Positions 1 through 64,000 of a stretch of DNA of 64,000 nucleotides are shown here, piece after piece (within the stretch, counting starts at the first letter, position 1; every line of letters begins with the position of its first letter). Below the pieces are notes generated by a model. That model was not told where the DNA came from. It saw only the letters and a program-made list of their open reading frames with translations, and ran no database searches. Source of the DNA: Podarcis erhardii (taxonomy: Eukaryota); the NCBI GenBank assembly GCA_964252035.1, contig OZ176200.1. One strand, given 5' to 3'. Both the position numbers and the translations under genes were made by a program.

Positions 1-426
1 AGCACCTATCATCCCACAACTACAGCACTTGCTCTCTGCACTCCCTTTCCTTGGATGGGATGAAAATCCTGGTTTAATAGTTAAATAAATAAATAACAAT
101 GTTGTGTTTGGGCTTCTGGGACTGAGAGGTCCTAGCCTACTGTTGATAGCAAATATTTATTTCCTCCTTCCAGAGCTCTTGGGAAAGACTTGCATATGGT
201 TCAGAGAAAGTTTCCCATCTAGGCAGCTTACAGGACCAGACCTGCATAGCTTCAATAGAAAACTGTGTCACATGCCTAGTTCAGATAATTCAATCAAAAG
301 GAAAGGAAAATAATTCACAGCTCAAGGAATAGGCAGGACAGTGAATGCTGAATTAGAAAGTTTGGACATAAACTGAAGCCCAGAAATTTAGGAAGCTGTA
401 GCTGGGAACAGAGATAGAGAAACCCT

Positions 427-480
427 AGAGAGAGAGAGAGAGAGAGGGAGGGAGAGAGAGGGAGAGAGGGAGGAAGGGAG
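427..480. repeat. (GA)n/purine-rich tract
   Basis: Direct reading of the sequence. Confidence 0.9.
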
Positions 481-3400
481 CATGATGGTGGGAGCTAGGA
501 ATATTTGGATGCAAAATGAGGGCTGCTTCCAGACAGGTTTTTCTTGTGTATGTATTCTGCTATGTTCCATCAATACCAGTGGGCATAGCTGCCATAATGG
601 GGGAAAGGAAGGTCAAATTTGCTGAGGGGTCACTTAGAAAACAAGTTGTGAGCCATGCTTTAAAATAAAATCAATTTATTGAATGCTAGCAGTTCATTCA
701 TTTAAGCATGATTGCTCATTGCTATTCATGGAATGTCAAAAAAAATGTTTGTTATGGATTGTTTTGCAGTTTCTAAGAAAGAAAGCATGTTGCTGAAATG
801 GTGGTGACCAGAAAGGGTTCTCGCCCTCTGTTTTCTAAATTAGAGTTCTAGTGCTATAGCACTCTTTCATTTTAAGCCACAGGTGGCCCCAACCTCATTT
901 TTGGTAGCCTCCCAATATCTCCCCAAGTTGCCGCAGTCTTCTGTCCTACTTCAGTTCCTTCTTACAATTCCTGGCTTTTTATAGTGTTTCTCCCCTTTTC
1001 TATATAGTTCTAAAGCAATTAAAAAGAGCAGTATTTTATTTGCTACAACTAAATGTCATTACTTACTCACTTTTCGCTTGGTTGTTTGACTTGGGAAGGA
1101 ACTTGCCACCCCCCCTCCCCCCACGTTGTCTAATAACTTGTTGGTAGGCTGTTGCCATGTGTATATCTAGCAAAATGAGAAAGCAATTACTTTCACTCGC
1201 TTTCCAAAAAACCCAAAAACTGCACTGGTCTGTTTTACTACTGAAAAAATAAACATCACCTCTGTATACTTCCTTGTGAGTAACTCCAACAAACCCAGTG
1301 GAGCTTACCTGCATAGGTTTGGGAATTCTAATTGAGATAGCCATGATGAAAATTGAAGCAGGGTGGTCTTTGTTCTGGATTAGTCAGAAAGTTGTCTTAG
1401 CACTAGAATGGTGTTATAAAATGGTACCTGCTACAAAGGTTATAGTGAATGTGTGCTGAACTGTGATAGGTTCACCATCCTGATAATCAGATACTGCCTC
1501 AAAAAACAGGCAGAAGAGTAGTGGCAAGAGCATCTACATTGGTAGATATTTTGCCTTCTCTTCTGCTTTCAAAAGTATCTGACCTTCTGCAGTAAGAAAA
1601 AAAAAAGACAGAAGCAGCACTAGGGAAAACATGAGAGGATTCCAGAATGTGAGTGAACAATGCATGGCAATTTGAAACTAAATGCTCAATGAGGAAGCAA
1701 CCTGGTCTCACTTCTGGCCTCTGGGTTGTTTCTTCTTTGGTGTCCTAATCAGGTCATGAAGAAGAGTCCATGGGGGCAGGGGGGCAGGGAGGTTGCAAAG
1801 CAGCACCAAGGAGAGCTCCTAGTGAGCAACATGTTTCAACAGTGTGTGAGACTGTAATGAATCCTTTCATGCCTTGGCAGTTGGGGAACCCCATGCTGGG
1901 TTCCAGCCCAGCCTTGAAAAGTGGGTGGCCTTAAAGGGTCAGCTCTTAGCCTGGAGGCTTGCATTTTGCTGCCCCTACGGGAGATCATGCCAGACATGCT
2001 GCCTGTGTTTCCCCACAAACTCTGTGCATAGTATGAGGCCCCTGGGAGGTAAGCATGCTGGTCATAGGCAGTGATGCAGTCTCTGGTCCAATCTCAGGAG
2101 TTCCCAGTTAAGCGATCTCTGTCTTCTTGGTCCCAGAATCTCTGGAATCTTATTCTAGGATACCCCTGGTTCAGTGGTGGTGCTTAGTCCCAGCGCTGCC
2201 TTGGTAACACTATTGGTTCCTTAGCCTTTGAGGCTGTCATGATACCACACTAGCAATCACAGTTGCCCACCTGGGAGAAAAGTTGGGAGCAGAGGCTTCA
2301 GACAGAAAAATCCCCTTTGACACATTAAACCTGGGGCCCTTAATGTAGTGTCTGTAGGTGCCACAGTACCCTCAGACACATCTCTTGGAACCTGCCACAG
2401 CTTTCTGCTCTTCTTGTTTTTTAATTGAGTGATTTTTTAATATTTACTTTGGGAGGTTTGGTGAGAGGGTGCATGGTTGCTGTTAGCTGGCAAGATGTTG
2501 CCTGTTTTGGTGGGGTATAGGTGTTTTGTTTGTGGGTTTTTTTTGGGGGGGGGTGTTTCTAAGCATTGCCAGTTTCTCTTCTGTGACGTGGGTATTTTGT
2601 GTTGCCCATTTTGATTTCTTAGATTTCCAAATGCATCTCCGACTTCCCAAAATGTTGGGGAGCCTGCATTAAACAAACAGGTGTCATTGGGGCCTATGTA
2701 ATCCTCTTGGCTGGTTCCACTGGATCTTGCTAAGAAAACTGGGGTGTTTATAGGATTGCTACCTCTCCTGGCAGATGAGTTGTCATTGCTCACTTGCATA
2801 TATGAATAGAGCTAAATGTGTGCAAATTAAAATTCCAAGGCTTCTCATTAATGCCTGTCTAAGCCAAAACAACATACTGGATTGTTAGGAAACTGGTTAG
2901 CCTGATTTACTAGGCCAGATAGCAATCAGCTTATTGGCTGGTTCTATTGTCCTAAATAAAAGCCACCAACTCCTCATAAACACACTTAATCACAAATCTT
3001 ATCTATCTGATGGGTACTTGCATACTTCATAAAACACACATACTTAATCCTTCGTGCATAGGATATTTTGTCACGGGGTGTGTGTGTTCATGTGTGTTAC
3101 TGCTTGTAATATGAAACCTTCCCTGGCAGCAGACTTTTGAGCAGAGTTTGTCTTCTCTCATTGATAAACTCAGTTCTGGAAATTCCCCTCTGCACAGTGA
3201 AACAATGCTGGGCTATGGGGATTGCAGCCTGCAGCTTGTGCTGTGGGAGCTTGCGTGACTCCAGCGCATCTCAGAGAGTATAAACAAAGCCAAAGCCAGA
3301 AACGTGCTCTAATTATAGCTGGCAAGCTTTGCATGGTGAGAGACTCTATGGTGCCTAAGAGTTCCCATCCTCACCTTCCCATTCAAATTGCTCGTAACTG

Positions 3401-5223
3401 GAGGGTTTGAATGGATCTCCAAGGTCAGCTAGTACAACTCCTGGCCCCAAAGTTTGGCCTCTGGCAGCAGCCTGAGATCCAAGCAATAGTATGACACCAG
3501 AGCACAGGAGACTAAAGGACAACTACCTTAACACTGCACCCCTGTGCACTCTTTTAACTTAGGAGTGAGGTCCTTTGTGTACAGGGGAAATAATTTCTAA
3601 TAAGTAAGGTAATAAGTAAGTATAGGCCTAGTCTGCCTGTTTATTTAATATATATTTTACCTTTCCCCCAAGTTGTTATAAAATACGAAGTGGTCAAAAA
3701 CAATAGTTAAAAATACAACAAAACACATTTAGAACCAGCTTTAAAATACGGATTGCCCAGATAGCAGACCAGTGGTCAACGTACTCTGCACCTAGTTTTC
3801 AAATGTTGGTTTAAACAGGAAGCTCTTTGCCTTGTCCATTGCAATAGTGGGCCTTAGTAGGATCTTCTGACCCTGGCATGGTGGTCTCTAGGGCTTTCCA
3901 GGCTCAAAGCCCAGAATGTTGGATGGAACTCCATTCTGGAAAATGTAAGGCAGCAACTACCATGGCTGCCAAAGAGGTCTTAAGGTCTTAAAGCCAAAGC
4001 TGCAAGGTCTTGCCTTTTGCCTCCTTGAATCCTGGCAGAGGAGAGGAAAGCAGTAACTGCTCCATGTTTCTGTTTCTGTCTATCTGGGTCAGGTGGTCAG
4101 TGAAGGACCTCTTGTAGCAGAGGGAAGAGGACTGTGTTGTGGAGACTGAGGCTCAATACACCCCAGAGCATTAACACCCATGGGGTAGTCATAACTCAGC
4201 ACTATTGTCCAGTAACCTCAGCATAGTAGGAATTGTGCATCATTCAACAGAGACTGAAGCGGGTGACAAGAGCAAGAAATTGCTACAGATTTGGACAGTG
4301 AAAGTGTGGAGCTACAGCTTGTGTTCAGATCTGACTCACCTGTACCCCCATGTTCAGATAAGCATGTCAGGAGGAAGCCAAGAATACACAGGCAAGATCC
4401 TGTTTTCCCTGTATCTCCTTCTCCCATAGTCCTCATGCTGCCTAGTACAGACTCTGCCTATAAAGTCACCAGCCTGGCCCCTGGCAGAACAAATTTTAAT
4501 AGCTCACTTGATCACACAAGTGAAGTGGGCTTGGGGGTTGGGGGAATAAATTTATTCCAGTTTGCAAACTCATTCTTCCTTAATCATCTGGAGGTGAACT
4601 CTACTCACCTATTTCACAAGTGTGGCCTAATGTGATGTGAAGCAAGAGTTGTGGTACAGGAGCCAAAGAACACTCCTCTCCCAATGTGCACATATAGAGG
4701 TCTAGGAGCTAATCACCCATGGAGGCGACAGGGACTGTTTGACAAGATAGCATTCATAGGCCTTAGGCCATCAGACAAGGGGATGAACAATCAGGCAGTG
4801 CTTAAGCTTTGAAGCTGAGCAGCTGTCTGAAATAAAAGGACACCAGTCCCTTATCTGTCGTCCTGAGGGGCTGGGATCAGAACTGCCGCCTCATCTTTAT
4901 CAAGGAACATAGTTTGTTGTTTTCCTATGGGCCAAAAGACAGTGTGATATGGAAGATCTATGATCAGGTCTCCAAATGCCTTTTTCTTGGTTAAAAGCAG
5001 CTGCTGGGGAGTGGGGCTGGATAAAGGGTAGGGCTGTGGTGCTGAAGAGGGGCCGGTTAACCCTTCACCTATCTCCAAAATCTCTTGCCTGAAACCTCTG
5101 TTACTTGAGGGGATAGGATTGCCAAAGGTGTAAAGTGCTGTGATTTTTGCTGTGACTTGAAAAGGCCATGCCTGTTGGAATCCCTGCTATGTGTGACTGA
5201 CAGCAGGGGGAAGGGGGCCACAA

Positions 5224-5359
5224 CAAGGACTGGGGAATCTATCACATTCCAGGTGTTGTTAGACTCCAACTCCCATCAACCCCAGCCAGCGTGGGATGAA
5301 GGGAGATGTACTCAAGCAAAATCTGAAGTGCCATCCCTTTCAGGTTTCGCCATCCCTGG
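5224..5359. mobile_element. Palindromic hAT-derived MITE (gactacaactcccat family)
   Basis: CAGGG..GGGAA-type termini with internal actccaactcccatca core. Family recurs many times in this window. Confidence 0.55.
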
Positions 5360-5481
5360 AATAAGCTCATGGGCAAGCCGTTAAACCTTCACACAACTGT
5401 ACTGTGCAAATGCAATGGAAGATCTCATGTGGGTGGTGAGCATTGCAATGGTGACTAAGAGAAATGTGCTCTTTCTTGCAG

Positions 5482-5858
5482 GTTTCCGTGAGAGTGCTTT
5501 TGCCTATGCCATTGCAGCCGCAGGGGTGGTACATGCTGTCTCCAATGCATGCTCCCTGGGCAAGCTGCAGGCATGTGGCTGTGACCAGAAGCGCCGTGGG
5601 GATGAGGAAGCTTTCCGCCTCAAGCTGCACCGTCTCCAGCTGGAGGCCATGAACCGAGGCAAGGGGATGATGCATGGAGTGCACTTGGAACACATGCCAG
5701 CTGAGGCCCCAGGCCTGCAAGACTCCTGGGAGTGGGGGGGCTGCAGCCCCGATGTGGACTATGGGGAGAAATTTTCCAAGGACTTCTTAGATTCCCGGGA
5801 GACCTACCGAGACATCCACTCTCGCATGAGACTGCACAACAACCGTGTTGGCCGGCAG
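5482..5858 (+). CDS. WNT10A: Wnt-10a, penultimate coding exon (exon 3 equivalent)
   Basis: Translates to [24 protein letters not shown]...KLHRLQLEA...[12 protein letters not shown]...[10 protein letters not shown]...[12 protein letters not shown], which matches the vertebrate WNT10A exon-3 peptide. The [16 protein letters not shown] insert is Wnt10-specific. Acceptor ttcttgcag|GT at 5481/5482; donor CAG|gtgagc at 5858/5859. Confidence 0.97.
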
Positions 5859-6109
5859 GTGAGCTGAAAGCGCAGCAATGGGTTGGGTGGGGAGTTGGAG
5901 TCAAGGCTTGGAAAAAGGTTTCTGGGAGGGAGTCAATAACCCAGACAGTTCCTGATCTATAGAAATAAACGAGACTGATCATTCCAGCTCAGACACTCAT
6001 ATACCTGGTTGGTCCAAGATGGTTTGTACAGGGCTGGCGTAACTGAGAAATGCTGTCTGCATTTAATGTGATGGCAACTTCTGATGCAATCAGATGCAGA
6101 CTTGAGTCA

Positions 6110-6363
6110 GGGCTTATCCACACTTACCTTTTGCCCTGCTCTTTCCAGGCACAAGTTCCCCTCACCTACAGTTTAGCATTCAGTGGGAACAAACATCAGT
6201 TTGGGGTTTGGGCATATTGCTGTTTGCTCTGATTAAGCTTTAAAGAGCAGGTTTTCATGGGGAAAGCTCCAGAAGGGTGGGGAGAAAGGGCGCTTGGACA
6301 TGAAGATTTAAAGCATGGACCATGCACGGAAAGAGCGGAGGAAAAGTAAGTGTGGATAAGCCC
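6110..6363. mobile_element. Non-autonomous DNA transposon (PIF/Harbinger-like MITE)
   Basis: Perfect 18-bp TIR gggcttatccacacttac / gtaagtgtggataagccc; 3-bp flanks tca and tcc. Confidence 0.7.
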
Positions 6364-7053
6364 TCCCATAGTGTACTGTGCTTGCATTCTGCCAGTGCTT
6401 GATCCCTGCCTGGAGCAATCTGAGAACCAAGAGCATCAATTGTGGTTTGTTTACCAGCAGAAATGTTAGCATGGTAGGGGCATCCTCATCTCTGCTTCCC
6501 TGATGCACAGCTTCTCATACTTGCATTTTAGATGAAGCAGAAGTGCGGAACGTGCAAGAAAATTATGGTAATTCAAGAGATTTATTGTTCTGTTTAACTA
6601 CTTAATCCATAAGAAAAGGCTCCATTACTCTGCATACTCAAGTCTGATTCCAAGCTCACTGGAAAGCAAATAGAACACCCATGATTAGAAGCAGTTTACT
6701 CCTAGTCACTGAATGCTTAGAGCAAACATGGCATGGACTGTATTCATCTATTTGTTGACTATCTATCCCACCATGGCTAGAATGACTATTATGCTATCCT
6801 TTGCTTATGAGACTGACATGGCATTTGGCTGGACACGATGTGCATGAGAATGCTGGAAGAGATTGACTCTCTGTTTTCTTACACTGCTCAGTGGATTTCT
6901 GCTTTCCATAAGAAGTGAGCATCGATCTGGCTCCAGAATTGCAGCAGCAAGCTGCCCAAAATAGGGATGGTTTTCATACCTTGATACCTTCATGAGTGGC
7001 ACAAGGGAGCAAATTCTTAAAGTAAATATAGAAGACCATGTTTTCACTTTTGC

Positions 7054-7277
7054 CATAAGAAGAGCCTGCTGGACCAGGCCAATGTCCCTTCTGGTCCAGC
7101 ATCCTGTTCTCTCTGTGGGTGACCAGATGCCTGTGGGAAACCTGCAAGCAGGACCTGAGGACAAGAACACTCCATTCCTGAAGTTTCCAGCAACTGGTAT
7201 TCAGAAGCATGTGGCCTCTAACACTGGAGGCAGAGCATAGCCTCCATCATGGCTAGAAGCCCTGAATTTGTCTAAAG
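7054..7277 (-). mobile_element. CR1/L2-class LINE 3' end fragment
   Basis: cataagaagagcctgctgg...ccagcatcctgttctc...ttccagcaactggtattcag...gaatttgtctaa. Same family recurs near 33476, 40467 and 57454. Confidence 0.65.
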
Positions 7278-8492
7278 TTTACTAGCTAAAATGTATGCAT
7301 ATCTGACATGCACAAACTGTACAACGACCAGTTCCAGCACTATATTTTCCTGGTGTAAACTGCCTTGTGAAATGGAGCCTGTAAAGTGGCAGCTGGTGTT
7401 GCCACAGTCAGCCCTTTGTAACATGCTTTTAAAATCCTGTCCCTGTGAACACACAGACACAGTCTCCTTGCACAAAAGTAGCTCATGATGATTAAAGCTG
7501 TTGATCTGCTTAATGATCTGCATGCACATCTCTGAAATTCCTCTGTATTCAGAATATTTGTTGTTCACTGAGGAATCGTCGAGCTGCAGGTAGTAGAGAT
7601 ATCATCTGTACATGCATCTGGCAAAGTAGATTCTGGCCCATCAAAACTTACGCTACAATATATTTTAGTTTTTAAGGTGTCAAAGAATCATTTTTTCCTG
7701 CATGTCACATACTGAGGTGTAGATCAGCCAGTGCAGTAACCCCCATCTTGGAGAAGAGCATTTGTGAGGTTTCGAGAAAAGCTTGATTCAGTCAGGCACA
7801 TCATTCTGCTGATTTAGGTTTGAATGCTAAAATACAGTTTGAGTGGGTGGCCACCCATGATCTGAGCTAGGTTCAAGCCTCTATATTCCCCCACAACTAA
7901 TAGTTCTACAGGAAAATCCAGTGAGAGTTACTATTACTAATTCATTACCTGCAACTAGAAAGTGGTTTTATAATAACAAAAGATGGATGAAGAAGTTAAT
8001 TGCTAAGGGAAGAAAACACTGAACATTTTCAGTGGAAGTAAGCCTAGCAAAAATTGTGCAGTCATCTCTAAGCTGTACAGCTGGGGAGGGCCAACTTTTT
8101 TCTATTGATGGACACATTTGAGGGTCACATTCCTGTGGGCGTAATCTGTCAGACAGCAGTAGAGTCAGAAGTGGGTGCAGCTACTCCCTTTCTGTCTTTT
8201 TGCCACCCACTTCTCCCCCCCCCTGTCCCTTTCCACCTGTTTTTCCCATTTGCCACTCACAGGAAGTTGGGCCAAGAGTTGCAGATTGCTCACCTGCATT
8301 GTATAGGTACACCTATCTGATCTGATGCACCCATTTCTAATATCATGCAATCAGAAAAAAGAGGGATGTCTGCATGGACTTGCCCACTCCCTTGAAGAGA
8401 ATGGGGAAGCCTCTTAGAGGCAGGGTGCTTCCAGGTGATAGGTTTATTGAGCACTCATTCTGATTTGTTTTCAGGGAGGTTAGATGACATTT

Positions 8493-8529
8493 GCATCAAA
8501 GCAAGTTTATCCCACACTTGCTTTGATGC
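8493..8529. repeat. Perfect 14-bp inverted repeat carrying two TCF/LEF core sites
   Basis: gcATCAAAGcaagt-ttatcccac-acttgCTTTGATgc. Confidence 0.6.
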
Positions 8530-8780
8530 AGTGTCAGTTAACCTCCCACACTTTCCAGTGCATTATCCCATCACTTCCCTTATTTCCAAAAGTCTTATCT
8601 TTTGGGAGGTGGGTTTGTTAGTTGACTTTCCAATCAACTATAATTGCACAACCTGAATTTGATGGTATATGAATCCTACCTGAATCTCACCTGAAAATGG
8701 CAACAGTCTGGAAGTGTTAGGCAAGCATTTGGATGGATTAATTTATGCAGCAAGATGATTGATCGGAGGACCTCTTAAGG

Positions 8781-8976
8781 CAGGCATGTCCAGAGTCCAT
8801 TTCAGGGGCCTAATCCGGCCCACCAGTCTGTTTAATCTTGCCCTTGTGGCAGTTTTATTTCCTGGGGTAAAATCCTAAAAAAAAGGTCAACAACTTTGGT
8901 TGGCCCTTTGGTCAGCCCTCACGGCCCTTCACTTCATCAAATCTGGCCCTCTTTGAAAAAAGTTTGGACACCACTG
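8781..8976. mobile_element. hAT-like MITE
   Basis: caggcatgtcca ... tttggacaccactg termini with internal ggccc subterminal motifs. Confidence 0.55.
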
Positions 8977-10996
8977 TACTTAAGGCTACTATCATTGCTA
9001 GACAAAGTTCTTCAGCAAAAATAGCTTTTGGCTGCACTTGATACCTGTGAACAGAGCTCTGTGTAATCTGTGACCACTCTATGCAAATGTAGAAGTAAGC
9101 ATTGGAGACACCTTAATTTCATTTTAACTTCAGTTGTTTAGGTCAAAATTCAAAACCAGCACTTTGAATTGTTCCTGGAAAGCAGCAGGAAGCCAGTGCA
9201 GGTGTTCAAGCACTAGTAAAATGTGTTCCATATTTTAGAAAGAGAGATTACTTAACAATACATTTTTTTTGTAATTTAAGAGAAATAGTGTTCTAATTAT
9301 AGCTTAGTGCACCAGACATCCTCAAGGGTAGTATATGCAAGTGGAAACTGAGCAGTGCTTAACATTGCAAATTAAATAATATAGATGCATGACTGCAGAC
9401 AGAAAAGCTTGTTACCTTAAAATGACTTCTCCCAGCACATTCACTTCCTCTATTACCTCTCAGTCTGCATCCTAAAAAGAAATGTTCCTAAAAATTGCAT
9501 CGCTGAACTCAGAAGACAATCTGCAGTAATTTGGGATTGTTACGCATCATAACAGCCTTCAGTCTTTTGCTCATCAGTTTGTTTTATGATATATGTTTAA
9601 AGTACCAATTACATGAAGTGGCCACAATGTATGTATGGTAAATTGAACTCTATTTTGGATTCACCATTCCTAACTATAAAGTCAGCCCCAGTGAACATCA
9701 GTACTTGAGATACATAACATTAGGATAGAAGGAAGCCCATGAACTGTGTCATGTTACTTATAAGTACGTAATCTCAAAATAAGGTATACAAAAGATGTCC
9801 AGTCCTATAGGGCCAACTTCTATTTATATGAGTTCATCAATTACAAGTACTGAAGGCTGGCACATCCAGATCCTGAAAGTGCTCCAGTACCTTACAAGAA
9901 TTTTCTAGAAGGGGTCATGGGTGGCTTTTCTGCCTCTGCATGACTTTGATGTGAAAAGCCATACATGGTGAAGCTTGACCTTCTGAGTAAATCGTAAAAC
10001 ATGCAGGAGTCCTCTCACACAATAAGCAGGTATGCAGTGAGCTGGGGAGTTGGTCCAATAGGACTGTTTTAAGAACCCATCGGAAAAGCAAGTGACTGTC
10101 CCACAGATATATACCACTGAGAACTAACTGACATATGTGTTAAGCAAGACCACTTTATGCCAGCACTGCCAAGGGCTGCTGCAACAAACAGCTGTACAAG
10201 CCTTTGAGAGGCAGGGATGTGAGAGGGCATCAGAGGAAGCAGGGAAGGAAGGAAAGAGGGACAGAAGCAGGCACCCCGACCATCATTCAAGGCACCCCAG
10301 GGTGCCACAGCGCACTGGTTGAAAATCACTGGCCTGAAGTGTTTTCCTTTCTCTATCATTCCTTTGAGATGGAAAGGTAAAATCTGCAGTTCAAATGCCC
10401 TTGCTGTGTTGATATAGGAGAAATCTAATCCAGGTTAATGACTGCTAATACAGGTTAAGCCTTCCTCCTGTAAACAAGCCTGCCCTAACTCTGACCTTTT
10501 GGCTCCTTGACAAGGGGGAAGGAGCCCTGCCTAATCCATCAGAGTCAGACCACTCTGCCACTGCTTTGTATCTGTGCATTTATTCCACTGCTTTGTTCCA
10601 CCAAGGTTGGTACAAGAATCAGTGCTTTTCAAATCCAGGGAAATTGAGGTTATGTATGGGATACTTGGATGGAACAATATGCCCAGGCTGATAATGGAAT
10701 CTCCTTTTTTTTTTAAAAAAAAATAATATCTGTGGGGGGATACTTGATGTATAAGATATTATGACGTATAAGATATTATGCTTCAGTGAGGAAAGGAGCT
10801 GGATCCCCAAGAGTCGATAAATCTGACAGCTAATGGCAGCCAGAAATTTAATTCTAGTGACCAGCAAGGAAAGCCTTGAATGTGTTTCACCAAAGGGTTA
10901 CCCATTTTTCAAAACACTGGAAGCGAAACAAGGAGGCAGAAAGTGTCTCTATAAAAAAGATGTTAGAGTGAGTTGCATACTAGGATCCAGTATCAG

Positions 10997-11417
10997 TGTT
11001 AGGAGCTGGTGTCGGGTTTTCTTAATATTGATGTGGTCAGTGGTGCTACTCAGGTGTGTCTGTTTGTAATTATAACCTGCATGGCAGCACATCTGTGAGC
11101 TTTTCACAATTTAGCACACCTGAGGTATCTTAACAATTTAACTAATTAGCAGGGGGGAGTTTACCTACTGCACTGAATGCAGCGATGTGATAGGGTAATT
11201 GTTTATTTGAAAAATGTATTTAAGTTGATCAAGTGGTATAGTGTGTACTGTTATAGAATACTGTTAAGGAATGCTGTTGATGAATGGTAGTGAGAAGGGG
11301 TGTTTTGCAGCTGTTTGATTATTATTTAAAAATAAAGTAAGCAAAGATATTGTGGGCAAGTTTTTATTCCATCGCCCCAGTCGCTGCGTAAACTTGGTTG
11401 GCAAAGAAGGTCCAACA
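10997..11417 (+). mobile_element. Possible degenerate solo LTR in WNT10A intron
   Basis: TGTT...AACA ends with an internal aataaagtaag box; no TSD found. Confidence 0.3.
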
Positions 11418-13693
11418 GCTGGGAAGGAGGGATTGCTACAGTGTTAGAAACTGAGATATGAAAGGTAGAAGCTAAATGGCACCTTAAACCTAGGTTATGG
11501 GCGCAACAACAGAATGTCTAGGCACCCTTTTTTTTTTAACAAGAATACAAAGATGAAAATGAATGAACTGCAACTAAAATACTACTTTCATTTTTCACAT
11601 GGTCTAGTCCTTCCCCTGCCCACCCCCCTAATATTCTTAAGAGGGTCTCTTCTCCAGTCTTCAGAGAGTAGCTGGAAGTGGGGAGGCAGAAAAAGGTCCT
11701 CCTTTCCTTCCACTCTGCAGTTTTATTCTGAAATCTAGGCACAGTACTGCGCCCAGAGCTCAGAAACTGCTCACCCTAATGAAATTCTCTGTCACAAAAT
11801 GTGCCTAGAACAATGGGAGTTTTGAACACTGGCTACAAATGCACCTTGCCCATTGATCTTCACTTTGTGAAGCTCTTTTGACCAGTGGCAGTTAAAAATA
11901 ATGCACTTATTTTACTCCTGTGGAGCAGAAAGGCTCACCTTGTTGCTAAAACAGTGTTTGACTGCTATATCCAGCCAAAATGTGTGGCTTTCTTTCATCT
12001 CTTAGGACTAACCTGAAATTGCTTTGAAGCAGGAGAATGATGGTGTGTGTGTTTGTGTGTACATGATAGCAATGTGTTTGATAGGTGTGCAATGAGAAGA
12101 CTATGGTCACTGCCAGGAGACGGCAGAGTAAGATCCAGGCAGCACAGGAGCCACAAAAGGCCCTGTCAAAGAGGCATATATCCAAGAATGGTGATTGGGC
12201 CTGGCAATGACACATGGCAGCTGCACAGTTTGCATTACATTGACACCCAGGTACCCCAGCTGGGTTCTGGGACTGCGCTGCCCACAGTGCCCCAATGTAG
12301 TATTTCTACAGTGTATTGAAATGGTGTATCAGACTTAGCCAGTGGGCACTGATTGCAGCACTTTGCTGATAGCAGCACTTTGAGAGCATTCTTCAGAAAA
12401 GACCTTTCAAACCTGTAACCTGGCTCTCAAGGTGATAGAAAGGGCTTGTTCTTGTGGTGGGTTTTAGAGGGGAGACTTGGGAGGGAGGAATGGGACATCT
12501 CTCAGTTGTAAGTTAATTTAATAAAGTGGCAGTTCTATTTAATATGAACAAACTAGGCATATTTTGAGGAGCCCTAATAGGATTTTTTTAGAACTGGCCC
12601 ATGATGATGGGATACTTGTCCCCAATTTCTTACCATGTTAAGCATCTTTTTCTTTAAAAAAGCATTTTGATTCCCTCTGCCCTTCTCCCTCCTGGGACCA
12701 GTTTTCCACCGGATGCTTTCTTTGTGACCTAAAGGGTAGAATATTGGGAGTGAAGAAACTAAACCTTGGCTCCTACCAGCACTATTCAAGGAGACCCACA
12801 TTCTGGCTTCTCCTACGAAGCCTTTCCTGGAACATGCTGGTGGGTGTTCCACTCACTTGCAGAAACTGTCCCTTGCTGACAGAATTGCAGTAGATCCCTT
12901 GCCAGAGAAAAGACTCTTCGTGGTTTGTTTCTTTAAAAAGAAAAAAGAAAAAACCCCACTACAGCTGCAATCCTATATATATACTTACTTGGAAGTAAGT
13001 TTCATTGAACTTGGTGGGATTTTCATCCAAGTAAACATGCAATAGGATTGTACTGTGCAGCTGTTCTTTGAGATTAGGTGTCCTTTGAACAGTTGTACTT
13101 TCAAGCTCAGAGTAATGGGCTGGAGAGTGAGCGGAGGTGGGGGAGAGGAAGACATGCCCCTGCCTGGTTGCTATGAATGACCTTTTGTTATCCCCTTTGC
13201 ATGGTATAGACAGAGCTCTGATTTAGGAAAGATGGCTCTGGAGGGCTTCTCTGAGGGGGAGCAGCATTGTCCTCCCGCTGGTTTCTTTGGGAAGCCCCTG
13301 CCTTGGGCAGGATGGGAACTTTGTTCCTCAGCACCCTTCCCCAGTAGGGAAAGCACACAGGAAATGGTTTCCAAACCACTAGGTGGGTTGCAAGGGGGAT
13401 AATGGCTCCCAGCCTATTAGTGCTCTGTAATTTGGTGCTAATTTCCTTTATTACAGTGTTCCTGCATAGCAGGGGGTGGTGCTTGCTGCTTTCGGCGTGT
13501 GTGGGGTGTGTGTGGCTGATCTTGCCATCAAATCTGTGCAAGCAGCGGGGCTAGCACTTGGTGGGGAGATGGCACTGGCTTGCTCTGCAGGCTGGTATCA
13601 TGTGCCTGCCCTGGCCCCTTTTGTCTCTCTAAGAGGCACGGAGGAGCTTGCTTGGCAAGGCAGTCTGTACTGCAGCTGTGCTTGGTTAAGGGA

Positions 13694-13765
13694 TCATAGA
13701 ATCATAGAGTTGGAAGAGACCACAAGGGCCATCGAGTCCAACCCCCTGCCAAGCAGGAAACAACA
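13694..13765 (-). mobile_element. CR1-type 3' terminal fragment
   Basis: tcatagaatcatagagttggaagagacc...gagtccaacccc is the reverse complement of the (ATTCTRTG)n CR1 tail. Confidence 0.7.
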
Positions 13766-14220
13766 TGGATCTGTGGCAACTGGCATTGCTGTGGCATTAG
13801 GAAAACTCTGAGCTAGCAAGGCTAGAGCTGCACCCATGAAGGACATAACTTGCCTTGTTGGATCAGACCAAAATTCCCATCTGGTCCTGTCCTCTTGTCA
13901 CCAGACAGGTCACCCTGGCAAGCTTCTAAAAAAGCTCTAGCCTCTCCCTATTCCTTGCTACCAGCACTCCCTCTACACGTGCACTTGCCTGACAATTACT
14001 ACAGCATGCATGCAGGAGCAGGTGGCATATAGCTAAATGGAGCAGGTCTGCACACTTAGTGACTTGCCATAAAAAGTGTACTATAGGTTGCTAGGAGCCT
14101 GATAACACTTGTTTTTGCCCTTACCTGGGACTGCAGGAGCAAGGTGGTTGTCAAAACACCTGGTAGGTGAACCTCACTGGTACACTGAGTTTGGCTTGGT
14201 GGGTAGCAAACTGTTTCATT

Positions 14221-14243
14221 CACACACACACACACACACACAC
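14221..14243. repeat. (CA)n microsatellite
   Basis: Direct reading of the sequence. Confidence 0.95.
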
Positions 14244-15502
14244 TTACAGACATTGGCAGTTTTCCTGATAATATTCTTAATTCGCTTGTGGTAGAATCTA
14301 CTATGTATTGGAATGCCTCCCAGGTGCGTTGATATTAATAGTTTCCTACTTGCAAACAGAGCAGAAAAGACTGCCGTAAGTCCAAGCCAGTAGCAAGAAC
14401 AGTGTATAAAATGCCTTACATCATTTGTTCTATATTTCCTTACACATCCCAGTGAGGTATATCATGCTGAGAAATGGTGTGTTGCCAATTGCCCCTCAAA
14501 TAGGTTACATAGATAGGCACAGACTTGCAGCTGGGCTTCCCAGGGCCCCCATCTTGTCCACTCTTGCCTGTTGTTCCAAGAACAGACACAAGATAGAACA
14601 GTTATTGTTGTTTCCTGATGTTGTGCTTTGAATAGCCATTTGAGGCAGACAGAAATTCATAAGGTGGAGCTGTGTTCTTGCATGCCATCAAGCAGCAGTG
14701 AAAGGCAAAGAGACTATGTGGGTCCATTTGTAGGATCTGCCCCAGAGACTATAGATATGGTGTAGGGTGGCCAGATGCCAAAGAGGGCAGGGCTTTTGCC
14801 CCTTTAATAGTGGTGTCTGGGCTAAGTGGCATCAGTTTACTCTGTCAGTCCCAGCTCTCTCCTGCCTTCGCCCACCCATTAGGAAGACGGGATTTCCCAG
14901 GCTGGAGGCAGTCACCTCTTCCCTGGTTGGAACATGCCTGCCTGACAGTCGGGGCGGTACAAGCATACTCCACCACTGCTCCAGGCCTCTGTACACATAA
15001 CAGGCAGGGGGCCATAATCCTGTACCCTCCAGATCTTAGAGGGAGGGACCAGCATGTGATGGGCGAGCTGCATTCAAGCAGCAAGTAGGCTTCTCTGCCT
15101 AGCAACCTATCCAAACTTGGATAAAGAACATTCCCTCTCTCCACAGCACCTCCCACCACCTTTGCACATGGGCTTTTCCTTGGGTAGAAGCAACCTCACA
15201 CAAGGGCACTTCTGCCCAGGAAGCCAGCAAAAGGACATCCTTCACGAGTCTTTTCACCCACGCATCTTGAGCCAGGATGAATCCAGCATTAAGTCATCCC
15301 AGGCTAAGGCTTGTTCCACTTATTTAAAATGATCTTATGCAGGGAATCACACCTTGGGTGCTTCTTTCCAAGTTGCCCATCTTTATTCCTAGAGGAACTC
15401 ATGAGTGTTGGCTTAGCCCCCTGCCCTTTACACCAAAGCCACTGCTGACCCTCCCTCCCAGTTGCTTTATTTTCAGGCATTCTCCTCCCAATATACTTGG
15501 AC

Positions 15503-15982
15503 CAGCGATGGGGTACCTTTGGCCTGCCACATGTTGCTGAACTACAACTCCTGTCAGCCCAGCATGTGTGATCCATAGCCAAGGATGATGGCAGTTGTAG
15601 TTCGGCAGCAGCTGGAGGGCCAAAGTTACCGCACACCTGACCTAGGCCTTCCAAGCATACATGCAAGGTCAAACAGAGAGGTAACTTAACCTTCAGGGCC
15701 TCATTACATGCCAATCAAGTGGAAGCTTATGTTGTACAATATATCTAATTCTCTATTAGCCCCAAGGTCTTCTGCATCCCAGTGCCAAACCAGTCATCTT
15801 AGCTGGATCCAAACATAATATGAGATAGATGCTACGGCCAGACCCTCTAGCTCAGGGGCAGGGAATCTCTGGCCCTTCAGATGTTACTGAACTCCTGGCA
15901 GCCCCAGTCACCATGGCCAATGGTCAAGGATGATGGACGTTGTAATTCAGCAGCAGCTGGAGAACCAGTTTCCCCCATCCCT
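15503..15982. mobile_element. Two adjacent palindromic hAT-derived MITEs (15503-15639 and 15853-15982)
   Basis: Each has cag..ggg.a.ct...cagatgtt.ctgaact..aactcc...gttgta.ttcagcagcagctgga fold-back structure. Confidence 0.65.
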
Positions 15983-17611
15983 TCTCTAGTTGGTGATTCC
16001 ACTCCCACCCCCCATACCTGGTGAATCTCAGCTTCAGGACGTTTTTTTCTAGTAGCGAGAACACATTTGAACATTCAGTATAGGTACTAGGCAGGTGGGC
16101 AAAAGCATTCTCCCTCAAGATTCTGGAGATGGTTGGCCATACAATGAGTAGGCAGCTCTTCCCTGTACTGGAGAGAGATCATTTATGCTGGTTATCCTGA
16201 TGAGTTTGCAGCAGTCTGTCTTTCTCCCTGTTTTAGCTTTAAACCTCTTGTGAGTATATTCAGATATTTCAATGTTCTCCTCTTCTGTATCAAACCTTTC
16301 TTCTTTCTCTCTGCATTGCTGCTTAGACCCTTCTATCTACAGTTTCCAGCCCTTTAATCAGTCCTAAACTTGCACTCTCTGTTCCCTGCATGGATCCCAT
16401 TGGCAAACAACTCATTTTCTCTGTTTTTACTCTGAAGAGTCTTGATTGACCCTGCTCCTTCCCCTTTTTCTTTTTCTTTCCTCCCTAATGTGTCTCGTTT
16501 TGATCTTCAGATGATAAACTTGGGCAGGGCCCACTTTAATAACAATAATCATTTCAGTCCAGAGTCCCAGATGGAGCTTCAGATCAAGTAAAACTCAGAA
16601 TAAACACAGTTGCAATAGTTAGAGCTTGGGAAACCAAATCAGGATGTTGAAAGTTACATTTCTTCTCGCAGAACCAGAAATTTGGAATCCAAAACAAAAC
16701 TCAAATGTCTCTTCTGCGGCCTTTGTCTATGCAGTTGCTCAATACTTGGAAGTAGTATACACACACACCTTTCCATTTGAGAGGGAGGGGTGATTACACA
16801 TTGTGCTGTTCATATTTGCAGCTTCAATTTTTTAAAAATGCATTTTAGCTTTAGTTTTTTCCTGCAGAAATCACGAAAGGTAGCTTTTACACTTCTTGCC
16901 TTTATAGTTACAGAAAGGAACTTGTGCCCTGTGTACTTCGCAGCAAGACTCCAAAATAAAGTGTGTTGGGGGAGGGGGAGATAAGTACCTTTTTTTAAAG
17001 CCAGCTTTTTTCTCTTTCTTTTTAAATGAAAAGGTCCTGTGATATGAACGTTGTCTAAATCTGAGTTACTGATGCATAATTTTAGAGCATCAGCTTCATC
17101 TTTCATTCTCACTCTGCAAACAGCCCTACCCTCTTGCAGCCGTGTAATCCCTGACCGCACGTCGCTGCATGTAACCAGGTACAACAGCTGCACCCATACA
17201 GGGCTGAACAAACTATCCTCATCCCACCTCTTAATGAACACCATAGCAACTGGGAACAGTTTGGATCTATTTATATGGAATCCTGGGAAGGGCAAATGCC
17301 GCTCACACCTACATCCCACATGCGGAAGGACCTCTCCTCCCTCCGTTATAGGTGACAATGATTAATCACATTATTGAAATTCAGATGTACCAGGCTGAGT
17401 TCAAGCTGTTACAGCCCTTAACAACTTGGGACTAATTTTCCTAAGCCTTTCCCTCTATGTGCCTACTGGATCACTTTGATCTGTGTTACTTGCACTTTTT
17501 ACAAGTGCCGTAGAATGTTAATTCTGCACTTTGGTGTGGCATCTGTGTCAGTGTGACTCTGGAACTCTCTGCCTGTTGACGTTAGGCAGGTGCCTCTACT
17601 ATACTGCTTAA

Positions 17612-17913
17612 GGGCTTATCCACACTTACATTTTCCTTGCTCTTTCCAGGCAGAGGCACTCTGTGTCCGAGTAGTTTTTTGTTTTTGTTTTGCCCTGAGC
17701 TTTCCCCATGAAACCCCACTGTTTAAAGTTGAACCAGTGCAAACATTAATTCGGGTTTTCCACAAATTGATGTTTGCTCCAATTTTGCTTTAAAGAGTAG
17801 GTTTTCACAGGGAAAGCTCCAGAAGGGACAGGGGAGAGGGCACTTGGACATGGAGCTTTAAATCACAGAGTGTGATTGGAAAGAGCAAAGGAAAAGGAAG
17901 TGCGGATAAACGC
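17612..17913. mobile_element. Second copy of the Harbinger-like MITE
   Basis: Begins gggcttatccacacttac; internal blocks (ggttttca..gggaaagctccagaaggg, cttggacatg) are shared with 6110-6363; same orientation. Confidence 0.7.
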
Positions 17914-17969
17914 TTTGATACCTGTCTGAAAAAAAATGTTTTGGCAAGCCCATCCAGACACATGATTTA

Positions 17970-18191
17970 GAGCTAATCCATACTTCCTCTTGTTCTGCTG
18001 TTTTCCCCTAGGGAAAACCACTCTTTAGTGCTCAGTTGGAGCAAATGGAAATTTGGGTTTCCCCCAGATTGCCGTTTGTTGCATTCTATTGCTAAAGAGT
18101 GGGTTTTTCCTTGGAAAGGAGTGGGTCAAGTGGAAAACTGCTGGGATCTGTGCTTTCTAGGGACGGCACAAGCGGAAGTGTGGACAAGCCT
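17970..18191. mobile_element. Related fold-back MITE
   Basis: Termini gagctaatccatacttcc / ggaagtgtggacaagcc; internal inverted block ggaaaaccactctttag / ctaaagagtgggtttttcc. Confidence 0.5.
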
Positions 18192-18635
18192 GTAGTTACA
18201 TTTGTGTTAAAGAGTTATTGATGCTAACACTGTTTGTAATGATGCTTTTGTTTATATTTGTTTTTAGTTTGCATGTTAGCCATGTTTTATATACAATTTT
18301 AGTCCTGTTCTTTCCACCTGGAAAGTTGGGCTGTTGCTGTATTCAAGAATTGTGCTATCCGGCTTCATGAAAGTAGCAGTTTGAGCTCTGGTGGCTCTCC
18401 TTGGCCCAGCAAGATGAAGCAAGCCACTGGAGAACCCTTTGTGTGGCCACTTGTTTCAACTGGGCAAAACTGCATAGAGAGCCCTTTGCCCCAGCAGCAT
18501 ACACTGGTTCCAAGGGATGGCAAAGCCAAGCTGCCCATTGGGAACAAGGTGTGCTAGAGGGGAATACAAAACTGCAGTGCAAGGCAAAGCTTTAGCTGAA
18601 TTCTGCTAACCACTGTCTGCTTGTGCCCCTGGCAG

Positions 18636-19103
18636 GTGGTGATGGAGAACATGCGGAGGAAATGCAAGTGCCACGGCACCTCGGGGAGCTGCCAACTGAA
18701 GACGTGCTGGCAGGTGACTCCTGAGTTCCGCCTGGTAGGCTCCCTGCTCAAGGAGCGCTTCTATGGGGCCATGCTGATCCGGCCCCACAACAGGAACACA
18801 GGGCAGATGGAGCTGAGCCACGCCCGCCAGAGGCGCCGGGCCGGCATCAGCGACCTGATCTACTTTGAGAAGTCACCGGACTTCTGTGAGCGGGAGCCGG
18901 CACTGGACTCCATGGGGACGCAAGGGCGCTTATGCAACAAGACCAGCCCGGGCATGGACAACTGCGAGAGCCTGTGCTGCGGGCGGGGCCACAACATCCT
19001 GCGGCAGACACGCAGCGAGCGATGCAACTGCAAGTTCCATTGGTGCTGCTTCGTGGCCTGCGAGGAGTGCCGGCTCACGGAGTGGGTCAGCGTCTGCAAA
19101 TGA
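18636..19103 (+). CDS. WNT10A: Wnt-10a, terminal coding exon
   Basis: [26 protein letters not shown]...[12 protein letters not shown]...[39 protein letters not shown]. Contains the lipidated-Ser motif [10 protein letters not shown]. Acceptor cctggcag|GTG at 18635/18636 joins in phase 0 to the exon above; TGA at 19101-19103. Confidence 0.97.
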
Positions 19104-19569
19104 AGACCGTGGCCCCTGCTGGACGCTCCAGAGACTCTGCGGTTTCTACTGGGCACAGTGGAGCCCTGCAAAAAGCAGGAGGCACGGCTTGGGCAGCCTG
19201 GCACGTTTGTGTTTCACATCATCTCCCTGGCACTTCCTCTCCTCCTTTCTGACATGTGCATGAGCACTCAAGGGGTTCGGTTGTACATGGGCGTTAGTCG
19301 CGAGCCTGGCACCTCTGAAGCACAAAGAGCTGCACGCCAGTGGGCTTAGCTGGAATCCCAGACATTAACTCCAGCTGCTTCTGGCCACTGGCATCTCCAG
19401 CTGTGGTTCGAAGGCCCAGGAGACACCTACATAGGTTCCTTCTGCAGAACCTCACTCAGTCCTCCCCCCGTGATGTATCTTACAAATCCCGCACTGGGAT
19501 CATTCAGGTGGTAGGCAGCCCTTACAGAACAAAATACCTGTTTTTTCTTTTTTAAAATCCTGGGTTGAA

Positions 19570-19714
19570 ATCATAGAATTGTAGAGTTGGAAGGGACCAC
19601 GAGGGTCATCTAGTCTAACACCCTGCAATGCAGGAATCTTTCACCCAACATGGGGCTCAAACCCACGACACTGAGATTAAGAGCTTTGTGCTCTACCGAC
19701 TGAGCTGTACCAGC
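19570..19714 (-). mobile_element. tRNA-Lys(CTT)-derived SINE with CR1-type 3' tail, antisense in the WNT10A 3' UTR
   Basis: Minus strand 19706-19642 matches the remembered vertebrate tRNA-Lys-CTT body at about 57/65 nt, with a broken anticodon stem and T-loop TTC>TTT. It is followed by ...ggtcccttccaactctacaattctatga, a CR1 3' end. Confidence 0.8.
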
Positions 19715-19825
19715 TGCCACATTTCACGTTGGACCAATTCAAGACCTGTTTTGGGCCGTTAGTATCTTTGTTATTCAGGAGAGAGAGAGAGAGAGAGAAA
19801 AATTAAAAATGCTGAGTTTGTTTAA

Positions 19826-19960
19826 AATAAATGTTTCTAGCAAGAGATTGAAGGGTGGGGGCACAGAGACCTCTGACTCCAGTGTCCCATACAGGCACTG
19901 TAGGCATGTAGTATGATGGTAACTGTGGTTGGTAAATTATTTTATTATTGTGAGAATAAA
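19826..19960 (+). terminator. Candidate WNT10A polyadenylation signals (AATAAA at 19826-19831 and 19955-19960)
   Basis: Two AATAAA hexamers 0.7-0.85 kb after the stop codon. The second is followed by a GT-rich element (gatggtgtgtgtctg). Confidence 0.6.
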
Positions 19961-21944
19961 AGTGAATCAGAGATGGTGTGTGTCTGAGGGTGTAATGATG
20001 GAGACATGAGATTTGTTGTTGGGTAAAGCCTAGGGATGTCTACTTGCTTTGCGTGGCATCTCACGATAGCTCACACGTGGGTGCTTTGGTTTATGCCAGA
20101 TCTGCAAAATGGAACTGCAGGAAAAAGAGCACATGGGGGCCCCCTGGAAAGAAACATGCCAGTCTCTCCATCCAAAGCTCAGCAGTTGAGCTCCATGGCA
20201 CTCATTCTGATGGGTGATCCATCAGGCAGCCGTCACACTGGGAATGTTGTATTTATGGTCTCAACATGCATGGGCTGCTGAGATTATTTGTGGGGGGCGT
20301 TTGCCACGATACTTTCAAATTCTGAGGACTGCTGCTGCAGCCAGAAAATGTTTGCTGGATCAAGGCTGCAGTGGTGTCTCTAATCCTGTCCAAGAATCTG
20401 CTGTACTTAGGAAAGGGGAACAGGGGTGGCACTGGGGAGGACCTCAACATTTCCTAATTTGGAAAAGCACAAGAGGAGCAGAATGATCATTTAGTAAGGG
20501 AAAGGCTTCCCGCGTGTCAATGGGGCAGTAGCAAGGCTCTGGAAAGAGTCCCAAGTTACATCGTTCCAAGACAGAAATGACTTGAGACTGGGTGCTCTTG
20601 CTTGCTGGCTACAAATGCCCAATGACCCTTTTAGGTGGGCAGCCTGGGGTCCCAACGTATGGGCAGAATGTGCAAAGAATTCAGGGCCTGTGCTTGTGTG
20701 GTGATGATTCTGGTGAGAAGCAAGCTGTTGCATCCTAAACAGCCCTTGTTGCCCGCTTTGCCCTGCATGGGCTGGGTAACGATGAGTCACCCTATTGGTA
20801 TCTGGTGCTGTCTGATAAATCCCCACCCTGCCTATAATGTTGGCCCTGAGGCTCTGCAAAAGGAACACCAGACGGGAAGGGAAGGGAAGAGTGGGCAGGG
20901 TGCACCAGTCTAGTGTGCCAGGGGCACGGTGCACAGGCCTCGCCAGGGAGGAGCTCCCTGCAACCTTGTTTCATAAGGCTCCAAAGCGCTACAGGTTGGT
21001 TGGTGGTGGGTGGTATCTTGGTTTCACATTCTGGAGCTGTCAGCTTTTATTTATTTATTTAATTTGCACTCAGCCAAAGGTTGTGGGAGGAACCTCAGCA
21101 CCTGGAAGGCCTTTCTATCTATGGAGGGGGCACACGAGATTCTCTAGGGCCTCTAGATGGATGAACTGGGGAGGGCAGAGACGTCTACCACAATGCTCAC
21201 TACAATATTGGCACCTCTGGAAGCTTACCTTGCCAGCCCCTCCTTCCACAAGCTCTCAGTGTGCTCAAGGTGTGCTCAGGCTGCAAGGGGAACTTGGGAG
21301 CAGAGTGCCTGTTAAATTTTGTTTGTTTTACTTATCAGATTTTCCACCGAAATCCTAATCTAATAGCAAGAAAATATGGGGTGGCACTTTGATGAGGCTG
21401 CTGTCATGTAGATGTGGATGCTGCACAGAGGCCACAAAATAATGTTGTGTGGAAGTGCCCAGAGCTTCTGTCAAGAAAAAAGAAGTTATCCTCAGGAATA
21501 GTTTTGCCTTCAGCTGGGTCTTATTGCTGTTCTGACCAGAAGAAACATATGTGCATGTACATGTACACACAGAGACAAACTGCATGTTTGCTTCAGCTCT
21601 TATAAATGTCCCTATTTTCCAGAGAAAGTCTGGGATTTACAGAAACCGTCCCAGTTTCTGATTTGACCCCAGAATGTCCCACTTTTCCTTAGGACGTCCC
21701 CATTTTCATTGGAGAAATGTTGGAGGGTATGCTGAAGCAAACATGCAGTTTGCCTTCTTCAGAAGGGCTGATCTAGCCCAGTTGGCCAGAGTTGCCTCAT
21801 GGTAAGGTCTAAGCTCAGTGCCCTCACACACTTCATCCTGCCTGCCCCAATCCTTAAATGCTCTGGCCTCTTCCTAAACCCATATGGGATCCCTCTGTTC
21901 GCATCAGCATTCTCCACAACCACTTTGCAGGCTGGGGAAAGGAG

Positions 21945-21946
<2 letters not shown>

Positions 21947-21987
<41 letters not shown>

Positions 21988-21990
21988 TGC
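21947..21990. repeat. (GT)n(GC)n alternating purine-pyrimidine tract
   Basis: 44-bp uninterrupted RY alternation. Confidence 0.95.
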
Positions 21991-24341
21991 TGCTGGGGAA
22001 AGCAGGGGGGAGAATTATCTTCACACATCAATCACACCTCAGCCCTTTGAACTCAGCATCCGTTGGCAAGCTCAAAGCAAGGGGGTTTGGCTGGGAGCCT
22101 GTGATCTCGCTTGGCCACCGCTGATGATAATGCACGTTCCCAAAGCAGCCCTGCCCCTAGCTCAAGCTACTAATCCCGCAGCGCTCACCCCCTGCAACAG
22201 CTGCACAGTGCTCACCTGTCCAGCAAGGAACATACACCAGAGGGTGCTTGATATAGCTTGTGAGGAAGGACAGCAGCAGGCATTCTACTAATCCCTCCCG
22301 CCAACACATGCACAGACATACATCACGAGAAGAGCCTTGCTGGATCAGACCAAAGGCTCATCTGATGAAACATCAGAACCCCAACTTAAATCAAAATAAA
22401 TGCTGCAAAATGGATCAAATCTCCCATCTGATCTCACCATATTCCACAAAACATTGGGTGAACTGCCTGCCTTTTTTTCCCCTTTTGAACAATTTAATTT
22501 TAAAGACTAGAACATGACACATATCTTACATAAGGGCCAGTAAACTAAGTTCTTGCATCCTAGCTTGTCACACAAGCTCTCTAGCTGGTGGAGGTAGAGC
22601 CACCCGCTGTAACTGTGACAGCGGGCAGTGGGAGCTGGCTGTGGGTAGACTGCAATGGCCCTTTTGTCCCAATGGACCAATCTCCAATGCAGTCTTTTGA
22701 TGTGTCTGAGGCTGTTAGTCAGAAAAGTCATCAGTAAAATTGCTGGGCTGTAAACTGGAGAGGTTTATTTTACCTTTAGCAGTACAGTGGAAAGGCCTGT
22801 GCCTTCTCCTTTCTCTTCCTCCTCTGTGTGCCAAAGCCAGTAGCATTCTAGTTTTGTCAGTGGGAAGAAGGTGAGGGACAGAACCCAGGAAAGTAAAAGT
22901 GGCACCTCCAGGTTGCAAACTGGCAACCTTGCAGCAAAACCATTAACAAAGCTTCTTTCTGATCACGTTTAAAAAGAGCTCTGCATTCCAATGAAGCCAT
23001 TTCCCATTTGATGCTGTTTACCAATAAGCCCAGGTTTGAACAAACACCCACCTAGGGAAGCGAGTGGCCACATGCCGTGGGAGCAGAACAGACAGCAAGC
23101 AAAATCCAAACGTCTCTGCTTCTTTGGGAAGGGCACATGAGAGGTTTTAGCACAGTGTTAGGCTATGTTACATCAAGCACACTGGAGTAACTGCATGACA
23201 TAGAAGGGTCTTGCATGCAATGCTGCGGTCTCCCTGACATCACCTTTGCTAGGATGTGGGAGGAGGCACAACTTAGTTGGACTGGTAACAGTGGGGAGAC
23301 ACTAGGCATGCATCTGGTTGCATCCGACAGCACCAAATTGGTGGCACACAAACATGCACATGAGTAAACGCTATCCTTTGTTACAGTGGGTGAGAGGAAA
23401 TCTCTTGCATATGGGCAGACCAAGTTCTAGCTGATAATGCAAGAGCCCGGGGTGAATTTTGACGGGTGCAGCTTCTCTCAGTCTAGTGCTTCAGCAGTGG
23501 GACAAGCCACACTTTGCTGAAACTCCTTTCTACGGGATCCTCAAAGGAGAATGGCCTTTTTTGTGGAATCTTTCAGCCTAGATACTTCAACCTCTTGCTG
23601 AAAGTGAATGCTTTGTGGCAAGAAAACTGTTGCCCAGCAGGAGGAAAGAAAAGTACTCTGTACATGCTCACATGTTCAGATGCATTTTTGTTAACTATTC
23701 CTTCATGTGTTCAAGGCCTTGTTCCTGCTACTGAAAATGGGTTCTAGTGTTGAGCCCTGGTAGAAATTCAGTCCTTATATATTTATTTATTTGCATTACA
23801 TGTATATCTCACCTTTCATCCAAGGAGCTCATGCTGGTTTACATGGTTAACTTCCTCCCCTCTCTTTTATGCTCGCAACAACCCTACATGGTTGGTTAGG
23901 TTGAGAGATGATGACTGACCCAGTGTGTGTCGTGGCTGCCTGTGGATTTGAATACGGATGTCCCTAGAGCTAGTATGGCATTCTAACTCAGGGGTTGCCA
24001 CATGTGCACACAGAGGTACCACATGTGCCCTCCTTTCCTGGTGCCCACAGGCTCCTCTCCCCTTGCTGAAATTAGGCATCAGATAAGCCTTCTGATGTAG
24101 CCAATAGAATAGATTGCAATGTGTATGTGGTATCCACAATAATTTATCCAATTTGCAAATGTGCCCACAGGCCCAAAAAGGCTGGTGACCCCTGCTCTAA
24201 CCACTATACCCAGGCTTTGCCAAGCCCTGAGTCTAGGGATATAAGAAGGTGGGCAGTTTGTGTTCAACTTGTATTTCTTACAATCAGCAATGTTTCTATT
24301 ATGCTGCAGTTTGGTTTCTGCCAAATACAAAGTCTGCAAAT

Positions 24342-24386
24342 TTAATGTAAGTTATATAACTTACCTATTTATGTAACTTACGTAAT
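24342..24386. promoter_or_regulatory. Cluster of PAR-bZIP/NFIL3 D-box-like sites
   Basis: TTATGTAA at 24369-24376, TTACGTAA at 24378-24385, and palindromic GTTATATAAC at 24351-24360. Confidence 0.45.
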
Positions 24387-27300
24387 TCATTTCGATATAA
24401 ACGAAGCATCAAAACAGTGTAAAAATGTCATTCATTACACATCATATGTGGACCTAAAAACAACAGTGATGTGAAGGAAGACCAATCAGATTCATTTTAG
24501 TGATTTCCATTTCTGAGCACAGACAAACACACTAACTGCAGCAATTTCCATTTCATTTTCCATTTTTGTTGGACTTCTTTGACAGCCCGACCTTGTCAGA
24601 AAAAAGATGGCAAACCTATTCCATAAGCACCAGGCTAAGACCAACCTGAGAAGAACAGAGAGCTGGTGGCGAGGCTGTCCCACTGCTGTGCTTACAGACC
24701 CAGAAAACTAGACAATGGGTGAGCCTGAAATGTCATTATATATCAGCTCTTGCCTGTCACAAGCCTCACTGGGGAATCTTGGCACATTAATTGATGCGTG
24801 CACGTTCTTGTGGACTTCCAAGTTGCAAAGCAGAAGTTACAGGCTAATAATCTTATGAGGGGGTGTCTGTGTGCTACAGAAATTGCAAGTATAATCAATT
24901 AGTCCATTCTTTCCCCCAGACATCTTTATGAGTTTTAAAACTTAGCCCAAACTCCGGTTGGCCTAATTTTTCTGAACTCCAAATTCCTTTCAGTTTCTGG
25001 AAAGTTCTAGCACTGATCAGCAAATATTTTTATATTACACTGGGATTTTCCCTTGCTGGAGATCACTGCATCTCCTGGAGGAAGGTAGTGAGCAATTGTA
25101 AGAGCTCTCCCTCCCTCTCTCTCTCTGAGTAAGGCTTTTGGTATTTATTCCCTGCTCAGAACACCCATCAGAGGAGAGGTATTCCCCCAGGGGCACTAGC
25201 GATGCACAGGGAACGCCCAGCTGCAGACATATTCCATTCTTGCTTGAAAAGGAATCTGAAACAAGGTGGGGGAGCAATCACAGCAGCACCCCAACCAACT
25301 CTGCTCCTGGTGTCGGAGGTGACAGGCAAAGCTAGCGCTAAGGAAGAAGGTCCCCCAGTTCTTCCAGAAGGCCAGTGACACCCTTTCTCTTCTCTTGCTC
25401 AGGTGAAGAAAATAGTGTTTCCAAAAGAAGGGCTATAAATCAGTAGCTCAAAGAAAGACCTTCCATTATTGTTTCACAAGGCCCAATACATTTTGCTGTC
25501 TGAGTTATAGCAGCAAATAGCACCCCAGCCCCAAGTCAAGGTGCATAGTAGCTCTGGGATTATTGTGTTATTTTGGCACTTAAGGCAGAAAATCCCAGAA
25601 ACGTCTCTCCCTGGCAATAAAAGCACAATACTGTAACAATAAATGAAAACCTAGGAATTCACTGCTCTTTCAATGACATTCAAAATCACAAGGTTGCCTT
25701 GCTCTGCCTAATGTTTAAGGGCTGACCCTGCACAAACTTTTGATGTTCTGGGTCCTTGGATCACCCAGCCCCAACTTGTGGTTCCCCACTTCTACTTCCT
25801 AATATCTTCATTCAAAGTATATAACTATTTTCCAGCCTCACCTTCTATTTCTTACCCTGCTAACCTGATCTCAGTCTTTGACTCCACTTTCCCCTTTGAA
25901 GACCCTAAAGCTGCAAAGTGCAAGGTAAAGTTGGCGTGCCTGTCATACCAAAAGTGGACAGGGTAGAGAGAAAGTGGGTGGGAAGGGTCTTTCTCTCACA
26001 TAATTCGTGGAATGGCTTTGCACTTGGAGAACAGCTGGGCGTGAATAAAAATCCATGCCTGTGATTCTCCCCAGAGCCCCCTAAAATCCCACCCTATATG
26101 GGGATTTTTAAAATTGCTCGGCATAGAGAGTAGACCAGCTGTGCTTTGTATCATAGCAAGGTCCTTAATTTAGCTGTTTACGGCATACTCAGCATAATGA
26201 TTAAATCTGCTCTTGGTAACAAAGGAGGTTCTAACATGGCTGGAGAGCTACTCTGGAAAACAAAAAATATAAAGGGGACAGTGAGAAGTTTTGGAAGAAG
26301 AAGCTGAAAGTGAGAGGAACATCCCAAGCAGAATTCCACATCTTTGCAGGATGCACATTTTACTCATAATTTTAATCACATTACCCTAGGGTTTTTTTAA
26401 TGCAAAGGTGTCCAACTGGTGATTTGCGATTTATGATTGCAAGTGAAATTGATTTAGTTCTTTTTATTTATTGCATTTATATTCCAACTTTCCCTCCAGG
26501 GAGCTCAGGGTGGTTGTGTACATGGTTCCTTCCTCCCCATTTTCTCCTCACAACAACCCTGTGAGGTAAGTTAGACTGAGAGATAGTGACTGGCCCAAGG
26601 TGAAAATGCCTTTTACTTTAGGTGTTCTTATAACTTTCTCCTAAGAGTCATTCTTATGGCAAATGAATGCATTTACCGCCTTTAACCTCCAAAATCAGAT
26701 ACCCCCACCCCACCCCCTCTCTTTTACAGTGGAAAGCAGTCTTCAACATGCTTATAGCTACTAATAATTTTGCTTAAATCTGGTTATTTTTGAACAAGGC
26801 ACTTATACTCATTTTTAATTACAAAAATCTGATTTAAATTAAAATTAGACTTAAAATAAAAATGCATTTGTCTCTACTCAGCTCCTTACCCAGCTCCTTG
26901 CCTGTATAACCTAGGAGTAACGATTTCTGAAGAAGGAATCATGAGATTGCTGGTGCTGAGCAGGAGATACCTATATGGATGGATTCATGCCCAGTGCCAT
27001 TAACTCCCTCAGCTGTGCAATCAGGCTGAAGTTCTGATGCTGCAAAGCAGCTCCCGCAGCTGGTTTGAATCAGGCCTTGCCTATCCAAGTTCGGCCTAGA
27101 AGTCTTTGGGCCTGACTGGGCAGCAAAGCCACTGTGTCTGTAGTTGCCATGGAAACTAGGGCTGAGGAGGGGCAGCAGTGTGTGTCAAAAACTACCGCCT
27201 CTGCCTGCTCTGGCTGATCCGCTTGGAGGAGATCAATGGGCTGGGTGGGGCCTCACCCTCTAATCCACCCTCTCATGTGGGTGCCTGCAGCTGCCCGCGG

Positions 27301-28955
27301 TCGGCCCCATCCCCAGCTCTTGGGTGCTGGGGCTTTCCAGCTGCAGCTTAATTACAGCCCAAGGGATGGCGAGTATGCAGAGGCAAGGTGGGGTGTTTGG
27401 TGGGGGTGGTCCACAGTGGCTGGGTTTGGGGCTTCTTGGCTCTCGTGGCCCAGAGATCCTTACAGTTTTGCCTGCCTGGAACAAGGTGGGATGCCACCCA
27501 GGCCCATCCATGCAGCCTAAGAGGTGCCAAGATATTGGTGTACCCTGAACAAGAGCCAAAGAGCCAGCTTGGGAAGAATCAAGGCAAAACTCCTAGGCCT
27601 GCCTAGAAATTTGTGTGAACTCTGCAGATGATGAAGAACACATCCCAGAATTGTGCAAGGGGGATCATTGGTAGGCAAGTTAACAAAGGAAAGCGTTCTC
27701 TGCTGGAATGCTAGAGCTGAGGGCCAGACTGTTGTTGGTGTCCGTCTTTGGAGAAAATAGAGGAGTGCGCCTTTGGGAGTGAAGTCAATCTGTTGGAAGC
27801 CTGCTGTGGCTGTACAGACCAAGACAGGAGAGACAAATATCTCACAGCTCCTGGTTGGGAAGAAAGGCAGCATAGACATCAAGTGAATAATATCAGTAAC
27901 AATAATAATGGCATGTGGAAGTCTGCAGGCCACCTGGGACATACTCCTGCAAGGCACAGATTGATGGAGCAGGTAAGACCAGTTGAACCAATGAGACCTA
28001 CACAAAAGTAAATGTATATGCATCTTTATCTTGAAAGGCCCACTAAACTGGCCTTTGCATATCTTTATTATTTATTTATTTATTGAATTTTTATACCACC
28101 CTTCGTCCAAAGATCTCAGGGGAGTTCACGGCATAAAAATACACCATAAAACCACAAAGTACATAATAGCAAAAACAAAGCAAACCAATAACCCCTTCCC
28201 CAAAACATATTTAAAAGGTTAATCTAACAGGGTCTAGAGACTGATGATTCCATCTCTGATGGCATTATTTTCATAGGCTTTGCATAAGATTATATTAAGC
28301 TGCTTTTTACCAGAGTTTTTCGTGTACCTATCCAGCTCAGTCTTGTCTATACTGATGGGCAGCATCACTACAGGATATCAGATAAGAGTCTTGCCCACCT
28401 TTAGCAAGAGATGTCAGGGAATGAACCTGGGACCTTCCCAGGCCCAGACCAAAACATTCTGCTGCCTGAGGTGGAGCAGCAAGTTGCACACCTCCTCCCA
28501 AATCAAAGTGCATAGTACCCAAGCTTGATCATACTGTCCATCTTTTTCACATCTGAGATAACAAATTCTACAAATGACTGCCTGGGAGTAAAAACGAAAC
28601 AAAAATACTTTGGGTGTATGGGGTAAACCAGCAATCTGCTGCCCTTTCATGACACCTAACATCAGTAAGCTAGTGGTTTGCTATCAGGACATTTACATGT
28701 GGATCCAAAATTGCAGGTGCAGTGTAGGGCTGCAATGTCAGGTCAGTTATTACTTAATAAGACAAATCAGCTTTAAACATTTACCCATAGACTTTCAAAA
28801 TGTAGTTGAATAGCAGATCTGAATTCTTTTTAAATGACTTATAAAAACAAAGACTTGAAATAAAAATCGAGGTGGCAAGCTTCATCTTGAAAAAGACAAA
28901 TTCCAAATTCTATTCCTTCCAGTAGCACCTTAAAGACCAACTAAGTCAGTTCTTG

Positions 28956-28993
28956 GTATGAGCTTTCGTGTGCATGCACACTTCTTCAGATAC
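28956..28993 (-). ncRNA. Minimal type I hammerhead ribozyme motif (inverted copy)
   Basis: Exact reverse complement of 29004-29041. Confidence 0.78.
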
Positions 28994-29003
28994 CTTCAGA
29001 TAC

Positions 29004-29041
29004 GTATCTGAAGAAGTGTGCATGCACACGAAAGCTCATAC
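29004..29041 (+). ncRNA. Minimal type I hammerhead ribozyme motif (PLE-associated)
   Basis: GUAU-CUGAAGA-A-GUGUGCAUGCACAC-GAAA-GCUC^AUAC. Stem I is GUAU/AUAC; stem II and the AGCU stem III are palindromic; predicted cleavage after C29037. Confidence 0.8.
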
Positions 29042-30345
29042 CAAGAACTGACTTAGTTGGTCTTTAAGGTGCTACTGGAAGGAATTTGTTTTGTTTTGAC
29101 TATGGCAGACCAACACGGCTACCTATCTGTATCCAAATTCTATATGAGAGAGAAGGCTTATCAACACTTCCTCTTGTCCTGCTGCTTTCCCCCAAGGAAT
29201 ACTGCTCTTTAGCGCTCACTTGGAGCAAACAGCAATATGGATGAAAGGCAGTATAGAAATTTAATAAACAACCACAATAACAATATTCCAATGCACAGTG
29301 TGCTGCCCTGGATAAGATAACTTTTCCACCTGCACAGAGCAATTTTCCTCCTCTCCTCAAGAGAGAAAGTGTGGTGCTTTGGATTGCATGCTGGGTTTGG
29401 ATTCAAAACTCACCTGAGCCGCAGACTTAGTGGATGGGGGTTGCGGGGGGGGGGGGGAGTTGGATGAGGCTTCAATTACCCTTTTGTAAAGCGGGCCTAG
29501 TAATTGCCTCCTTCTCCTTGTTTGATAGGGATAATAATATAGTACTTCAAAGTGTGTGCAAATGCCAAGTACATGATTAATAGGAATAATAAAGTGCAAA
29601 CAGGGCAGTTTGCTCTGAGCATGTGAGTGTTTGTGCTGCCCCCCAAACAACAGGCTCTTCCGGGTAGCCTTGGACCAAGCCTTGCATTGAGCCCAGCCCA
29701 TTTCAGTTCCCCTGTACTGCAGGGCTGGCAGAAAACAGGTTGGAACTGGCCAGGGAGGAATCCTCTTTGATGGTGGATGTCCTGCTGCTCTGAGCTTCTG
29801 AGAGCTCAGCCCAATTCTGTGCTGGGTGAGGGGATGGGGGGGGCAGTGGGCCATGCTACTCTGAAAACACACAGAAAGCTGGAAAAGATGGACCCTGTGA
29901 CTTCCTTCTCTTTGAAGCATCCAGCATCTCGGTGACATCTTGCCTTTTCCAGGGTTTCCCTCTCCTGCTTTGCTCCTGCCCAACTGAAATAGTATTTGTA
30001 ATTCCTCATTCTGAGACCTGGCTGGAGGTCAATGCAAGTTGAGATGCCTTGATGATGTTATGAGCCATAGGCTGGCAGAGGCCACCTTGATTCCTGGCAA
30101 GTTCTATTTTTACTTGTGCATTGCCGGTATAACATAGTGGATGAGAGTGTAGGCCTTGAGCTGGTCAATCGATGGTTCAACTATTGTCTCAGCCAGAGAC
30201 TCACTAGGTCACTTTAAGCAAGCCATTCTTTTCTTGGCCCTCGTTTGCTGAATGGAACACTAATACTGGGCTGCCTTTCAGGGTTGTTGACCTTTCAGGG
30301 TTGTTGACTAGGCTCCTCCAACTCTATGATTCTCACTGCTTAAGC

Positions 30346-30443
30346 CAGGTGTAGGGAACCTGTGACCCACCAGATGTTGAGCACCATTGGCCATAGTGGC
30401 TGGGGCTGATGGGAGATGGAGGACCACACGTTCCCCATCCCTG
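30346..30443. mobile_element. Internally deleted palindromic hAT MITE
   Basis: caggtgtagggaacctgtg ... cacacgttccccatccctg. Confidence 0.6.
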
Positions 30444-33013
30444 ACCATGCTGCACTGTAGCAACCTGAAAGCTACTTCCACTGTTGGGGACAGTATGCTT
30501 CTGATTGCCAATTACTGGAACCCACAGGAGGGAAGAGTGCTGTTGTGCTCGAATGCTGCTTGTGTGCTTCCTGCAGGCATCTGACTGGCACTGTAAGAAC
30601 AAGATGCTGGACTAAATGGGCCACTGCCTTATCCTGCTGGATCTTCTTATGTTCTTAGCTTGGGGTTTATGGCCCCCGTCAGAATTTTTCTTTTTCTTTT
30701 TAAAGGACCAGCTCAATTCATTGGGTGATAAGAATATTGACTTATTTTATTCAATTACTAAAACGTGAGAGCATTTCCATACTGGTTGTTAGTGCCATTC
30801 AGTGCTGATTTGAGGTGCCTATAAAGCATATCCGACCTGCCCTGCTTGTGTTTTATGTATGTCTTTATTTGTATTTATAGCCAGCCAGTCCCAGGGCAGG
30901 TTAACAACAACTGTATATCAGGAGATGTAAAACATCTGACCTGCATCTGAAAGGCGTTGTCTGTGGTATGGGCACATTCTTAATGCATTGAACATTTTAC
31001 TGGGTTGAATAATTCTTCATGGCAAAATAGATGTTTAACCTTTAAAAAAAAGGGGGGGGGGGAGAACAAAGTGATTTATTGTTGGTACAATAAAAATCCA
31101 GCCCCTAACATTATTTACTGTTGTTGTTATCATCAGCATCTTCATCAGTATCATTATTAATTAATTAATTAACTAACTAACCCCCTTTTACATTCATTTC
31201 AAGGTGATTTATATGTCCACAGTGAGGAACACCAGATTGCTCCAAAAACAAAGATGTGCTGTATTGAGTAGATTTGGTGTGCTGAAGTTGTTAGTGGTCT
31301 CTCTGTGTGAGTCTCTGCCTAGGCATGATTTGGATGCATGATTTGGGTTGACTATGGCAGGACAGATAAACCCAATTAGAAACCCAGTTACTGAGAAGGA
31401 ATCAGGACTTGAAAAACTGGTTTTCTTATTCAGAGAAGAGTAACAGCTCAGAGACTCAACAGACCTTGGATGTTGTCAACATATTATCTGACCCTGATTC
31501 TGTGTCTTGAATTGCAGCTTGATCAGAGGACATAGAAAAGGGTAACCTAAATGCCACCACCACCACCTCACAAAAAACCCTCAACTTCCATCTGCATATC
31601 AAGTTGCTGTTAAAAGCACAAAATTGGAACAGGTTTTTTTCACCCTTGCTTTGGTCAACTGGTAACATTATGAGCAACAGCTGGAAAGCTCACCATTGTT
31701 ATTTACTGGGGTGAGTGTCCCCTTGTGGTCCCTTCCAACTCTAGAAGTTTTATGATTCTATAATTTGTTTGCAGCAAGGTTAGACAATGTTGCATCGACA
31801 TTGTCTATCCCACACTTTCCAGTGTGTTTCCCCATCGCTTTCCTTACCGCAAAAAGTCCAGTCTTTGTGGGAGGTGGGTTTGTTGTACAAGACCTCCAGA
31901 ACGGACCACTGGGCCTTCTAGCCTGGCACTGCCTCCATTTACTGGCAGGGCGACTCTCCAGGGGTCCAGACAGGAGTCCCTTCCAGCCCCATGTGGAGAT
32001 GACAGGGACTGAACCTGAGACCACTGAGCTGCAATCATTGGGTGGTGTAGGCAGGATTGAGAAGTGTACTATGGTTACCCTATTCTGTAGCTTGCTCATA
32101 GCAGAACCCATGCCAGTAGAGGCTGGTGTGGCTCGACCACTGATCTGCCCCAGGTTGGTTGGCTCTTACCTTGCTTTGGGAGCTGAGGTGAGCTGCGGTT
32201 TGATGATCCAGCACATTCCCAGCTGCCGCTTGGGCGAGGCCAGATGCCCAAGAACGATGCCATGTCTAGCCAGGCTGCAAACAACCAAACTCCGGCAGGC
32301 CATAACTCTGTAATTACTGCAACATAGACAGTGGGGCTGGGGTGGGGGGGAGAACAATTCAAACCTGCGTATATAAACACTGCTGTGCTATCTTCTCCCT
32401 GGCATCACCCTCGGGCTCAAAGAAAGCTCTAATTTTAGGGCTTAAGAGTGGGGGTGGTTGTTATTGAAAGGGCTGTGGCCAAACAGAGCTTTCATCTCGG
32501 CTGGCTGAGGAAGAGCACATGGGGTTTCAGGATGGGTGACTGGCTGCTGGGAGCCCTTCCCTCAGATGCAAGGACAGCTCCGGATCTGGGGGTGACGAAG
32601 CCTTGTCCTTTGAAGCCTGCATTTCCCTGGCACTCCACCCCGTACCATCCTATCATTGCACTGCTGATCAGACATTTCCATTGGGTGGGGGTGGGGTTGC
32701 ACAAGAGAATCTGACCCAACTGCTAACTCTGGAAAAGGACCTCAGAGGTCTCAGCAACAGAAAATCATGGCTTCCTGGAAACTCCCCCAAGTGGTTGTTA
32801 GATTATCTTCCCTGGCAGGATTCTGACCCCTAACAGATGCTCATTGCTGTTGTACGAAAAGCTTCTGTAGGAAATGGTTCCAGAGCTTCCTGGGCTAAGG
32901 AGATGAGTTTGCCGGAGGACCCCTTCTTGCCTCAGCTACAACCAATTCCTTCTTCTCCCTATTTTTGGTTGACCTTTGGAAATATTTAATCTCCCTCTTC
33001 TTTTCCACAGCTT

Positions 33014-33090
33014 CATAGAATCATAGAGTTGTAGAGTGGAAAGGTACCCAAAGGGCCTTGAAGCAAACCACCTGCAATGCAGGAATCACA
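33014..33090 (-). mobile_element. CR1-type 3' terminal fragment
   Basis: tcatagaatcatagagttgtagagtggaa...gcaatgcaggaatc; same tail as the SINE at 19570. Confidence 0.6.
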
Positions 33091-33475
33091 GCTTGAAACC
33101 TGGTATTTTGTGGTTTCCTTGAAACTTTGTGTCCATCACATCTTGCTTTCTCTGTTGACCTTTTCTAAAAATGTTGGGTGTAAGGCAGATACTTGGGTTT
33201 GGGGTTGTTGTTTTTTTGTATCGCTGTATGAAATGTCTATCAACAAGGCAGATACTGGATGCACGGAGGGAAGAGAAACAGGCTTAGATGCGGCAACTGG
33301 ATCTAAACAAATCTGCTCTAATATTTGTGGGTTCTTGCTAATCCCCCTGAAATTCTTTACAAATTGGGAACCCTGTGGGTGTGGTTGTTAATAATTGTGA
33401 GCCATATCCGTGGACTGCTGTAACATAGTCTTCCCTTTGTGTAACATCTGCTAGGGACCTTTCTCAACAGCAAGG

Positions 33476-33680
33476 CATAGGAACATAAGAAGGACCAACC
33501 AGATACCTCTGGGAAATCCTCAGTCTGGACCTGAGCACAGCAGCACACTCCCCACTTGCGCTTTCCAGCAACTAGTGTTTCAGATTCATACTGGCTATGA
33601 TACTGGATATACAACCATCATGACTAATGGCCATCGAGTGCCATATCCTCCATGAATATTTCCAATTCCCTTTTAAGATG
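33476..33680 (-). mobile_element. CR1/L2-class LINE 3' end fragment
   Basis: cataggaacataagaagg...tttccagcaactagtg...tcctccatgaat; similar to the 7054-7277 copy. Confidence 0.55.
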
Positions 33681-34354
33681 CTGACTGTTACTGTGTCTTG
33701 ATCCATAGGTTTATGTGCTGAATCTCTCACCATCCAGCTTCATCGGATGGCTTCAGGTTCAAGTATTATGAGAGAGGGTGAAAAATGTCTCTGTCCACTT
33801 TGCCTACATTGTGCATAATTTCATAACCTCAACCAAGGGCAGGAAACTTTTTTCAGCCCAAATGCCACATTCTATCATGGTCAGCCTTCTGGGGGGGCCA
33901 CCTACCCGGGGTTGGTTGGGCCAGAGTAAAAAAAAAAATAAAAAATGGATGACACGACATATGTGACTCTTGCCTTTATACATTCAATCAGCAGGGTACA
34001 TTCATTCCATGCAAAATCCAGAGGTTTATACGCACACATTTTTCCATTCAAGCAAGCAAGAGGCAAATTTCAGTTGAAGGACGTATTCCAGCCAGGCAAA
34101 GGAGGAGGAGGTGGAGCAGGGCCAGGAAGTGGCATGGAAAGACTCTCAAGGGCCAGTTAGAAAGGGCTGGAGGGCCACTTTGGCTCCTGGACCTGGGCTT
34201 CCTGTTCCCTGAGCCTTCCTCCCTTGCCTGCCTATTTCCTAAATTTAAAAGCCCCAAATGTTGTAAGATTTCCTCGTGGAGGAGTCACTTCAGTCCCTGA
34301 TCATTTTGGTTGTTCCTTTCTGGTGGATCTTGACCAAAATTCATATCTTAGATA

Positions 34355-34556
34355 CATTTATATAGCACCTTTTCCTCCAAGGATCTCAAAGGGGTGTACA
34401 TGATATTACCCCCCCCCCCCATTTATTCCTCACCACAACCCTGTCAGGTAGACAGTGACTGGCCCAAGGTCACCCAGTGAGGTTCATGGCTAAGTAGGGA
34501 TTTGAACTCTGATCTCCCAGGTCCTAGTCTAACACTCTAGCCACTACACCACACTG
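34355..34556 (-). mobile_element. tRNA-derived MIR-like squamate SINE (near full length)
   Basis: Minus strand reads gtggtgtagtggctagagtgttagactaggacc...gttcaaatccc...gtgaccttgggccagtcac...gttgtggtgaggaataaatg. Related copies lie near 23800-23990, 26470-26600, 30125-30310, 50295-50470, 53490-53665 and 56025-56150. Confidence 0.7.
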
Positions 34557-35754
34557 ACCCCCCCCCCCCCCCGCTGTGCTAGTTTCTGAGTTCTCTGTAG
34601 CTCTTCATCAGGCTAGATGGTAAAACTGAGCAACAGGAGCTCAGGCAGAAGAAATAAAGAAGAAATAATGGCTGGTGTTGAAGCCAGGAAAGTCTGCCTC
34701 TGGTCACAGTCTTAAGTTGAATGCAGGAGGAGGCAGCAAGCATTCAAGTGAACCTCTGCAAATAAATGGAACAGCAACCCCAAGTGTACTCAGATGGAAG
34801 CTGGTCCCACTGAAAATAATGCTCCTTACTTCCAAGTAGGTAAGCAGAGTTAGGCTCATGCCATTGGAAGCAGGAGACTTTTCAGCGCAGTATCCACATG
34901 GATGGGAGACTAGCAATGGTGCCATTATGTCAGAAAGTCTTCTGCAAAACTCAATAGCCTGGTGTTTTCACAAATGAAGGGATGAGGTCATAGAAGGCCA
35001 ACTCTCCATTTGGAAAAGTGGGGAGAAGTTCTTCCCTTATCTCATTCTTGTGCTCCCCCCCCCAGCCCCGTGCGCTGGTCAAACTTTTCTCCCAGGTGCT
35101 GTTTTGCACCCTCCATCAGGCCTGTGGCATCTTGTATGTGTTTTCTTGTGTGCATAGCAATTATTCTTTTCTTTTTTTGACACAGCTAGTAATTAAACTA
35201 AATATTTTTTAAAAAACAGTATGGGCATTCAAGTGTAATGAATTGGCCCTAGCAACCACTAGAGGGAGACATTGGGCAAAGATCTGGACTACAAGCAAGA
35301 TGCATAGCTTTATTTTGTGTTTTCCAGGCATGCCAAGCAGCAAGCTTTAGGGACATAGGTCAACCTCTTTCTTCATCTCGCTTAGTATTGACTGCTGCTC
35401 TGGACAGCAGTGATTCTACAGAGTTTCAGAAGTTTCACATCACTATCTACCTCATTCTTTTTAATCTGAGGACATTCTGCATGACCTCTGCCACTAAACT
35501 ATGGTCCTTTCCCAAGTTCCTCCATACACTCCAAATATTCATAAAAGAGAAAATAACAGGTACACTTAGTAATAGGAGAAAGCACATATTTTCATTAAAT
35601 ATATTGCCAAAGAAAATGGGTCCTAAAGCATTAGCAAGGTCCTGTTCTAAAAGAAAAGTACTGTGTTCAGAGTTCTCAGTCTGTAAACTAATACTCTGCA
35701 GAGCTAAAAAGTACCTACAGAAGTTACATCAGGATATACCTAGACTGCAAGCCT

Positions 35755-36200
35755 TGTTATAGGATTGGGATTGAGCTGGATGCCCTCTCAGGGTTCCTGC
35801 CAGACCAGCAATATTATAGCTCTGAGTCTGCACAAGGGATGTGTGTGTGAGAGAGAGAGGGGGGGGGGGACGGGACAAAAAGACTGGGACTGAAGCTGGA
35901 AAGTGCACACAGAGGCCTGACATGTTCTCTGTGCAAAATCCAAAGCCATGCTTGTAGGACCTGTCCCCTTATAGAAACCTAATGGGGGGACAGAATCTGT
36001 TGATATATTAATGCCATGGACCCTTCCATCTTATGCTCAGTCTGTATATATGTGTAAATAAATCTTATAGATCACACAGGCGCCACAAGTCTCCAGTGAC
36101 CATTTCATTCCAGTCTCCAGAAGCCATTCAAACCCAAGGGGTGTGCTGCTGCTGAAACCCTTGAAACCTCTCACTTTGTAGGTTTTGTACCACTTTAACA
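35755..36200 (+). mobile_element. Probable solo LTR, ~446 bp
   Basis: TGTTA...TAACA termini; tgtatatatgtgtAAATAAA box at 36043-36062. Flanks gcct and acca do not form a clean TSD. Confidence 0.5.
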
Positions 36201-39200
36201 ACCATGGCTCCCTCCCCCCAATAATTTTGGGGATGCAATTTGATACAGTGCTGTTAATTTTCTCTCCCTGAACTCTGCCCTGTAGCTCCCCAGACCTGCA
36301 CTTCTAAAGTTTCTCTGGCAAAAGCCCAGTGAATGACTATTAGATCAGTTTGAGGCTGTTGTGTAAATATGTCCTAACATTCTGCCCAAACCAAAGTCTT
36401 ATAGTGCTTTTAGAAGACGCCCAGGTCTGGGCAAACCTCTGGAGCCAAGGAATTCTAAAACTGGGGAGAAACCACCAAGAATGTCACTCTGTGTGTCCTT
36501 GTTTGCCTAATATGTTACACAAATGCTGTGCTTAACTGCTTTAAGATAGGAGTAGGCAACCATTTTTCTGCTAAAGGTCTCATTCTCTTAGAGATAGCCT
36601 GACAGAGGCCACGTGCATGATGAGAGCTGATATTTCTGAGGGATCTGATCAACACTGTTCCACACCAATCATCCATTCAGCCCACGCACAAAAGGGATGC
36701 CATTTTGAGATCTTTCAGAAGTGTGGGTTGTGGATCAAAAGAGCTCTGTTCTCTGCCCAAGTGCGGAGGGGATTTCCTTTAAAAGAATGGATCTTTCCAG
36801 ATCTGTGCTTTCAAAGTGCTTAGCTCTGCCTGCCTGGGTGGAGATGTCTTTTGGTATGTATGTATGTAATGCAATGTATGTATTTTCTTACATTTATATC
36901 CCACCTTTCTTCCACGATGAAACCTAAGGCTGTGTACCTGTTGGTTCTCAGGTGGTCACCCATCCAAGCACTGACCACACCACACCCAAACCCTGCTTAG
37001 ATTCAGCAAGGTGGCAGCCTCCTATAAGTGCATCCAGATTGATATTTTGAAAGCACGCATCTTACTCTCAGCTTTGCAGCCCAATGGCCACATTATGTAT
37101 TTCACACTTTTTAAATAAGAAAAGAGGGGGGCGGCGCTTAAACTGGGTACTTTTATACTGAAGGGGAAAAGCAGCCATGTGAGCCCAGTCTGGAATCTGC
37201 TTCCAGTGTGACTCGTGACCAAATTTTTGCTCTGATAACTATTTACCTTGTTTGCAAGCAGCAATGTGCATTTGATTATAGCAAGAAATGAGTACAGAGT
37301 CACAATCTAGATCAGGAACATGTTCTGAATAGGGACTACATGGCTTCTTCACCTCCACCACCACCACCGCCTCCTCTTCCTTCTTCTCTAAATAAGTGAC
37401 CAGCTTAAGCTTGCTTTTTGAAATAACCAAACTTGTAATTTGGCTGTAAAAATATTTTAGAATTTCGTCAGCTATGCCTAGAAGACAACAGGAGGTCGGA
37501 GAGTGCAGATGCTGAAAGAATGGTGTAATGTGCTTCTAGCAATCAGGCCCTCTTCAAAGGTGGGCTGCTGGATCCTATCTCAGCAAGTGTTTCTCATCAG
37601 TCCCCCAGGGCATCCCCACACAGAGTGTATTGCAGTTGACTAGCTTCAAGGTTATGAACTGCGTTATGATGGTCTCCAGAGACCAAATTTGAAAGCAAAG
37701 ACTGTAGCCTTCTCTTAAAGCATTTCCATCAGTCCAAAGGGTGGAGAACCTGTAGCCCTCTGGAAGTTGTAGAGATACAACTTCCACCATCTCTCACTAT
37801 TGGCTGTGCTGGTTGGGTAAGGATTGGAGGGGAGCTGGGACGATTTCCCCATTCCTGTATCAGACCAATTCCCTGTAACTCTGAAATGGATCGTGACAAT
37901 TTTTCAAGAGTTCTCCTCTGGCAAATAGATTTGAGTCTGGATTCCATTTGTGTGTATGTTTTGGGGATGAGTGTTGTGGGGTAGAGAGAGGGCGTGTAGA
38001 GACGGCAAGAGTGATCAGAAAGAAACAGCCTTGGCCTGTAGATTCCCTTGTAATCAAAAGCAGGTGACCCTGCCAAAGGAGAAATGCCCTTTTTTCTCCT
38101 GCCATTTTGTGGCTGCCTAAGTACAGGCTTCGTCACTTGCGCAGCCTGGCTTGAGTTGGGTGCTTTTGCCAGCACCGCGTGTGCCTTGCACAGCTGGTTT
38201 AAACAGCAGGAGCTGTGTGAAGCGGTGACATGTGGCACCCTCCCCACCACGACCCCAAACCACACTCCCACACATTGGGGAGAGAAGGAGAGAGAGGCAG
38301 GCACAGAACGAGGGGTGTGTGTGTACAGGAGCATTTCCCCAGCAGACCAAGGCAGCTCTCCCTGGGGGAGGGAGGGATCCACAAACAGAACAAAACAAAA
38401 AAATCTTGATGAGGCTAAGAAAAGAGGGGAATAAAGGGGTTGTTGGATGCATCATCTTGATCTAACCGATGTGGCCTCATTGTCCCCAGATCCTCTCCCA
38501 CAAGTTTGGAAGGATTTCAATGTTTGCGAGCCTTGCTGTGTGACTGGGTCACACTTTGTTTGCTGATTTCCATCCTGTCCAAGTTGCCTCTTAGTCTGTG
38601 CATTTACAGAGATTATACTACCTCTGACCATTTATCGAGCATTTGTCTTGATCTGCTTGTGAGGGGAGGTTATAAGACAACGAGAATCGTCCTGGTTTGC
38701 TCGTTGAGTGTTTCTACATTTCCTTTTTTGTTTCTGTGTTGACAAGCCCCCTGTCCATCATTCGTTCATGCCACACTTTCTTAACCACAAAAGGCCTGTT
38801 TCTTTCAAAAAGTAGATTTGTTGCACTAAGGCGGCAAAGCTAAATTCCCTGCTATGTGCTTGAATCCCCACAAAACATGGACAGTCTGGAGGCACTGAAA
38901 GGTAGGTCTGTTACCTATCGCTTACAGAAAAAAGGGCACACCCTCCCCTTGCTTCTGGGATCTTGGGGTACATAGAGGAAAAGGTAGGACACAGAGAAGT
39001 TGGGGCAGGAGAGCTCTAGGTAAAGCTTTTTAAAGAAAGATATAGGCAGAGTATGAATTTAAGAGCAGCCAGGGAATCTTGACATGATTGTAGGAGTGGG
39101 CAAATTCTCCCAGAACCCAGGAGGATTCCCTGAGGCGTTGGGTGGTGATGAAACCAGAAGACCCCTTATCTTGTCCCTTGCCTTTAAAAGAACAACAAAA

Positions 39201-40466
39201 CAGTCTTCCTCAGTAGCAGGCAATGGCTAATTACATATATTGCTGGTGAGAAATTGCTGCTATTTCTCCTGTACCCTTCAGTATCTTTCCATACCAAAAC
39301 CATTTTTGTTTGTTGGTCTTTAGTTGTACAATGCTGGTGGTGCTGTTAACTCTTGTTGGCAGTCTGTACATGATCCAGGCACTGACTCTAGAAGTGGTTG
39401 TCTGTATATGATGCATCGGGGTGGGGGACCTTTCTTAGCTTGAGGGCCACATTCCCTGGTGGGCAACTGTCTGGGGGCCACATGCTGGAGGGCTGACATG
39501 GCCAGAGGAAAAAATGGGCAGAGCAGTGGTTCTTACCTTTGTACAGGAGACAACTTTATGGCCAGGCAAAAGTCGGAGGTTTCTATACACCTCTCCTGCA
39601 TGCAACTCTCTGTTGTTGTTGTTGTTGTTGTTGTTATGTTGCTTACTACAAAAAATTCTCTCAGTGACTTACTTTTTAAAAATAAAGCATAGAATACCAA
39701 ATTAAAATACACAAAAATATTTAAAACACATTACTAATAATAGAAAAAGGGCACATCCCACAGCACCCAACTATCACCTATCCATTCTCTATTCAGGCAA
39801 GCCAGATGCATTGTCACAGATCAAGGATACCTTCCAGCCAGGCAAAAACACTTTAGAAGGGAGCAGAGTAGCAGCAGTGAGGGATGTGTGATCACTGAAT
39901 GGCCCTTGGCTAGCTGACCAGCTAGCTATGGAGTTGCGTATATACCCAAAGTAGTGGGGTTGCGATCCAATCTGTGATCTTGAACGGTCATCTTCAAAGC
40001 TTCCTTCCTGTCCACATCTAACATGGATGTAACTAAGATGTGGAAGTGGGGTAGGAAATTCAAAAGGCAGCTAGGAAGTCTGTGCAGGAGAACTCTAAAA
40101 AGACCAGTCCCAGGCTTCCATGTACACATCTGGCCAACAGGTGCTGGGAGCAAGCTGGAGTGTGAGTGCCCTCTGGTGGACTGAGCATGTAAGTACAGAA
40201 ACATATACATTGACTAAAGGGACCACATTTGGGGCTTTGATAAAACACAACACCAGTGCAGATGGGATGCTGCTCCATGGGAAGGTGGGAATTACCTCCC
40301 TGCATACAGAGAGCAGGCATGTCAGGAGACCTAGATGTCATGAGAGTTTTCTATGTGTATGGTTTGGGGGCTTTATGAGGCAGAGGGATGGAGCATCCCA
40401 ACATGCAACTCCTCCAACATCTGAGCTTGAAATGGTATTAGCCATGCTGGGTTATACCAGAGGCCT

Positions 40467-40700
40467 CCTGTTTCTCAGAGTGGCCACCCTGGTGCCCATA
40501 GGAAGCTCACAAGCAGGACCAGCACACAATAGCTCTCCCTACTTGTGTTTCCCAGAAATGCTGCCTCTGATCATGTAGGCAGTTATACAGCCGTCACTGC
40601 TAGCAACCACCCATAGCCTTATCTCCCATGAATTTGTACACTCCCATGTTCAAGCCATCTTGGTTAGTGGATCTCACCACATTCTTGCAGCACAGTCCAG
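40467..40700 (-). mobile_element. CR1/L2-class LINE 3' end fragment
   Basis: cctgtttctcagagtggcc...ggaagctcacaagcagg...atagccttatctcccatgaatttg; same family as 7054-7277. Confidence 0.6.
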
Positions 40701-41495
40701 GGAAGCCTTCCCTGGCTCTCAGCAGGAAACTTGTATAACTACATGGCCCACCTCTCAATTGTTTCCACTTGTCCTCAGGACAATGTCACCACAAGCCCCT
40801 TTGAGATAGCAGCCATAAAAACAGAGTTCCATCCCTGCTGTTCAAACAATGCTCATTTCTATTATTTAAAGTCCGCCTCATCCACAATATCCAAGGTAGT
40901 TTCCAAGAACAGAATAGATCCAGTCTTTTAGGAAGATATCATTTAAAAAACTGAAGTTAAAAAATAAAATAACAAAGATATTCCAGCAGGATTTGGGGTT
41001 CCTGCTGGGTCTGCCTATGTGAAATTGGATATTTTGAGCTTGTAAATGAGAAATTTGCATTCTGATTGTTATCCTGATCTGTGTTCAGCCTAGTATGATT
41101 CTGGGACACTTAGAACTGGGTCATGCCACTTACTTACATTTGGCTCAAGGAATGTTAAATTGACAGGTTTTAGTTGCCTTTCCTTACATTGTACAATATG
41201 AGTCAACACAAAAAACACACCCAGTGTAAAGGTAGCACCCTAAATTTCTAGAGTTCACCCTCTCTCATTTTGGAGAGATGAGGTGGTTTGTGGGTAACAG
41301 AGAAAGTGGGTTTTCCCCAGCCACTTTGATCTAATGGCAAAACTATTTCTTTCTTACCTATTTGGCCACAAACCTGAAGCCTGAGATACAGGGATGGAGA
41401 AAGACAGAGGGATCATCTAGTCCAACCTCTGTATTTGTATGTAACAGTGATATAATGAGAGCAGTGACAGATATCTGAAGATAATGAGAGCAGTG

Positions 41496-41593
41496 ACAGT
41501 ATCTGAAGAAGTGTGCATGCACACGAAAGCTCATACCAAGAACTGACTTAGTTGGTCTTTAAGGTGCTACTGTAAGGAATTTGTTTTGTTTTG
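41496..41593 (+). mobile_element. Truncated Penelope-like pLTR insertion with 15-bp target-site repeats
   Basis: 41499-41593 matches 29004-29098 except one base (ctactgTaagg vs ctactgGaagg). ataatgagagcagtg occurs at 41452-41466, 41481-41495 and 41594-41608. Confidence 0.88.
41499..41536 (+). ncRNA. Minimal type I hammerhead ribozyme motif (PLE-associated)
   Basis: Same 38-nt sequence as 29004-29041. Confidence 0.78.
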
Positions 41594-42749
41594 ATAATGA
41601 GAGCAGTGTGGCACCATATATCCACAGCATGGCTCACAAATATGTGTCACATTTGCTGACCAAAGGGCTGTCAAGGATAAGCTAGAGACCCCAAAAGTCA
41701 AGAAAGAAATTTCTTCCAGCTATTATGAACTACTGACATTGTTTTGCTGGGGCCTAGACTTGCTATTGCTCTGAAACCTTACAACATGCCTCCCTTTTGC
41801 TTGTGGCTCACAGTGAGGAATCTGTTGAGGTAGATAGTCCTATCTTCAGGCACAGAGGAGGGACTCCTTTGGTTCCAACCCCACAATTCCACGAGCGGAA
41901 TGATTATTTGTGGAGCAGGCTGGGAGATCAGGAGCTAGAATGAGACCAGAAAGGTCATGCCTGATAGTGGCACTTTTTTGGACGGAAGTCATTGTCCATA
42001 TTAACTTGCTAATGGGGAAACCCCTAAGATCCTCAGATGCTCACACCATACTGAGTTATATTCCAACACTGTGGGCCTTGACAGAGGAGTTACGTAATTG
42101 GATTTTGTATGCTCTGTTGGTGGCCAAAAGCTGGAGTGTACGTGTCCCCTGATTGCTCTGTGGTTGGGAGGCTGAGCTACTCTTGCACCATATGAAAAAG
42201 CTATATTCATCTAGCATCACTAAGAGAATAAACACTCAGACATCTGGGATGTGTACTTGTTTGCATGAAGTACATGCCCAGCAGACTCTGTTGGGACCTA
42301 TCCCAACTCAACCAAACCCCCTTTCCCTTTTTACTTTTGTTCTGATTGTATTTATTTAACTGTATGGCACTGCACTACAAATGACTATTATCTGGTGCTG
42401 GTGTTCCACATTGGCAAAAATGTGGGGCACAATAAAATAATCTTATTGGATACCTGGCATGAGGATGGTCTAATCACAAAAGGCAGTGGGAAGAGGTACA
42501 TTAATGAGACCAAATTTCTAGAGGGGCACAGAGGTTTCTCTCTGTGTGTTTTTCCAAACAGAGCAGGAGTGGCCCACAGGCCTCCATCTGACCCTTGGAA
42601 CTCTGCCCAAGCCAAGCCCCCATCTGCCCAGACCACACCCCTCACCAGCTCTTCTTTGCACCCCAAGTATTTTTACCTGTCTGGAATGCATCCTTGAACT
42701 CTGATAATGCCTCTTGCTTGCCTAGATGGAAGATACAGAGGTGTGTGTA

Positions 42750-43090
42750 GATACTAACCTACCATACACAGCATTCTCCTGATCCACCCAACTTGTGTTA
42801 ACAAAAGAAAGATGACCTGACTTGTTTTTGAGAAACCCATGCTGGTTCTTAGTAATCACAGCATCCTTTTCTATATGCCCACAGACTGGCTGCTTAATTA
42901 TCAGTTCTACAACCTTTCCTGGTATCAATGTCAAGCTGGCCGGTCTGTAGCTGCCTAGGTCTTCCTTACTCCCCACCCCACCCCGCTTTGAAGATGGCAA
43001 CAATGTTTGCCCACCTCCAGTCTGTTCTCCAGTCATTCTTAAATATTATAGACAGAGGCTCTGACATTATGATGATAGCTCAAATGTTCA
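42750..43090 (-). mobile_element. CR1 LINE ORF2 (reverse transcriptase) fragment
   Basis: KEDLGSYRPASLTLIPGKVVELII...VITKNQHGFLKNKS matches the CR1 motif KEDPGNYRPVSLTS.PGK...QHGF..KS; degenerate. Confidence 0.85.
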
Positions 43091-44004
43091 GGTATCTTAT
43101 TTTTTATACAGTATTATGAACCCTACTATTCAGAGATCATGACCTACACCAATCTGGTACTCACTGCTGATTACAGTATAGCAGATCAGAAACAAGGGAG
43201 AGCCTGGCGTGGGCAAAATCCATGGCGCATGCTCAGACTGCAGCACACGCACGGCGGTATCCCTTCAAAACTGCCATGCAGGCATAAACCCTATTTAGGT
43301 GCTTACATTTTGGTGTATTTGTGACCTTCCATGCACTTGCATGTATCCACTCAAGATGTGCAGCTTGGTGTGACGATCCCTAGTTTTCGTGCAAACACAC
43401 CTCTGCAGAGACACCTCCCTTGGCCTCTTTTGGAAACAGAATACCAGGCTAACTGGGTTGTGGACTGACCCAGCCAGGAGAGTCCTGTGTCCTTCTGCGT
43501 GCTGGCAAGCTAGGTGTTTGTATATCTGTAGGGCTCATGCACCTGCATGCATCTCTTTGTGTTTTGCTGTGTGCATTTACATGTCTGGGTTTTTGTTTTG
43601 TTTTGTTTTCAGCGTGTCACTCATGTCTCCAGGCCCAGCTCACTCCGCAGGAATCTCTAGCCGCCGGGCCCTGTTCTAGATGAATACACTTGAAAGCATT
43701 TTTTCTCTCTTAGCTACTAAATTTCCCTTTGAGAAGAAAGGAGTTGGCTCACTTCATCTTCATTAGTGTCGGGGAGCATTGGGGGGGGGCTGCTTTTGCT
43801 GCAGTGCCACCCCTTCCAGCCTCTCACTTAGTCCCTCCCTCCTGCCCTGAGTCACTGGCCCTTTGGATATGGGCTTCCAGCCAGGAGGAGGCTGCTTCCT
43901 TCCCTGCACTGACCAGCCTCTCATTTTAATCCAGAAAGGTACCATAGATATTATAGGATATCCAGGTTCATGGCTTTCAGTTCACCCTTTCATACTAATT
44001 GTAA

Positions 44005-44235
44005 TTATTATTAGTAGTAGTTGTATAGTAGTAGTAGTAGTAGGAGTAGTACACCACCCTTCAGCCGAAGATCTCAGGGCAATTCACAAAAGAAAAATAC
44101 AAAATGAGAATACAAAACACATAATAAAAACAAAAAACAAAAACTCCACTCCACAAACAGATTTAAAAAGCCAGAGAATGTTAATCAGCTGAATGCCTGG
44201 TTGAAATGTTTCCACCTGGTGTCTAAAGATATATA
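44005..44235 (-). mobile_element. L2-like LINE 3' end
   Basis: (tag)n/(tat)n tail followed by ccacccttc...gatctcagggc.attcac and an A-rich stretch; similar piece at 28070-28225. Confidence 0.5.
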
Positions 44236-45658
44236 ATGAAGGCACCAAGCTGTTTTGATACTTTGCTGTAGAACTTCCAGAAGTTTATTTGTTGGTAACT
44301 TTGGAAGTGTTACCATTGGCTTTGTTACACCTCAACGCTTAATAGTTTGTCATACCTTTTGTGGATGCAGATGCCATGGTTCATGAGATAGGTGCTCTAG
44401 GAAGATTGTCAGCTGCTGTTTAGGAAAACGGTTTCCGCACACTGACGTCTGCCAGCCTGTTTTGTCTACCTATATTTCCCCCCATTCCAAATTGTGCTGT
44501 GTCGTACAAGTGGAAATTGACATAAGTGATGACTTTTCTTCTGACTGCTACAGGACTGTATAAATATGTGTATTTGTCAACACAGAATTCTCAACTGAGA
44601 TTGAAACTTTAAAATCTTCTCCAGCCCCCCAAAGCAAGAGGATGAGACAAAAAGGAAGTCTCTGTCAAATCTCTAGTGCTCCCCCAAAGTCTTGGAGAAC
44701 AGGATACATCACGTGCTGATGCAGTGAATTCTGGGAGTTTGTTTCCTAATTAAATTAGGGGAAAATAAATCACTAGTGCTTTGAAAGACAAAATATTAAG
44801 AGAATCAATCAGCCCAGTTCGTCCCTTCTGTTTGTCTACAAAGGAATCCTTGGAACTCTTTAATGAGTAGGAGGCAGTGTTTATGATGTATATGAGTAGC
44901 ACAGGGAATGTGATGCACTGATTTATAGATGGTGTGTGCATCTCAGGGCCAAAATAAGTGCAGTGTGAGGATACAGGTGCCTGCGTTGCATTTGCATTTC
45001 CCCCCGCTGTGAAACTAAATGTGAAGCAGATATGGGAGGGGCAGTTTAGATCTGGGAAAGGGCAGGAGCATTAAACTCCCCAGCCCTGCTGCTCCAAACA
45101 AAATAAGAATCCACCCCATAAAATTAGAGCCCCTTCCCCCATTTACTTTATGTGTTTTCCTGTAGTTCCCTCCTTCCTCACAGAGCTACAATTCCACGCG
45201 CCCTTAAAAAACTACAGTTCCCAGGATTCTTGGGTGTGTGTGTCTGTCATGTGCTTTAAATGTGCATTGAATGTGTTTCACATGTACAGTGTGGATCTGC
45301 CCTTGACTTTCAAGAGACCGCTTTAGGCTTTGACACTGAATGGCATTTGATTATAATTCACACACATCCATGTACTTGGCACTTTCTTGGGGGCACACTT
45401 TTTTATGCCAGTGGCTGCTATGCTCTTTGCACGTGAAACTCTGTAGGAGCTGCTTCTGCAGGGGCTCCTACACCTACTCTCTGCCCCCCCCCCCCGCAGC
45501 TGTGGTATGTGTGTCCTGGCACAGATCTCAGACATGTCTGTGGCTCACCAAAATTCCAGCCACAAAGGAGAGACCATGAAGGAAAGAGCATCATCCAGCT
45601 AAATGGATATTAGTGTTAGAAGCGAGGGAGGGCAGGAGGGGCCCTAACTGATCTCCCA

Positions 45659-45664
45659 TTTATT
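45659..45664 (-). terminator. Candidate poly(A) signal for the AKAP4-like gene
   Basis: tttatt on + (AATAAA on -), about 740 nt downstream of the stop codon. Confidence 0.35.
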
Positions 45665-45680
45665 CAGAGCTCCTCTCATG

Positions 45681-45800
45681 CAACCTTCACCAACCCTGGT
45701 GCCCTTCTGTTTTGAACCACAACTTCCATTAGCCCCAGCCAGCAACTATTGGGAGTTGTAGTCCAAAACATCTGGAAGGCCCCAAGTTTTGCAAGGGCTG
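45681..45800. mobile_element. Palindromic hAT MITE
   Basis: caaccttcaccaacc...acaacttccatt...gggagttgtagtcc...gcaagggctg. Confidence 0.6.
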
Positions 45801-46225
45801 CTGCCATGCTTAAGGGTAGCATTTCAAACTCTAATGCAAAACAAAACATTGACCTGATTGGGTTTCTGGTAGATTTAATCCAAATGCGCTTTAGATAAGC
45901 TGAGAAGGGCTAGCTGAAACAGGGGCCTTCCTAAGATGTACAGGATCGAGAAGAGGATGGTGGTGTACTTTCTAACCCTGTCCCACCTACCAGAAGAAGT
46001 CCTGTTAGTCACTATTGTTTCTTTGGGTAACACCTAGCAACTAGCTGACTGTTACCGGTCTACTTTTGTTAAGCTTGGGTGAGGGAATTAATAACAGGGC
46101 CTCTCTCCTCTTCTGACTTTTTAATGTTTGCTTTTAATCGATGATCTTGCCCAGCTACCGTTTTATCAACCAGTTTGAATTCATGCCACTGCTGCTTGCA
46201 GTGGGGCTGTGATGATGGTATCTAA

Positions 46226-46404
46226 TTAGCTAATACCAGAGCAAATGCCTTTAGTTATGAAAAGAGAGATCATCTTCATCACAGATTCCATCAATTGGTC
46301 GATAAATGTGCTCGAATCCATCTTGCTCCATATTGTCATATGCATTTGATGTTGCTATGTTGGTTCTGGTTTGGGAAGCTCCTTCCTCACCAAGGCCTCT
46401 GCTT
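46226..46404 (-). pseudogene. Decayed, out-of-frame continuation of the AKAP4-like coding sequence
   Basis: After the TAG, a different frame (46321-46226) reads MDSSTFIDQLMESVMKMISLFITKG..*, resembling AKAP4 GQFIDKLVESVMKLCLIMAK. It is separated from the main ORF by a frameshift and by stops in both frames. Confidence 0.7.
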
Positions 46405-47994
46405 CTATCCCCTGTTTTTGTCCCCGCAGTTCTCGTCTAGATTTAAGCCAGCTTCATCCAAAATCTTCTGGACCATGGACATTATGAGGTGTCCTTTATC
46501 TTTCAGGCTGTCCGAATGGCAGGGGTCTGCTTTTCTGTCACATGACCTGTGTGAGAATTTGGGGCCACAGCTCCCCTCCGCCCTGTCATAGTCACGGGGA
46601 ATGTAGCCATATGAGGAGGTGTTGCATTCACGAGGTCTGCAGTCTTTGTTCTTTTCCAGCAGGTGCTGCTGTATCTGCTGCAATGCTGTGACCAGAAGCT
46701 CTCTGGCATACAGATCCAGGGACTGCTTGTCCGGCACCTTGGTTCCTGCTGGAAAATGTTTCCTTGGGCATGGGCCACCTGCTCTTTCCTTTCCATAGTC
46801 ACAAGACTCCCTTTTCATGGATGCAAACTGCATGCCCTGACTGCAATGGCCCCGGGCCCCCCCTGCTTTATAGTTTGCAAAGGTGAAGTTTTGAGCTCTG
46901 TACTGCTTATCGTCTCCCAAGATGAGTTTAAACAAGCGCTTCACCATGACTTCCAAAACCTCCGCGGTCTTCTGGGTTCCAGCCTTGTAAAGGTTCCTCT
47001 TCAGTCCACAAACAAAATCAGAGTCTGTCATGAGCGCCCCTGTGATGTTGTGCAGGTTTTTCATGGAGGAGTCTATTAAGTCTGATACGATTTCCTTGGT
47101 GTGCTTCATAAGTACCTCTTTCAAAACAGCACATGCTGGCGGAGGGTGCCTACCTTTCTGGACTCTCATGGTCTTCAGGAAAGACAGCATCATGTCTGAA
47201 GCAACCTGATTTGCATACACCATCATCCCTTTGCTTATGGAAGTCATGTCGTCTGCTTTCCTGTCTTTGTCCATATACATGGCTTCATGTTGCTTGAAGT
47301 CATTGTGGTTTGCCATGTCCCCTGAAAATGGGTCGTCCCTCTTGATTTCTGGAGGCGTCTTGCATCGTTCCATATTCTCAGCTATATTCACCTTGTTCCT
47401 GTTGTTGTGGGGGCTAATGATATGGCGGGTGCATTTCCCTGAGCTTTCCCATTTCTCCTTGATCTCCTTGCGTGTCATTTCAACAACTAAGTTGCAGAGC
47501 TTATTGGCGTAATAGGCAATGTCATCTGAGTTCCCTCCTTCACTACCGGCACTGGAAGAAGTGTTGTTGTTGTTCCTGGATGCCAAGTCAAGTACCTTAG
47601 TCTTGCGAGGCTTTCTTAAGGATGTCAGCGCATGTTGGAATCCAACTGCATATTTCTGGAGGTCATTGTTGAGCCAGCTGACAACATTGTCATCATCAAT
47701 GGAGCCTTGCTTGAAAAGGCAAACTGCTCCCTCAGTATTAAAGCAGCTGTTTTGCTCATTGTCCTTGATTATGATGACCTCTCTCTCTTCCATATTCGCC
47801 AAGTCCAGCTCATTGTCAGGGTCAGAGATGTTCTTGGATCGACCAGTAGCTCCATCTCTCTCCTTTGAGTTCAGGTTGGCAACGTCGACAAAGCAAATCA
47901 CTTTACGTTCCTGGTCTTTATGTGTATCAGGGCTGTAGAGGTTTATCTTGCACACACCAGCCTGGCTGCTGAGCCAGTCTACTTCCTGTGCCAT
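46405..47994 (-). CDS. AKAP4: Intronless A-kinase anchor protein 4-like (AKAP4/AKAP82-like, sperm fibrous sheath), 529 aa, C-terminally truncated; probable retrogene
   Basis: Collinear with remembered mammalian AKAP4 blocks: VDWL...GVCKINLY..., RKVICFVDV, EEREVIIIKD, TEGAVCLFKQ, DLQKYAVGFQHAL, DDIAYYANKLCNLVVEM, SISKGMMVYANQVASDMM, KHTKEIVSDLIDSSMKNLHNITGALMTDSDFV. The ICFVDV, EGAVCLFKQ and KYAVGFQHAL blocks are AKAP4-like rather than AKAP3-like. Good Kozak context (aaagATGG). Confidence 0.9.
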   Translation of the reverse strand: MAQEVDWLSSQAGVCKINLYSPDTHKDQERKVICFVDVANLNSKERDGATGRSKNISDPDNELDLANMEEREVIIIKDNEQNSCFNTEGAVCLFKQGSIDDDNVVSWLNNDLQKYAVGFQHALTSLRKPRKTKVLDLASRNNNNTSSSAGSEGGNSDDIAYYANKLCNLVVEMTRKEIKEKWESSGKCTRHIISPHNNRNKVNIAENMERCKTPPEIKRDDPFSGDMANHNDFKQHEAMYMDKDRKADDMTSISKGMMVYANQVASDMMLSFLKTMRVQKGRHPPPACAVLKEVLMKHTKEIVSDLIDSSMKNLHNITGALMTDSDFVCGLKRNLYKAGTQKTAEVLEVMVKRLFKLILGDDKQYRAQNFTFANYKAGGARGHCSQGMQFASMKRESCDYGKERAGGPCPRKHFPAGTKVPDKQSLDLYARELLVTALQQIQQHLLEKNKDCRPRECNTSSYGYIPRDYDRAEGSCGPKFSHRSCDRKADPCHSDSLKDKGHLIMSMVQKILDEAGLNLDENCGDKNRG

Positions 47995-48036
47995 CTTTGT
48001 TAGTTACAAGTAGAAATGGATCAAGAGCTGTGCAGT

Positions 48037-48406
48037 GTTCTTCTTCCAGCTGAGCAGCTTGGATGACCCGGCCAGACTTGGGATGTTGGCTCCTCTTAAT
48101 CTTCCATGCTCTTTCTACCTCCAGGTGGTCTTCTCACTTATGTGGACACATAACAGCAGTGGTGACTTCACAAAGCATCAATGTTTTCCCACCAACCAGA
48201 AAAGAGTTGCCAAATGCTTTAGCAAGAGTGTGTCTTTCCACCACTACTGTAACCAGGGCTGTAGAGAGTCGTTCTTTTCAGATGAGCTGCTTTGGTGACC
48301 CTGCTAGACTCAAGATGTTACCTCTCTTATCTTTCCATGCTCTTCTGCCAGCAAGGGACATTTTCACTTGTGTGGACATGTAGCAACAATGACATCACAA
48401 AGCATC
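48037..48406 (-). promoter_or_regulatory. Tandemly duplicated ~140-bp module upstream of the AKAP4-like ATG, each copy with a CRE-like octamer
   Basis: Units 48037-48179 and 48271-48406 align at roughly 70-75% by eye. Both end in TGAC(T/A)TCAcaaagcatc: TGACTTCA at 48163-48170 and TGACATCA at 48390-48397. Confidence 0.6.
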
Positions 48407-49937
48407 CAACCCACCCACCAACCAACTAACCAACCAACCAACCAGGGAGGTGCCTGTGTTTTAGCTTTGTAATTTTCTTAAACTATCATCTAGATGAAGA
48501 TTAAGACAATTCCTTTGAGCAGTCAATTTGATGACCAAGAGAATAAGTGGAAGCATGTGGATCTCTGAGCAGGTAAGAAAGAGACCCACTAGGAGGCAGA
48601 CCCAGTTTATGTGTTTCATCCTGTTTCATCTTTTGATGGATCCACATTTCAGGTTAACCTGGTACTTGCTAATGCTATTTTTCAGAAAGTATGTTTACCT
48701 CTTTCTTTTTGTGGGGAGGTTTCCTACATCTGGAATTCAAATGGAACACTTACATTGGCTAGACAGTTCATTCCACTTTCTGTCCTGCATTAATAGCCCT
48801 CAGGGGTGACACAATCCAGACTGAAATGTGTTCGTAGAATCAGCTAGGAAAACTTTCACATCCAGGTCTGATGTAAACTTATCCAGAACTAAGCAGCACT
48901 TCATTAAGGACAGCACTGAACTAAAGTTACTCATCACTTTTTGCAATCATTTTTTGCATTGCTGGGAAATGCCTTCTTTTTTGACACTATGCAAAAATGT
49001 TTGCTTTTTGGTTAAAATTGCTATCATTTCCCAATACTGATGCCAGCATATACAGCCAAATCCAATTGGTTGCTTTTACTCCCATGTTTTTATTTACTGG
49101 TGTCGAAGAACATCATAATGCCAGATGTTATACCAAATAAGCATTTACATATATAGTGCTTTGATAAGTGTTCAAAGTGCTGGGATTACATTTTCTTTTA
49201 ATCTTTACAACCTACCCCTGTAAGGTAGTATTATTATTTCTGTGTTGCAGAGGGGGACAGAGGCTGAAGGGGAAATTCTTGCTCAAGGCCACCAAATGAG
49301 CTCCATGGCAGAAGTGAGAGACAGACCAGGTAGTGTTCTGATGCTGTTCTGCTCATTACATGATCTCTGATTGGCCTGGATCACCCACAGGGAAATTTCT
49401 GTTCCAGCAAAATTGTTAGATTCAGTTGCCAGAAGCAATCACACCAATGTGATATGTCTGGCAGCCATCCCATGATAAGCCAAAGGACACTACCTCCACC
49501 CCCGGATTGAGCCCATTTGCATTATATTTTGTCTCATCATTCTCCCAGCCCCTTTTGGGCAGCCCCTTCCCCAGTGCATTGGGAATGGAGCTATTAGCAT
49601 TGTCACTGTATTCCAAGGATGTTGCATTTGCTCATGGATGATTTCTGCTGGATTTGCTGCTCTCCGCTCATGAACAGGCACAGGTGGGCAGGCCAACTGT
49701 GAACCAGATTGGGCAAAAAGCTTAGTCCACATCCCAGGTTATCTGTGCAAGTGGTCGCTTTCATGCCATATGCTGGCATGCTCTAATCTTTCAAGCACGG
49801 GCTTTAACAAAAAGGAACCAGCCAGCTTCCACAAGGCGAAGGGAATAAAGAAACCAGAGAAGAACAAGCCTGCCTCCTGGTGGCAGATTCTGGGGTGGTA
49901 CCCAGCAGCAACATTAAAATGAGCTCTGAGGCCCCAT

Positions 49938-50022
49938 CAGCTTTCACCAAACTGGTGCCCCCCAGATGTTTCGGACTATGACAGCCATCCGTCACAGCCA
50001 GGCACTAGGTTGGCAAAGGCTG
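49938..50022. mobile_element. Short palindromic hAT MITE
   Basis: cagctttcaccaaactggtgcc ... ggcactaggttggcaaaggctg. Confidence 0.55.
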
Positions 50023-52100
50023 TTCCGCTGTTCTGTACTCCAGGGGCTGAATTACCTATTCCTCTGGGATTAGACCCTCCTTTGTTTTGCCCGGCTGATG
50101 AGATTTTATTAAAATACTGTACTCTCTGGCCTTTGGCAATATCCAGGTGAGCATTACTGGCTCACGGCACCATCGTACCTGTCTCAGAAGCTCAGTGGGG
50201 CTTAACTCCCAGATACACAGGTATAGGCTTGCATCCTTAAAATGTAGCATAGTAGAGGAATGCTGCCATTCTTCAGGAAAAGTGGAAGGGATGCTGTGGG
50301 ACCAAAGTTCAAGTCCCTATTTGGCCATGGAGCTCACTGGGGACCCTTGGGTCAGACACAGCCTCTGAGCTTAACAAACTCGTGGGGTTGTTTTGAGGAT
50401 AAAATGGAGAGGGGGAGAATGATATATATCATATTAGGCTCCTTGGAAGACAGGTGGGATATAAATATAATAGGTAGATAAATGGGCATAGCCAGAATTT
50501 ATGTTGTGTTGGGGAGGGGGCAGAACTGAGCTATCTGCAATATGATTGGTCAGTTAACTGAAAAATACTTAATTATTTTTATTTATTTACTTCAATTTGA
50601 GGGGCAGCTGCCTCTCTACGCCGTTGGGTGGGTAGGTAGATAGGTAGGTAGATTTGAGATAGGTAAGTGGAGAGAGATTTAAGGAGCTTCTTTCCCTGCC
50701 TCCTGCCCACCAATATTATGTCTGTATGGCCCGGCTGTCTCTCTGCAGATGCTTCAGGGTGCTCTGGTATATATTTGATATGCAATGTTGTAGCACTGCA
50801 AACAGATTCTGGGTATCTGTTTAAATTCTCAGGCTGGGATGGGTGGTGGCGCAAAATTGCTGCTGCTTTGGCTCTTTGTGTCAGGCCAGTGGGTCTGGTC
50901 TCGGGGCGGGTGTCACATTCCTCTGGCAGCCACAGACAGAAACTGGGGTGGGGGAGGTGACTTAGTCCGGCTCCCCCTCTGTGTGACAGAGCAACATTCT
51001 GTCTGGTCGCAGCCCCCACTTAAGCTGCAGGTGTGTGGGTGATGGGCGGGCAGCTCTCCCACTGACAGGCAAGGAGGCTTTGATGCCAGGGGCTGGGGGA
51101 GGAGGCAGCCCATGGACCCGAGTTCCTTTCCCATGGGCCTACGGTAGCTTTCCACATGCACCCTCCATCTCTTCCCATGACATAGTTTGCATTTCTCTCT
51201 CTATCTTATCTTGCTCTTGTTCTCCCTCCCTCCCTCTCTCTGTTCACTCCTCTGTTCCCAGCTGCGCCCCGGTTGTTTTATGGTTCTCAGCCCTGGGCCT
51301 CCACTAGTTCTCCACCTGTGCCCCCACCAACCATCCTGCTGAAGGAGGAGATGGCAGGTCTCCTTGATAACAGACAGGCAAAACAAAGACCTTCTGTGCC
51401 ATGATGAGTAAGGGAAGAGCAAGGAGGGGTGCGGTGAATGTCTTGTACACACCGGACAAAGAGACCTGATCAGTAGATTTGAGTGTGTGCATATGATGTG
51501 GGATTGCTAAAATATTGTACCTGTCATTTCTGGAGCTGACATATACTGGGCTGGCTGGGACTCTTGGTGTGTGTGTGTGTGTCTTGAGGAGCCTTGCCTA
51601 GTATACACACAGGTTAAAGTGTTCCTCAGCATTAACTACTTCATGCTGATAGTGAATCATCAGTTGTCTTCTCTGCTCCTGTTGTTGCACTGCGCTGCTC
51701 TGCTCTTCCTCTAAGACAGCCAGAAATGGCTGCCGCTGGAAGTGCAACACCGGACTCAGGATAACTCACAGCCCGATGTTACCATCCAAACAAAGGTATT
51801 TCCTGGCCAAATCCCAGAGCTTTCTTCCCAGCGATCAGTTCCATTCAGTGAAAAGTAGTACTGAACTAGCGCTAACTGGCCTTTGAACACAGTTCCAAAA
51901 CGGAGGCAATAAAACTCTCTCCACCCACTCCCCTTCCTCCTCCTCCACAGTGTTTAATATTCCTTGCAATGACAGATTCCTCTTTTTATTCCCCTCCATG
52001 TTCTGGCCAATAATCTCTGAACAAGTGGCAATTATTCCTGCCCAGCTGTTTGAAGGTAGCAGCCTTGCTGTCGATGCCAGCAGTAAAATGCCCTCTAAAC

Positions 52101-52238
52101 CAGAGATGGAGGAGCTCTGGGTCTCCAGGAGGTATTGGAGTACAACTCCCACTAGCCCTGACTATTGGCTGTGCTGGCTGGGGCTGATGGGAGTTGGAGT
52201 CCAACAACATCTCGAGCACAGTAGATTCCCCATACCTG
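52101..52238. mobile_element. Palindromic hAT MITE
   Basis: gagtacaactcccact...gatgggagttggagtccaacaacatct...ttccccatacctg. Confidence 0.65.
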
Positions 52239-54138
52239 CTGTGGACTCTGTAACTGGGAAAGGCTGACACCAGCAGCTCCTGTAGTATATTAGAAGGGCT
52301 GGTTCTGTCTAGCCCTTTCCAAGGACTCTTCATTCTCCCTGGTGCATGTATGTAGAAAAACTGGAGAAGAGGCTGGGGTCGAAAATCAACACCCACCCAA
52401 AGACTTCCCAGCTGGCCCCAAGCACAGCCATGGATCTCTGAAATACCCACCCCCCATTTATGCCCTGTAGCCAGGGCTCTTTAATGATTCCCTGTCCCAC
52501 AATGTGAACGGCAAGTCAGACTTTCACACAGCCCTTTCCCCATCATTAGGCACCTCAGCTGATTATTCCTGTGAACGAGTCAAGAAGGGGGGAAATGAGT
52601 GTAAGGGCCTAAAAGGTAGGTGCTGCCTAAGGTGGTCTTTCTGTTTTTGTTCACACATGCAGTTACTGTTATTTTTTCCTGCCTTGCTCCACTGTATCCA
52701 AGAACACCTCAGGGCCCATAATTTTATCACTGCTATGCAGTGTGCTGGCATAGATTGGATGTTCCCTGATCTCAGAAGGGGCAGCAGAATTGGGGCAATT
52801 CATGGTCCCCTTCATATAACAAGCACAAGGAAAACTTGGTAGCTTTTCTCCATTCTAGAAGGGAAGAGATACAGTACATGGGCAACCAGAGACCCGCATA
52901 CAATAACAGAACATACAAAAAGCGTTGTGGATTGGTCGTAGATTTAGTGTCCCCCTCTGGTGGCAAGAATCAGAACTGTGGAGCTTGGCTTGGCTCTTAT
53001 CCAAAAACTTCCGTTTCCCAAATTAGATACACTCTCACACACACACTTTTCATTTTTAGAGTGCAAGAATAACAGCCATTCACCTTCATAAGATGCCAGT
53101 TCCTATGTCTGTGGGTGAGTTAGTTCTTCAAGGACAGGTAATTCTGTTGCACCTCTGCAAGATCAGGTGAACCTGATGCAGAGATGCAGCAAAGCTACTC
53201 AGTTCCAAAGCTGAGGTGACTGGAAGGAGGTGAGTCCAAAGAGAGAGGGAGAGGGGGAGAGAGAGAGAGCAGGAGCGTTTCATGGTCCAATGTATGTATT
53301 TCTAACTAGATACCAGGAGTTCTTCCATGGCATGCTAATGTGCCTTGGTGCAATCCTTGGGAATTAGTCCTCTAAATGAATGGATGGAAAGATTGCTGGT
53401 CATGGGCATGTTCATGGGAGCAGAAGATAGGCAGACACATGCTCACCCCACTTCCCTTGGCAGTGAAAAATTCATGGTTATTACTTATGTGTTACATTTT
53501 AACCCTACCCTTCCTCTGAGCAGTTCAGGAGACCATACATGGCTCCCCACCCCTAGTTGGTCCTCACAACATCCCTGCGAGGTAGGTTAATATGTGAATG
53601 GCTGAAGGCCCATGGCTGAGTGAGGATTTGAACCCAGTCCTAGTCTGACATTCCTACCACTACATGGCACACATGTGAGGGCTTCTGGATTTAGTTTCCT
53701 TTGGTTGAAAGGGCACTGGAGACTTAAGGAGCTTTGTAATGTTTGCTTCATTTGTAGAGGAAGACAAGCTCCCAAGTCTCATATGGACAAGTAACAAAAC
53801 CTGATGTTCTACCCTTGCCTCTCTTCACACCCTCCCTCTGTCTCCTTTTTGTCCTTCAAACTCAGCCAATGGTTTTACTTCTCAGCTCGGTCCATATTGT
53901 TGTAGGCCCCATCCCTGTAGGGTGAAAGACGCCCATTCAGGAAACATGCATCCACAGTAACTAAAGAATATTAACATACCATACTTTTGCCAAAAAAAGC
54001 CTGGCTTCTAGCCGGATGCTATTTTAAGCAAACCCCATCCACTTTAACTAGGTCTTCACAAATATACCCATATCTCCATGCTACAGCAAGTGTTTCGGTT
54101 TATTTAAACACATTAACATTAAGATATTTCTATGGTTA

Positions 54139-54380
54139 CTGTGGTACCTCGGGTTTCATACGCTCCAGGTTACATACGCTTGAGGTTACAGACCCTGCTA
54201 ACCCAGAAATAGTACCTTGGGTTAAAAACTTTGCTTCAGGATGAGAACAGAAATCGTGCAGCGGCGGCACAGCGTCAGCAGGAGGCCCCATTAGCTAACG
54301 TGGTGCTTCAGGTTAAGAACAGTTTCAGGTTAAGAACGGACCTCCAGAACGAATTAAGTACTTAACCCAAGGTACCACTG
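54139..54380. mobile_element. Tc1/mariner (Tigger-like) MITE
   Basis: TIRs c(t)gtggtacctcgggtt ... aacccaaggtaccactg, with TA on both flanks. Confidence 0.8.
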
Positions 54381-54519
54381 TATTACTAATTTTTTAAAAG
54401 TGAATAATATTAACTAGTACTATTTAATGATTAAGTTTGGTAGGCTTCCATGCCTACTCAAGAATTCTGTATATCCCTGAATCATTATCATCATCATATT
54501 CATACCCTGCCCATCTGGC

Positions 54520-54585
54520 TGGGTGGCAGGAGGTTGGACTAGATGACCCTTGGGTACCTTTCAACACTATGATTCTGTGATTCTA
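54520..54585 (+). mobile_element. CR1-type 3' terminal fragment
   Basis: ggttggactagatgacccttggg...ctatgattctgtgattctatg. Confidence 0.7.
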
Positions 54586-54603
54586 TGTAAGTAATACCTT
54601 CAG

Positions 54604-54728
54604 CAGGGGTAGACAACATGGTGTCCTTCAGACATTGTGGACTACAACTCCCATTAGCCCCAGCCAGCATAGCCAATCAGACTTGTAGTCCAAAGCATCT
54701 CTGGAGGGCACTGCATTTGCTATCCCTG
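54604..54728. mobile_element. Palindromic hAT MITE
   Basis: caggggtagacaac...ggactacaactcccatt...ttgtagtcc...gctatccctg. Confidence 0.65.
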
Positions 54729-55246
54729 ATCTTTCAGGTAGTCAACGTTTCCACATTACGGTGTCGTTTGTTTGCCCTGCAGAAGAACAGAGTAGTTGCT
54801 GAGGGATCTGACTACTTGTCGAGCTCTTTTAAATTGCCCCCAAGAGATCCAGAAAAGGTTGCTATGAGATAAACTACCTGGGCAATAACTACAGAAGGCT
54901 GCTTCTGTGTTACCTTTTCAGTGTGAATAATGGTGAGGATGCAGCGCCACCTGTTGAGCATATTGGATTTTACAAGTACCGGTATATAGTTAGCCTGAAG
55001 ACGAGGGAGCCCAGATGAATCAGGAGCTTTGCAAACACACTCAGCGTGACAGGAGTAGAGAAATAGCTCATGAACCTATGACTGCAAGGTGAGACCCTAC
55101 TACTACCATTAGCAGAACTGAGGCAGGTGCTGAGGGGCAGGGAGCAGTTGGGGGGGGGTTCATGGACAGAGCTGTATGTATGTGCCATGCAACCTACTCC
55201 TCAAGCAAGCTGGCTGTCCTCATGTGCAGCAGAGGGCGCCACTCTA

Positions 55247-55395
55247 TTGGGGAAGGGCCTCAGCTCAGTGGTAGAGCGTGCAGAAGGACTCAGGCTCAGT
55301 CCCTGGCATCTCCTGAGCTGCAGTTCCTCAAGAGTAATCTTTGCGTCTACATACTGACAGCTGGCAGACCTAGAGGCTGTGATGGGTAAAACCAC
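55247..55395 (+). mobile_element. tRNA-headed squamate SINE (second family)
   Basis: ggggaagggcctcagctcagtggtagagc (A box) ... ggctcagtccctggcatctcc (B-box region). An antisense copy lies near 28330-28465. Confidence 0.6.
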
Positions 55396-57453
55396 AGACA
55401 AAACTATTTTGGATTAACTAATCCAGAGTGAAAACTGCCCTGCTTCATTTTTCACCATGCTTACCTCTAATTAGAATTTCCTTCCTGGGAAATGTAATAA
55501 GTGGATAGAAAGAGAATCTATCCAATTGACGCTGACACAAAACCCCACACATACACTATGTAAAACAATATCAGTTTCACCACAAGCCCCCTCCTCTCCC
55601 TCACTCTCTTCTTCCCCAACCTTCTACTGTACACAACACTAATTTATCATATCAAATGTAACTGATCTGTAGAAAAGATTTTACAACCTGAAAAAATGAG
55701 AGCATGCATGTACTTTTGTAAACCAAGAAAGTATTTCAATAGAAATTATAAAAAAAGAATTTCCTTCCTAGGCAGCTCTAATCAGAAATAAGCCCTGATG
55801 GGTTAGGTGTGCAAGGTGAGGCTGATGGGTTAGGTGTGCAAATCTCCTCCTACCAATTGCAGTGCTCTGTGCCACAGACCAGACTGTTTCAGAGGATCTC
55901 CAAACCCTCTGGAAATGTTTTTAGGGAGTACAGTGGGGATGCATTAAGTAAGAGGGATTCACAAAGATCAGGTGCCCTGCCTTGTGCTAAATAGAAACAA
56001 AGGGCCACCATTATATTCAATTAGGTGACCTTGGGCCAGTCACTGCCTCTCAGCCTAACCTGCTTTAAATGGTTGTTGTAGTGATAAAATGAGGAGCAGG
56101 GATAACCTGTTTGTCACCTTGAGCTCCTTGGGGGAAAGGTAGGATATAACACCACCCAAAACAGAGAGGTCATCCATGCCTAATCCAAAATTATACAGTG
56201 TGCAACAACATTGATAGCACTTGCTATAGTAACAGAAGACACATGAAAATGTTCTAGAGTAAAATTAATAACTCACTCTTAATAGCATGATGTAACTAGA
56301 TCTTTATCACACAAAGCAATTAAGAGTGAGATAAGAAAGGGAAAGCAAAATGGGTAAGATTACTTATCAGATATGCATTTATCTTAATCGGTTTGTCAAT
56401 CAGAAAACATACATTTGTTGGTCAAGGATATGGAGTCGAAGCACATCAGTCAGAAAGGTAAATACCGGTAGGTAATTAAAAGGGGGGAAGAAAACATGGA
56501 CCCTACAATAGCTTCACCTTAAGTATTAGCTGAAGATAAAGCAATGGGTAGTGGGTGAGGTCTTTAGTTCCTTAGTCAGTCATACAATCTTGTCAAACAG
56601 ATTGATCAAACAGATTAATTTGTGTAGTCCACATGACAGTACCCTCAAAAAACACAAATTTTAATGCTTTTCCCTGTAAATTTGGGTTTACTCAATATAG
56701 GGATAATTCAATGAACGGGGGGAAATCAAGCTTTAACCTACTCCACCGGGGGTAGCAGACAGTTTATTTCTGTGCTTTTGTGTGGGTGCATCAGTTGTTG
56801 CTTTCTGATACTCCCCTTCCATGACCAATGCTTCCTCAGTGCTTTCATTTCTTTTTTGGCAGAGCTCATGTAACTATTTTTGGTGTGCTCTTGAGTGAAG
56901 GCCCCCCTCCCCCGTTTGATCGCTCAGATTTGCAAAAAATAGAAAACTGCAAGCAATTTTACAATGGCCTGACTACGTGCTTTTCCACACTTTTTGTATG
57001 GGATTTGTTTATTTAAAATGTGTTCAAGCAGCTAGCTGCATGCATGCCCTGTTGGTACTTAACTGGCATAACAAAAGCAACATAACAGAAGGCTGGGGCA
57101 AACACAAAAGGGAACTCCTACTGGTATGAACGGGAAAGACCAAAGTTGTGCCTCATATATAAATTCAAGTACGTGCAGGTTTGGATTACTCTGGTTGAAT
57201 TCTAATTGAGAAAGCAAGGATTAACAACTAAATAATGCTCAAATGTGGATAAGCCCTGATGGAAACACAGGAACTAATGCTGGTACATTTAGCATAATTG
57301 GTGCTTTGAGTAGGCAACGAGAAAACTGGGAGTGCAGGATAATAAGCAGAACAGCGTCAGATACTGTGAAGAGTATTACAGTAGTCTGGGAGTTGATGTC
57401 TTTAGGTGTGCTGACCCCATCATTCTTTCTCCATCCATAGAGCAGTACTGTGA

Positions 57454-57645
57454 CATAAGAGAAGCCCTACTGAATCATGCCAATGGTCCACTTCTCCAGT
57501 ACTCTGTGTTCACAATGCCTATGGGAAGCTCGCAAGAAAACTTGTGTGCAACAGCACTCTCCACACTTGTGATGCCAGCCACTGGCATTCAGGGGCATCC
57601 TGCCTACAAGAGTGAAAGCCAGTAGCTGGTAGCCATCAATAGCAT
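57454..57645 (-). mobile_element. CR1/L2-class LINE 3' end fragment
   Basis: cataagagaagccc...gcctatgggaagctcgcaag...tagctggtagccatcaatagc; same family as 7054-7277. Confidence 0.55.
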
Positions 57646-58952
57646 TGGTAGTGTGGTAAGGCACTTAAATTTTGCAAGGAGGCTAACATGCTGCAGGTGT
57701 TTTAATAGTCAGGGATGATAGGAACTGAAGGATATTACGGTAATAATTTCATGGGGAAAGTGCCTAAAGCCATAAAGCCTCATGGACACTAGAGGGCTCC
57801 AAAGAGAAAGTAGCAGTTACAAATATTGATAGGGAAGAAAATTAAGCTTTGAAAGTGGACAAATGCTTGAATATAGGAAATGAGGTGTGTTTTGGGGGAG
57901 TTTGGAAACCCTCAAGCCTCACATCCTGAGTTCCCCCAGTCTTAACCAAATCAGTGTCCCACAAGCTTCTAAGAGCAATACCTATGAAGCTACAATAAGC
58001 TTTGTAATTTTGGAGAGTATATAGATGGATGAAGCAGATTTCCTCTTTCCCTCAAAGAGGACTATGCAGTCCTTTGGCAAACTCACTTGATTCAATCAAT
58101 CAATCAATCAATCAAATTTACCTGTTAAAAATAAGCATTCCGAGACATATTGCCTCTGTCAGTCTAGATAGAATATAATCATTGTGACTAGTAACTATGC
58201 AACTTGACATAGGGGTGGCAGGAGTTAAGCTGATCTTTATCTCGTGGACCACTTTGCTCCTGTGGGTGTCTGCAAGTGGCCTCACATGTGAGGCCAAAGC
58301 AAGGGATGTGCAAGTGAGCCGCACTCCCCCTTTCACCCTTCTGACGCCTGATGCAAAGGGATAACTTTCACATCTACATATGCACACATGGAGGGAGATA
58401 TATATCCACAACAAGAGCACATGGATTCTCCCTTCAGGGAAACCTCACAAAGTCTCCCTTTGCATGAGACGCTGAAAGAAGAGAAAGAAGGTGCATTATT
58501 CATTCCAACAGCCTCACTCCCTCTGGTTTCCATGTGAGGTGCAAAGAGACTCAGACTTTTTGGTCCTGACAATGTGGAAAGTATTCCCTTAGCTGGAGAA
58601 ACAAACACCCTTGAAAGCTAATTGTTGGTCACTAGGCCAAGGCTGGGAGACATGGCCTCTGTGCCAACACACTGTCCCCTCCTGTGTATACTGTATGTTG
58701 GCGCTGCAGGCAAGGATTCAATCATCCTTCTCTTGCATCTGAAAGTGTTGCTCCTCCGCTTCATGCTGGTTGCCACCCAGAGGTACAGCTTGGTTGCCTT
58801 CCCATTCCCCATGCTCCCTTTTCTTCGAGCTGCCCTTCATAACATACACATCAGTGGCTTCTAGGGCTGAGCACACCAGGGGAAGCACAGAAATAGCTTA
58901 TCTCTAGGGCTCTGCAGTGCATTTTGCAGATGCTTCTCTCGCTCTGTCTCTG

Positions 58953-58973
58953 ATACACATGCATGCACGCGCA

Positions 58974-59010
<37 letters not shown>
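58953..59010. repeat. (CA)n/(CG) alternating purine-pyrimidine tract
   Basis: 58-bp uninterrupted RY alternation. Confidence 0.95.
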
Positions 59011-59012
<2 letters not shown>

Positions 59013-59776
59013 CAAGTCCAAGCAGGAACAAAGAGGAGGAAAAAAGCCCCAGGGCAGGCTTTTGTGAACCCCGTGGCCTCACGTGGCTTGATCCTCCATA
59101 CCCACACCAACACTTCTGTGTTCTGTAGCACAGCACACAGCACTCAGCTAAAGCTTCAGAAATGCTAAGCAGCAGCAGTAGTGGAGTGCTTATCCAAACC
59201 ATATCCACTGGCAGAACTCTTCAAATGTCAACTATGAGCTTCATCCTGGTTTCCTTCTCCCCCATCTGCCATAGAAGAGCATAAAAGATGGAAGTAAAAT
59301 CTCCAAAGCAGGGAAGTTGTAAGCAAGCTAAGCACAGAAACCAGGCTAGTGACCAGAAGTGAGTGACCAGTAGCACATGCTGTAAAATCCAGAGAGGATG
59401 AGGTGCAACAGTCCTGAAGTGGCAGAATGGACTGTTTCTCTTCAGGCTGCAGGAGAGAGAATGAATGAATATCTGTCTGTCTGCCTGCCTGCAATCCCAC
59501 TATAGAATGGGCTGGGCTCCCCTGGTGGGTTCCAGGAGTTGTACCAAGCGTAGCAGCACTCTGCAAACATTCCATCAGCAAAAGGTTTTCTGTTTGCAAT
59601 GGAAAGTTCTCACCTCCTTCCCCCACCATCCAAATATGCTCTGGGGGTTTCCCCAGCCCTTTGCAGCAGATTTGGGTTGGGTGTGGGGCATTCACAGGGA
59701 GAAGACAGGGAGGAAAAGTCCCTTTGCACAAGTGGAAATTCTTGCACTGACAGAACACATTAGTTGACTACCACCC

Positions 59777-60427
59777 TGTTATAGGAATTTTAAGGTCTTA
59801 TATATATAAAATAAATGTTCATAACTGTACAAGGCAAACACATACATAAATATATAAACCACATGTCTGGAAACAGGACAGGAAAACAGTCCTAAAGCCA
59901 TTTTGACTCAGTCACCTCAAATACTTCTCTGAAAGGAGGAAGGAAATGGAAAAGCCTCCCCACTGTCTCTTTGTTCACAAATCCTGTCTTACGGGTGTGT
60001 CTGTGTATGAATAGGGTGAGCCTGTGACCTGGATTCAGGAATTAAGTAGTCATCATCACAAAATATTGGTCAAATGGCCCAGGTAATGCAATCAGTGGTC
60101 CATTATTAGGTATCCTGCAGACAGGAGAAAAACAACACTCAGATTTCTGCTGTAGACTGCCCCTTCTGTGATGTATGTATGATGTATTGGGGGTGGTCTT
60201 GAGCTACAGGGGAGGCAATTTCAAATGTCTATATAAGAGTTTGTACACCAATGTTCTGGGTCTCCTCCTCCTTCCTGTGTGTGTGGGGAGCACCATGTTG
60301 CAACAGCTTTAATAAAGATCAGGCTTACTAGCTGCTTTGCTTCTCAATATTCTCTGGTTGGCCTCTGTTATTTTCTCCTACTGATAAAAAACCTACATGA
60401 GGACTCTATACGGGCTCTTTTGTAACC
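59777..60427 (+). mobile_element. Solo LTR (ERV/Gypsy-like), ~650 bp
   Basis: Starts TGTTATAGG and ends ...TTTTGTAAC(C). TATATAA at 60230-60236 and AATAAA at 60311-60316, in U3-R-U5 order. TSD imperfect. Confidence 0.65.
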
Positions 60428-60450
60428 CATAAGGGAAAAGGAGTAGTTGT

Positions 60451-60507
60451 TTCTTCTTCTTCTTCTTCTTCTTCTTCTTCTTCTTCTTCTTCTTCTTCTT
60501 CTTCTTC
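60451..60507. repeat. (TTC)19 trinucleotide repeat
   Basis: Direct reading; lies between the solo LTR and a half MITE (60508-60609). Confidence 0.95.
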
Positions 60508-60859
60508 CAGCCCTATCTCTCATCAGCCCTAGGTAGCATGGCCAGTAGTCATGGAAAATGGGAGTTGTAGTCCAACAGCATCTGGAGGTCGAGTGGTTCT
60601 CCATCCCTGGACTAAAGGGCAAGGTTGCTCCAGTATCAGGCTACAGTGCTGCAACCAAGAAGTAACTACCATTGATGTCAATGGAATTTGGGGCTAAGAA
60701 AACATGGGAAGGGTTAGAGGGTGGAGTGTATATGTTAGAAGAACAATGAATGCTGCGTAGATGCATTGCTCTTATCAATTTAATATAAGACTTATTTGTT
60801 TTCTGAAACAAGGCATAGGAAAACCTATGTGCTGGGCAACCTGACAATATCCGCCCTCC

Positions 60860-61640
60860 CTTCCCCACAGGTGGGCGGGGTTTGCGGTACCGAGCGAGGC
60901 TCACCTGGGTGGGTGGCACCCACCTGCCTGAGCTGGCCTTTGACCTGCCCTCGGCCAGGGAGGACAATGGACGGCCGGCCGGGGGCGGGCCTAAGGCCAA
61001 AAGGAAAAGAGGCTGACTCCTGGGCTCAAGCCTCTTTTGCCTTTCTTCCTTCCAGGATCACCCACCCACCCTCCTCAATTAATATTTCTTGCCTTTTTAA
61101 TTTCAGCTTAGGTCAGCGATCTTCAATTTAATGATTCCTTCTTTACAGGCTAATATCTTGCATTCCAGGTCAGCGGGCACTGCTGCGGTCGTAAGATGGT
61201 TGCTGTATTCAGAACTGGGAAGGAATTTTCCCTGCATTGGCAGGTTTCGCCTTCCCCGTAGCAATTTCGTCACAACTTTGGCCGTTTTAGGCCTTGGCAA
61301 GGTAGCCTTTAGTCTAACATCAAGTTGGGGGGTGCATTCATGCTCCCTCCCCATGCGGCGGCGCTTGCAGGGCCCGTTAAAGGGCAAAGCCGAGAGTCCC
61401 TAGCCCTAGAGTGGCAGCATGTAGGTCAAACTCCCCGGACGAGGTCGGTGGAAGGGCATGCTGTGTAAGTTTGCGCTTTGCAGTCCCCTCTCACTGGGCC
61501 TCAACTGCCTGCATATCCTCAGCCAGGCGGGCTGAGAGGGTTACCTGCCAAGGCCTGTGCCATGTTTCCCACTTCTGAAGTTCAATAAAGTTGTGGCCAA
61601 TTTGAACCCATACACTGGTCTCTTGTCTTATCATTTGGGA
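60860..61640. other. CpG-rich block, possibly a young DIRS/Ngaro- or LTR-type terminal repeat, or a CpG-island fragment
   Basis: CpG density is visibly higher than in the flanks; GC boxes gggcggg near 60873 and 60983; aataaagttgtggcc at 61584. No convincing ORF. Confidence 0.35.
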
Positions 61641-64000
61641 AAAGGGGTAGGCACCACAGAGAGGGTTTAGCGCGTGTGCCCGCAAAACCACAAAAACAGA
61701 GGCAACATTACTTTATTGCACCAAAGGCACAAGACACAGGTATTTGCATTCCCTTTGAAATGGTTAGTTAAGACTAGGGAAGGACAAGGATCTGATAACA
61801 GTTTCAGACAGAGCTCATATGCAAACAGCATTTTATTGATGTCATTCACTTCCAGCCCAGACAATTCCCTCCTCCCCAGTCTTCCCAATTCCCCTGTAGG
61901 GAATGCCACTTTTTTTCTTGCCAGGGTCTCAAGAGGTGCAATTTTTCATGTCAGAAAGTAGCAGCAGCATGACTGTCTGAGAAAAAAAGCAGCACCTGTT
62001 GAATGCAGCTTTTAAAGGCACAAGAGGCCCTGCCAAGAAATGATAGGGCAATTTTATCCCTGATAAAGGGAAGTGTAAATCAAGAAAGCAAACACCATAA
62101 TAAATCTAGTAAGTCTTTAGGGAGCTGCAAGGAACTTTTGTGTGTCTGCTGTGTGCCACTGGCTGACATAAACTCAGTTAGAACAAAAAATCCCAAACAT
62201 TAGGTTTGATGAAGCCCACTCAAAAAACATGAATAGTCTTTAACTTGTGTGGTTTAGAAACCTAACTGGTGAGTGTTTCCTTGATTTAAATTGTTGTGTG
62301 TGATCTTGTATTTGGAATGCAATTAGAAGTCTTTTCTCATTTACTTAGCAGTAAATCCTGCTGATTTCAATGGAGCTTTAAAGTAAGTAGAAACAGAATT
62401 ACAGTGTGATGGAAAACACCTGTGAAAGCATGGAAAACACTAGAATAGGAGAAATTGTTTGTGGATTAATTGGTGATGGAGAGAGTTGTCAGCATGCTTA
62501 TACATGAATTATTCTTGTGCTTCTGGAGAAGGGAGAAAAGAACTCCCAGTCCCAGTAGTGGCAGTGAGCTAGATAAGTTTCCTGAAGCAAGAACCTCTAG
62601 GCATAGGCCTTGTTAAAAGAGCAGGTCTAGATGTCAGGGTCTGCCTGCCTTCTCCCTAATTTGTAGGACTCTCATGTGTTTGTGTGGTAAACTACCATGT
62701 GAATAAAATTTGAAATAGTACAGTTCAGACAAAGGCTTACCACCACTACTCTTTGTGAGAAGTGGGGCGAAGGTGGGGTGACGGAATGGCTCTACAATGT
62801 GAAGTGTTGTCTGAGGCACTTGACTGTGAATTGAGTAATATCTGTAGTAAATGCACACTTTTCCTTTTCTTGTATCAGGGGGCCTTCTCTGGGTCATCCA
62901 GTGAGGCCACAACCCCTCCTCATCCAAGGCTCTCCTACAAATTCCTTTCCTCTTTTTGTTGCTAACTTTATCATAAGATCTGAGCTGTTCCATCTTGTTT
63001 TTCTCAGCCAACAAAACATGCTAACATATTCTTTTAACCAGTTTAAACCGGTTCAAGACATAGTACATTTAGTATTCACCTAAAGTGCTTTACTTCAGTA
63101 CCGTCTCTGGTTTATGAAGAATGAGTTAGAATATTTGTATACTCTCCTGTACCCCAGTAATTCACTTATTCTAATGTTGATCCCAAGGATACATGGTGGA
63201 AAGTAGGTACAATTATATTATTTATTATCAAGCTGGTGTAGGAGAGTGCTCTTTTTTAAACTCTCACAGCACTTTAATCAGATGGGTTTCATTTATCTGG
63301 TTAAGAGTTTTGAGAAGCTCAAAGTTGCATATGCACTCACACCAACCTATGTAGGTCCAATGAAGAGTAAAATAACATATCCTTTGCATTTCATTTTTCT
63401 CATGATAGGTCCTTTTGTACAGTAATGCATAGGTGCCATGATCTTGGGAGTCTCCCTGAATCTGAAGCTGATAAGACAGACCACCGTGAAACATCTCAGC
63501 CTGTGAAATGGGAATGATTACCATCTACTTCCTTCTTACCATGTTCTCCAGCAAAAGAGGTAAAGAAACTGCTGTACTCATGTGTACAGCATAGATGGAT
63601 AGAGTGATAATTCTGTTACTTGGATTGATGAATCCCAGACTTGTATGTTTTTCTCAGAAATTGGTTGTTGAGCAAATATTAACAAATATCCTTGGGGTGT
63701 GCAGTGGAACAGACATCAAAGGTACAATATGAGTGTGAACACTACAGACCTTAGCCTCTGTTAAAGCCACTGAGAAGGTAAAGCATAGGATAAACACACA
63801 AGGCAGGCCAAAACATGTTGTAAGGTTATCAGCAAACACCCTTTTGCTGTTGTGCAAAGGCCTGGCGCTGTGCAAGTATCTACCATAGTCATTACAGCTG
63901 CTTCGCTGCAGGGTGAGCAAGACACATCCGAGTGTGTTCCTGCCACAGCCATTGCTGGGCAATCTTGACTGGAGATCAACATGGGACTTTGAGCTTGTTG

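Follow-up and report, generated by a model that had tools for sequence, protein, structure and literature searches.

The question raised by this locus is how a gene resembling AKAP4, which has several introns in mammals, came to stand as a single unbroken reading frame in the vicinity of WNT10A in a Podarcis lizard. In the initial annotation, the missing introns were taken as the mark of an mRNA-derived copy inserted into the WNT10A flank. The whole 64-kb stretch of DNA analysed is called the window here, the gene and its orthologs are called group A, and the features are listed in Table 1.

An AKAP4-like gene downstream of WNT10A

The open reading frame has an ATG start and no interruption, and is the sole one longer than 220 aa in the 64-kb window. 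Its product matched the Pfam family AKAP_110 (PF05716), which covers AKAP3, AKAP4 and SPHKAP, over residues 234-363 with 138.8 bits and an E-value of 2.7e-40, above the Pfam gathering threshold (here 25) by which membership of this family is assigned. The protein shares 99% identity with the "A-kinase anchor protein 4-like" of P. raffonei. Two exons on the plus strand matched the wnt family, the last coding one with 96% identity to Wnt-10a of Gekko japonicus as against 63-67% to Wnt-10b. Group A lies 27 kb downstream of WNT10A, and the two genes are convergent. CDK5R2, which follows WNT10A in mammals, is not present in the window. The initial annotation had described one unbroken AKAP4-like frame, WNT10A as its neighbour and a first block of 32 codons running straight into ICFVDV, and all three descriptions were confirmed: 47899 is the last position of codon 32 and 47898 the first of codon 33, with nothing between them.

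Table 1. Position, strand and basis of the features identified in the window
Feature	Position	Strand	Basis
Internal WNT10A exon	5415..5867	+	Pfam wnt, E 1.5e-30
WNT10A last coding exon	18621..19103	+	Pfam wnt, E 1.9e-61
3'UTR under RNA contigs	45895..46404	-	contig ends
Segment homologous to parental AKAP4 3'UTR (~+62 to +220 counted from the parental stop) with the poly(A)-signal region	46099..46262	-	blastn, alignments
Out-of-frame ghost of AKAP4 coding segment "..DNMEQ..FIDQLVESVMKLC..AKG" in the 3'UTR	46263..46345	-	tblastn, blastn
Group A CDS (truncated AKAP4 paralog, specific to squamates): one exon, 529 aa	46405..47994	-	ORF, Pfam, dN/dS
5' leader under RNA contigs	47995..48398	-	two contigs ending at 48398/48397
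Ancestral AKAP4 upstream module, tandem copies 1 and 2	48246-48402, 48034-48224	-	alignment to other AKAP4 loci
Twin uORF ATG GAA GAT TAA, module copy 2	48096-48107	-	alignment
CRE-like counterpart TGAAGTCA, module copy 2	48163-48170	-	module alignment
Minimal uORF ATG GAA AGA TAA, module copy 1	48327..48338	-	alignment
CRE-like octamer TGATGTCA, 5' edge of module copy 1	48390..48397	-	read from sequence, module alignment
TGGT-type microsatellite adjoining module copy 1 on its upstream side, where RNA contigs break	48399..48453	.	sequence, repeat skipped in read layout

Intact orthologs of 508-540 aa were found in lacertids, the amphisbaenian Rhineura, Varanus, Pogona, Hemicordylus, Sceloporus, Anolis, geckos and snakes. 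The frame was open in at least 13 squamate lineages, and the stop context was common to lacertids through snakes. In P. raffonei, Zootoca, Rhineura, gecko and snake the gene was single-exon, the gene range being that of the CDS and the translation that of the query. Conserved non-coding blocks flanking the gene were collinear in gecko, snake and Rhineura, which points to one common group A locus across squamates; WNT10A was not found within 10 kb of the gene in the P. raffonei, gecko and snake loci, but in Gekko kuhli the contigs bearing group A and Wnt-10a are of equal length. No A-like protein of tuatara, turtles or crocodilians was present among the best 120 of 268 matches in protein databases, and on the present sampling the earlier suggestion of a squamate-specific gene stands.

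Pairwise dN/dS among the group A orthologs was 0.18-0.30, in agreement with the earlier view that the frame was kept open by selection; a value of about 1, together with a lack of testis expression, had been named as the sign of a recent processed pseudogene. In one species pair, omega was 0.30 for group A and 0.12-0.135 for group B, its closest paralog (see below), and A evolves approximately three times faster than B in dN. Purifying selection on the group A protein is about twice as relaxed as on that of the parent.

RNA contigs over group A were collinear and unspliced, 2.2-2.5 kb long, and spanned approximately 45.9-48.4 kb of the window; the strand is not recorded in the contigs. They originated from three RNA runs of two organisms, with a depth of up to 889, and depth was zero in the flanks. 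The 3'-side ends were at 45895, 45956 and 45986. The 5'-side ends, at 48398 and 48397, do not fix the main transcription start, because assembly is interrupted at the microsatellite and the contigs could have been lengthened by minor transcripts from further upstream, at 3-12% of depth. In one raw RNA-seq run, group A was without reads save for a trace of about 1.5x in the bin 46841-47024, which is a sign of restricted expression, no more. Group A is transcribed, and we infer the testis to be the site. With its intact deep orthologs, low dN/dS and transcription, it is a functional gene and not a pseudogene.

The AKAP4 family and the history of its introns

A tree of 63 rows was built under a mixture model, with AKAP3 as the outgroup. 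The window protein was placed within the AKAP4 clade (support 99), in a group A (100) that was sister to the squamate group B (100), with Sphenodon outside both (92, SH-aLRT). The squamate group C and turtle, crocodilian and mammalian AKAP4 branched further out than Sphenodon. Branching inside A and inside B was largely that of the species tree, with the geckos first. In an AU test on 26 rows (LG+G4), a clade of B and Sphenodon, a group named after the tree had been seen, was rejected with p = 0.021. As far as these alignments go, support for a tuatara lineage outside A plus B is moderate.

Podarcis keeps a 682-aa B and a 790-aa C protein besides group A, which refutes the earlier alternative of a replacement of the parental AKAP4. 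In P. raffonei, group A is located on CM049750.1, and B and C on CM049754.1. B and C form a tandem pair that lies antisense within a PHC-like gene (zf-FCS_1 and SAM); a search of 10 kb on either side of turtle and alligator AKAP4 found no exons of this PHC-like host. For comparisons at the B locus, the genes used were Rhineura B and P. raffonei B, the latter in its 3' part. The B protein (680-696 aa; XP_028587390 in P. muralis, XP_053246503 in P. raffonei), the probable parent of A, is approximately 50% identical to it and collinear up to about B residue 517, both genes being single-exon with an upstream module and a 3'UTR element in common. B has retained the C-terminal domain and one upstream module, on another chromosome, whereas A is without the domain and has two modules.

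The rat AKAP4 gene covers 10 kb. Its coding sequence is split by introns after aa 41, 57, ~92 and 796, and a further intron separates exon 1 from the main ATG. These introns were placed junction by junction, the one near aa 92 by tblastn alone. The multi-exon structure ascribed to the mammalian gene in the initial annotation was correct (at least five introns in rat), and a 1,306-nt phase-0 intron between QDQDRKV and ICFVDVS occupies the site of the uninterrupted 47899/47898 junction. Two phase-0 intron positions are common to rat AKAP4 and tinamou AKAP3. A single-exon AKAP4, with a CDS translating straight through, was found for C in P. raffonei, for B in Rhineura, and in turtle and alligator; squamate B and C, turtle and alligator AKAP4 are also without the 5' intron. 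Since rat AKAP4 and bird AKAP3 have introns in common and all sauropsid AKAP4 genes examined are single-exon, the loss predates the divergence of the sauropsids.

The missing introns therefore do not identify an mRNA-derived copy at this locus, the parental forms (B, C, turtle, alligator) being intronless already. The initial annotation had itself considered that sauropsid AKAP4 might be ancestrally intronless at this place. The ancestral intronless state was found, but the ancestors are at another locus and not in the WNT10A flank. Nothing on reptile AKAP4 paralogs, their retrogene status or their intronless state was found in the literature searched, and we did not find there a prior report of the contrast between an intronless AKAP4 throughout sauropsids and mammalian AKAP4 and AKAP3 with common introns.

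The upstream module and the 3' end

Both copies of the upstream module matched the interval from -262 to -20 of B, C, turtle and alligator AKAP4. They also matched positions 2818-2965 of the rat locus, and are thus homologous even to the rat exon-1 region. Group A transcripts include both copies; B has one upstream module. A CRE-like and TATA-like pair in the module is conserved from rat to reptiles and, on its sequence, resembles a core promoter. Each copy also holds a minimal uORF, and the equivalent position in rat, turtle, alligator, B, C and almost every A copy likewise has an ATG, two codons and then a stop. The duplicated module was considered as a de novo promoter and rejected as such, the sequence being inherited from the AKAP4 upstream region. 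Mouse Akap4 is strongly down in Crem knock-outs, yet "No / No" stands beside Akap4 in the gene table (PMC3285179); as that table has no positive entry for Akap4, no claim is made that the CRE-like motif works.

The group A protein ends in "..CGDKNRG", and the conserved C-terminal ~165 residues of B are missing. In terms of AKAP4, the part missing is the C-terminal AKAP110 domain (FIDQLVESVMKLC ... EVIVNNQ..LQWxxASQFNVP..KGYSVGD..LDWLLANL). Of this lost C-terminus, only an out-of-frame FIDQLVESVMK ghost is left, which was detected by tblastn with the B, turtle, alligator and rat proteins and by blastn to the B, turtle and alligator CDS. Substitutions in the ghost do not follow a codon pattern, and 7 nt are deleted in the snake. 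The segment after the stop was also considered as still coding. This was rejected, as 9 of 25 codons were amino-acid-changing between gecko and lacertid, with one change purely synonymous; the coding reading also fails on the snake deletion and on a gecko sequence without a start codon.

For the segment homologous to the parental 3'UTR, blastn matches were obtained in three parental loci (1529-1641, 12137-12247 and 12464-12560), and the poly(A)-signal hexamer of group A is ATTAAA at 46133-46138. The first ~310 nt of the group A 3'UTR are conserved across squamates, reaching 46086-46102 in gecko and snake. Identity of the 3'UTR was 93% to Rhineura and 75% to gecko, compared with 73% and 58% at third codon positions, and the 3'UTR is conserved more strongly than the protein. 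A structured RNA was not supported by RNAalifold on the 3'UTR block, where the covariation term was positive (unfavourable) and almost all pairs were invariant, and there was no Rfam match in the window.

Origin and possible role of group A

Group A is very probably a functional, squamate-specific AKAP4 paralog that arose in the squamate stem as a copy of an intronless B-type gene and was truncated later. The copy would have been made after the tuatara split and before the geckos diverged. The unit copied would be the whole lepidosaur B-type gene, in which the CDS is preceded by ~260 nt of upstream module and followed by ~220 nt of 3' sequence with the poly(A)-signal region; it would have gone from the AKAP4 cluster antisense in the PHC-like gene to another chromosome, 27 kb downstream of WNT10A. 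The upstream module would then have been duplicated in tandem, and a stop after "...CGDKNRG", frameshifts and a deletion of ~0.4 kb would have taken away the C-terminal residues, the coding remnant becoming fused to the parental 3'UTR. As the parent was already single-exon, the intronless state of group A is inherited and is no signature of the copying event.

Homology between A and the parent is confined to parental positions -262 to +215/230, with no other collinear homology, and group A is situated away from the parent, whose neighbours are absent at the WNT10A locus. Between copying at the RNA level and at the DNA level, the evidence is about evenly divided, each having a substantial chance that falls short of one half. 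Retroposition of an already intronless B-type mRNA would fit a lone gene-sized copy on a different chromosome, and the block of homology is roughly the size of the A transcript. The conserved mini-uORF indicates that at least part of the module is transcribed leader, and both module copies are contained in A transcripts. However, the block starts ~55 nt upstream of the CRE-like/TATA-like pair, which a mature mRNA would not carry, and runs 45-60 nt past AATAAA through a U-rich DSE-like motif that would likewise be absent from a mature mRNA. There is no poly(A) remnant either, the A-rich run after the hexamer being present in parental genomic DNA as well. More than 150 My later, sequence can be aligned only where it has been constrained, and the edges of the block may reflect constraint and not the ends of the copy.

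A small DNA-level duplication or transposition, carrying promoter, gene and terminator, would explain why A keeps the whole conserved upstream module with its promoter-like elements and sequence past the poly(A) hexamer, and would account for correct expression from the outset. Against this, it is uncommon for as little as ~2.7 kb of DNA to be copied between chromosomes, the RNA contigs show that transcription of A includes the module, and no parental flank or neighbour gene lies alongside, though none would be expected to be still alignable.

PGK2 is a testis-expressed intronless retrogene. PRKACG has been described as intronless and retrotransposon-derived (PMC12083921). Group A resembles such testis retrogenes in being a dispersed single-exon paralog, with a probable germline function, of a multi-exon mammalian gene; unlike them, it has an immediate parent that is intronless and has carried the ancestral upstream module along. 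Neither a poly(A) tail nor a target-site duplication is visible at A, and target-site duplications are not expected to survive. The defining evidence of retroposition is missing for A, and its "processed" look is a property of the whole sauropsid AKAP4 family.

It is unlikely that A is an older paralog, dating from the stem of lepidosaurs or sauropsids, with losses in all lineages but the squamates. Such an age would be compatible with the support of just 92 for tuatara outside and with the faster evolution of A, which can distort its placement; it conflicts with the AU test, with the lack of tuatara, turtle and crocodilian counterparts among the best matches and with lepidosaur-specific sequence features common to A and B. 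Still less probable, and hardly to be expected, is a retrocopy of a spliced multi-exon AKAP4 mRNA, whose missing introns would record the insertion into the WNT10A flank. Every rat AKAP4 intron is indeed absent from the ORF, and the chromosome differs from that of the other AKAP4 copies, but A is nested in an intronless clade, with B as its closest relative, and the intron loss is older by the whole sauropsid radiation. A recent processed pseudogene, its frame open by accident, has a negligible probability, for beyond the missing C-terminus nothing speaks for it, and the frame and stop context conserved from lacertids to snakes, the dN/dS values and the high RNA depth all speak against it.

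Beyond this second-generation copy, we lean towards a wider history in which all sauropsid AKAP4 genes would descend from one fully processed, cDNA-derived version that lost five ancestral introns more than 280 My ago. Sitting antisense in a PHC-like gene, this version would have replaced the mammal-type multi-exon form and kept the upstream leader/promoter-like module and the poly(A) region. The copy near WNT10A would be its offshoot without the C-terminal domain, in which ~90 nt of dead coding sequence now form part of a 3'UTR element conserved above the protein.

The fibrous sheath of sperm has AKAP4 as its main protein for structure and PKA anchoring, and sperm motility in mice requires it. 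The mammalian gene is X-linked, whereas A is autosomal. Mammalian AKAP4 (pro-AKAP4/AKAP82) and A both belong to AKAP_110, fall into one clade on the tree and are collinear over residues 1-529. They have in common an N-terminal MxxxxDWL..VCLFKQ..LQKYAVGFQHAL block, a first amphipathic helix (DDIAYYANKLCNLVVEMTRKEIK in A, DDLSYYVNRLSSLVIQMARKEIK in rat AKAP4) and a second one, VYANQVASDMM, as well as homologous leader module, mini-uORF and poly(A)-signal context. They differ in that identity is 37% and, apart from the introns and the C-terminus, several internal segments are absent from A. Both helices align in A and are conserved among its orthologs; the Pfam RII_binding_1 model (PF10522) was below threshold on A, with scores of 13.6 bits for B and 21.7 bits for rat AKAP4. 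In sequence, A retains the N-terminal prodomain region of AKAP4 together with the two amphipathic anchoring helices, without the C-terminal AKAP110 domain. AKAP3 (AKAP110) is of the same Pfam family and has the N-terminal DWL motif of A, and a "YA" dipeptide stands at the start of the anchoring helix in both (YYANKL in A, FYANRL/FYADKL in AKAP3). In contrast to A, AKAP3, the outgroup on the tree, has introns and the C-terminal domain and is without the ICFVDV..EEKEVIVIKD segment. The dipeptide has been linked to RI anchoring in a 2025 review (PMC12083921). A may be a post-meiotic sperm-tail scaffold for PKA anchoring, probably acting together with full-length B and C.

For the calling of retrogenes in general, the locus is a caution, as the comparison of a reptile gene with a mammalian exon structure both misdates and misplaces the intron loss. 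The contrast between sauropsids without introns and mammals with them renders the history of AKAP4 directly testable. Delayed translation is typical of spermatid mRNAs, and the mini-uORF present in the leader from rat to lizard, with the block at the poly(A) region, offers candidate handles on it. The three diverged squamate AKAP4 genes, one of them truncated, form a natural dissection of what each part of AKAP4 is needed for, and the truncated A could account for features of the sperm tail that are peculiar to squamates.

The AKAP4-like gene beside WNT10A

The AKAP4-like ORF was the longest in the window by a wide margin, and its product was assigned to the Pfam family AKAP_110 (PF05716; 138.8 bits, E 2.7e-40). 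The ORF listing, the Pfam match and the WNT exons confirmed a single uninterrupted AKAP4-like ORF near WNT10A, as claimed in the initial annotation, and the sequence also bore out that codon 32 (..RKV) runs without a gap into codon 33 (ICFVDV..). The coordinates of all features are listed in the table.

Features of the Podarcis erhardii window and of the rat AKAP4 locus (L007)
Feature	Position	Strand	Description
WNT exon	5415-5867	+	WNT match
WNT exon, last	18621-19103	+	WNT match; 96% identity to gecko Wnt-10a vs 63-67% to Wnt-10b
Conserved non-coding block	32125-32518		394 nt; 87% identity to gecko (L005:20252-20636)
Conserved block	43451-43920		470 nt; identity 80% to Rhineura, 70% to a snake
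Expressed repeat	45185-45368
Expressed repeat	45737-45920
Logan contig 1	45956-48398		collinear, gap-free mapping
Logan contig 2	45895-48397		collinear, gap-free mapping; depth 889
Logan contig 3	45986-48221		collinear, gap-free mapping
3'UTR block	46099-46345	-
AKAP4-like ORF	46405-47994	-	529 aa, ATG start
YYAN, first anchoring helix	47515-47526		ORF residues 157-160
Codon 32/33 junction	47899/47898		RKV / ICFVDV
Upstream module copy	48034-48224		tandem duplicate 5' of A
Upstream module copy	48246-48402		tandem duplicate 5' of A
Mini-uORFs	48096-48107, 48327-48338		ATG, two codons, stop; both module copies of A
Conserved non-coding block	51934-52070
Rat mini-uORF	L007:2893-2904 (approximate)		AKAP4 leader
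Rat match to sauropsid upstream profile	L007:2818-2965		E 5.8e-11

A protein search separated the AKAP4-like proteins of squamates into three groups, A (508-540 aa), B (680-696 aa) and C (780-798 aa); the window protein, a member of group A, was 99% identical to the P. raffonei 'A-kinase anchor protein 4-like'. Group A orthologs were found in lacertids, Rhineura, Varanus, Pogona, Hemicordylus, Sceloporus, Anolis, geckos and snakes, and locus look-ups in P. raffonei, Zootoca, Rhineura, one gecko and one snake showed a single exon. Pairwise dN/dS among six A orthologs was 0.18-0.30 and thus not close to 1 (0.04 for the near-identical window–P. raffonei pair; omega 0.21 at dS 0.118 between the window and Zootoca), which upheld the proposal that the ORF is kept open by selection. 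For one species pair, omega was 0.30 for A versus 0.12-0.135 for B. The stop context '..CGDKNRG*' was common to lacertids and Rhineura, and near-identical in the snake ('..CTDKFRG*'). NCBI pipelines already include predictions of the gene for many squamates, under the name 'AKAP4-like'; we regard it as belonging to a known family, of which it is a new and uncharacterised member.

Alignment showed that A retains the strongly conserved N-terminal 125 residues, the first anchoring helix, the second helix with the central AKAP_110 core, and the C-terminal 'VQKILDEAG' block, but it lacks the C-terminal domain, the part in which AKAP3 and AKAP4 are most conserved. Pfam RII_binding_1 was not detected on the A protein. 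In all A orthologs the first helix opens with 'YYAN', in contrast to 'YYVN' in B, turtle and mammalian AKAP4 and 'FYAN/FYAD' in AKAP3; a YA/FA dipeptide has been described as an RI-anchoring determinant (PMC12083921). A is predicted to be a sperm-tail scaffold that would anchor PKA but not perform whatever functions the missing C-terminal domain has.

A aligns collinearly with B as far as about B residue 517 and then ends. Beyond its stop, two other frames contain '..YDNMEQ..' and '..FIDQLMESVMKMISLFITKG..', recognisable in lacertids, Rhineura and gecko. These coding remnants abut a homolog of the parental 3'UTR (from +62 past the stop onward), which indicates a deletion of about 0.4 kb. Continued coding of this region was ruled out by substitutions that were not codon-patterned, a 7-nt deletion in the snake and the lack of a start codon in the gecko. 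Part of the 3'UTR block is dead AKAP4 coding sequence. The block was more conserved than the non-synonymous sites of the A protein, and its identity to the window compared with that of third codon positions was 98.6% versus 92.7% in Zootoca, 92.9% versus 73% in Rhineura, 75% versus 58% in gecko and 75% versus 55% in snake. Neither covariation nor an Rfam match was found for the block, so the constraint is on primary sequence, plausibly through post-transcriptional control and polyadenylation. B, C, turtle and alligator have a core '..GCTGGGCAAG.TCATCAATAAAAAA' in common, and that of rat is closely similar. Sauropsid AKAP4 paralogs have kept the poly(A)-signal context GCTGGGCAAG.TCATCAATAAA, of which rat has a close variant; the hexamer of A is ATTAAA, and Podarcis RNA contigs extend 150-240 nt beyond it.

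Transcription of A

Three runs flagged as RNA (a library type guessed by the tool), representing two organisms, yielded Logan contigs that covered A, while the flanking bins had zero RNA depth. A raw RNA-seq run with the same species label had essentially no reads on A. The ungapped contigs and the near-empty run together indicate that some of the samples transcribe A, as an unspliced mRNA of about 2.5 kb, and others do not; the 5' ends of the contigs do not fix the main start site. Testis specificity would be expected from the family, the tissues of the runs being coded. A gecko Akap4 EST, which may derive from any of the paralogs, has been tied to active spermatogenesis (PMC4795608). Two short stretches outside the gene, with very high RNA contig and read depth and numerous loose ends in each of the four runs, are expressed interspersed repeats that terminate its 3' contigs.

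The conserved module 5' of the ATG occurs as a tandem duplicate in every A ortholog. Its mini-uORF occupies the identical place in the AKAP4 leader of rat, turtle, alligator, squamate B and C and both A copies, and is retained even though its stop alternates between TGA and TAA.

Origin of group A

In a maximum-likelihood tree of 63 proteins with AKAP3 as outgroup, mammalian AKAP4 was sister to all sauropsid copies, and group A (support 100) was sister to squamate group B (100), with tuatara outside A+B (92). Geckos branched first within both A and B, and A branches were about three times as long as those of B. With a smaller set of sequences, an AU test rejected a B+tuatara grouping (p = 0.021). 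Three conserved non-coding blocks flanking A (32125-32518, 43451-43920 and 51934-52070) were collinear in gecko, snake and Rhineura, so the locus is orthologous across Squamata. Tree, AU test and shared locus together make A a squamate-stem duplicate of B, in agreement with the initial suggestion of a squamate-specific gene. Replacement of the parental AKAP4 by A, also suggested, did not hold, as both B (682 aa) and C (790 aa) are present in P. raffonei, arranged in tandem on a chromosome other than that of A.

The first of these blocks lies between WNT10A and A, with gecko identity far above neutral expectation, and is a probable developmental enhancer for the WNT10A region. The second, about 2.5 kb downstream of A, has no obvious ORF and lies outside the coverage of mapped RNA reads. 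Bird AKAP4 was absent from the best 120 of 268 protein matches and from the 50%-identity representatives; birds in the matches listed had AKAP3 only, several marked 'low quality'.

Intron history and mode of copying

The rat locus confirmed that mammalian AKAP4 is multi-exon: it spans 10 kb, with phase-0 introns after aa 41 (QDQDRKV|ICFVDVS), 57 and 796, another near aa 92, and a 3.5-kb intron between exon 1 and the main ATG, with which exon 2 opens. In tinamou AKAP3, phase-0 introns follow aa 31 and aa 749, the first at most one residue from the first coding intron of rat AKAP4 and the last in the exact alignment column of the intron after aa 796. These shared positions indicate that the introns are ancestral, and hence that all were lost in the sauropsid AKAP4 lineage before the turtle/crocodilian/lepidosaur split. 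No intron-containing parent was found among the loci examined, since P. raffonei C (2,373 nt for 790 aa), Rhineura B (2,061 nt for 686 aa), turtle AKAP4 (2,376 nt for 791 aa) and alligator AKAP4-like (2,385 nt for 794 aa) all translate straight through. All four lie antisense inside the span of a PHC-like gene (about 1,000 aa, zf-FCS_1 and SAM domains). The rat match to the sauropsid upstream profile lies just upstream of the end of exon 1 (3027), and in sauropsids about 55 nt separate this sequence from the ATG, which shows that the 5' intron has been lost as well. The missing introns, taken initially as the mark of an mRNA-derived insertion at WNT10A, are thus shared with related single-exon genes; intron loss had been placed at the wrong event and locus, and A as a retrogene is unsupported as argued.

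Whether A arose from an RNA or a DNA copy stands at about even odds. Homology between A and its parents is confined to the interval between parental -262 and about +215/230 past the stop, with none detectable elsewhere. Retroposition would fit a lone, gene-sized copy on a chromosome other than that of its parents, a homologous block of about transcript size, and an upstream module that has the conserved mini-uORF and is transcribed in A. Movement as DNA, equally probable, would fit the lack of a poly(A) remnant in A and a block whose 5' edge lies about 55 nt upstream of paired CRE-like and TATA-like elements, which are conserved from rat to reptiles, and whose 3' edge is 45-60 nt beyond AATAAA, past a U-rich motif. 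As only constrained sequence still aligns after such time, the block edges may mark constraint and not the ends of the copy.

The literature search turned up no publication that deals with AKAP4 paralogs in reptiles or with their lack of introns; according to a 2025 review, which does not discuss gene structure, AKAP4 originated in tetrapods (PMC12083921). The sauropsid AKAP4 family resembles an ancient processed copy that took the place of the multi-exon gene, and its fully processed state throughout sauropsids is a lead of greater interest than the retrogene claim.
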